From the NCBI GenBank assembly GCA_964016885.1, contig OZ024754.1:5518001-5582000 (forward strand): a stretch of 64,000 nt of DNA, given 5' to 3'. This DNA is from Eledone cirrhosa (Eukaryota). Positions 1-64,000 of the stretch are shown one piece after another; the stretch's first letter is position 1; every line of letters starts with the position of its first letter. The notes beneath the pieces were generated by a model that saw nothing but the letters and a program-made list of their open reading frames with translations, ran no database searches and was not told the DNA's origin. Position numbers and translations under genes: made by a program.

Positions 1-332
1 TTCATGAACAAACAAACAAAAAAAACAGACAGGAATACAAATCTCTATATCTCTATATATACAGTATAAATATGTGTAATATGGAAAACCCAGGCTCAGC
101 GATGCATCGGAACACAATTTATTACTTATTACAATTGTTTCGCCGGCGAACAGTTCGTGGTGCGATCTGTTTGTGGATCGAACCTGACTCTGGATTCGCA
201 AGTTCCTCCGATACGTCTAGTGATTTCGAAGCACAACCTCTTTCTGTTTTCCATATTATCAAACTCCGCTCTGAAGGTGCATAGAGGGCTCACACGGCAT
301 ACCGCCTATGGATGCATTCAAGCAACATTACT

Positions 333-439
<107 letters not shown>

Positions 440-726
440 AGAGAGAGAGAGAGAAAGAGAGAGGTGAGTACAAATGAAAGGTAAAGACGATCAACATACA
501 ACATAGTAGTTGAGAATATTTATATTAACAATATGACTTATCTCTGAATTATCATCGGTTTCCAGATGTAAAGACGTCTGTTTCACCAGATGCATCTGTG
601 TGTCTGTGTTTAAGCATATGTGTGTGTATTTATTCATATGCATGGGCATGTGTTTGTCTCTGTGTGTGTGTATGTGCGTGTGTGTGTACATGTATGTGTG
701 CGCATCTGCGAGTGTACAAGACTCGA

Positions 727-1022
727 GCAACAAAAACAACAACAACAGCAACGGCAACAACAACAGCAACAACAACAGCAACAGCAACAACAACAACAAC
801 AACAACAACAACAGCAACAGCAACAGCAACAACAACAATAACGACAACACCACCACGACCAACAAAAACAACAACAAAACCTACAACCACCGCAGCAGCA
901 ACAACAACAAAACCTACAACAACCGCAGCAGCAACAACAACAAAACCTACAACAACCGCAGCAACAACAACAACAAAAACTACAACAACCGCAGCAGCAA
1001 CAACAGCAACAACAGCAACAGC

Positions 1023-1074
<52 letters not shown>

Positions 1075-1172
1075 ACGACAACACCACCACAACCAACAAA
1101 AACAACAACAAAACCTACAACAACCGCAGCAGCAACAATAACAACGACAACAACAACAACAAAAACAAAAAC
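727..1172. repeat. (CAA/CAG)n array with higher-order repeats
   Basis: Direct reading. Confidence 0.95.
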
Positions 1173-1513
1173 ATCAGCAGCCAATACAAATACACTTATA
1201 GTCAACAAACAAACACATCTATGGCTTGGGCACAAGTGTCCCTTAGCAGATCTGGGTCCTATCCTATCCATTAGAGCCTCACACCACCCCGACGCCACAT
1301 GTCAACTAGCGCCATTCGCTAGCGTATTAGCTTGATTATTTCACAATTCACCCGAGAATTCCAATGAAAATTTCGGTTTGAAAATGCATTAACCAAGTGC
1401 TAGAACAAGCGTACGTAGATAAGCACTTGTCATAGTGTATGCACGCTTCCCATATACATATGCTTCCCATATACATATGCTTCACGTACACTGTATATGA
1501 GTATGTGTATGTA

Positions 1514-1588
<75 letters not shown>

Positions 1589-1626
1589 GTATGCATATAT
1601 ATATATATATGCATGTATGCATATAA

Positions 1627-1677
<51 letters not shown>

Positions 1678-1730
1678 CATATATATATAAATATATGTAT
1701 ATACATATGTATATATATATATACATATAA

Positions 1731-1790
<60 letters not shown>

Positions 1791-2083
1791 GTACTACATG
1801 CTTACATCGATACGTAATACATACATACACATGTGCACAATGTATACCTAGTATATATGTATATGTGTATATGTGTATATGTGTATATGTGTGTGTGTAT
1901 ATAGGTATGTATACAATCTATTATTTTCCAATCCTATATATATATATTGGCTTAGAATGTAGATCAGCATAAAACGGGGGGTGTTTAAAAGCAAACACTT
2001 TCTGATAGTGCATGAGGGCTTGCGGACTTCAAATTGGCTTTCACGTACGAAGAATTCCATAAGAATATTACACACTCACGTAG

Positions 2084-2115
<32 letters not shown>

Positions 2116-2257
2116 ACATACACACAGACACACACATTCACATACACATAGACACAGACACAGAGGCACACACACACACAAACACATAATAACGTAAATG
2201 CGTATGCGTATGTGTGCGAGGGGAGAAGTTTAATTACTTTTCGTATACATTTTGAAG

Positions 2258-2290
<33 letters not shown>

Positions 2291-2774
2291 TGCATATATG
2301 TTTAGATATGCAGATACACGTATATATATATAGCATACATACATAAATACATACATACATACATACATACATACATACATACATACATACATACATACAT
2401 ACATACATACATACATACGTAGATTTGAAAGATAAAGTTTATTTTGCTTGTATTTTACACAGAGGCTAGAGGGCCTGAACGAATATAAGTTAGTTTACCT
2501 CGTGATCTGACGATTTTGACCATTTATAACATTTAGCTTCTAGAGCTAAGCTAAGCTTTGAACATTTTGCTCTCCTGACGAGGGAAAGGAAAATATCTCA
2601 GCTGCTGTCCCTCGGGCAGATTGTCAAATGCATTGACTTGAAAAACAGCCATCGGCGGCCGCTGCATCAACCATTTCACATCGCAGGAAAGATTAGTGCA
2701 TCGAAGGAAAACTGTGGTCCAGGAAACAAGGACATCTGTTGTCTAGATGGTCGCAACACACACACACACACACA

Positions 2775-3339
<565 letters not shown>

Positions 3340-4016
3340 ATTACTGCAGACGAGTCGGCGAAACTGCAGTCTGGAATTTTGAAAAAAATAGGCGATGAGG
3401 TTTTAATGTTCGGTTCGAAAGGAATCAGTTATCATTAGGAAACAAAACAATAGCCCCAGTGTGCCATAGAAATGTTTTCACCATCTTGTCTGTCTAGCCA
3501 GGGGTATTGGGTTCGTCTCTTTCAATCTTCGCTTCCCTGTTTTTTAGTTTTTATTTAAGTTTTCTCCCCCCTACATACACATTTTTATTTATCTCTATCT
3601 TTCTTTCTCTCTTGATGATTAATATTTAAATTTAAAACAAAAAAATACTTTTATAAACCAATTAATCATTGTAATTGGTTTGCAGACCGGGAGAAAATAT
3701 ATAAGTGTGGATGCGATGAAGTTATATGAAGGACGTGGTGGTGTAGTGTAATGGTGTAGAGTTTTGATGGTGTAGTGGTGAAGTTGTGGTGTAGTGGTGT
3801 GGTGGTGGTGTCTTAGAATATATATCTGATTTCTTTAACTCAAAGTGATGCCGCAGCAAACAACTGACGATATTATGGTACATTAGTTCTGACGTATCTA
3901 CATCTATTCTGAGACTGTCAGAGAATTTGATCAACTCTGCAATTTCTTTAATAGATATTGTATTATAAATACATACAACTACACACACACACACACACAT
4001 ACATATGGGTATATAT

Positions 4017-4047
<31 letters not shown>

Positions 4048-4061
4048 AAGAGAGAGAACGA

Positions 4062-4117
<56 letters not shown>

Positions 4118-4214
4118 TATATATATATATATATATATAATCCTATAGACTAAGGATGTATATATGTATGAATATATATATTATGTGTGTATGTATATAT
4201 ATATATAATATATG

Positions 4215-4279
<65 letters not shown>

Positions 4280-4616
4280 ACATGCATATATATATATATG
4301 TATACATGCATATATATATATGCGTATTATGTGTGTATGTGTATATACTTATTTAATATATAATATTATATGTGTATATATATACATATGAGTCTGTGGG
4401 AGGGGTGTATGTGTGTGTGTGTGTCCATATAAATTTGTGTATGTCTCCATCTGTGTCTGTTTCAAAATAAAAATTAGGTGATTCGTGAGATAACATATCA
4501 ATGTGTAAGATTTGTGAGACAATATGTTTGTATGTGGTGTTACGTATCTTAATGGACGTGTATGTATGTATGTAGGTAGGTAGATAGCTATGTATTTATG
4601 TATGTATGTAGTATGT

Positions 4617-5223
4617 CAGGTCACCAGTTGGTGCTACTGGTAACATGTATCCCAGTACAACCTGTCTCATGGTCGGGTCGTTGGCGACTAAACTGGCAAC
4701 CCCACCAAGGTTTCTTGGTGAGGAGGGTAACTTTGGACATCCTGCAGGACTAAAAACAAAACCTGTCAAATGGCAAAGGAGCTCTTAAGAGTCAATGGCC
4801 ATCCAAAATCACCGGGAGAGATGACCCCTTAGCCTTTGTCAAGACAGAATTCTAGGAGAAGGAAATCTCTGATATAACACCTGCAACTCTGATGGTATCC
4901 AATGATGTTGACTTGTTCTTCGTTTTGGTAAATATCATCTTGGTTAAGAGAGTGGGACTGGCTTTGTGCAGTGCCTTTGCTCACTATAAAAGCTTCACGG
5001 CACAGGCATTGCTTTATATCTGGAGATCTCTCTGCACTTGTCGTCACATGGTACCATGGACCCAGCACTATGTGTCAATAATTGTCACAAGTGTAGTGTT
5101 TGTACTAGAGTTTTCAAGTCGCTGGCTGGACTAAAAAGTCACACTTGTTCAGCGCATCGGTAGGGGTTCTCCTACATGGATATAAAGTAGTGGCCGTACT
5201 CGAAAAGGAGTTGGCAGCCACCA
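4617..5223 (+). mobile_element. Non-coding interspersed retro-element embedded in (TATG)n, copy 1
   Basis: Highly similar inverted copy at 48147-48698. TATG arrays on both sides. Confidence 0.85.
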
Positions 5224-6124
5224 TGTATGTATGTATGTAGGTAAGTAGGTTTGTATGCTTGTATGTATGTATGTGTATATGTATGTATGTTTTGTAGGTA
5301 TGCATGTATGTATGTATGTATGTATGTATATATGTATATATGTATGTATGTATGTATGTATGTGTATATGTATGTAGGTAGGTAGGCATGTATGTATGCA
5401 TGCATGCATGTATGTATGTAGGTATGCATGCATGCATGCATGTATGTATGTATGTATGTATGTATGTATGTATGTATGTAGGTAGGTATGTATGTATGCG
5501 TGTTGGGCATGATCTGTGTATGTGTCGTGTGTGTCTATCCGTGTGTGTGTGTGCATGAATGTATGTGAGGGTGGTGGCATTTGTCTGCACTTATGAACGT
5601 AAATGTACTATCAATATGTGTGTGGGGGTGGGTGTGTGTGAGTGTATGTAGGTGTGTGGGTGTGTGGGTGTATGTAGGTGTGTGTTCGTGTGTGTGTGTG
5701 TAGGTTGGTGTACCGTCTTCAGGTTAAACTCCACCGCGTATGGTATCTTATTTCTATCTTTTACAAATTGTTTTGTCTTCTTCTTCTTCTTCTTCTTTTT
5801 CTTCTTCTTCTTCTTCTTCTTCTTCTTCTTCTTCTTCTTCTTCTTCTTCTTCTTCTTCTTCTCACCACCTACCACCAATCCGCCACCCACCACCCCACAC
5901 CACTCATCACCTCCACACCCAAAACAACCACCATCACCAACAACAACAACAACAACAACAACAACACCACACACACTGCCACCACCCACCACTATCACCA
6001 CCCACCACCACCACCACCTCCCGATAGAGAGTGAGAGAAGTTGGAGAGAATGAGGGACAGAGAAATATAGAAAGAGATTGAGAAAGAGAGAGATAGCCTG
6101 AGGCAGAGAGAAACCGACAGACAT

Positions 6125-6183
<59 letters not shown>

Positions 6184-6236
6184 AAGATAGAGGCATAGAT
6201 AGGTAGATAGATAGTTGAGAGAGAGAGAGAAAGATA

Positions 6237-6292
<56 letters not shown>

Positions 6293-6339
6293 TAGATATA
6301 TATAGATAGATATATATAGAGAGAGAAGAGGAAAAAAAT

Positions 6340-6411
<72 letters not shown>

Positions 6412-7073
6412 AAGAAGAAGAAGAAGAAGACAATTAGAGAGACTGAATATATAAAGCGATATAGTGAACATACAGTTTCACTGCTTAGTTCGCTCTCTCC
6501 ACGTCCTATGATTAAAGTGCCACCAGGGTCGACTCAGTACTTTATGAGGCCACTGCCTGGGCCCCCACCACCGCAGGTGACATACAATGTAAGGCGGCGG
6601 GGTGTAATGGTGGGGTGGTGCAGTGGGGATCAATAATATAAGTACATGTGTTATTTAAGAATCAATTCAATCCCGTATATATCTCGTCCTCATCTCACAA
6701 ATACTCCAAAATCAATATTATTTCATTGGTGATAATAGCTTCTTGGTAGCAAAGAGAACTATAGAGTGATATGTAGAGAGAGGGATGATAGATAGATAGA
6801 AGGTGAGAGAGAGAGAGAGAGAGAGAGAGGTTGATAGATAGGTAGAATGAGAGTGAGAGAGAGGGGATGAGAGGGTGTGGGGCGGAGAGAGAGCCGGAGA
6901 GGTGTGAGTACGGAGCAATAGAGAGTACGGGGAAAAGTGAGAGAGGGGAAGAGAGAAAGAAAGAGAGAGAATCACCCCCACTTCTGGTATTTATCCCACT
7001 CGAAAAGATGAAAGATAACGTAATATATATATATATATGTGAGAAGAACCACAGACCCTCCATCTCAATTCTA

Positions 7074-7109
7074 CTTTTGAAAAGCAGAAGAACTGCGAAA
7101 CCGGTAAAG
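7074..7109 (+). ncRNA. Minimal hammerhead with U3-A8 core variant (family H, element ~7038-7180)
   Basis: ctt TTGAAAA gcag-aagaa-ctgc GAAA ccgg TA aag. Confidence 0.7.
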
Positions 7110-7263
7110 GAACCAAATAAATATATATATTTTTTTTTTAAATAAGACTCCAGTTGCATTTTCGATTTCATCTTGTTTACTTTATACTTTCACTCGTGTA
7201 GGACACCTCGGTTATTTTTCATTTTGTAAAAAAAAACCTCACTTTCTAATATATATCTATATA

Positions 7264-7435
7264 GTAACAATGATAAATTTGAAGACTAAAATCCAAAGAG
7301 GGCTCGATAAGGATAAATATATATCAAATATATAAGAACCCCAGAGCAAATATTTATTAAAATAACAGATTAAAGTTTAAGCAAAGAATAGCTGCAATTC
7401 TTTGCTTAAACTTTATTCTGTTATTTTAATAAATA
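7264..7435 (-). mobile_element. Fold-back family D copy (tail on left)
   Basis: ttattaaaataacagattaaagtttaagcaaagaat plus its inverted copy. The tail matches the one at ~60995-61080. Confidence 0.85.
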
Positions 7436-7450
7436 TATATATATATATAT

Positions 7451-7647
7451 ATTTTATAGAAGGAGCTTCTACAGGACTAGTACTGTTTCATTCAGATGAA
7501 ATCTTCAGGAAGCTTCCTGAAGATTTCATCTGAATGAAACAGTACTAGTCCTGTAGAAGCTCCTTCTATAAAATAAAAAATTTTACTCTGCCATGTATTG
7601 AGTACCTTACTTACTGTGGTTATCCCCGACTCAACCCGGGGCCTACG
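7451..7647 (+). mobile_element. Fold-back family E: perfect 62-bp-arm palindrome plus tail, with hammerhead core
   Basis: Centre at 7512/7513. The right arm has CTGAAGA tttcatctgaat GAAAC agtacta GTC. Related pieces at 24419-24531 and ~31160-31190. Confidence 0.8.
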
Positions 7648-7719
7648 TATATATATATATATATATATATATTGAGTTAGACAAGGCCTGGGCAAAAACA
7701 GGCGGACACCTATCAAAGT

Positions 7720-7759
<40 letters not shown>

Positions 7760-7763
<4 letters not shown>

Positions 7764-7990
7764 TATAACAGATTAAAGTTAAAGCAATGAATCGCTGCTT
7801 TCACCCTTAACATTAAGGGTGAAACCAGCGATTCTTTGCTTAAACTTTAAAGCAAAGAATCGCTGCTTTCACCCTTAATGTTAAGGCTGAAAGCAGCGAT
7901 TCTTTGCTTAAACTTTAATCTGTTATTTTAATAAATATGGTTCTTATATATTTGATGTAAATTTATCCTCATCACATTTATTATTATTTC
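7760..7990 (+). mobile_element. Family D four-arm (double) palindrome
   Basis: Inverted-direct-inverted-direct arms centred near 7848, followed by a degenerate tail. Confidence 0.85.
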
Positions 7991-8158
7991 TATATATATT
8001 GTTATACTTTGGGAGGGTCATGTAGCCAATGAAACACACGCACCTGTTGGTTTCACTTCAATTTATTATAAATTTCCGGTTGGCAGGTTGGGTGGTTGTT
8101 TCGATAACCAGATGGTTGTTTATATATTGTTATTATATAAGCTCTTTCGTCACACATT

Positions 8159-8339
8159 CGGTAGTTTGGCAGTATCGGTAGTGTCAGACATCATGCTTTG
8201 CAGCATAGAGCTATGGCCCTTTGTGTTCTGAGTTCAAATCCGCTGAGGTTAACTTTGCCTTTCATCCTTACGGCGTCGATAAAATAAAGTACCAGACAGG
8301 CACTGGGGTAATTGCTGGCCTTGTGACAAAAGTAAAAAC
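8159..8339 (+). mobile_element. tRNA-derived SINE, group 1
   Basis: A-box tggcagtatcgg and B-box gagttcaaatcc. Body ttgcctttcatcc...gataaaataaagtaccag is shared by many copies. Confidence 0.85.
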
Positions 8340-8575
8340 TATATATATATATATATATAACAATTATAGATATGAAGAGAAAATAAACAAAATATACCTC
8401 ATTTGTTATCAAAATCCCGACTGTACAGTTTCGCCGACTGGTATACACCTATCATGCACCTATCTTATAATGAAAGTGTACTAGAGCCTTGAGGTTCTAT
8501 TCCTTCAAATTTTACCGTCAGATTGTTTTTTTATAGCTATCTATATCTATCTTATATAAGTATATATATATATAG

Positions 8576-8865
8576 TTTAAGATCGTAATATGGACAAAAC
8601 AAGCGAAGGACACCTTCGTCAGCTGTTATATGCAAATCATAAATGTTTCGGAACTTAAAATAGAACATAAACAGCGATCAGCAGCGTGCCCAAGGCCTTT
8701 TTTGATGTCCTGTTTTAAGCGCCGAAACATCTATGATATGCTGTTAACAGCTGACGAAGGGGTCCGTCTCGTGTTTCGTCCATATTACCATCTTAAATTT
8801 TGTTTACAGTAACGACACAGCTAAGTATATATATATATATATATATATACTTAGCTGTGTCGTTA
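8576..8865 (+). mobile_element. Fold-back family F (diverged arms) plus a short inverted terminus across a TA tract
   Basis: tttaagatcgtaatatggac...ccttcgtcagctgtt versus aacagctgacgaagg...gtccatattaccatcttaaa. 8810-8825 is inverted at 8850-8865. Confidence 0.75.
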
Positions 8866-9055
8866 TATATATATATATATATATGCACTAGGACGTTGAG
8901 GTTCAATTACTTCAAAATTTCCGTCAGATTTTATTTGTTTATCGCATACCGAAGTTTTCTAACGATTTTAGAGTGCAAAGAGCTTAACTAATGACTACAA
9001 CTAAATTGTCCCAAATTTGGCCCCTCCCACCAATTTAGAACTGCTTCCACCGCCC

Positions 9056-9093
<38 letters not shown>

Positions 9094-9096
<3 letters not shown>

Positions 9097-9233
9097 TACA
9101 GATTAAAATTTAAGTGAAGAATTTCTGCTTTAACCCGATTACGGGTTTATATATATCTTTTTTTTTTTGTTATATAAATATATATGTAATTTTTATTGAG
9201 CCTTCTTCGGATTTTGGTCTTCGTACTTATTAC
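9094..9233 (+). mobile_element. Diverged family D copy
   Basis: Arm cagattaaaatttaagtgaagaat plus tail tattgagccttcttcggattttggtcttc. Confidence 0.6.
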
Positions 9234-9295
9234 TATATATATATTTATATATATATATATATGTGTGTGTGTGTATGTGTGTGTGTGGGGTGGGT

Positions 9296-9386
<91 letters not shown>

Positions 9387-9975
9387 GTTATGTATGACTT
9401 CTGCCCAATGTTTACATAACCTTCAGCCTTTTTTCTCCCCCATTTCGCCTTTCGTTTTACATTTCTTCTCATAATATTTTCAGTTTTCCCTTTCTGGTGT
9501 AAAACACGACGTTTGTTCATTTGTAACCAGTCACCTCCCTCTGTTAAAATAAATATTATACATCTCTAGTCTAAATTTAGCAACAATGTTGTACAAGAAC
9601 AGCTTTGATAGTTGAACTGTAAAAGGTCACCTGTTGTAGAATATTATACTAATACTCTTACTAGAGGATATAATACTGTTTATCCAAGTTTGTCTTTCAT
9701 ACAAATACCATGTTTGGGTAGATTATACGCTACTTTATGTTCACTCATAACATTTCTATTTATTTTCCTATTTTAGTAGAATAGATTTTTAAACTTTAAT
9801 TACTATATAAATACGTTTTACCTGAATAGATTCTACCTGAATGAGTTGTACATGAAATAAAGGGTCTTGTTCAAAAATCAAAAACACAAGGCTTCGCTGA
9901 AAGTCGAAATGCCGAAAGGGTGACGGTGCGATCGTGTGTCGAAAACCCTTAAAACTAACCCACGCGTTTTCACAA

Positions 9976-10031
<56 letters not shown>

Positions 10032-10716
10032 TGAAAGTAAGATTATATATGTTAGCAATGCCAATTAAAAAAGCTTCTCGCCTTCTATCTTGTACCAAGT
10101 AATTGTGTAATTACTAAATAAATTCCTTTAATTCCTGAAAACATTTTACATTTCACATAGTCTCAATTTATAGCAGAAATTTTGACGTCAAATGGTTCGG
10201 GTAATCATTTAGTAAACTGTGATAAGCATTCTGTCGCGCCTTAACTCTTTTGATAACAAACTACATGAAATCAGCCCTCGTTCTTCGATCTTAAATTTCT
10301 GTTTTAGAGGGCTTATAGATACGAAACCATTTTGCTGGTTTGAGTGCTGATGAGGGGGAAGATGTATGCGTATGTAAACTTGTCTTGTACATCGCCTTTC
10401 TTTATTTCCTTCTTCCAGTCACCTCTGTGTGCCAGTGAAATTCTCCTTATCCTCTCCCTCTGTCAATCTTTTCTATATTTCATCAGCCTGTCACCGACCT
10501 TGTGGATTGCCCCTATGTTGACCACTGGTCAATGATCTCTGTCCTCTGAGACATTTTTGCGCATCGTGTGTATGTGTGTGTATGTGTGTGTGCGTGTGTG
10601 TGAGTGTGTGTGTTTTGCTGGACCGGCAATCGCTCTGTATAATCAGCTCGTGCTTATTACTGGAATTCTATAAGAATCCAGCTTCTATAATTTTCGAAGG
10701 AAGCAGGGGAGTGCGT

Positions 10717-10758
10717 GGTTCTGATGAACGCCAACCAGCGTGAAACAGACTGCCAGCC
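10717..10758 (+). ncRNA. Hammerhead-like motif with the cleavage-site U changed to C
   Basis: ggtt CTGATGA acgc-caacca-gcgt GAAA cagactg CC agcc. Confidence 0.55.
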
Positions 10759-10811
10759 TCTCTCCCTTCTTTCGCCGAAAATAAGTAAGTGACATAGTCA
10801 CTACTTTAAAC

Positions 10812-10997
10812 GGTAGATCTCGCGGCACACTTAGGTAGATCTCGCGGCACACTTAGGTAGATCCCGCGGCACACATAGGTAGATTTCGCGGCACACTCAG
10901 GTAGATCTTGCGGCACACTTAGGAAGATCTTGCGGCACACTTAGGTAGATCTCGCTGCACGCTTGTGTGCACTGGCACACTGGTTTGAGAATCACTG
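10812..10997. repeat. 22-bp minisatellite x7 next to a hAT/Charlie-like terminus
   Basis: Unit ggtagatctcgcggcacactta. End gtttgagaatcactg (reverse complement cagtgattctcaaac). Confidence 0.75.
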
Positions 10998-12394
10998 CTC
11001 TAGCCTTACATAAAGATACGTATACTGTACCATGCAATGAATAATAAACAAAATGACGGGAGTCGGACACTAGAACACTTTAATAATAGATTTGTTTGAT
11101 CGGACTGACGTGTATCTAAATAACAACTGCAAGATGAGATCTATACTTCTCACGAGGAAAACTTCACGTGGTTGATACTTTTATTAGAAATTACAGCAAA
11201 GTCTCCCTAAAATCACAACACTCTACTTCCGTAAGAAATGAAAATATACACATTAGCTGCAATCTTTGATATACTAATGTATCTGAAGGACGACGAGAAG
11301 GGGTGTGGTGGGGGACAGATAGAATGCCTTTGAATCAAAGCAGACCGGGAGCGAAACAACAATAACACCAGCAACAACAATCAGAACTAGCCGTAGAACA
11401 TCAGCACTTAAACGGGTGTCAAATTGCTTTAATAGCAAAAAACTCGAAACCGATTTAGGCAGTGGTTTTCTCCTAAAGGTTTATCGCAAATCGGCTGTGT
11501 TCAACACACAAATCGCAGAAATACTAGAAGAGCTATTTGAAAGAGGAATAGAAAGCAAGAGAGTGAGGCGGAGAGGAGAGAGAGGCGGAGAGGAGAGAGA
11601 GGGGGTAGAGAGAGAGAAGGAGGCAGGGACAAAGACAAAGGCAGAGATAGAGACAGCCAGTGAGTGAGAGAGAAAGAGAAGAAGAGAGTGAATATAAAGG
11701 TGCCAATGTTGATTAGATCTTAGTAGTATATTGTGTTACAGCCAGCACAATTCTCCATTAATGTTATCACATTCAAGATGTCGCCTTAAATTGCAGTCAA
11801 TGAATGGAGACACATTTAGTATAGTATGACAATATTTTAAAGGTTGTAGGAGGGATTTATATGTGCAAATTAACGTTCGTTAACAGTCTGTATAAAATAT
11901 TTGTTGGATGAAGGTGGCGATTATAGGTGTGGCGTGTGTAGGGGCAATTTAGGTTCCACATCCCTCTTTATAATATATGAAAAGAAAGGGTATTAGTGTG
12001 GGGGAGGGGGTTATACTCGGGGGCCCAATGCTGTTTATATCGAATGACTTCATAATTACGACAACCAGTAAATATACTCCTATAGCACCTCATAACAGCC
12101 ATCGAATCACACGAAGCAGATTTAGATTTATTTAAGTGTGATTATTGGTTGCAGAAACCTCTTCGTAACCGAAACATGTGTCCTATCTACATACAACAAT
12201 GCACAGACGGTTTTATATACATATATATATATATGTATATGTATGTATATATACCATTTCTCTTAGGTTGTTATATATTTATATATATATATATGTGTGT
12301 GTGTGTGTATGTGCGTGCATGTGTGTGTGTAATTATCAACTACTATATTTCCTTCAGGTGTTGTTACTAGGCTAGAAATTAAGACGAGAATGAA

Positions 12395-12735
12395 GTCTAT
12401 TATATCGACTCCAGTGTTGAATTGATACTGTATTTTATCGATCCGGAGATATGACTTTCATATCTCCGGATCGATAAAATACAGTAAAATTGACCTCGGT
12501 GGGATTCGATCTCAGACGTAGAAATTCTAAACAAAATAACACAAAGTATTTTATCCAATACTGTTATGAATCTACCCCCCTACCACCGTAGCATTCCCAT
12601 CTCCTATAATGATTTCTAATTTAGGCACAAGGCCAACAATTTGTGGGGAAGGAGAAAGCCGATTACATGGAACCCAATAAGTGATCGGTACTTTATTTTA
12701 TCGACCCCGGAAGAATAGAAAGCGAAGCTGACTTA
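12395..12735 (-). mobile_element. Two adjacent diverged group 1 SINEs; the first has an internal inverted duplication
   Basis: The tactttattttatcga.cc motif occurs twice. A further 3' fragment lies at 59598-59662. Confidence 0.7.
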
Positions 12736-13249
12736 CTGCCAATCAAGAGCCCTTGCCAATTACTATAATAATAGCTTTGCTGAGGCAAGATAGAGCTTTG
12801 TGTAATCACTGGAACTTCTAGAAATAGTAGCTAAAATCCCATACATTTATGTCATTAGTTAGTGCGACCTAAGACTAAACAACAACTTCGTCCCTTCAAT
12901 TTTCGTTACTCCTTATTCCTTGTATTATGCATAAGGAGTCGACGATCAAATAAAGTAACAGTAACACGCTGGGGTCAATTTAATTGACCTTCCCGTTCCC
13001 TTTAATTTACAAGTGTTGTCCAAAAATTCTTTGGGAGATTCTGCGTGACGCGTACGTGATAATGCCGGTCCTTTGATTTACAGATAAAATCCATTCATTG
13101 AACTTCCACTCAGTTTCCGTCTAGACACATTCACTAACAAGACATCACGTCGAACTAAATAAAATTTGCCCAAGATATCATGCTCTGGGATCGAACCCAA
13201 CAATGATTACATAGGTACAGGAATATGTTCACGATTTGTCATTCCTCCC

Positions 13250-13521
13250 GCGCATATCTGTCCTTGTTTGTAAAAGGAGAGCAAGATTTGCTGACCACTG
13301 CCATCGTGATACCTATGAGACTGTGTCCCCCATTAGCGCTTTGGAAACCACAAGCAGTCACTAAAAACAGGGGGCGCAAGCTCTCCTACCCCGATGTCAT
13401 CTCCAGAGATTCTGGTATTGAAATCCAAGAATTTTCAGCGGCAATGAAAGACAGACCCACGTGGAGATCAATTGATGAGTCGATTTCAGCTGAGGCCACC
13501 GGATGATGATGATGATGATGA
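13250..13521 (+). mobile_element. RTE-like LINE 3' fragment (frameshifted)
   Basis: RRARFADHCHR, then LWKP...RGRKLSYPDVISRD...AMKDRPTWR*, with a (GAT)n tail. Confidence 0.8.
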
Positions 13522-14359
13522 TATATTTTTGAATGTAAGTCGCTTAAGGATTAGAGAGTTCGGCTACAGATGACAAGATTGAGAGTTCGAATTATGGTGG
13601 TGCATAGTGTTCTTGAGTAAGTTACTTTGTTTCGCGTTCTTTCAGTCCATCCACTGAAACTTATCATTTTATACTTTTGATTCAAAGGATCGGCCTTGTC
13701 AAATCTTCAGCTACGCTGAATCTCCCTGAGAAGAACAGGTGCTCGTGTTTATGGAATTCTTAACCATTTGCACGATAATGTCATGAGCAGGTTGTGACGT
13801 TGTTTATGCAAGAAGCAGACTGGTCGTCGGAACCGACGGAGGTCCAAGACCTTTAACTCTATCTTGACTTTACGACAGTCGGTCATGGATCTAACTGTGA
13901 CCCTCTTGTCAAGATATTTACTTCTGTTTACTTAAGACTTCAAGCCTCAATCTAACTCATTAGAGTCGTAGCTGCCATGAATGTGTTTTATTTTGTTGTT
14001 GTTGTTGTTTTTTATAGGATTATTTTCGTGTTATGTTTTTTATTTTGTTTTGTTTGTTAGTTTTGCATTTTTCTTGTCTTCAATCTTGCGATCAGATTAC
14101 AATAGATTGTGAGAGTGGCAGCGAGGCCGGGAAACAGAGAGGTAGGATATATGTCAGAGAGAAAAATATAGGGTGAAAGAGAGGGTGATTGTGGGGAAAG
14201 AAACACGAAGAGAAATGATTCGTGAGGAAGAGAGAGTGAGAGGAGGGGAGACAGAAAGATAGAGGTTCTGTGGCAGCGAGACGAAAGAGAAAGAGAAAAT
14301 GTTTGTAGGAGAGAGAGAGAGGGGAGTGCGTGAGATAGATTGATGGATAGATAGATAGG

Positions 14360-14443
<84 letters not shown>

Positions 14444-14559
14444 GTGGTAGATAGATAGATAAATAGATACATAGGTAGGTAGAAAGAGAGAGAGAAAGAT
14501 ATAGAAAATAGATACATAGATCGATAGAGTGATAGATATATAGATATATATATAGATAC

Positions 14560-14594
<35 letters not shown>

Positions 14595-14670
14595 GGTATA
14601 TATATATATATGTCTGTGTGCGTGTATATATATATATAGAGAGAGAGAGAGAGGGAGCGAAAGAGAGTGC

Positions 14671-14776
<106 letters not shown>

Positions 14777-15034
14777 TGCTACAAGAAAAGGCGAAACATA
14801 CATGCACACACACAAAACATAAAATGAGAAGAAGTAAAAAAGAAAAACCAGAAAAAACCCCAGAAAAGTCCCAACGAAGTCATGCACGCAATACCCCATT
14901 TGATCCCTCTCTTGATATAAGTTCAGATGTACTGTAGTGCGAGTGACATGTCATTCAATATGTTATAATTTACTTGTTAATTTACAGAATATTTCACGGC
15001 CAATCACTCTGACGAAATTAGTTAGTGGCGAAGA

Positions 15035-15310
15035 GTGTCGAGTGTGGAGTGTGGAATAGAGTGGAGTGTGGAATAGAGTGGTGTGTGGAATGAGTGGCGT
15101 GTGGATTAGAGTGGAGTATGGAATAGAGTGGAGTGTGGATTAGAGTGGAGTGTGGAATGGAGTAGAGTGTGGAATAGACAGGAGTGTGGAATGAGTGGAG
15201 TGTGAAGTGAGTGGAGTGTGGGATGTGGAATGAGTGGAGTGTGGGATGTGGAATATGAAATGTGTAGTACAGAATGTCGAGTGTATAGAGTGTTGAGTGT
15301 TGATTGTGGT
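15035..15310. repeat. Degenerate (GAGTG/TGGAAT) satellite
   Basis: gagtggagtgtggaat units. Confidence 0.85.
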
Positions 15311-15400
15311 GTGTAATGTGTAAAATGTAGATTATAAGCTGTTATACAGACGAGAGACAGGAGATATACTAACCGAACTAAAGCTTCAGTAACGAAATAA

Positions 15401-15584
15401 TTGTTTCTACTTTTGGCACAAGGCCAGCAATTATCCCAGTGCATTACTGGTACTTTATTTTATCCACCCCTTAAGGATGAAAGGCAAAGTTAACCTCGGC
15501 GGGATTTGAACTCAGAATGGCAAGGGCCGTAACTCTATGCGTCAAAGCATGGCATCCGACCCTCTACCGATACTGCCAAACCAC
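15401..15584 (-). mobile_element. SINE group 1, full length, with 17-bp TSD
   Basis: TSD cttcagtaacgaaataa at 15384-15400 and 15585-15601. Confidence 0.9.
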
Positions 15585-16502
15585 CTTCAGTAACGAAATA
15601 AGGAATTCTAATTCCTGTAGAGACAGCGAATTGCTAGAGTCGTTAGAACAACGTATAGAATGGTTTGCGGCATTCGTTCTCACTGCGGAGATCAACTTTG
15701 AGCAGAGATCAATTTTGAGCAGAGATTATCATTGAGCCGAGATCAATTTTGAGCCGAGATCAACTTTGACATTCATTGTTTCGGGATCGATAAAAATAAG
15801 TACCAGCCCTGTACTAGGACCAATTCTTCCCGTATATTTCTTTCACTGTTCCTCTCTATGAATGTTTTTTCTTCTTTGAAATTAACAGGATATATTCTCA
15901 CTACATTCAAAATAAGGAGGGGACGAATGCTAACGGCTGGGACATTTTTTTTATTATAGGATTGCTGTATTAAGGTTGACCTGGGGTTAAACGACAACAA
16001 TAACACCACCACCGACAACAACAAAATAACAACAAATAGTTAAGGTTTAAATTAAAACAAATGAGCGGAGTTGATATTTATCTATTTATGTATTTATTTG
16101 TTTTGCTTATTCTAGAAGTATTAGTGAAACCTGATGAGTAGCTATGTTCTCCTGAGACGTAGGTGTCACACAGTCTCTGTAATCCATTTTACAACAACTA
16201 TTGACAGTCCATCAAATGAGACTTTACCAGCGGAAATTAAAATCAGAATGAACATATACTTTTGTTTTTCGTTTTTTTTTTCGTTTTTTTTTCAAACATG
16301 TCATTTTAAAAACCACAAAGCGCTACCCCCTCTACATTTAATTCCCTCTCTCTATCTATCAATCTATCTATTTCTCTCTCTCACTCTCTTCATATATATA
16401 TATATATATACATATTCATCTCGTTATATATATATCTATCTATCTATTCATCTATTCATGTATCTCTCTCTCTCTCTCTCTCTACCTACCAATATCCCTC
16501 TG

Positions 16503-16533
<31 letters not shown>

Positions 16534-16784
16534 CAATATGTGTGTGTCTGTGTGTGTGACAGCTCACACCTATGCAGGTTTAGCTGGCCTCCTCCAAGAT
16601 ATATCTCGTTGGAGGTGTGTTGGGTGATTTAATGATAGGGACCCCAGTCCTTTCATCTCATTTCTACAGCTGAGTAAACTGTCTTGCTCAAGGAAACAAC
16701 ACATCACCCGGTGTGAGAATTGAACTTACAACCTTTCGATTGCAAGCCCAAAGCTCTAACCATTAAGCCATGCGCCTTCACACA

Positions 16785-16892
<108 letters not shown>

Positions 16893-17073
16893 CATTGACT
16901 GAGAGCGAATGATGAAAACAGTCAGCTGAATAGTCTGAATGGATTCTTTGGTATGAAATAAATTTACTTCTAAAGCTACAACTTTCAATCAATGCAGTAA
17001 TGTTTTGAAAAGAAGCCTTGAGATATATACTGAAATATATATATATATACACAGACATATATACATATATATG

Positions 17074-17115
<42 letters not shown>

Positions 17116-17185
17116 TATGTTTATATATATATATATATATATATACGATATTAATAAATGGAAACTATATTTATAAAACCATATT

Positions 17186-17250
17186 TATTTCATTATACAT
17201 ATTTCAGGGATACCACATTAAATTATGGCATGCCTTCATCAGACAAAATA
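17186..17250 (-). ncRNA. Type I hammerhead ribozyme (family B copy beginning at 17146)
   Basis: Reverse complement: tattttgt CTGATGA agg...cct GAAA tatgta TA atgaaata. Confidence 0.85.
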
Positions 17251-17807
17251 CAATATATAACAGTTTTACAAATAGGTTTGACGTACCCTTTAAAATACAA
17301 CCATTCCTTTTGGAGGCTGTCTGGATAGTGATTTGTTTATATAATAAGTCATAGTGTTAAGCACAATTAGAAAAAGACGGAGAGAAAGAAAGAGAAAAGA
17401 ACAAAGACAGAGAGAGAGAAAGAAAAGAGAAAGAAAACCTGGAGAAATATCGGAGAGAGAGAGAAATGTATGGAGAAAAGAAAGAGATAGATAAAGATAG
17501 GAGGAAATAAAAAAGAATATGTATATATATATATATATGTATATTCCTTGAAATCTCTAAGAAATTTTGACATGCCACTATTTGATATTAAAAGAGGAAA
17601 AGTGCCACTTAATACAGACTCTAAAATATCTTGGAACAGCAACAAAAATAAGAACTTACACAAACAACAGCGGAATCAATAATAATATGGTATTGAAATG
17701 AAATATTTCTACAATAGAATATGAATATAGAAATTAGCTGTTGCAATAACACAGAGATATACGTTCGTATACACCCATATAATGAATATATTTATGGTAG
17801 GTGAGTA

Positions 17808-18393
<586 letters not shown>

Positions 18394-19185
18394 GTTTGTC
18401 ATTTTTCTCTCCTTTGAAAGATAGTGTAAAAATAAATACAATTTCGTTTATCTTTTACCATGTATGTTACCTGCATAACTATAAATCATACACATTTCTT
18501 TATATACATATTCTGTTGATTTTGTATAATATTTGTATAATATTTTTTTTTATTCATCGCTTCCAAACGCTTCTGTTTGGTCGCCATTTTGTTATCGTAT
18601 TTTCGGTGTAATATTTGTTTTTTCCATGCGATTTTTTTTTTATTCGTTTGGTATTTTGGTGATTGGGTGTGTGAGGGGTGATCGTGTGCCTGGTTCGAAT
18701 CATTATTCAGATTACCTTCAGCTAATTTCTTCGAGGAGAAATTTCTATCTCTTTTATTAGATTATAATATAAGAAAAATAAAAGAAAATACATATATAAA
18801 TATAAATAGAGTGAGAGGGAGGGAAAGAGAGGGTGAGAGATGCATACATGTACAGGATAATATATTTATAAATAACTATAAAGGTATATGTATGCATGCA
18901 TGTATATATATGTATATATTTATATTATGTATATATTTATATTATGTATATATTTATATTTATATACGTATATATTATATTATATATATATTTATATATG
19001 AACACATACAAACTCGCACATATACACCGACACAAACACCCACATATATATGTATGTGTGTGTGTGTGTGTGTGCGGATGTGTGTGTGTGTGTGTGTATG
19101 TGTGTGTGTGGGGTGTATGTGTAGGTATGTATTTCCTAAAGCTATTCTGAAATTTGTGGTCTAAAGAAGAAAATAATAAAGTATC

Positions 19186-19287
19186 AGCGGCGGCAGCAGC
19201 AGCAGTAGTAGAAGTAGTAGTAGCAGTAGTAGCAACAGCAGCAGTAGTTTTAGTAGTAGTAGTAGCAGTAGTAGTAACAGTAACAGC

Positions 19288-19337
<50 letters not shown>

Positions 19338-19470
19338 CCTCAGCAGCAGCTGTAGCAGTAGTAGTAGTAGTGGTAGTACTAGTAGTAATAACAATAGTAG
19401 TAGCAATGGTAGTAGTAGTAGTAGTAGTAGTAACAGTAGCAGTAGTAGTAGTATTAGTAGTAACAGTAGC

Positions 19471-19517
<47 letters not shown>

Positions 19518-19577
19518 CAGCAGTAGTAGTAGTAGGAGTATTAACAGTAACGGTAGTAGTAACAGCAGCAGTAGTTT

Positions 19578-19616
<39 letters not shown>

Positions 19617-19651
19617 CAGTAGTAGTAACAGTAACAGCAGCAGTAGTAGTA
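19186..19651. repeat. (GTA/GCA)n trinucleotide array
   Basis: Direct reading. Similar arrays: (TTC)n 5777-5860, (ACT)n 45300-45505, (GAT/GAC)n 56405-56587. Confidence 0.95.
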
Positions 19652-19979
19652 CATCGACATAAAACCTGATTAAATGTTAAAAATGCACTGGCTGTGCATA
19701 AACATTGATTTTGATAAGATTTATTAGATAAACATGGCGGGTTCAAATAGTGTTGAAGGTCAGAGGGAAATATTGTAAACAGAGCAATATAATGGAACAA
19801 AAAAAAAAAGACCAAAGTAGAGAAAAAAATCATATATTAATTGACAAAATGTTTCATGAAAAAAAGCACTTTTTTTCCGAAATGAAGTGCAATATTCCTA
19901 CGTAAAATGCATACACACCCTATATATATATATATTATGGAATACTGTTGACTTTGCTACAATGTTTTTTATACCTTCC

Positions 19980-20146
<167 letters not shown>

Positions 20147-20196
20147 GTATATATATATATATTCAATATTTGTGTTTAGGTTTCAATGTATTTATG

Positions 20197-20240
<44 letters not shown>

Positions 20241-20261
20241 ATATATATATATGTGTGTGTA

Positions 20262-20299
<38 letters not shown>

Positions 20300-20497
20300 C
20301 ATTTATATATATAATTATATAAACATATATATATAATTATATATACATATACATATATATAATTAAGATTGATTTTTCCGAAGGGGATCTGGAAACAGGC
20401 ATAGTTAAATAATGTACTCAATACATTAGTAGATAAAAATACATAATACATAAATATATATATGTGTATATAAATATATATATATATATATTTATGA

Positions 20498-20588
<91 letters not shown>

Positions 20589-20683
20589 AAAATTACATGA
20601 ATCAAAGTTCTGTTTAAACCATTTATTTATACATACATGTATATAAAAATATATCTATCTATATAAATGTAAATATACACATA

Positions 20684-20789
<106 letters not shown>

Positions 20790-20893
20790 CACATACGCGC
20801 ACATATAGACAAACACATATGCGCACCTCTACTCATACATAAACAATACAGTGCAAGGGGAAAATATATTACCTTAACATTTTAACATAGAAC

Positions 20894-21042
20894 TGTTTCT
20901 ACTTTTGGCACAAGGCCAGCAATTAACCAGTACATTACTGGTACTTTATTTTATATACCCCGTAAAGGATGAAAGGCAAAGTGAACCTCGGCTGGATTTG
21001 AACTCAGAATGTCAAGGGTCGTAACTCTATGCATCAAAGCAT
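20894..21042 (-). mobile_element. SINE group 1 (5'-truncated)
   Basis: Matches 15401-15550. Confidence 0.85.
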
Positions 21043-21264
21043 AGATATAATATAGTAGAAAAAGAGTTGGAAAGTTTCGGTCACAGGTCCTTTATCAGAA
21101 GATAGAATGAGAGAAGATGAAATAGAAATATACAGAGTGGAAGCGGTAGGGGTTGGGGATAGATGGAGGTGCATGTGTGTGTGTGTGTGTGGTGTTTGTG
21201 TGTGTTTCCATATATATATATATATATATTTGTACATATGTATATATACAAATATATGTCTATT

Positions 21265-21297
<33 letters not shown>

Positions 21298-21348
21298 TAT
21301 ATATATATATATATTTGTATATATATTTATATATATATATATATTATA

Positions 21349-21430
<82 letters not shown>

Positions 21431-21731
21431 TATATTTGTACATATATATGTATTTATAGACACTATATAAATGTATGTATGTGTGTCAGTGACTATAACA
21501 CTAGCTACTTGATTTCCCGTCACCATTGGAGACAGGCTGACACTAATTGGTGGTTTAATTCGCTGTCAGTCCACACCAACACGACACTTAACAACTATCT
21601 AACTGACCAACTGACCGTATTGCAATATGTTTATTTTGACCAGTCACTTCACTATCGCTTACCCTGCTCAAATTACTAAATAATTTACTAAATACCTAAA
21701 TAAATAAGATATTATAAAGTCTAAAGTTTAC

Positions 21732-21806
<75 letters not shown>

Positions 21807-21813
21807 ATTTCAT

Positions 21814-21845
<32 letters not shown>

Positions 21846-21976
21846 AAATATGTGTAAGGGTAGTTACATGTATATACACACACTGAACTGCATTAAACCT
21901 TTTGTATTTTCATTGGTCAATTTTGTTCCCAAACGGACCTGAAATTTTGAATTGTTGTTATTATCAATAAATATAT

Positions 21977-22130
21977 TTCATTATTTCTGAAGACGGCGTA
22001 TATATGTGTTGGTATGTATATTTAATCTTGATAGTTTGTATAATTTTGTATAATTTTGTACATAGATCTGTTGGATATGCATGCCAATTCTAACACATAT
22101 ATATCCTAGAAACGATCGTTAAATAATGAA
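21977..22130 (+). ncRNA. Type I hammerhead with a ~115-nt extended stem II
   Basis: ttcattattt CTGAAGA cggcg-tatatatgtgtt...aacacatatata-tccta GAAA cgatcg TT aaataatgaa (10-bp perfect stem I). Confidence 0.75.
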
Positions 22131-22183
22131 CTTTTTTTGTTTAATATAAGGAACTGTTTCATTGTTTATTCATTATTTGTTTA

Positions 22184-22222
<39 letters not shown>

Positions 22223-22310
22223 AGAATTTGACGGGACTAACTAAGGTTTCCCGGCTAGTACCGGTATTTATATATATATTTATATATATTATATATATAT
22301 ATATATATAT

Positions 22311-22515
22311 AGGAACGAGTAGGACCCCGACAGCTGAGCTCAAGCCGTTTCGACGGCTAAAACTTTGACTAAATTTAGTCCAGAATTAGCCGTCGAAACG
22401 GCTTGAGTTCAGCCGTCGGGGTCCTACTCGTTCCTATTACCCACTCTACTACTCTAAGTATTGAGTACTTTGGTGCGTTATGGTTCACCTGGTTCCTTAC
22501 CACATTTCCTTCGTT
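22311..22515 (+). mobile_element. Family A copy 2
   Basis: Same arm / inverted arm / tail layout, flanked by TA repeats. Confidence 0.85.
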
Positions 22516-22517
22516 AG

Positions 22518-22549
<32 letters not shown>

Positions 22550-22854
22550 ATACTTGGGGAGGGTCATATTCGTGTAATAATATTGCCAGAATTAATAACA
22601 GAACACACTCACTGTTTGGTTGGTTTTCGCTTCTGTGTCTTTTATATCGGTCAATTTAATTTATTCGGTCCTCAATGTTACCATTGACTGACCAATGCTC
22701 AAAAATACAGATATAATATAGACACAAACACATAATATATATATTCTAATAAAGTTCTTTCGTTGCACATCTGCAACATCATCAGTTGTGCTATTATGTT
22801 TTCTCCTGTTGTATGCCTGTTGTAAAGTCTATCTTAAGCCAGAAGTCTCATGTG

Positions 22855-23095
22855 GCCGGTACTTATCCCGGTTTCATTGCGTGAAGCGACTGTGTGTACA
22901 AGACAGAACGCCAGTCTATCGCAGGGTTTAACTCCCAGCTATTGCTAGTACTCATTTTGAGCTGAGTATACTGGAGCATCGTGAAATGAAGTGTTTTGCT
23001 CAAGAACACAACACACAACCCAGCCCTGGATTCAAAACCATGACATTGGGATCGTAAGTCAAACTCAATTACCTCTAGTCCACGTGCCTCTACCA
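22855..23095 (-). mobile_element. tRNA-derived SINE, group 2 (gtgttcttgagcaaaacactt core)
   Basis: tRNA-like head and central core shared with 13528-13850(+) and 31227-31325(+). Related tRNA-like heads at 16640-16780(-) and 36810-36845(+). Confidence 0.7.
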
Positions 23096-23196
23096 TATAT
23101 ATATATATATATATAAAGAAAAAGAGATGAAATCGAAAATGCAACTGGAGTCTTATTTTTTTTTTTAAATTAAAAAATATATATATTTATTTGGTT

Positions 23197-23234
23197 CCTT
23201 TACCGGTTTCGCAGTTCTTCTGCTTTTCAAAAGG
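23197..23234 (-). ncRNA. Minimal hammerhead with U3-A8 core variant (family H copy 2, element ~23116-23276)
   Basis: Reverse complement: cctt TTGAAAA gcag-aagaa-ctgc GAAA ccgg TA aagg. Confidence 0.75.
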
Positions 23235-23272
23235 TGAGTTGAGATGGAGGGTCTGTGGTTTTTCTCACATCT

Positions 23273-23348
<76 letters not shown>

Positions 23349-24088
23349 TAACAGATTAAAGTTTAAGCAAAGAATCGCTGCTTATATATATATATAAATA
23401 TATATATTATATTAATATATATATATATATATGTTAAGACACACAACAAAATATAAATAAATACGTACAGACGTACTCAGTCACCCACAAACACACACTC
23501 ATGCAAACACACTCATCCATACACATACACTCATACGAAGACACACACATGCGCAGAGATATGTACACAAGCTCACATGTTCATTTCTGTCCCGCTGCGT
23601 GCCATCTTAAAAGAGTTCCTTTTAATCATAGGCTCGAGTCAATCCAATCCATGTCAATAACATCGAGGCGACGGAAGCCCTATGGACGATGCACTACGAA
23701 TTAAATAGTGAGAGAAAAGAGTACTTAGTACTGAAAGTTGAAATAATTAAAGACTTTAGGTCTCTTTTTTTTTATTATTATTCTTTTTGGAGAGTTGGGT
23801 TCGGGGCGGAGTGAAATATTCAGAAACCGCTATTCTGAATTTCAAGATGCTGAACAATCGTTAGAAAATCGAAAACAAGCCAGCTAGATTATTGATTTAA
23901 GAAGTCTTACTTACGTAGTCACACAAGTTTTATTTCCATGGCATTCGTGTATTTTATATCGAATTATAATAATACTCGATACTTTGGAAGCAAACAGCCT
24001 CACAACTCCATGTGTTTTAGACGGCATCGTCATCCTTTTTTTTCTATTGATGGCACCACTATATGGCATATACATATATACATTTATA

Positions 24089-24185
<97 letters not shown>

Positions 24186-24187
<2 letters not shown>

Positions 24188-24382
24188 CGAAGGAAATGTG
24201 GTAAGGAACCAGGTGGACCATAACGCACCAAAGTACTCAATACTTGGGGTAGTAGAGTGGGTAATAGGAACCAGTAAGACCCCGACGGCTGAGCTCAAGC
24301 CGTTTCGACGGCTAATTCTGAGTCCAGAATTAGCCGTCGAAACGGCTTGAGCTCAGCCGTCGGGGTCTTACTGGTTCTGGTT

Positions 24383-24385
<3 letters not shown>
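24186..24385 (-). mobile_element. Family A copy 3
   Basis: Reverse-orientation copy with the tail on the left. (TA)n on both sides. Confidence 0.85.
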
Positions 24386-24419
<34 letters not shown>

Positions 24420-24529
24420 GTTATTCCAGGTTGAATCGGAGGATGTAACCACAGTAAGTGAGGTACTCAATACATTGCAGAGTTGATGGTTTCTAAAGAA
24501 TGAAACAGTTCTAGTCCTGTAGAATCTCA

Positions 24530-24587
<58 letters not shown>

Positions 24588-24737
24588 TGTATTCAGGTTT
24601 GAAGGTTCACCACTGGATAGAGCTGGTCAATTCCGGCGACCGGTTAAGGTGGAGGATTCTAGATGGTCGGTCGTACTCGACTCTATGATTTTCAGCCCTA
24701 TGGATTTTATCTATTACATTCATTTATTACATTTCGA

Positions 24738-24795
24738 ATACCTGATGATATCACCGGATTCATACGGAACCCGGCCATTGAAATGATCATAGTAT
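24738..24795 (+). ncRNA. Type I minimal hammerhead in a TA-flanked island (24586-24846)
   Basis: atac CTGATGA ...ccgg...ccgg... GAAA tgatca TA gtat. Confidence 0.65.
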
Positions 24796-24841
24796 AATAA
24801 ACCTTTCAAGGATTTACACAAGTCCAGCCTCCTGTTAGTTT

Positions 24842-24902
<61 letters not shown>

Positions 24903-25456
24903 ATATAGGCTCATACTTATAAACATGCATACACACCTATATATATCATATGCATAGCCACACAAACAGACTTTCTCTCTCAGTCACACATAAATCCCCA
25001 TATAAATATATACATTTTATATATATATATATATATATAGTTCATACATGCGTATATATGTACGTTCGTGCATATAAGCGTACATATACCTATGTACCAA
25101 AATTCATAAACGCCATACAGGAGTCTATACATACATACCTACTTATATATATATATATATGTGTGTCTGTTTGTGTGTGTGTGTGTGAGTGTATGCTTGT
25201 TTCGCTGCGTATGTGTATGTGCGTTTATGTGTCTGTGTGTGTGTGCCTGTGGATGTGTGTGTATGTTTGTGTATGTTTGTGTGTGTGTGTATGTGTGTGT
25301 GTGAACAGAAGAACTAGCTAGAAGACAAAATACGATGATTTGAGTGCGGTGACAGATAAACTTACATTAGCAATAATCCTCTTTATTCCGAAACGATGCA
25401 ATAACAACCATCAAATAAATAAATAAATATATATATATATGTGTGTGTATATATTT

Positions 25457-25488
<32 letters not shown>

Positions 25489-25497
25489 GTTTATATG

Positions 25498-25528
<31 letters not shown>

Positions 25529-25820
25529 CTATATATATATATATGTGTGTGTGTATATGTATATATATGAATAAATAAATAAAACTAAATAATACAAATG
25601 TGATAAACAATAAACAAATACTGCAATAAATCACCATACTGATTTTAAACACAAACATACACCCTCACTCTCACACATACATATACTAATAGAATAAATA
25701 ACCGCACTGGTTTTTAAACACACACACACACACACAATCACACATACATATATACTAATAGAATAAATAAGCACACTGGATTTTAAACACACACACACAC
25801 TCACACACATACACACAAAC

Positions 25821-25879
<59 letters not shown>

Positions 25880-26481
25880 GTAAATATAATAAATAACCAC
25901 ACTTGGTTTTTAAACACAAACACATACTCTCTCACACACATACATATCTTCTCTAAATATAATAAATAACCGCACTGCTTTTTATACACAAACACACATA
26001 CACACACATTCTAACACATGCACTAAATAGAATATATAACCGTACTGATTTTTTTAACACATTTAACACACACACACACACACTCTCACACACTCTCACA
26101 TACATACACTAAACAGTAAATAACTGCATTGCTTTTTAAAAATAAAGACACCCTTTCTCTCTCTCTCTCTTTCTTTCTCTCACACACACAGGCACACATA
26201 CACACAGAGGCACACACGCGCACACATGCACACACAGGCATACACACACACGGACACACACACACAGGCATACACACAGACACAAAGAGAAATAAAGACA
26301 CACAGACACGCGCAGGCATACACATACACACAGACACACACAGGCACACACAGACGCAGAGAGACACACACACACACACACAGGCACACACAGACGCAGA
26401 GAGACACACACACACTTACCCTCACCCAAACATCACCAAATGTAACAACACTTTCAAATCATCCAATTGCACACAGACATA

Positions 26482-26555
<74 letters not shown>

Positions 26556-27074
26556 CAAACACGCATATACTGCCAGGCATACACATACACACATACCTGT
26601 GTTAAACAGTAGACATATTGGAAAAATTAAGCAAGATACAAGAAAGATGGAAAATATAGAAAACTAAGAAGATATTGTAAAGAATAGCTGTTAAAAAGAT
26701 GATATAGTAATAAATATACAGTAACAAATATAGAGTAGTACATATAGAGTAATAAATATAGAGTTATATCTATATAGTAATAAATGTATAGTAATACATA
26801 TATAGTAATAAATATATAGAAATAAAAATATAGTAATAAATATAGAGTAACAAATATATAGTAATAAATATATAATTTTAAATATATAATAATAAATATA
26901 GAGTAATACATATATTGTAATACATACATAGTAATACATATATATAGTAATAAGTATATAGTAATATATACACAATAATAAATATATAGTAATAAATATA
27001 TAACAAACAAGAAAAGTAGAGAATATAATGTTGAAGTTAACGAAAATGTTTGGAGGATGACGTAAATAAATACC

Positions 27075-27106
<32 letters not shown>

Positions 27107-27124
27107 GTATAAATATACATATAC

Positions 27125-27214
<90 letters not shown>

Positions 27215-27245
27215 CAACATATACATATATGTATATATATATATA

Positions 27246-27392
<147 letters not shown>

Positions 27393-27556
27393 GTGGGGGG
27401 GGGGTCTGACTGTAAACACAGATTTCTACACTTAAACATATTTTAGAAAGACAACAGACAGCAAACAGTAAAGAGAGAGAGAGAGAGTAAAGGACAAAGA
27501 TAGAGAGAGGAAGAGAGGGCGAGAAAGTGCTAAAGAGAGGGAAAGAGAGTGCACAC

Positions 27557-27624
<68 letters not shown>

Positions 27625-27633
27625 GCACATATG

Positions 27634-27691
<58 letters not shown>

Positions 27692-27716
27692 GTTTCTATG
27701 TATATATTGCCCGTAT

Positions 27717-27830
27717 ATTTTTGGAAAATCCAAGCAACACAGCATTGGTTGTTGGCCACTCATATAAGAAGCTATGGCCCCAATCCATTTCTTTGGAATA
27801 TCTTCGACATCAAGAAGAGATTTCAAGCAT
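27717..27830 (-). pseudogene. Possible degraded LINE reverse-transcriptase fragment
   Basis: [23 protein letters not shown] resembles the GIP..WI.SYLSGR.Q stretch of LINE RTs. Short and weak. Confidence 0.25.
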
Positions 27831-27968
27831 TTACACTGACATAATTGTTATTATTTGTATTGTTTTGTGTCGAGCTATCAACCCCAACACGTACCACTCT
27901 AAATCCAACACACCTTCCTTCAGTGTACTTTATATATGTATGAATGTATGTATGTATATATATATGTG

Positions 27969-28012
<44 letters not shown>

Positions 28013-28052
28013 TATATGCATATATGTATATATATATATGTATATGTATGTA

Positions 28053-28100
<48 letters not shown>

Positions 28101-28300
28101 TATTAACAAGAAAGACAATAATGATTGTAACAAAACCATATGGTAAATGAAAAGGAAATAGAGGAAAAATATTGATAAAGTATATACCCACACATATATA
28201 CACACACATATATATATATATTATATATATATTATATATATATATGTAAATATACATATATATATATATAGATGTGCGTGTACGTCTTTGTGTGTGTATG

Positions 28301-28343
<43 letters not shown>

Positions 28344-28356
28344 CTATATATATATC

Positions 28357-28391
<35 letters not shown>

Positions 28392-28403
28392 ATGTCTGTG
28401 CGT

Positions 28404-28475
<72 letters not shown>

Positions 28476-28824
28476 GTATACTCGTATAAAATATATAAAA
28501 TTTTAAAAGCAGCTGAAGTGAAAAAGATTAAGTTAGAAATTGGCTATAATCCATTGAAAGAGCATATTTAGAGATTTCTAGATTGACAGAGAGCTGGAGA
28601 ATGTGGTGACAGAGAGGCATACGTATTAATATGGCGGAAGATTGAAAGATGGCTGAGTATTTTTACCTCCATATACACAAGATTGAAAAGTAACTATTTT
28701 GACACTTATTGAAATATGACGCACTCAGATGGGTAGATATGTAAGATGAAAGACAGAACTATGATGTTATATTAATGTTCAGACCGTTTGCATCCCAGCA
28801 CATTCTGTTGGAAGGTGGAGAGTT

Positions 28825-29887
28825 GGAAGAGTCGTTAGGTCGTTGGATTAAAACTGATTCTGTGTTTGATCTGGCTTCTTTGCGACATGTGTTCAAATCT
28901 CACACTTGTAAACTTACCATTGAATAGTTAACAAAGCGGTGAATATAACCCTAGCCCAATATTGGAGTCGAACCTTCTCTCTTTCTTTCTCTCTCTTACC
29001 CTCTCTCTCTTGTTCTCTCTCTCTTTCTCACTCTCTCTCTCTCTCTTCTCTTGGCAGAGTCATTAGGTCGTTGGATTAACCATGATTCTGTGTTTGATCT
29101 GGTTTCTTTGCGATACGTGTTCAAATCTCACACTTGTAAACTTACCATTGAATCGTTAACAAAGCGGTGAATATAACCCTAGACCAATATTGGAGTCGAG
29201 CCTTCTCTCTTTATCTCTCTCTCTCTCTTACTCTCTCTCTCTCTTGTTCTCTCTCTATTTCTCCCTCTCTCTCTTCTCTTGGCAGAGTCATTAGGTCGTT
29301 GGATTAAACATGATTCTGTGTTTGGTCTGGCTTCTCTGCGATACGTGTTCAAATCTCACACTTGTAAACTTACCATTGAATCGTTTACAAAGCGGTGAAT
29401 ATAACCCTAGACCAATATTGGAGTCGAGCCTTCTCTCTTTCTCTCTCCCTCTCTCTTACTCTCTCTCTCTCTTGTTCTCTCTCTATTTCTCCCTCTCTCT
29501 CTCTCTTCTCTTGGCAGAGTCATTAGGACGTTGGATTAAACATGATTCTGTGTTTGGTCTGGCTTCTCTGCGATACGTGTTCAAATCTCACACTTGTAAA
29601 CTTACCATTGAATCGTTTACAAAGCAGTGAATATAACTCTAGCCCAATATTGGAGTCGAACCTTCTCTCTTTCTCTCTCTCTCTTACTCTCTCTCTCTTG
29701 TTCTCTCTCTCTTTCTCACTCTCTCTCTCTCTCTTCTCTTGGCAGAGTCATTAGGACGTTGGATTAAACATGATTCTGTGTTTGGTCTGGCTTCTCTGCG
29801 ATACGTGTTCAAAACTCACACTTGTAAACTTACCATTGAATCGTTTACAAAGCGGTGAATATAACCCTAGTCTAGTATTGGAGTCGA
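28825..29887 (+). repeat. ~228-bp tandem array (4.6 units) of degenerate SINE head plus CT-rich spacer
   Basis: Unit starts at 28825, 29053, 29281, 29513 and 29741. B-box-like gtgttcaaatctc. Confidence 0.9.
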
Positions 29888-30356
29888 CCCCCCACCCCCT
29901 CTCTTCGCTCGCTCTCTCTACCTCTCTCACTACCTCTCACTCTCGCTCTCTCTCTCATTCTCTCTCGGCCCCTCTCCCGCACTCGTAACTCTATACCATA
30001 CAGTATATTATCCTACGCTCCTACGATATACCGCCAATCCACCTAACCGACCTGAACGCCCTAAATATTAGCCAGGCACCTTCACTTCACCATCCCCACC
30101 ACCACCTCCTTAAAACAGAATAACGGAATATACACGTATGTAATCTGTTAACCCCATGGATGAGATCTCCAATAGAAACAAATATGGCATTGGATTACGT
30201 TAATCTATAAAAGAAAGCGCGGCGGGGGGGAGGGGGGGGAAGAATCAAATATTTAGAATGTTTATGAATTCATTGGTTGAGATTTAAACCAATCGCTAGA
30301 GTAACTGTCTTGTACAGAAACTAAAGTGGTTACATCTGGAGTTCTTAGGTGAAGAA

Positions 30357-30433
<77 letters not shown>

Positions 30434-30588
30434 TATGTACATATATATACATACATACATACATACATATATATATATATATGAATATATATATGTATAT
30501 ATATATATATGTGTGTGTCTGTCTGTGTGTGTGAATAAATATATATATGAACAAATATATATACATGAATAGATATATACAAAAATAA

Positions 30589-30660
<72 letters not shown>

Positions 30661-30695
30661 GAATATATATATATATATATATATGAATATATATA

Positions 30696-30777
<82 letters not shown>

Positions 30778-30782
30778 TATTC

Positions 30783-30857
<75 letters not shown>

Positions 30858-31064
30858 TATTAATATATATATATATATGAATAGATATAAAGATATATTT
30901 CTTATTATTGTTCGTCGGAACAAGTTGAAACTGTTGACATCTTAAAATGTTTCTCTTCTTGTCGTGATTCCGTCAAGTCATTCTATATGTCTATTGATTT
31001 ATGTATATATTCACATATCTCCCCCCCCCCTATCTCTCTCCCTCCACACCCCCCTCTCTCTCTC

Positions 31065-31099
<35 letters not shown>

Positions 31100-31447
31100 G
31101 TATATTTATATATGTGTATATATATATATATATATATCATGTTTAATACGAAAATGGCTTGTACAGAACTAGAACTGTTTCATTCAAAAGAAATAATATA
31201 TAAATATATACATATATATACATTGTGAAGGCGTGTGTCTGAGTGCTTAGCGAATTGGATTGTGAGTTCGATTCCTGGACCAGGCGATGCGTTTGAGCAA
31301 GACACTTTATTTCACGTTGCTCCTTCTACCTGGAGTTGCGACCGATAGATAGTATTAGAAATTGGAAAGACCAACGGAAATATTGTTCCCTCGGTCCCAT
31401 TTGACGAAAATGGATCGTTCCTAAAAAAAAATTAAAAAAAATATATG

Positions 31448-31550
<103 letters not shown>

Positions 31551-31951
31551 GTGTGTGTGTGAGTTTGTGTGCGCGCGTGTGTGTGTGCCCACGTGTGTGT
31601 GTGTGTGTGAGAGAGAGAGAGATATAGAGAGAGAAATAATAATATTAAACCTTACTATCTGCCTGATGACAACACAGTAAATGACTGTTACACGACGACT
31701 TTGATGTCTTTGAAATGTGCATGACAGGATGATTTAATGTACTGTAGATACCATATGTACATGATACGATGTCTCTTCTTATTCCTCGACATCTGTATAT
31801 ATTCTGTCCTTTGATGTGACCCTGTGAATGACGTCACTTGTCTGTCTTCTTGCGTACGTTTACTTACATACACACACCTACATATTGTGTATATATATAT
31901 ACACATACATTCATGCAAACATACATACATGCATATATATAGATAGATAGA

Positions 31952-32089
<138 letters not shown>

Positions 32090-32450
32090 TATATACATAT
32101 ATATATATATGTATATATATGTATATGTATATATATGTATATATATGTATATGTATATATATGTATGTATATGTATATATATATATATGTGTGTGTGTGT
32201 GCGTTTGTGTGTGTGTGAATATATACACATATATATAGGCATTTATGTGTGTGTCTTTTCCCATGGATGCATGTGTTTATGTTTTTAAATGCATGTATAT
32301 CGCAAGATTTCCTATAGATTTGAAATCTCAGCAACGAGTGGTTTCGTTCTATAAAATGTTCATCTGCTGTCAATATGAATAGATACATACACTTGTGATA
32401 ATACACATACATACACACTCACACATATACATATATACATAGTTAAATAC

Positions 32451-32574
<124 letters not shown>

Positions 32575-32688
32575 CACACTCACACATATACATATATACA
32601 TAGTTAAATACATAAATGAATATCTCTCTCTCTCTCGCGCTATCTCTCTCCCTCTTTATATATATATATAAATATATATATATATATG

Positions 32689-32820
<132 letters not shown>

Positions 32821-33100
32821 TATATATATATATATGTGTGTGTGTGTCGCTCTGTTTCTCCTTTCCTCTTTCTTTATGTTTGTACGTGTAATGTGTATGG
32901 TGATGCAAGTTCTTAAAGCAAAGTTTAAAAGATCCGGCGAGTCGGTTGCCGTCTTGCCGACTACACTATAGCTTCGATTATCTGATCTGCTCTGATCTTT
33001 CCCTTTTAGCTTAGATGTCAGATTGAAGAAGCCCCTCAGGTATTGCAAGTCCTGCCAAAGTTGACTAGATCGAAATCACACGCCAGTCTGCCCTACTCCC

Positions 33101-33171
<71 letters not shown>

Positions 33172-33498
33172 AACACACACTTTTAAAAAAACCATTTTTC
33201 TACGGAATGAGTGCCTGTCTTGTTTAAGCCATCCGAGATTTCATTGACTCGCTGAAGACAGAAACTTTCATCACGTCAGGCAAGCAAATGGATTAACCAT
33301 TGAATGCAGCAGAACAAAACAATAAAGATAAACAAAGAAATATAAAGCGCATGCTCACTCATCCGGATGGGGTTTCCATAAGTCTGAGAATTCGAAGTAA
33401 TTCGTTACTTAGCGTCAAAACTGATATCTCTATAGGCGAGAGACGTGTACAATGACTACAGAATCAACATAGATAGGTACAGCTCTCCATCAATCTAC

Positions 33499-34120
33499 CT
33501 CTCTATATATCTATCTCTCTATGTATCTATCTCTCTATATATCTATCTCTCTATTTATCTATCTCTCTATATATCTATCTCTCTATTTATCTATCTCTCT
33601 ATGTATCTATCTCTCTATTTATCTATCTCTCTATGTATCTATCTCTCTATGTATCTATCTCTCTATTTATCTACCTCTCTATATATCTATCTCTCTATTT
33701 ATATATCTCTCTATTATCTATCTCTCTATATATCTATCTCTCTATTTATCTATCTCTCTATATATCTATCTCTCTATGTATCTATCTCTCTATGTATCTA
33801 TCTCTCTATTTATCTATCTCTCTATGTATCTATCTCTCTATGTATCTATCTCTCTATTTATCTACCTCTCTATATATCTATCTCTCTATATATCTATCTC
33901 TCTATTTATCTATCTCTCTATATATCTATCTCTCTATTTATCTATCTCTCTATGCATCTATCTCTCTATATATCTATCTCTCTATTTATCTATCTCTCTA
34001 TATATCTATCTCTCTATTTATCTATCTCTCTATGTATCTATCTCTCTATATATATATCTCTCTATTTATCTATCTCTCTATATACCTATCTCTCTATTTC
34101 TCTATCTCTCTATTTATCTA
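33499..34120. repeat. 16-bp minisatellite CTCTAT[A/G/T]TATCTATCT
   Basis: Regular units with one variable position. Confidence 0.9.
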
Positions 34121-34299
34121 TCTAACCATCTAACTATCTATCTGTCTGTTTATTCATCTAAGTCTCTCTCTCTCGCTCTGTATGTCTCTCTCTCTCTCTC
34201 ACTCTGTCTCTATCTCTCTCTCTCTGTATATATATATATATATATATATATGCATCTAGTTAGCCATATAGGTATATATCATATATATATATATATATA

Positions 34300-34398
<99 letters not shown>

Positions 34399-34424
34399 TA
34401 TATATATTTATGTTTATATTCATG

Positions 34425-34500
<76 letters not shown>

Positions 34501-34844
34501 GCATATATATATATATAAATATATAAATATATATATAAATGTGTGTGTGTCTCTGTGTGTGTTTATATATATATTTATGTATGTATGTATCTGTATGTTT
34601 TTACAAGTGTGCATGTGTTTTTATATGTTTGCCTGTATAAATATGCAAGTATGTATGTATCCGTGTATGTGTATATTACAACACATGTATAGTATTAAAA
34701 ATATAAGTAGACAAGTATAGTTTTCTCCAGGTAAGACAGTGATGATAAAATAATATGTAAAGAAACTGACATTTGAGATGATTCTAGAACAGAGGATGCT
34801 GCTGTTACACAGGTATAGAATACACTGAGTAAAAGATCTAATAT

Positions 34845-34905
<61 letters not shown>

Positions 34906-34909
<4 letters not shown>

Positions 34910-35683
34910 ATACTTTGGGAGGATCATGTGCCAAGTGACACAGAGAAGACTGAGGTTGGCTGGACATGCTCACCGACATCCAGAGTTGACATTGCACTCA
35001 GTGCTCCTTTGGGAGCCCCTGCATGGACACACTGGAGGAGGAAGACCAAGGTTAACATATGTTGATGCCCTAAGGACAGACACTGGTCTGTTGGAGACGC
35101 AGGACATGGCAGCGATAATGAGGGACAGAGACCGCTGGAGAGAACTCGTCCATGGATCTCGGGAATTTTACCCGCCTTAGATAGATAGATAGATGTTGCC
35201 AATAAGAAACACCCCGCACCAGTTGCTTTCACTTCCATTTATTATACATTAAATTTATAAATTTCCGGTTGGTTGGTTGGTTGGTTCCACAACCAGACGA
35301 TTGTTCATATATTGTCAAAGTTGTTTCGTCACACATTCTGTGACCTCTTCAGTGACTGGGGATTCTTTTCTTTGTTTTGGTGCCTCTCCTTTGTTGTGTA
35401 AACACACACAAAAACAAGATAGCGCAGGACAGAACAAAGGAAACTTTGTCTGTTCTGGTCAACCTTTTTTTAATTGTTTCTCTAAAGTTCAAAATCTGAG
35501 AGTTCCAGCAAAGGTCAGAGTTACAAAGGTGTTATCCTGGAATATGCTAAACCAACTAGGCGGGTTGGGTTAATCTATCGCCAACACTCTAGGCCGACAA
35601 GTTTCGGATCCTCTCTTGTACTTTAATATTTCACCTAACAACAGTAAAATAATTAATACTTGCCTGGTCTGTTTTATGAAACA
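34906..35683 (-). mobile_element. Probable solo LTR (TGTT...AACA) interrupted by a LINE fragment; contains a hammerhead-like core
   Basis: Starts tgttatactttgggagg, as do partial copies at ~8000-8160 and ~22546. Ends aaca at 35643 or 35683. Confidence 0.5.
34929..35192 (+). mobile_element. RTE-like LINE 3' fragment nested in the LTR-like element
   Basis: RRLRLAGHAHR...LLWEP...GRPRLTYVD...DRDRWR is an RTE ORF C-terminal motif, followed by a (TAGA)n tail. Confidence 0.8.
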
Positions 35684-35880
35684 TATATATATACATGCGA
35701 GGGAGATGTGCCGATAGAGATAGTCAAACGCTAAGTGATGATTCTTAGTTTTCTCTCTCTATATATATATAACCTCTCTCTCACACACACACACACACTC
35801 ACTCACACACACACGTTCTGTTTTCCCACTTTCTCCCCCTTTTTCTCTCTCGCTCACCTTCCAATCCTCAACATTTCTAA

Positions 35881-35999
<119 letters not shown>

Positions 36000-36164
36000 A
36001 GTCCCGAAAATGTGTTTACACAATTTGAATACCTGTACAGGCAATGTTTATTAGAATGCTGTTGAAGTCTGTGTACATTTTTTAGGATACCCTATATATA
36101 TGTGTATGTGTGAGGTCTTCGTATATATATGTGTGTGTGTGAGAGCGAGTGTGTGTGTGTGTGT

Positions 36165-36201
<37 letters not shown>

Positions 36202-36586
36202 TAGTACTTTATTGCTACGCTTGTCCATAAATCCAGCCGCTCATTTTTTTCTTGTTCAACCATCCATCATTCTTGTGGCCATTAGGGAATAGAGATTACC
36301 AGAGCGATATTAAAGATGATAGATTGTACTGGCTGAGATCAAATATATTGGTAGTTGTAAAACAATCGGATATAAACTAATATATAGATTATCTTAATAT
36401 AGGTTCACTAAATTATTATGATGACCACTTGGAGCAGATTCTGATGGAATCTCTTAAAATATACCGACTACTTCCAGTAAATTTGGTCAAACAGTGAGAT
36501 AGATCATTTCCTCATCTCTTTGGAAACCAATAAACAAAGTATTTTCTTTGATCAAGGAACTATGGAAATATTTTACTCTTTTACAG

Positions 36587-36662
36587 GTTTCATTCGTCAG
36601 ATTATTTCGACGGGATTTGCTCTCAGAGAAGCTGATATCCAGAACGAATATCGCAAAGTATT
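36587..36662 (+). CDS. Candidate 76-nt internal exon of an unidentified host gene
   Basis: Acceptor ttttactcttttacag| and donor |gtaagt. Open as FIRQIISTGFALREADIQNEYRKV and in a second frame. Non-repetitive context. Confidence 0.45.
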
Positions 36663-36682
36663 GTAAGTATTCTACATACGCT

Positions 36683-36786
<104 letters not shown>

Positions 36787-36860
36787 ATATATATATATAT
36801 ATATATATATGAAGGCACATGGCTTAGTGGTTAGAGCATTGCGTGATGGATGTCAAACAA

Positions 36861-36912
<52 letters not shown>

Positions 36913-36953
36913 ATAATATTAATAAATGGAAAATATATTTATAAAACCATATT

Positions 36954-37014
36954 TATTTTATTATACGTATTTCAAGGGTACTAATATTTTAGTACGCTTT
37001 CGTCAGATAAAATA
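36954..37014 (-). ncRNA. Type I hammerhead ribozyme (diverged family B)
   Basis: Reverse complement: tattttat CTGACGA aag-cgtactaa aata ttagtacc-ctt GAAA tacgta TA ataaaata. Confidence 0.85.
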
Positions 37015-37968
37015 CAATAATTGGTGTAAAAATAGTGACATATCTTCATGTGAACTTCGTGTTATAAGTTCATTGAAGGTAGTGAATAAATTTTCAAAAC
37101 TCAGGATAAATATGCTAATGAGGATAACGTTAAAACTGAAAAGGACCGTTAATTTTAGACACTAGATAGATTTTAAATAATTATCTAAATTATTTTTTAA
37201 AAAGTGTTTGCTATTAAATTTGAAAACTCATTGTTTATATATATATAGTTGCACATTGCTGTGGTGTTCAACCGTGATTGGGGTCGTGGTGTATGGAGAT
37301 AGTTAGGCTGTTGCTGATGATGTGTGCTGTTGCTGACGATGAAGTAGCTAAGATTTGAAGTAGTAATAGTGGTGGTGGTGGTGGTGGTCGTGGTGGTCGT
37401 GGTAGCGACGGCGGCGATGATGATAGGTGTGGGGGTTTTTCTGACGTGATGCAGCGAAGGTGTGAGAATCTAAGACAACATGGTGTTAGGTGTTAATGAA
37501 CTAACAAGCAATGTGGACAATTTACTTCGTCGGTTGCTTCTCATTCAACGCTTTTTTTTTTTTTTTTTTTTTTTTATTTCATTTTAGCGAGGGATGCTGA
37601 AAAGTGAAACACTCTGCTGCAATGAGGGAGTATGAAAGAGAGGATGTAGGGAAGATGGTTGACTGAAGAATTAAAGCAGATGGAGGTGAAGAGAGTAGGA
37701 GGTTTGATGTGGGGGTGAAGGAGGATTCTGTGGTGCAGGTCGGCCAAATTTGTGTGAAAATACTGGTCGGTTGTTATGTTACTTTCAAGGGGGTAAATGA
37801 TCATCTGTATTGGATAATTTCAGGTTTCCAGACAGAATTTTGACGCCAAATTTGCTTCATTGTGACAGATTTCGCGCTCTACACGACCCTCTAATTCAGA
37901 CTACGCGCGCTACTCCGCTCCGATCCAATCTGCTATAAACATGCATACACAATCACACAGTCATATAA

Positions 37969-38035
<67 letters not shown>

Positions 38036-38193
38036 AAGAGATAGAGAGAGAGAGAGAGAGAGTGAGAGAGAGATAGAGAGTGCGAAAGAGAGAGATAGAG
38101 AGAAAGTGGGAAGAGAGTGCGAGAAAGATATATATATATACTTACAGTAAGACAATATTTATTAGAATGATGGATACATTTTGGGGGGACACC

Positions 38194-38233
<40 letters not shown>

Positions 38234-38350
38234 GTCTGTGTGTGTGTGCGTGTGTGTGCGGTTGTATATACACATGTATATTTATGCATATTCATACAAC
38301 AGAAAGAGAAGCAGAGTCCATACGGGTTTTTGTGTTAATATCTTATGTAT

Positions 38351-38617
38351 AATAACTAACAAAAAGTTATCGCTCAACATGGCTGAATACAATAAATGTA
38401 ATCGGAGGATTTCGAAGATAAATAATATTCGATTCGTTTGCAATTATGCAAACATACTCTTTTAAGCTATGTCTGTAGAATGAAACCTTCATTCTAGCTC
38501 TTGTGTTGGCATGTAAACAGAAATGAGGGGTTCATTCTACTTACATGGCTTAAATGAGGCTGTTTGCATAATTGCAAATGAATCGAATATTATTATTAAT
38601 ATTCAAAGAATTTAGAT

Positions 38618-38621
<4 letters not shown>
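38351..38621. mobile_element. Old, diverged fold-back element (family C)
   Basis: 38421-38493 is an imperfect inverted repeat of 38522-38594, adjacent to (TA)n. Confidence 0.7.
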
Positions 38622-38653
<32 letters not shown>

Positions 38654-39430
38654 AGTTAATATAAATTAATATATATGATAAAACACAAATACCAACATAT
38701 AAGTGTTTGTATTGTAAATGACTAAGTTAGCTAGATTGAAAAATACTAATTATAATAATACAGTTTGCCTGTCTCGATTTAAAATAATAAATCAATAAAA
38801 ACAAACGATATTGGCAAATGGCCGTGGTACTTAGACAAATTTAAATTTCAAAATCAAACCTGTTCCGTAGATAAGTTTAAACTTCAAAATCCAAATAAGT
38901 TTTGAGATGAAAAAGTGAAAAAATACCCCGTTCAGCTCTCCTCAGTAAGTACCCTGAACAATTGGTATGTTTCACTTCAAAATATTTAAAAAGACTGTTT
39001 AACGCACATGGTTTTCCAGTTTCTAGCTGCCGCATACTCGTTCTGCTAGAAATAACAGCCGTTTATATAGGGCTTGTATTACACGGCTCAGAAATATTCT
39101 TTCTTTGAGCTATTTCATTGTAAAGGACTGCTTGAGTTTAGAAGTCATTATTCTTAGTATATATATATATAATATTTATTAAACTACCAGATTGAAGTTT
39201 AAGCCTCTGTGTCTGTATATATGTGTGTGTGTGTGTCTGTGTGTATATGTATGTCTGTGTGTCTGACTGTGTGTATAGGTATGTGTATGTCTGTATATAT
39301 ATATATATATATGTATATATTTATTAAACTACCAGATTAAAGTTTAAGCCTCTGTGTCCGTATATATATGTCTGTGTGTGTGTGTGTATGTATGTCTGTG
39401 TGTCTGACTGTGTGTATAGGTATGTGTATA

Positions 39431-39508
<78 letters not shown>

Positions 39509-39557
39509 TGTAATGATATAGATGAGATGTCATATATCTATATAGTTCTCTCCATTA

Positions 39558-39733
39558 TATCGGTAGAGGGTCGGACGCCATGCTTTGACGCATAGAATTA
39601 CGGCCCTTGCCATTCGGAGTTCAAATCCCGTCGAGGTTAACTTTGCCTTTCATCCTTACGGGGTCGATAAAATAAAGTACCAGTAATTCACTGGGCAATT
39701 GCTGGCCTTGTGCCAAAAGTAGAAACAATTATT
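39558..39733 (+). mobile_element. SINE group 1
   Basis: B-box ggagttcaaatcc and the conserved body. Confidence 0.85.
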
Positions 39734-39754
39734 AATATTCAAAAAATGTTGTCA

Positions 39755-39876
39755 TTAATTGTAAGTTGTGATGTTGCTGTTCCATTCATGTTTTCTATTT
39801 AATTTTGGTTGGAGTTCATTTATGTTTATTGCCTCTGTGATTTGTCTAAACATTGCGTCTTTTCTGTGTGTAGATT
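39755..39876 (-). pseudogene. C-terminal GIY-YIG endonuclease fragment of a second PLE type, cut by the assembly gap
   Basis: HRKDAMFRQITEAININELQPKLNRKHEW* shows the RQI.EA..I....P.LN...EW pattern of PLE GIY-YIG C-termini. Confidence 0.65.
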
Positions 39877-40076
39877 NNNNNNNNNNNNNNNNNNNNNNNN
39901 NNNNNNNNNNNNNNNNNNNNNNNNNNNNNNNNNNNNNNNNNNNNNNNNNNNNNNNNNNNNNNNNNNNNNNNNNNNNNNNNNNNNNNNNNNNNNNNNNNNN
40001 NNNNNNNNNNNNNNNNNNNNNNNNNNNNNNNNNNNNNNNNNNNNNNNNNNNNNNNNNNNNNNNNNNNNNNNNNNNN
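39877..40076. other. Assembly gap (200 N)
   Basis: Run of n. Confidence 1.
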
Positions 40077-40432
40077 AACAGTTTTATAGATAAATATATT
40101 CGACATACCGTAATAAACATCAACTTCATTTGAAGAGGTTCACTCTAGCAGTGAAAATACAGAGAGAAAGAAAGAGAGAGAGAAAAGAGGGAAATAAGAA
40201 AGAAAGAAAGACGAAACGAAGAAAAGGAAGAAAAAGAAGAAAAAGAAGAAATGCATGGGACAAAATAGAGAGATGGAAAAATAGATAAAGCGAAGAGCTT
40301 CATGTAAAGAGACCGAAAGAGATATATATATATATATAGAGAGAGGAAATAGAGATAGATACATATATAAATATAGATATAGAAAAATTAGGTAGTGGGA
40401 GGTCATTTTGAGTAAGTGTATCAATGATGCAT

Positions 40433-40467
<35 letters not shown>

Positions 40468-40838
40468 GCTCAAGTATTAATGTAAGGGAGATATAGAGAG
40501 ATATAGAGAGATATAGAGAGAGAAAAATTTAAAAATAGCCAGACATATTCGAGGCGTAGAAAACCCTATGTTTTAATGTATTAGTATTTATAAAACTTAC
40601 ACTATATTGTAAATATCAGTATTCCTGAATGAAACAAGTATTCACAATGCGTGAAAATTCATTATCTTATGTTTAGTTTTTTAAAAAATTCATATGTCTA
40701 TGTGAATCCAACTGATTCACTCCGCAAATTCAAAGTTACCGGAAAACATTCTCAATGTGGTATAAACATTTGAGCGTATTATTATTCTTGCGATTACTCT
40801 ACAAGATTATCTATCAAGCAGAAATAGAGAGCAGATTT

Positions 40839-40994
40839 TTTAATTCATCCTCTGAGACATGTGACCTCTGCGCAGAGGAGATATTCTTTATACTAAAATC
40901 TAAAAATTCCCTTAACCTACGGACAAATTTATTCAGTTGTTGCAAACATAGATTAAACTCAACGTTTAAATATAAATTTAAATTTAAAATGTAG
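40839..40994 (+). pseudogene. C-terminal remnant of a PLE ORF (endonuclease end with CxxC)
   Basis: NSSSETCDLCAEEIFFILKSKNSLNLRTNLFSCCKHR fits the CxLC..E....L....LN.R..L.S.C(R/K)H pattern I recognise from invertebrate PLE ORF ends. Not verified by search. Confidence 0.65.
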
Positions 40995-42117
40995 TATATT
41001 TAGTTTGATTTATATTTATATGAGAACTAGCCGATAAATCTTTTGATTCCTAAATCTTTGATTCCCTCTTTTTACTGTTTATTTTTTATTGTATTTATTT
41101 TTATTTTTATTTTTTATTTTTATTTTTATCTAAACATTCCTCATGAAAAATTAAGCTACCCTAAAAGCCGATGCTCCAAATTTTATGAATTAACCTTACA
41201 CTTGATAAACTTATATATTAAATATAGGAACATATGTAGACATTATTGGACATCATAACCTTTTTTTTTTGCGATATTCCTTGCTAGATGTGATTTGATA
41301 GATAATTTTTGGCTTTGTCTTGTAGTGAACTTGGCAATATATTGTCAATTAACCTTGAAGGGTTGTTCTTTGTGGTTTATTTTTTATTTTTATTTTTATT
41401 TTTATTTTTATTTTTATTTTTATTTTTATTTTTATTTTTTATTTTTATTCTTTTAGTATTGTAGTATTCTATAATATTTTTATATTTTTATTTTTTATTT
41501 TTTATTTTATTTTATTTTTATTTTTAATATTTTTATATGTAAAGTTTTAATACGTAATAATTTTAAAACATAGTATTTTTAATATGCAATATTTTTATTA
41601 TGTAATATTCTTTCGTAATATTCTTTTTTAGTTTTCTATTCTATATTTTTATATTTTTATATATTTTTACTTATTATCATTATTATTGTTATCTCTGCTT
41701 ATAATATAATATATATTTTCGATTAATATTTTCGATTGGTATATTGAAATCTGCTCTCTATTTCTGCTTGATAGATAATCTTGTAGAGTAATCGCAAGAA
41801 TAATAATACGCTCAAATGTTTATACCACATTGAGAATGTTTTCCGGTAACTTTGAATTTGCGGAGTGAATCAGTTGGATTCACATAGACATATGAATTTT
41901 TTAAAAAACTAAACATAAGATAATGAATTTTCACGCATTGTGAATACTTGTTTCATTCAGGAATACTGATATTTACAATATAGTGTAAGTTTTATAAATA
42001 CTAATACATTAAAACATAGGGTTTTCTACGCCTCGAATATGTCTGGCTATTTTTAAATTTTTCTCTCTCTATATCTCTCTATATCTCTCTATATCTCCCT
42101 TACATTAATACTTGAGC

Positions 42118-42152
<35 letters not shown>

Positions 42153-42515
42153 ATGCATCATTGATACACTTACTCAAAATGACCTCCCACTACCTAATTT
42201 TTCTATATCTATATTTATATATGTATCTATCTCTATTTCCTCTCTCTATATATATATATATATCTCTTTCGGTCTCTTTACATGAAGCTCTTCGCTTTAT
42301 CTATTTTTCCATCTCTCTATTTTGTCCCATGCATTTCTTCTTTTTCTTCTTTTTCTTCCTTTTCTTCGTTTCGTCTTTCTTTCTTTCTTATTTCCCTCTT
42401 TTCTCTCTCTCTTTCTTTCTCTCTGTATTTTCACTGCTAGAGTGAACCTCTTCAAATGAAGTTGATGTTTATTACGGTATGTCGAATATATTTATCTATA
42501 AAACTGTTTATATTG

Positions 42516-42581
42516 TATTTTGTCTGATGAAGGCATAGCATATTGTTAATATGATATCCCCGAAATATATATAATGAAATA
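42516..42581 (+). ncRNA. Type I minimal hammerhead ribozyme (family B)
   Basis: tattttgt CTGATGA agg...ccc GAAA tatata TA atgaaata. Confidence 0.8.
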
Positions 42582-42992
42582 AATATGGTTTTATAAATAT
42601 AGTTTTCCATTTATTTAATATTGTAAATATACTCCAAGTATTTGTCGAGTGCTTTTATATCAGTTATAAATATTTACTAGTTGTAACCCAACAATTTTAA
42701 ATATAACTTTACATGTATACATACGTATATATATTTATAAATAAATAAATATATATATATATATTCAATAAAAAATATAAATATATATATATATACAAAT
42801 ATATATACATACTTATAAATAAATATATATATATATATATTCAATAAAAAATATAAATATATATATAATCAAATATATATACATATGTATATATCTTTAT
42901 AAATAAATAAATATATATATATATATATTAAATAAAAAATATAAATATATATATATATACAAATATATATACATATGTATATATATTTATAA

Positions 42993-43029
<37 letters not shown>

Positions 43030-43433
43030 TATATATATATATTTATATAATTGTCCTAGCAGGTTGATTTTTCGCCCACATGAGGGGTTTTTCTTTTCTT
43101 ATTTGCGTTCCTCTTTTATATATTTTGAAAATTATATTTTTCTCATGTCTCGTTGTAATTCTTGCATGTATTTCAATGTACTCCTTATAAATGTGTATGT
43201 ATGTATGTGTATGTATGTATGTATGTATGTATGTATGTATGTATGTATGTATGTATGTATGTATGTATGTATGTATGTATGTATGTATGTATGTTTCTAT
43301 CTATCTATCTATCGATGTGTATGTGGTTATGTATATATATATGCGCGGTCTGGTGGCAAGATATATGTCTCTCTCTCGTTCTCTTTATGAAAATATACAT
43401 ATAAGTGTGGGGTGGTGTATTGATATCTATCTA

Positions 43434-43476
<43 letters not shown>

Positions 43477-43477
<1 letters not shown>

Positions 43478-43572
43478 ACGAAGGAAATGTGGTAAGGAAC
43501 CAGGTGGACCATAATTAGTCCAGAATTAGCCGTCGAAACGGCTTGAGCTCAGCCGTCGAGGTCCTACTCGTT

Positions 43573-43575
<3 letters not shown>
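43477..43575 (-). mobile_element. Family A copy 4 (tail-bearing arm cut to ~38 nt and joined to the tail-less arm)
   Basis: aacgaaggaaatgtggtaaggaaccaggtggaccataa is fused to ttagtccagaattagccgtcgaaacggc...gttcct. Confidence 0.85.
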
Positions 43576-43629
<54 letters not shown>

Positions 43630-44439
43630 CACTAACATTCCAGGATGTAACCCTACGCTAAAAGAAAGAGAGAAGATATTGGATTATCTATTCCTACATA
43701 CCCTTGAACTGACAGGATAGTCATGGCTGGACAGCCTTTGTTCATTGGTGTGACGGATTACTATTAAACACTTTTTTAACCCTGGGCCATGTCCTCATTG
43801 TGCAATTTTATAATTAAAGGGGATCCAAATGCGACCAGAATATCTTGTTGGCCAACATAATGTATTCTGAAATATATATCCATGTTTGTGCCACACAATT
43901 AAATCTTAACATCCGATAATGATTCAGTAGAAAATAGTAAAAAGCAAGTTCGTTTATTCAAGTATTTTTAGTACCTTTACTAATTAGAAAATCGTCGGAA
44001 CTATTAGCAGTATTAAATTTTCGGCTAGATTTAAGATACCTACTATAGTCTTGTTTCGACCCTTTTTTTTTTAAGCAAGTCTTTTTGAGGCGGATTCATC
44101 TGCTACAGGATGAGGTAACAACAATTACTCAAATTTTAAATTCTACAATTCCTAAAGAGCATTTAATTCCCCCTTTTCTCTTCTCCAATTCCCTCAATGA
44201 AAATATGATATTCCTATTCAAAGACCCCTAAACTACGCTATCACTCACACATCTGAAATATCCCCCAAAAGCTAATGGAGAATAATTACAACAGAGCTTT
44301 TGGTTGTTTTTTGCTTATTATTTTTAAAAAATTGTTCATTAATCTCATATTTTGTTTCTATGTTGTTTTGATGTTGTTTTTGGGGTTTTTTTCAGTGACC
44401 ACCAGTCTAGATTTTACAATATGTATATCTATCTATATA

Positions 44440-44495
<56 letters not shown>

Positions 44496-44529
44496 TATAT
44501 TCATATCTATGTATATATATATCAATGTG

Positions 44530-44565
<36 letters not shown>

Positions 44566-45300
44566 AATATATATATATATTTGTATATATATATATGTAT
44601 ATATGCATATATATATATTTATATATATATATATATATATTTTCATATGTATGTATATATATCAATGTGTTTATATATATACATACATATATATATTATA
44701 TGTATGTATGTATGTATATATATATATATATGTATATATATATTATGTGTGTATCTGAGTGTGTGTGTGTGTGTACTATGTGTAAGTATGAGTGTGTGTG
44801 TGTATAATAAGGGGAAAATAAGAAGCTTTGACTGTTGACTGTTCTTTCTGTTATTACAAACAGATGTGTTGGAGATTGTAGACTACGTAAGCCAGTAGGC
44901 AAATCTTCGATATAAATCTGCAGCAAATTGACCGGCCATATTCTATCGTGTGAGGTTTTTCATTAAATGGATTGATCATTTAGCTATCTTGTTACTTCAA
45001 AAGCTGTTTTTTGTTCCACAAAATCTCGATAAAAGACGGGGGAAAAGCCAAAGAACAAAGTAACAAAGATACAAGCAAAGGAAACAGGAAAAAAATCTAC
45101 CTCCACAGATGTATATATAGAAATGTATACAAAAGTATACAAATGTATACAAATGTATACAAATGTGTACAAATGAGTACTCCTCTTTATAAAACACTTC
45201 TTTTAAAGATATGCAACTAAACTAATCAAAAAATAATCATCATGGTACTTTATGATGTCGCTGTTGCCACCACCGTTGTCACTGCTTCTGCTGTTGCTGT

Positions 45301-45348
<48 letters not shown>

Positions 45349-45433
45349 TACTACTACTTCTACTACTACTACTACTACTGCTACTATTACGACTACTAAT
45401 TTCACTACTACTGGTGCTACTTTTAATACTACT

Positions 45434-45504
<71 letters not shown>

Positions 45505-45536
45505 CATGACTACTATAAAAACAGCAATCGTTTTAA

Positions 45537-45908
45537 CCCTTTAGCATTTAAACCGGCCATATCCGGCCAGAATTCTCTCACCTCATTCTGTGCAAACTAG
45601 CCATAACCGGCCACTCATACTGATGTTAAGGTATTGTTCTCAAAACAAATAATTATTTCTACTTCTGGCACAAGGCCAGCTATTACCCACTGTATTACTG
45701 GTACTTTATTTTATCGACCCCGTAAGGGTGAAAGGCAAAGTTAACCTCGACGGGATTTGAACTCAGAATGGCAAGGGCCGTAACTCTTCTCTCTCAAAAC
45801 AAATAATATCAAAATCTCATAGATTCGATATGTGAGATAATTATGTGAGGTAAAGCTTTTACCGTGAAAGTATAATAGTAAATATAGAGCAATGTAAATG
45901 CTAAAGGG
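45537..45908. mobile_element. piggyBac-like MITE with a nested SINE
   Basis: TTAA-ccctttagcattta ... taaatgctaaaggg-TTAA. The SINE at 45654-45790(-) is flanked by TSD tctcaaaacaaataat (45638, 45792). Confidence 0.85.
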
Positions 45909-46998
45909 TTAAGTCCATTTTTCCTACTAAAGCAGAGATTATTAGCGTTGTAGGCCCCTTTGCAGAGCTCATGCTCTTCATGGAGTTCTTCACGAGGAAA
46001 AAGGCTTACGACCGGGCACCCTTCTTGGTACCAACCCCTTTAATACAACCCCTTTGCCGCTTACAATACACAGATACACGGTGTTTATATTCGAAACCGG
46101 AGATAGATATATATCTTAGATATTTCTATAAATCTGTGATTTGAATAATTTAAGGACATCGGTGGCGTGGAGAGGGGTAGCTGGTATGCATGGGTGACTG
46201 CTGGTCTTGTAAAACAATCAAACCTTGCTCAAGCTTGTGCCTCGGTGGCGGGGGGTGGGTTGTGGTGGTGGTGGTGGTGGGGGGGGACTTTCTAGGTGCA
46301 AAACCATGGTCATTAGTGATCGATTGGGGTGTTTAAAAAAAGCCTAACTGATAAAGAATGTAATAAATTGATCCGATCGACTTGAAGATAGAATCGATCT
46401 CAGATTCTGGTAGTGACTGGTTTGGTCTAACACCCAAGCAGATATTGCATCAATTTCCACTCCTACAAATAACTGTAGTCGGAATACGACATAAATATAC
46501 CGACTTTTTGACATATTTCATTGTTTTATAAACTCACAACTCTCGTGTCAAGCAATGCTTTTACACGATCACTGAGATGTATAACGAACTGACACACACA
46601 CACACACACCACACATACCACACACACATACCACACACACATACACACCATACACACACACACACCATATACACACATATACCATACACACGATACACAC
46701 CATACACACACATACACCATACTCACACATATACCACACACACGATACACACCATACACACACATACACCATACACACACACATACCACACAGACATACA
46801 CACCATACACACACATACACCATACACACACATATACCATACACACACACACATATACCACACACATGTGCACACCATACACACACATAAACACACATAC
46901 ACAATAAACACACGCATTGGCACGTAGATATGCACACGCCCATATACACACATATCCATATAACATACATGCATTATATATATATATATATGTATATA

Positions 46999-47108
<110 letters not shown>

Positions 47109-47211
47109 TGCATACATACTCCCGTGCACAAACGCAAACATACACTCATATACACACATACACACATACATATATATGTGTATACAGATATATATATATA
47201 CATATAAATCT

Positions 47212-47249
<38 letters not shown>

Positions 47250-47348
47250 ATATGCATATGTATATACATATATTTGTATATATATATATATAAATATATT
47301 TATATATATATATATATATATACATATGCATATGTATATACATATATT

Positions 47349-47391
<43 letters not shown>

Positions 47392-47532
47392 GCATATGTA
47401 TATATATGTATTTGTGTATATAAATATATATATATATGTATATATATATATATGTATATATATATACACATATATATATATACATATTTACATATATATA
47501 TATATACATATGCATATGTATATACATATATT

Positions 47533-47583
<51 letters not shown>

Positions 47584-47594
47584 ATACATGTATT

Positions 47595-47652
<58 letters not shown>

Positions 47653-47660
47653 CATGTATT

Positions 47661-47705
<45 letters not shown>

Positions 47706-47706
47706 T

Positions 47707-47753
<47 letters not shown>

Positions 47754-48098
47754 ACACACAAAGAGACACTCGGACACTTATCAAGGTAGGTAGGTAGGTA
47801 GATGGCTGTTTGGTTGGCTGGTCGGTTGGATAGGATGGATTGGATAGACAGATGACTTACACCAGCGTAGCTTTCATAAAACCTATTCTATTTTGATACT
47901 GTGCCTCTCCTCGTCTAATCTTATTGGAAATAACACACTAGCTTTCACTTTGACAAGCCGAACATGTTGATATAATGTCAGAAGCGCAGAGATGTGAAGA
48001 ATAATAAGTTTCGCCAGAACCGACACTGACACAAGACTGAGAAACCCACATAGATAAATATGTAATTACATATATACATAAATATACACATACATACA

Positions 48099-48132
<34 letters not shown>

Positions 48133-48146
48133 CATACACACGTATA

Positions 48147-48698
48147 TGGTGGCTGCCAACTCGTTTTCGAATAAGGCCACTACTTTATATCCATGTAGGA
48201 GAACCCCTACCGATGCGCTGAACGAGTGTGACTTTTTAGTCCAGCCAGCGACTTGAAAACTCTGGTACAAACACTACACTTGTGACAATTATTGACACAT
48301 AGTGCTTTGCCTTTGGTACCATGTGACGACAAGTGCAGAGAGATCTCCAGATACAAAGCAATGCCTGTGCCGTGAAGCTTTTATAGTGAGCAAAGGCACT
48401 GCACAATGCCAGTCCCACTCTCTTAACCGAGATGATATTTACCAAAACGAAGAACAAGTCAACATCATTGGATACCATCAGGGTTGCAGGTGTTATATCA
48501 GAGTTTTCCTTCTCCTAGAATTCTGCCTTGACAAAGGCTAAGGGGTCATCTCTCCCACTGATTTTGGATGGCCATTGACTCTTAAGAGCTCCTTTGCCCT
48601 TTGACAGGTTTTGTTTTTAGTCCTGCAGGATGTCCAAAGTCACCCTCCTCACCAAGAAACCTTGGTGGGGTTGCCAGTTTAGTCTCCAACGACCCGAC
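48147..48698 (-). mobile_element. Same element, copy 2 (5'-truncated at the position equivalent to ~4672)
   Basis: Reverse complement of 4672-5223. (CATA)n on both sides. Confidence 0.85.
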
Positions 48699-48955
48699 AT
48701 ACATACATACATACATACATACATACATACATACATACATACATACATACATACATACATACATACATACATACATACATACATTGGTACATACATACAC
48801 ACATATATACAAACACAGCAAACCTCCACTGCTCACATAAAATATACCCAAACCAAGCAACTATTAAAACATATCAGACAATATACATTTTAGACACACA
48901 CACACATATATAAGTGTGTGTATCTGCATATACACATACACACACATATATACAC

Positions 48956-49036
<81 letters not shown>

Positions 49037-49039
49037 TAT

Positions 49040-49181
49040 AAGAACAAAAGATGGTTAAAAGAGTTCCATTTTAACCATCTTTTGTTCTTATATATTATGT
49101 AGACTCCAGTCCTACAAACTGTAGAGTGCTTCTTATCCGATATCTGCATTGCTTTATTGTACTACAATAAAACTCACCACC

Positions 49182-49185
<4 letters not shown>
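49040..49185 (+). mobile_element. Short fold-back element (family G): 21-bp perfect arms plus tail
   Basis: aagaacaaaagatggttaaaa-gagttcca-ttttaaccatcttttgttctt, then a tail containing gtagagtgct. (TA)n on both sides. Confidence 0.7.
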
Positions 49186-49264
<79 letters not shown>

Positions 49265-49342
49265 ATGTGGTTGAAGGCTGAGAGAAATGATAGCAAGCGA
49301 AACTCTCCAGTAACAAGACTCACGTTTTAGCCCTAATAATAG

Positions 49343-49416
<74 letters not shown>

Positions 49417-49420
49417 TATA

Positions 49421-49863
49421 TGCAAAAGTTTTATTTAAAATTGTTGGGTTACAACAAGTAAATATTTTATAACTGATATAAAGCACTCGACAAATTTTTG
49501 GAGTAGATATACGATATTAAACAAATGGAAACTATATTTATAAAACCATATTTATTTCATTATACATATTTTAGGGATACCATATTAAAAATATGGCATG
49601 CCTTCGTCAGATAAAATACAATATATAAACAGTTTTATAAATAATTTTGACGTACCATAATATAAGCGACCATTAAATTACCAAGGCAGCCTCCTAATTT
49701 AATGGTCGCTTATATTATGGTACGTCAAAATTATTTATAAAACTGTTTATATATTGTATTTTATCTGACGAAGGCATGCCATATTTTTAATATGGTATCC
49801 CTGAAATATGTATAATGAAATAAATATGGTTTTATAAATATAGTTTCCATTTGTTTAATATCG
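49421..49863 (-). mobile_element. Family B fold-back element (169-bp arms, 14-nt spacer, tail on left)
   Basis: 49512-49680 is inverted relative to 49695-49863. Flanked by (TA)n. Confidence 0.9.
49757..49822 (+). ncRNA. Type I hammerhead ribozyme (family B)
   Basis: tattttat CTGACGA agg-catgccatatt..aatatggtatc-cct GAAA tatgta TA atgaaata. Confidence 0.85.
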
Positions 49864-50007
<144 letters not shown>

Positions 50008-50069
50008 TATATACATATATATATATATATTCGTGTTGTCCAAAATTAGAACCAATGACTAGGTCTGTT

Positions 50070-50277
50070 AGTTCACAGTATCGGTAGAGCGTCGAACAAC
50101 TTTCTTTGTGGCATATACTTACGTCCCTTTACATTCTGAGTTGAAATGCCACCGAGGTTAGCTTTGCATTTCATCCGTCCATAAAATAAAGTACCAGTAA
50201 TGCACTGGGCTCGACTTAGTCGACATTCCCCTCCCCACAAAATTGTTAGGAATCTGCCTAAATCAGAGAACATTATT
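50070..50277 (+). mobile_element. SINE group 1, diverged subfamily
   Basis: cagtatcggtagagcg...ctgagttgaaat...aaaataaagtaccagtaatgcactggg. Confidence 0.75.
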
Positions 50278-51624
50278 GTTGATTAGTCCAAGCTCATCCC
50301 TGGCCCCTCGGGCTTACGTTTCCATTCGTTCTAACCGTAATAATCGCATTTATTTTCAAACATATTTTATCTAGAACTACATCATCATTTTTCTAGGTGC
50401 AGAGTGTGATTTATGGAAGATTTGGTTGTTTTTTCTTGCAGGTCGAGTTACCACATAATGACCCTCTGCGTTGGACATATAATTAAAGATGGTCACCAAT
50501 TCGTTTGATGTTTATATGTGACGTGTATGGATATAATTTTGTAAGTTAATATCGTTGCTTCCATTTGCGGTTTAGCATCCTGTTAAATAACTTAAATATG
50601 TTCCCATATGAATTCATAGAGACATGAATTTATACATACATGCATACATAGATTTATACATACATACATATATACATACATAGACATACGCATGTACGCG
50701 TGCAATTATATAACCCCACATCCACAGACCTTCACTAGAAACGTTCATCTCACTCTCTCTTCATCCCCCTCTCCATTTCTATATATATATAAATAAATCT
50801 TCTACGAACGCATGTATGTATACATGTACGGAGATGTATATGTGTTCGCGAATATACGTCTTATACTTGCAATTTATTGCATGTGTGCGTGTGTGAGTGT
50901 GTAAGGTGTTTGAGCGCGTGTGTGTAATGTATTCGTGTGTGTTTATGCGTGTGTGTAGGTTATAGTGTCTATGAGTGAGTTGTATGTATGTTTGCACATT
51001 ATTTCTCTTATATCTTCTCTTGTCCACGTGTCTCCCTAGCATTCACTGTGATCAGATCAAATAATCTGAACGCAATTTGCCCCCAAGAGCTCAAACTAAT
51101 CTCTCGCCAGCCATCATATCCTCTTAAGGCGCTCTCTTGATGCTTTCTGTTGATTTGTCTCTGAAGTCCAGTAGAAGGATCGCCCTGCACTTTTGCTGGA
51201 TAACTTAGCTGTCAACAATACGAGAAATAATTGGACTCCAACATACTGTCATTTTTGACAAACATTCAGGTTTAATTCACTTTTCCTTTCGGCGAATGTT
51301 ATATCGATTGTCGTCTGTCTTGGCAGATATCTCTCTTATTTTCAATTTTCCTTTTTGTTTTATGAGAGGAAAGCAGAGCTTTCCACAGCTTTTAGTCGCT
51401 TGCAAAGACGATGTCTTCGGTTCTTAGTATTAAAACCATATTACATTTGATAAAGGAGTGGGTTAAGTTTTAGCGTAAAACAAAACTAACTCTTTCGGTG
51501 GTCAGGAAATGTATGTAAAGTATGATAAAAATACTTTCACATATTTGTGTCTTTATACACACATATATATATATATATGCCTATATATGCATATGTATGC
51601 ATATATATATGCATATATATATGC

Positions 51625-51656
<32 letters not shown>

Positions 51657-51676
51657 GTATATATATCTATGTATAT

Positions 51677-51710
<34 letters not shown>

Positions 51711-51743
51711 ACACACACATATATATGTATATTTATATATATT

Positions 51744-51835
<92 letters not shown>

Positions 51836-51908
51836 TATGTATATGTATATGTATATATACATATATATATATACACATATATATATATATATGTATATAT
51901 ATGTGTAT

Positions 51909-51942
<34 letters not shown>

Positions 51943-52299
51943 GTGTGTGTATATATGTGTGTGTGTGTGTGTGTGGTGGATATATGTACATATGAAATAA
52001 GTACACATATTTACACAAAAATATTCAATACAACCTTTTGTTGAAACTTCAAATAGTCGCGTCTATGAACACAGCACGGCAGTATAAGGTTACTAAACAT
52101 AGCAACCTATGGTTATGTAGATAGCTTTTATATATTGCGTACAAATAAGGAAAAATATATAATCAGTTCTTCTGTTTACACACGAGGAACATCTTCAGTC
52201 AAGTATCTTGGATCTTCCAAAGACAATACCGTAGTTTCAGCATATAGAGTTATATCACCTGTCCTCAGGTAGCGAATACGTGAAGGGCCTCTAGAAAAC

Positions 52300-52655
52300 T
52301 TAACAACATCCTATCTTTAATAACAATGGAGCTAAAGGCGAGCGAGGCACTTGTCCCCCGGAACAGATACAAACTATGCAGTGTGGAAATGCCTCAACCG
52401 ATCAAGATCTGGTGTTGGTCTTACAAAAGCCAATCTGGCAAAATGGGGATATTTAAAGGATGAGGACGTTGTGTGTGTCTTAGACATCAAACTACAGACT
52501 ACACAGCACCTCCTGATATTCCCCCTGCTGGAACACCCCTGCACAGTATTGGACTTGGCAGAGTTTAATAAGAAAGAACAGCAATGTGTTCAGCTGTCGC
52601 AGAACCACATCTCGCCAAGCTTTGTAACTAACACTCTTGTGGACACGATAAGAAG
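52300..52655 (+). mobile_element. Ingi/Vingi-like (I group) LINE 3' fragment
   Basis: WKCLNRSRSGVGLTKANLAKWGY...C....QTTQHLL..P is a degenerate CCHC-knuckle C-terminus. Confidence 0.7.
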
Positions 52656-52804
52656 TGGCGTGTATGAAGATAAGCTATTCTGAAACAAACATGCGCTACA
52701 TAGGGTCACAGGTGGAACATTATGATTAAAGTCCCTAATACTTCAGAGTGTAAATTATTGGGATTACGCGTTATTCATATACAGAACAAATGTTTTTAAA
52801 ATTA

Positions 52805-53097
52805 TTTCACAGCTCTAGCATCACTCTTTATAGGCTGACCAAGATGATCTAATTGAATTACCAAATGAGGTTTATTTTTCAACATAGTCCCTGGAAAGAA
52901 ACAATTTCGTTAATAAGAAGAAAATAATGCTTGCAAAATTTCACAGCTCTAGCATCACTTCTTCCTAAGCTGACCAAGATACTGTCATGGAATGATCAAA
53001 TGAAGTTTATGTTTCAACATAGTCCTTGGGAAAGAAACAATGTTTCTATAAGTTACAAGAGTTGCAAATAATGCATGCAAGATTTCACAGCTCTAGC
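52805..53097. repeat. ~135-145-bp tandem duplication (2+ units)
   Basis: tttcacagctctagc recurs three times, with shared spacer sequence. Confidence 0.8.
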
Positions 53098-53853
53098 TGT
53101 CCAAGGTAATTTCATGGAATGAGGGTGTGTGCCAGTGTATGTGTATGATTGTGTATGTAAGTATAAGCGCATGTGCATATATAGGTGTATGTATGTCTGT
53201 GAGCGAGTGTTTGTGTGTGTGCACGGTGGTTATGTGTGTGTTTGTTAGATTGTGTGTGTTGCTACCATTGCGATGAACATCTGACTCAATAATTTTGTAA
53301 CTAATTATGTGTGTGTGTGTATATGTGTATATGTGCGTGTGTGTGTGTATGTGCGTGTGCCTGTATGTGTATCTGTGTGCGTGTATGCGTGCATATATAT
53401 GTGTATGTGTGTGCGTGTGTGTGTATGTATGTGTGCGTGTGTGTATATGTGCATTGTTCATATTTGCGTAAGTGAATGTGTCTGTGTGTTTTGGGTGTGT
53501 TTATGTGTGTGTGTGTGCCATGTGTTTGAATGAGTGTGTGTATGGGTATGTGTCTGTATGAGTTCATATGTATGTGTATGTGTGCGTATGTATGCACGTA
53601 CATATGTATACCTGTATGTATATGTATGTGTATGTGTGTATGTATGTGTATGTGTACGTATCTTTCTCCTTATGTGTCTATGTGTGTGTGTATCTCTATC
53701 TCCCTCTCTTTTTCTCTCCCTTTCTCTCTTTCTCTCCCTTTCTCTCACTTCTTCCTCTTTCTCTCACCCTCTCACTTTCTCTCACCCTCTATCCCCCTCT
53801 CTCCCTCTCTCTCTCTCTCTACTTTCTCCGTCTCTCCCCCTTCTCTCTCTCTC

Positions 53854-53894
<41 letters not shown>

Positions 53895-54290
53895 TCTCTC
53901 GCTCTCTCTGTATGTATGTTTAAAAGAGAGAAGTTCTCTATTCAACAAGAAGCTGACATTAGTATGCAAACATTCTGTTGGTTACGCAGTTCTGTTCAGA
54001 CATTTTGACTGGCGGTACGACATATTAGATTCTCAACTACAATAAATCAGCCAGCATCGAGGCTTGGTTAAGCCAGCCGATCAATGGCGACTATACAGCT
54101 GTCAGTTGTGTCATATACATTGAGAGATATTGGCGGAGTTTAGATAGAAATTTCTCCGTCGGAGTTTCTCTTAAATCATAACTCAATACAAACATTTATT
54201 TTATCGTCAAGTTGTCTTCTCTCTTCTCTATTCTCGTGACTTCGATATCGCTGTGTGCCTCTGTGTGTGTGTGTTTGTGTCTCTCTCTGT

Positions 54291-54336
<46 letters not shown>

Positions 54337-54588
54337 CTCTGTGTGTATGTCTGTGTGTGTGTGTGTGCTTCTGTGTATGTGTCTGTGTGTGTGCCTGTGT
54401 GTGTGCGCGAGTTCGTGTTTACGTATGTGTATGTACGTATGTATGTATGGATGTATGTATGGATGGATGGAAGGATAGATGTATGTATGTATATAGGTAT
54501 GTATGTATAGATATATATGTATTTATGTATGTAGGAATAGGAAAAAAGTCCGGCTAAGCTCCGGACATTTCGGCAGGTATATATATAA

Positions 54589-54721
<133 letters not shown>

Positions 54722-54882
54722 TATAAGAATGCGTATGAGTGTGTGAGCGTGTGTGTGTGTGTGTGTCTGCCTCTTTGTCTGTGTGTCTGTTAGTCTGCAG
54801 GTGCGTGTGGCCAGCAACGAAAAACGGAATCAAAGTTATACCCGTGTATACATACAAACAACAAACATAAACACACGCTCAC

Positions 54883-54960
<78 letters not shown>

Positions 54961-55535
54961 TACCGACAGACAGACAGACATACAGATAGATAGATATTTG
55001 ATGCCTGTCGACGTGCAATGACCAGCCTTTGCATATGTCCACCTTTCCTTTAAAAGTGTTGTCGGTCTACAAGAACCCACTCCCCATCAGCCATCAGCCC
55101 GTTGAAGTAGAAGAAAGCAGTATTCGGTGACAAAAGATTTGCAACATATCCCGCTTCTACTACCTTTTCTGTTTCTCAAATATCAGATGTATCGACATTT
55201 CATAGTCACCTACGTACATGATATTGCCATCATTCCACGGAAAAATCTGAGATCTGTATGTGGCAAGGACAGTTTATACTTGGACGTGCGCTAGGTTGGT
55301 TGTTGGAGGAAAAATTAAAAACGGTGAAAATGAAAAAATCTAGGCGCAAAATTATCTACCTAACAGTTTGCATAGTAACCAAACCCTTGGCACTCACCCG
55401 AACCCCATTCTGAAATATTTCAATTTAAGCTCCTACAACCAAAAGCAAAGCGAAGTTGCCAGTGACTTTAAACACAGCCAGTTTTAAGTACTCGTATCCT
55501 TCTTTCATGTGACTTTACATAACCATGTAATTCCA

Positions 55536-55626
<91 letters not shown>

Positions 55627-55701
55627 GTTCGGTTTATGTGCGTAAGTATATATACACACATACACACACACTCACATCTATATATATATATATATATATA
55701 T

Positions 55702-56002
55702 AGGAACAAGTATAACCCCGACGGCAGAGCTCAAGCCGTTTCGACGGCTAATTCTGGACTAGACTAAATAAGAATTTTTAGCATGGTAAATAAATCTTCC
55801 CATATAAGGAATCACCACCTGAGAAGTTCGGCTATTTATTTACCAGGCTAAAAATTCTTATTTAGTCCAGAATTAGCCGTCGAAACGGCTTGAGCTCTGC
55901 CGTCGGGGTCATACTTGTTCCTATTACCCACTCTACCTCCCTAAGTATTGAGTACTTTGGTGCGTTATGGTCCATCTGGTTCCTTACCACACCTCCTTCG
56001 TT
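55702..56002 (+). mobile_element. Family A copy 5 (longest arms, ~35 nt spacer)
   Basis: Arms extend to ctaaataagaatttttagc / gctaaaaattcttatttag. Tail ends ccttcgtt(at)n. Confidence 0.85.
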
Positions 56003-56087
56003 ATATATATATATATATATATATATACTTACTCCCACGTACAAACACACAGATGCATCTACACACACACTCACAGATACAGGCACA

Positions 56088-56169
<82 letters not shown>

Positions 56170-56427
56170 TACGCTCCATCTACCGAGTCAGTTATTGATT
56201 TATCTATGTCCAAGAAATAATCAGCTATCTACATAGCAAGGCCCAGCAAACCAATCATTTATGTTAGTCATCCATACCATACAGACATAAATATGTTATG
56301 TTCTGTTGTTCAGCCGCCGATCATGGCTTCATATATTTCAGGGTCGTTATGTAGGGAGATAAATATAGGAGAGGCCTATCTCACTGACGTCGACAACTCA
56401 AAATTGATGTGGATGATGATGATGATG

Positions 56428-56462
<35 letters not shown>

Positions 56463-56495
56463 GTTGATGTTGTCGACGATCCTAGTGATTGTAAT

Positions 56496-56527
<32 letters not shown>

Positions 56528-56865
56528 TGATGATGATGATGATGTCGACAACGATGACGGCGACGACGACGACGACGACTACGATGAAAGCAATCCATTC
56601 CTAAATGCAGCCAACCAGCTGTCATGCACCCATCTACTCGTCCATCTATACAAAACATTCATCTAGCTTTCTTTCCGTTCTTTTTTTTATCAGTTTGTAT
56701 TTCAGTCATCGACCTACCCATATTTCCATCCATTCATCTATCTATATATCCATCTATCTATCTATCTGTATGTAAAATCCCCGGCATATGTCCTTGTATT
56801 GTCCCCTTTTCTTGTGCGCCCTTGTGGCAAATAAAGAAATCTATCTAGCTATCTATCTATGTATG

Positions 56866-56923
<58 letters not shown>

Positions 56924-57125
56924 CTCTTCGTACTCCTGGAGATGAGGGTTGCACATTTTTTCGGGGGTATGTGTTACCCATATAAACTGTCTCCCCCTAT
57001 TGGGGAAAATCGACTAACTTTTTTAATTGCATTTGTGATAACATTTTACACGTTTTTATTGTATGTAAACTTCCCCCTTTGTATTTGTCCCCTTCTTTTG
57101 TGCCCCTGTGGCTAATAAAGAAACA

Positions 57126-57184
<59 letters not shown>

Positions 57185-57587
57185 ATATCTATCTATCCAC
57201 TTATCCTTTCATCCACAGCCCTTCTCTCTTTTATGTCCCCTTTCCCCGTTCCATTAGATCCATCTGAATTATTTATTTATTTACTTAATTTTTACCATCT
57301 CATAATTGTGACGGGGGGCGTGGTATTTTGTCGCAACACCGCCTATTTGATCCAATTCTAGTTACATTTCCCACGAGACAGATTTCAATTACATTTATTA
57401 AGAATTCCACACTTTGGTTCGTCTATTCAAGATTGGTACTGCCACTGTCACATAAGAATGGTCAATTTCGCTCCTAATGAAGATTACACACTATCTAAGT
57501 GTTTAGTAATCAGTATAGTTGTGTAAGTCTATCTTCTGTTCCTCATTGTTTATCGCATTAGAGATAACATTGCAGTCTTAATGTAGC

Positions 57588-58135
57588 AAACCAACAAACC
57601 AACAAACCAACAAACCAACAAACCAACAAACCTACAAACAACCGAACCAGAAATCGGGAATCCAACGAGCAGCCAAATCTTCAAACCACAGGAAACCAAC
57701 AGAAAATCAGCAAAACACCAAACCAGCAAACTAGAAAGCCATCAAACCACTAAACTAGTAAACCAACAAACGAACAAGCCAGGAAATCATCTAACCATCT
57801 AACCATCAAACCACCAAACCAGTAAACCAACAAACCACCAAACTAGTATACCAACAAACCACCAAACCAACGAACCGCCAAACCAACAAACCATCAAACC
57901 AGAAAATCATCAAACCACCAAACCAACAAACCACCATACCGCCAAACCAACAAACCACCAAACCACCAAACCAACAGAAAGCCAGCAAACCATCAAATCA
58001 CCAAACCAAGAGATCAAGAAACCAGAAAATCAACAAACCAACAAACTACTATACCAACAAACCACCAAACCCCCAAACCCCCAAACCATCAAATCACCAA
58101 ACCAAGAGAACAAGGAACCAGAACACCAACAAACG
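57588..58135. repeat. Degenerate (AAACCAAC/AAACCACC)n 8-bp satellite
   Basis: Direct reading. Confidence 0.85.
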
Positions 58136-58320
58136 TATAAATCAATCAACACGACCAACAAAGAAACCTCAGAGGAACCCTGAAAACCAACGACACACCA
58201 AATTAACAGACGTCCAATATAGAGATTGTCAGCCAGTTATGGTTCCTACGGCCGACACTATAAATACAGGAGCCAGTTATTATCAAACCCAAGATCCGAC
58301 TTTTATCTATAATTTCTTAC

Positions 58321-58435
58321 CTACACAAGTAGTTTTCTGTCAATGTCTACTTGCAACTGTCCAAGAGAAACGGTAAGGACATTCCTGTCAACGAACCTGG
58401 AGGGCCTATGCTGTAGTTAGACTCAGTAGCTCTAC
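58321..58435 (-). other. Candidate 115-nt exon (stops in all frames, so non-coding or stop-containing)
   Basis: Minus-strand acceptor ttttctttttcatttatttgctctag| and donor |gtaaga. Confidence 0.25.
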
Positions 58436-59764
58436 CTAGAGCAAATAAATGAAAAAGAAAAGGAATCCATTCTAGTAGCTTAATTAATTCTTTAACTTCT
58501 CCTACGTGATTAAACTTACGTTGCAGTGTTTATCTTTAATTTCACCATAATAAGTTGTAATGCATCACTCACATTATATGCAACGTCCATTTGCTTCTAT
58601 AATCTTGGATAATTGTGAGGTTCACTAAATTCTGTGAAATTTATCAAGTTACAGTTTGTTCTCTAGTGCTCTTCCTACTGCTGCTGTTGCTGCTGCACCG
58701 TTCTTGATGTTGTTGTTGCTGCTGCTGTTTCTGCTGCTGCTGAAAATTATCAATACTTATTTCTCAAAACATGTGTTCACAAATTTCTGTCGCAATTTAC
58801 GAAATGGCATGTACATTTAACAAATCATGCGATTATTTCTAAATGATTAATTCTCTTCACGGCATAGAATAGGTTTAGTAATGCCAGCTGAAATAGATTT
58901 TTCTTTTCACAGGAGCAGCATAGCAGGTATTTTATCATTACTCGTGGATTGCACACTTCATAAGCTTTAAAATAAGCAATATTTTTTCCAGTGTATGTTT
59001 ATTTTCCTTTTTTTATCATTACCTAGAATACAAATATTTAGAAGGATTTTCATACCAGTCGAAATTGCTACACACATCACTTGATACTTGTAAAAACAGA
59101 ACTACTGAGGCATATAAAATATATATACTCAGTTAATATTTAGATAACTTAGATTACATTTTGATTATATTTCTTTTTATGAAGTTTTTTTTTTCTTTCA
59201 TAGATATATTTTTCTTTGCTCGAAAGTAAAAAAATAATAAAATATTCTTCCAAATCCGTTCATCTTCAGAGCTGTAATAAACAGAGTTTGTAAAGAAATT
59301 TCATCCATGTTATGTTAAAACGTTACAAATATATACTAAGTTGTGTCCTGTTAGTGAAAGCACGAATACTACATATGTTTCTCCCTGTAGTTTAAAAGGT
59401 ATATATTTAACAATACAGAAATATTTATGCTGCATTAAATAACAGATATAAATTATTTGTGGATAAAATTCAAGCCTAAGGAAGATGGAAATAGTATCTT
59501 GTGAGATGTGTAAATACTCTGCTTCCTTGCAAAATTGTCTCATGATATAGTATAATATACAATATCGATATAATATAATATAATATAATACAATATAATT
59601 GTTCTACTTTTGGCACAAGGCCAGCAATTACTCAGTGCATTACAGGTACTTTATTTTATCGAACACAACATATGTTTCTTCCTGTAGTTTAAAAGGTATA
59701 TATTTAAATATAATACAATATAATGCATAATAAAATATAATACATTATACAACATAGTATATAT

Positions 59765-59799
<35 letters not shown>

Positions 59800-59801
<2 letters not shown>

Positions 59802-59979
59802 CGAAGGAGGTGTGGTAAGGAACCAGATGGACCATAACGCACCAGAGTACTCAATACTTAGGGTAGTAGAGTGGGTAATAGGAAAATGTTTAACCCCGAC
59901 GGCAGAGCTCAAGCCGTTTCGACGGCTATTTCTGAAAATAGCCGTCGAAACGGCTTGAGCTCTGCCGTTGGGGTTAAAC

Positions 59980-59983
<4 letters not shown>
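59800..59983 (-). mobile_element. Family A copy 6
   Basis: Reverse copy. The variant aaatgtttaacccc/ggggttaaacattt is present in both arms. Confidence 0.85.
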
Positions 59984-60033
<50 letters not shown>

Positions 60034-60037
<4 letters not shown>

Positions 60038-60151
60038 AGAGATGGGACCAGGACGGCAGAGCTCCGGCGTTTCGATCGCTAGTTCCGATCAGTTCGGATC
60101 TAGCTGTCGAAACGGTCGGAGCTCTGATGTTGTGGTCCTGACTCTTTTCCC
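60034..60151. mobile_element. Diverged family-A-like imperfect palindrome in (TA)n
   Basis: gaaaagag...gacggcagagctccggcgtttcga / tcgaaacggtcggagctctga...ctcttttc. Confidence 0.7.
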
Positions 60152-60376
60152 ATATATATATATTGTATATACACTATGTTATATAATGTATTATATTTTA
60201 TTAAGCATTAGAGAGAGAGATAGGGGGCGGGGAGAGGGAGAGGTTGATTTAGGAAGCATTGGGTAGATTTGAAATTTGAAATGGGTACGTCACTACACAA
60301 ATGACCATACTAATAGTTGATCAATATAAATAAAAGTTGAGAAAATAGTAAAGTAATCGGTACATAAACACACACT

Positions 60377-60434
<58 letters not shown>

Positions 60435-60438
<4 letters not shown>

Positions 60439-60836
60439 AAGTTTTATTTAAATTGTTGGGTTACAACGAGTAAATATTTATAACTGATATAAAAGCACTC
60501 AACAAGTATTTGGAGTATATTTACGATATTAAATAAATGGAAACTATATTTATAAAACCATATTTATTTCATTATATATATTTCAGGGATATCACATTAA
60601 AAATATGGTATGCCTTCTTCAGACAAAATACAATATAAACAGTCTTATAACTACCAAATCAACTTTTTAAATGGAAGATGAAGTTGAAAGGTATGTCAAA
60701 TCTATCTATTTATAAGACTGTTTATATTGTATTTTGTCTGAAGAAGGCATACCATATTTTTAATGTGATATCCCTGAAATATATATAATGAAATAAATAT
60801 GGTTTTATAAATATAGTTTCCATTTATTTAATATCG

Positions 60837-60838
<2 letters not shown>
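60435..60838 (-). mobile_element. Family B fold-back element (129-bp arms)
   Basis: 60522-60650 is inverted relative to 60710-60838. Tail at 60435-60521; (TA)n flanks. Confidence 0.9.
60730..60795 (+). ncRNA. Type I hammerhead ribozyme (family B), mirrored on the minus strand at ~60565-60630
   Basis: tattttgt CTGAAGA agg...cct GAAA tatata TA atgaaata. Confidence 0.85.
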
Positions 60839-60867
<29 letters not shown>

Positions 60868-60870
60868 ATA

Positions 60871-61080
60871 TGCAACGTTTTTTGAAATATCCAGTTCTGC
60901 GTTTACAGATTGACTTTGTTAGTTTCAGAAGATCCCGTTAAGGGTGAAAGCAGCGATTCTTTGCTTAAACTTTAATCTGTTATTTTAATAAATATTTGCT
61001 CTACGGTTCTTATATATTTGATATATATTTTCCTTATCGAGCCCTCTTTGGATTTTAGTCTTCAATTTTATTATTATTTC
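60871..61080 (+). mobile_element. Family D non-inverted copy with a mutated complete hammerhead (60906-60979)
   Basis: agttt CAGAAGA tccc-gttaa-gggt GAAA gcag..ttgc TT aaact, with distal stem cagattga/ttaatctg. Further single arms at 23342-23382, 61919-61960 and, diverged, at ~39175 and ~39319. Confidence 0.75.
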
Positions 61081-61554
61081 TATATATGTGTATATATATA
61101 TTTATATATATAGCACGTGAGACATGAAATATGAAAAAATGTAAATCTAACAAAAATGCAATGGGAAATCAAATCAAAGGAGAATAGATTTTACATAACC
61201 GTGTATTGGGTGTGTGTGGGCGATAGTGATGTGATGATGGGGCCACTAGGGTTTACAATCTCCTCACTACCAGCACTGTTATTTATAACCTCCAACAGCC
61301 GGTGTGATGTTTCGAATACATTTTAGAAGAAGTCTACTTTGAAGAGACATGAGTACGCCGCCATGTGCTAGGTTTCGGCGTGTGTGTATGTGAATGTGTT
61401 GTCTATGATGAGGGCAGTGGTCGGATTAAGCCAAGAATGGCACGTGGCAACCGTTGTTCACGCATGCAAGAAGGGCGGAACCGGGTTTCTATAGTTCGAA
61501 TCGAAATGGCGGAATTTTGGCATTTTTATTTGAAGTTTTTTTTAATATATATAT

Positions 61555-61590
61555 AAGCATATACATATACTCGATTCCTTACACATATAC

Positions 61591-61643
<53 letters not shown>

Positions 61644-61784
61644 CATATACATATACTCGCTTCCTTACACATATACGTATATATATATATAAGCATATAC
61701 ATACACTCGCTTCCTTACACATATACGTATATATATATATATATATATAAGCATATACATATACTCGCTTCCTTACACATATAC

Positions 61785-61817
<33 letters not shown>

Positions 61818-61901
61818 CATATACATATACACGCTTCTTTACACATATACGTATATATATATATAAGCATATACATATACTCGCTTCCTTACACATATAC
61901 G
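61555..61901. repeat. Six copies of aagcatatacatatactcgcttccttacacatatacg separated by variable (TA)n
   Basis: Starts at 61555, 61641, 61691, 61749, 61815 and 61865. Confidence 0.9.
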
Positions 61902-62076
61902 TATATATATATCTATATAAGCAGCGATTCTTTGCTTAAACTTTAATCTGTTATTTATTATATATGTGTGTGTGTGTGTATGTGTGTATGTATGTATATA
62001 TATATATATATATATATACATACATATATATATATGTGTGTGTGTATGTTTCTGTTTGTGTGTGTCTGTATGTATG

Positions 62077-62119
<43 letters not shown>

Positions 62120-62194
62120 CTGTATGTCTGTGTATGAGTGCATGTGTGTGTATGTATGTGTACGTGTGTGTGTATTCTTTATCATTTTTTTTTC

Positions 62195-62257
<63 letters not shown>

Positions 62258-62283
62258 ACATATATCTATATCTATCTGTCTCT

Positions 62284-62324
<41 letters not shown>

Positions 62325-62845
62325 TCTGTGGGTGGGTGTATGTGTGTTTGGGTCGGTGTGTTTGTTTGTTTGTGAGAGGTGTATAGGGTGAGGGGAGACT
62401 GTCAAGACACCGTGCATATAGAAAGAATAAGAAACGGCTTAAATAATAGGTAAATAATCTGAGTAATAAAATAATAAGTGGAAGTCGTATCCAGAGATAG
62501 GTCTAGAGGAGGGGCTGGTTGAAAAAAAAACAAAGAAGCAAATGAAAGGGAGTGAAGAAATTAGAGAGAGTGTGAGTGGAAAGATAGATATAAAGAGAAA
62601 AGACAGATGAGGTTGGATCACCAAATATGAGTAAATATCATAGCATTAGAGAAAATGGTTACCGGTGGGGGGATGGGATGGTGTCATTGGACAATTTTTG
62701 GCAATAGGGTAAAGATGCATCTTTGTTATATGTATATATATGATACACAAATACATAAATACGCTTATAGATAGATAGATATATGTACATATATATATAT
62801 ATATATATATATGTATACATACATATATACATATACACATATACA

Positions 62846-62897
<52 letters not shown>

Positions 62898-63030
62898 CAT
62901 ATATATATATACACATATATCTATATATGTATATGTATATATAAGTGTATATATATATATATATGTACATATATATATACATATACACACATATACATAT
63001 ATGTATATATATATATACATATATATTGAC

Positions 63031-63063
<33 letters not shown>

Positions 63064-63103
63064 TCTATATATCTCTATATATATGTATATGTATATATAA
63101 GTG

Positions 63104-63165
<62 letters not shown>

Positions 63166-63190
63166 AGTGTATATATATATATATATATAA

Positions 63191-63226
<36 letters not shown>

Positions 63227-63647
63227 ATGTATGTGTGTATGTGTGTATGTATATATATATACATACAAATATATGTGTGAGTGTATGTTTCTGTTTGTGT
63301 GTGTCTGTATGTATGTCTGTGTGTCTGTGTGTATGAGTGTGTGTGTGTGTATATATATATATGTCTGTCTGTGTATGAGTGTATGTGTGTGTATGTATGT
63401 GTGTGTGTGTGTGTGTGTGTATTCTTTATCATTTTTTTTTTCTTCGGAAAAGAAAAAAAAGCAAAGAAACAAAAGCAAAAACAAACAAACACACATACAA
63501 ACAAACCATTATGAAAAAATAACCAGCCCCCTTCTAAAACAATGGGTATTTCTGAGGCAGGTAGAAGATTCGAAAGATTAAATACATTGGACTGGCATTA
63601 ATTCTCTGCGACACTCTCCATTTAATTCCTAAAAAGCCACCAGAAAT

Positions 63648-64000
63648 CTGCTGCTGCTACTGTTACTGTTGTTGTTGTTTTTGTTGTTGGTGGTGGTGGT
63701 GGTGGTGCTGTGGTGGTGTTGTTGTTGTTGGTGGTGGTGTTATTGGTGGTGGTGTTGTTGGTGGTGGTGTTATTGGTGGTTCTGGTGCTACTGCTGTTGT
63801 TGTTGGTGGTGGTGGTGGTGGTGCTGTGGTGGTGTTGTTGTTGGTGGTGGTGGTGTTATTGGTGGTGGTGCTGTGGTGGTGGTGCTGTTGTTGGTGGTGG
63901 TGTTATTGGTGGTCCTGGTGCTGCTGCTGTTGTTGTTGGTGGTGGTCGTGGTGGCGGTGGTGCTGTGGTGGTGTTGTTGTTGTTGGTGGTGGTGTTATTG
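63648..64000. repeat. (GGT/GTT/GCT)n array running off the window
   Basis: Direct reading. Confidence 0.95.

Follow-up and report, generated by a model that had tools for sequence, protein, structure and literature searches.

The 64,000-nucleotide stretch of Eledone cirrhosa DNA analysed here (contig OZ024754.1; hereafter the window) raises the question of whether its short hammerhead-bearing islands beside (TA)n arrays and the much longer sequence at 40077–42713, which contains the end of an open reading frame (ORF), belong to a single family of Penelope-like retrotransposons (Penelope-like elements, PLEs), as an earlier note had proposed, and in which PLE clade such a family would be placed.

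A comparison of positions 40077–40838 with 41747–42508 reveals two arms that are exact reverse complements (762 of 762 positions) with 908 nt between them, so the 762-bp inverted repeat described in the earlier note is present. The left arm (minus strand) probably represents an inverted, 5′-truncated partner copy whose 3′ end is directed toward an assembly gap of 200 N (39877–40076), the sole gap in the window; its first base is the first base past this gap, and the sequence on the other side of the gap is not (TA)n. The right arm (plus strand) corresponds to the distal part of the element's 3′ region, and the join at 41746/41747 occurs in contigs from two public sequencing runs, X4 and X5. 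Arm and ORF have one base in common, T40838, at the inversion junction (40838/40839), which is also the 5′ truncation point of the forward copy as marked by loose contig ends in runs X1, X4 and X5. No junction palindrome is found in the long copy. A 92-codon frame from 40716 was considered as a longer gene and rejected, as its first 41 codons derive from the inverted arm.

The segment between the arms opens with an ORF end of 51 codons plus TAG (40839–40994, plus strand), identified by profile match and motifs as a Hydra-type GIY-YIG endonuclease C-terminus. The peptide quoted in the earlier note is indeed read in the plus-strand frame 40836–40991, which includes CDLC...CCKHR followed by 13 residues and the TAG at 40992–40994; its motifs are CxxC-x2-E, LNxR and CxH. 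Pfam contains no family matching the peptide or five of its relatives, NCBIfam gives no credible match, a word-indexed protein search with the 52-residue peptide confirmed none of three candidates, the ESM Atlas matches are all <0.9 and unnamed, and nothing was found in two metagenome scans. A phmmer search of 1.84 billion representatives returned three matches at E ≤ 0.001, one of which is credible (P0003, E 4e-4, with 18/38 identities to the window peptide). The other two, P0001 and P0002, were rejected as tandem-repeat proteins with scores summed over 5–7 stretches.

With P0003 as the query, 25 relatives were obtained from 44 candidates. A 26-protein profile, from which the window peptide was left out although its match had seeded the set, was compared with 1920 six-frame segments of the window and matches this frame alone (E 2.3e-8, positions 613–656 of 674), the next best segment having an E of 2.3 and the best reversed control 1.6; the window therefore holds no other piece of a Hydra RT or endonuclease. 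The match lies in the C-terminal part of the profile and is followed by the stop, which identifies the endonuclease as C-terminal. No RT was recovered for family B, as the hammerhead-bearing family is termed here. The four longest relatives (669–726 aa) all contain RW[KR], DK[TS], YRDD and CxCx5C, and DKG is absent from all 26 homologous proteins; CxCx5C is present in 21/26, and the part of the ORF in which this linker or a CCHH motif would lie is truncated away in the window copy. The peptide thus has PLE homologues by phmmer, relatives and profile.

The clade can be approached through these motifs. According to the passages of Craig et al. 2021 (PMC8557442) on the Hydra clade, its marks are RWK, DKT, CxCX5C, the loss of CCHH, a CxxC and a CxH around conserved E and N residues, and insertion into (TA)n; a 3′ hammerhead is universal in the clade, and Neptune and Naiad too favour microsatellites. 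In Fig. S7 of the same paper, C[NDK]LC-x2-E...LN occurs in the nine displayed Hydra rows and not in Drosophila Penelope. On the basis of the endonuclease tail and the TA context, the fragment likely belongs to the Hydra clade; the C-terminal endonuclease, the CxxC/CxH marks and the TA context agree with the consulted parts of PMC8557442 and support the assignment made in the earlier note. Traits of EN+ PLEs are present at these loci, namely inverted partial copies (two gap-free pairs and, probably, the long copy), a tail at one end and a terminal hammerhead. The N-terminal endonuclease and lack of a canonical hammerhead that characterise Naiad and Chlamys contrast with the C-terminal endonuclease and hammerhead found here. 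Hydra elements are described as generally short (<3 kb, complete elements 2.1–2.7 kb; PMC8557442), whereas the parent of the window family would measure ~4 kb (1.72 kb past the stop plus an inferred ~2.1-kb ORF); size is a typical and not a diagnostic trait.

Behind the stop codon lies a long T-rich non-coding region (40995–42496, plus strand) that includes arrays of (TTTTTA)n, (TAAA)n and TC/TTC. The stop and the hammerhead core are separated by 1529 nt, of which 23% is GC, 49% T and 44% in simple-repeat arrays (TRF), in agreement with the ~1.5 kb of AT/CT-rich 3′ sequence noted earlier. The hammerhead is followed by an optional tail of ~90 nt (42624–42713, plus strand), which is found on one arm only of each paired insertion and is common, up to 42713, to the long copy and two other copies. 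Beyond it is the TA-rich target (42714–43049), which contains an interrupted array at 42726–43049. The tail described in the earlier note is thus substantiated, whereas the (TA)n that was said to follow it is an interrupted TA-rich array and not a pure one.

The 3′ region ends in a predicted minimal type I hammerhead (42497–42595, plus strand) recognised by motif, folding and alignment of copies. The motif comes after the long 3′ sequence, in the order given in the earlier note, with the core at 42524–42530, stem II at 42531–42561, GAAA at 42562–42565, an 8-nt palindromic stem III and a long stem I; cleavage is predicted after 42573. The window contains seven family B ends, with cores at 17242 (minus), 37006 (minus), 42524 (plus), 49610 (minus), 49765 (plus), 60622 (minus) and 60738 (plus). 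Six cores are intact, and in the one at 49610 GAAA has become AAAA. In each end, a long stem I is combined with CUGANGA, a ~10–13-bp stem II and GAAA, a self-complementary 8-mer takes the place of a stem III hairpin, and the cut is predicted after AUA. The pattern of core, stem, GAAA, palindrome and TA has six matches in the window and none in any of 100 shuffles. Over the six distinct hammerhead sequences, 96.8% of cells are paired, compared with 36–57% in slid controls, and two stem II pairs have changes on both sides, both from the 37-kb copy alone; the pairing support is only modest because the structure was drawn from the same copies. Free folding of 42485–42640 is no more stable than that of shuffles (z +0.81). 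With the core held unpaired, stems I and II form, and stem III is intermolecular in two of seven modelled dimers. The hammerheads of metazoan PLEs are described by Cervera and de la Pena 2014 (PMC4209133) as having a short palindromic helix III, acting as dimers and being weak in vitro. At gathering thresholds, Rfam reports no hammerhead in the window, which does not count against the motif because the models can miss minimal PLE hammerheads; its single match is a tRNA-like sequence at 16713–16770 (minus strand), barely over the cut-off and probably the head of a SINE. Stem II of the long copy has an A–C opposition at its base; damage was considered as an explanation and dropped in view of the unpaired bases at such places in the Hydra hammerheads of File S2 of PMC8557442.

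The short islands of family B reveal how such ends are arranged. Two are head-to-head pairs within (TA)n, at 49422–49868 (arms identical at 173/174 positions, 14-nt spacer) and 60437–60844 (134/135, 59-nt spacer), each with a tailed minus arm and a tail-less plus arm. Both complete pairs (2/2) have one tailed arm, and the other arm ends in TA straight after stem I. Two further islands are solo 3′ ends at (TA)n on the minus strand: a tail-less one at 17145–17322, recognised by sequence comparison, and a diverged one at 36910–37060, which carries both two-sided stem II changes. The arms of a pair differ by 1/174 or 1/135, compared with 5–11% between loci in the hammerhead region (more for the 37-kb copy). 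TA arrays adjoin all 7/7 family B 3′ ends, that of the long copy being interrupted, on a high background of 130 arrays of at least 10 TA units in the window. The hammerhead region of the long copy is 87–95% identical to those of the short islands, which part from it 30–80 nt upstream of the core. As judged from the sequence, the long copy is the short pairs' design at a larger scale, with its right end tailed. Because of this tailed right end and the design of the gap-free short pairs, the gap is predicted to hide the remainder of the left arm, a ~115-nt piece in which a further hammerhead, lacking the tail, would be followed by (TA)n.

Other repeats in the window have related or separate layouts. 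A second palindromic family of island-like design occurs at 3063–3249, 22309–22514, 24187–24377, 55700–56001, 59802–59983 and 43478–43574, with head-to-head arms (47–61 matches, 0–2 mismatches), a tail of ~75 nt on one arm and (TA)n on both sides. By eye, its arms resemble the 3′ half of a hammerhead in having GAAAC and GTC together with a stem whose loop is palindromic; a parent ORF for it was not found in the window. An older inverted pair at 8576–8797, whose arms are 77% alike, lies beside TA with a CTGACGA core in each arm (8622, minus; 8751, plus) and is possibly a third ribozyme island family. A perfect 120-nt palindrome at 7453–7572 has CTGAAGA and GAAAC in each arm, a degenerate palindrome (78%) lies beside a TA array at 38421–38594, and another family at 7274–7973, 23116–23382, 60937–61070 and 61919–61956 is composed of short tandem or inverted units beside (TA)n. 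SINE-like copies of ~170 nt, 75–95% alike, are present at 8160–8339, 15395–15585, 18152–18317, 20884–21042, 39558–39733, 45644–45788, 50076–50209 and 59602–59662, one of them 140 nt left of the gap. Additionally, a dispersed 617-nt repeat with a (TATG)n end is found in opposite orientations at 4672–5288 and 48082–48698 (94–96% alike), and at 28823–29887 a 228-nt unit that contains a TC microsatellite is repeated 4.6 times in tandem.

Copies of the family were also sought in public sequencing runs. Part of 40077–42720 is present in 20 of 24 listed runs, runs with small shares being left out. In four listed runs, all from one study, at least half of the words sampled from this region occur, and X5, from a second organism and a second study, contains 0.41, so runs of two organisms hold 0.41–0.69. 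No RNA run is among the listed holders, which has no bearing on expression. Contigs from four runs were aligned to 40524–41375 only, that is, to 852 of 2637 nt, with the main arrays (41376–41690 and 42062–42430) outside. Within this segment, contigs cover 29 (X1), 29 (X4) and 27 (X5) of 30 bins, and pieces from all three runs cross the stop codon. The aligned family sequence covers the 3′ region at 40995–41375 and, via the identical left arm, at 41747–42061. The identities of the contigs to the window range from <90% to >99%, a spread typical of a family that has many copies and is divided into subfamilies. Positions 41006–41318 are skipped or replaced in other copies, by a 313-nt skip from 41005 to 41319 in X4 and by other sequence before 41319 in several runs, and this variation points to subfamilies with unlike 3′ regions.

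The ends of these contigs are informative with respect to the junction. Before 40838, loose ends are found on eight contigs of X1, two of X4 (median 196 nt) and one of X5, and these are mutually consistent. In the 30 letters shown of each, they are by eye in frame and free of stops, and they share the W-x-[IV]-[IV]-x4-P-[YF] spacing with the homologues; 40838 is therefore the 5′ truncation point within a longer ORF. In X4 and X5, the loose ends on the other side, behind 40838, carry the sequence that precedes 41747, and the right arm is therefore the natural continuation of the 3′ region. Among the rows listed, the ORF end has eight variants, of which 6/8 are synonymous and two conservative, whereas 19–27% would be expected to be synonymous (p 0.001–0.006, a test that rests on these eight sites). 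RAD-seq reads of X22, which mostly (0.88) continue into unlike sequence, were kept out of the junction analysis. With peptide homologues, an upstream frame in other copies and hammerheads 87–95% identical, the link from the islands to a PLE ORF that the earlier note had drawn is supported, and the short islands can likely be regarded as stubs of this Hydra-type family.

A comparison with known systems helps to place the family. Members of the Hydra clade such as Hydra-2_Amil and Penelope-13_HM have the same CxxC-x2-E...LNxR...CxH end, 3′ hammerhead and TA targets, and a 5′-truncated inverted copy of 966 nt, like the partner arm here, is annotated in Penelope-13_HM (PMC8557442, entries consulted). 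Several features differ from the corresponding displayed material of that paper. The distance from stop to core is 1529 nt, compared by eye with ~50–180 nt in five of the six Hydra consensus sequences in File S7 (the sixth has no clear stop); GAAAU and a loop-less 8-nt palindrome stand in place of the GAAAC of all Hydra hammerheads in File S2; and the tail measures ~90 nt, compared with 30–40 in published PLEs. Hydra-1_Obim of Octopus bimaculoides has the same clade motifs and TA preference, and differs by eye in its endonuclease tail, its hammerhead and its ~126 nt from stop to core; the unlike endonuclease tail and hammerhead therefore indicate that the window family is not Hydra-1_Obim. The metazoan PLE hammerheads in the relevant part of PMC4209133 are of the same type I, with an extra base past the first core, a G–C pair closing stem II and a palindromic helix III, whereas the predicted hammerhead here has an AU-rich stem I of ~22 bp with bulges and a stem II of 11–12 bp. 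In the rotifer Adineta vaga, Pen1_Av and Pen2a_Av have the same head-to-head inverted ends with a tail at one end only, and Pen1_Av has a comparable spacer of 0.9–1.5 kb between ORF and 3′ pLTR (PMC3846280). The passages on these two elements contain no Hydra-type motifs or TA targeting, and Pen1_Av spacers are unique to each copy, whereas the long region of the window family is largely common to many copies in two organisms. Literature searches listed no description of the window family, and repeat libraries may carry it under another label; a 2026 annotation of octopus repeats (PMC13282606) uses neither "Hydra" nor "ribozyme" in its main text. In its workings the element resembles a Hydra PLE and very probably is one, and by sequence comparison the window family would likely be a new Hydra family, its 3′ region being ~10x that of five Hydra consensus sequences, a length for which there is a rotifer precedent.

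Taken with the observed anatomy, peptide homology, conserved frame and its upstream continuation in other copies, paired layout and TA context of the 3′ ends, the locus is probably one 5′-truncated Hydra-clade PLE insertion into a (TA)n array together with an inverted partner. A parent of ~4 kb (~700 codons plus 1.7 kb) would be transcribed from a tandem arrangement, and its RNA may be cleaved by hammerhead dimers that form via the palindromic stem III. Nicking of (TA)n would fall to the GIY-YIG endonuclease, and reverse transcription would start at the 3′ end, with one cDNA stopping 51 codons into the ORF end. A second, shorter cDNA off the same template would be joined to it head to head at the one-base overlap, and both 3′ ends would therefore point outward into TA. 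The short islands may reflect the same event with copying ended 30–80 nt upstream of the core. The second arm could arise by twin priming or by fold-back self-priming; the latter is favoured for junction palindromes in the relevant passage of PMC3846280. Inverted 5′-truncated copies, one-sided tails and assembly trouble are described for PLEs in parts of PMC8557442 and PMC3846280.

The exact identity of the arms bears on whether the left arm is real. At the arm mismatch rate of the gap-free family B islands, 0/762 mismatches has p 0.007, and p 3e-5 when the other palindromic family is pooled with family B; the copy is therefore much younger than the islands, or its arms were merged by assembly. 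In the latter case, the forward copy would be a real fragment of a Hydra-type PLE and the left arm an assembly product, either a chimera formed by fold-back or a repeat that was collapsed and placed at a contig end. This is in keeping with an arm that starts exactly at the gap edge, with an identity beyond the expectation from other islands, with the lack of (TA)n left of the gap, and with the window-specific base at 40767, which is on both arms and nearly absent from the aligned family sequence. Additionally, among the 24 of 808 contig pieces listed, none extends across 40838/40839 by 31 letters in both directions, although a single-copy junction need not appear among them. However, two family B pairs and five pairs of the other family are gap-free with the same geometry and 0–2 mismatches, the tail rule holds (the right arm is tailed and the left expected to be tail-less), and the junction falls where the ORF is truncated, with an overlap of one base, the arms being 908 nt apart. 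High-depth contig pieces identical to the window occur in X1 and X4, and the subfamily therefore looks young; a recent insertion would explain the absence of mismatches. Genuine PLE structures of this type are also reported to break assemblies in parts of PMC8557442 and PMC3846280. An artefact of the left arm is accordingly regarded as unlikely, and it would not affect the forward copy.

Far less probable is a separate origin of ORF end, 3′ region and hammerhead, whether as independent insertions or as captured host DNA, with the three lying together at this locus only; the islands would then not need to stem from the ORF. The simple-repeat patchwork of the region, the contigs with other sequence or the 313-nt skip at 41006–41318, the departure of the islands 30–80 nt upstream of the core and the position of 41376–41746 and 42062–42720 outside the aligned family sequence would fit such an origin, as would the Pen1_Av spacers, which are described in PMC3846280 as captured host DNA unlike between copies. 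It is countered by contigs that fill 29, 29 and 27 of the 30 bins and cross both the stop codon and the 41746/41747 join, by the 0.41–0.69 of sampled words of 40077–42720 in runs of two organisms, and by the universal 3′ hammerhead of Hydra elements (PMC8557442, clade description). It is hardly to be expected that the element belongs to another PLE clade (Neptune, Nematis, Penelope/Poseidon or Naiad) or is retrozyme-like and non-autonomous. The copy has 51 codons only, Neptune and Naiad share the taste for microsatellites in the same description, and GAAAU with a loop-less palindromic stem III departs from the GAAAC of File S2. Nevertheless, the C-terminal endonuclease rules out Naiad and Chlamys, the CxxC/CxH around E and N is a Hydra feature missing from the Penelope row of Fig. 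S7 in PMC8557442, full-length relatives have Hydra RT motifs, and the frame is conserved among copies.

A Hydra-clade PLE insertion with an inverted partner would add to this clade a family with a 3′ region ~10x the usual length. Since the islands are assigned to an autonomous parent, they can be annotated as PLE 3′ stubs instead of SINEs, MITEs or unknown palindromes. It is plausible that the element spreads microsatellites: it would target (TA)n, carry TA on both flanks and copy (TTTTTA)n, (TAAA)n and (TC)n along with itself, twice if the inverted arm is long. It may even be, though this is a tentative and rather doubtful proposal, that a young high-copy Hydra family with a fixed 1.5-kb microsatellite cargo is, together with its sister palindromic family, a main engine of the simple-repeat load of this genome. 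The formation of inverted ends and one-sided tails in PLEs is named as an open question in PMC8557442, in the part concerned. If the cargo view is true, the many near-identical arm pairs with a single tail would be a large natural record of how PLE inverted ends form. With donors 5–11% apart and the two arms of an insertion differing by <1%, an abundant young family of this kind would in any case make junctions, truncation points and the side of the tail countable genome-wide.
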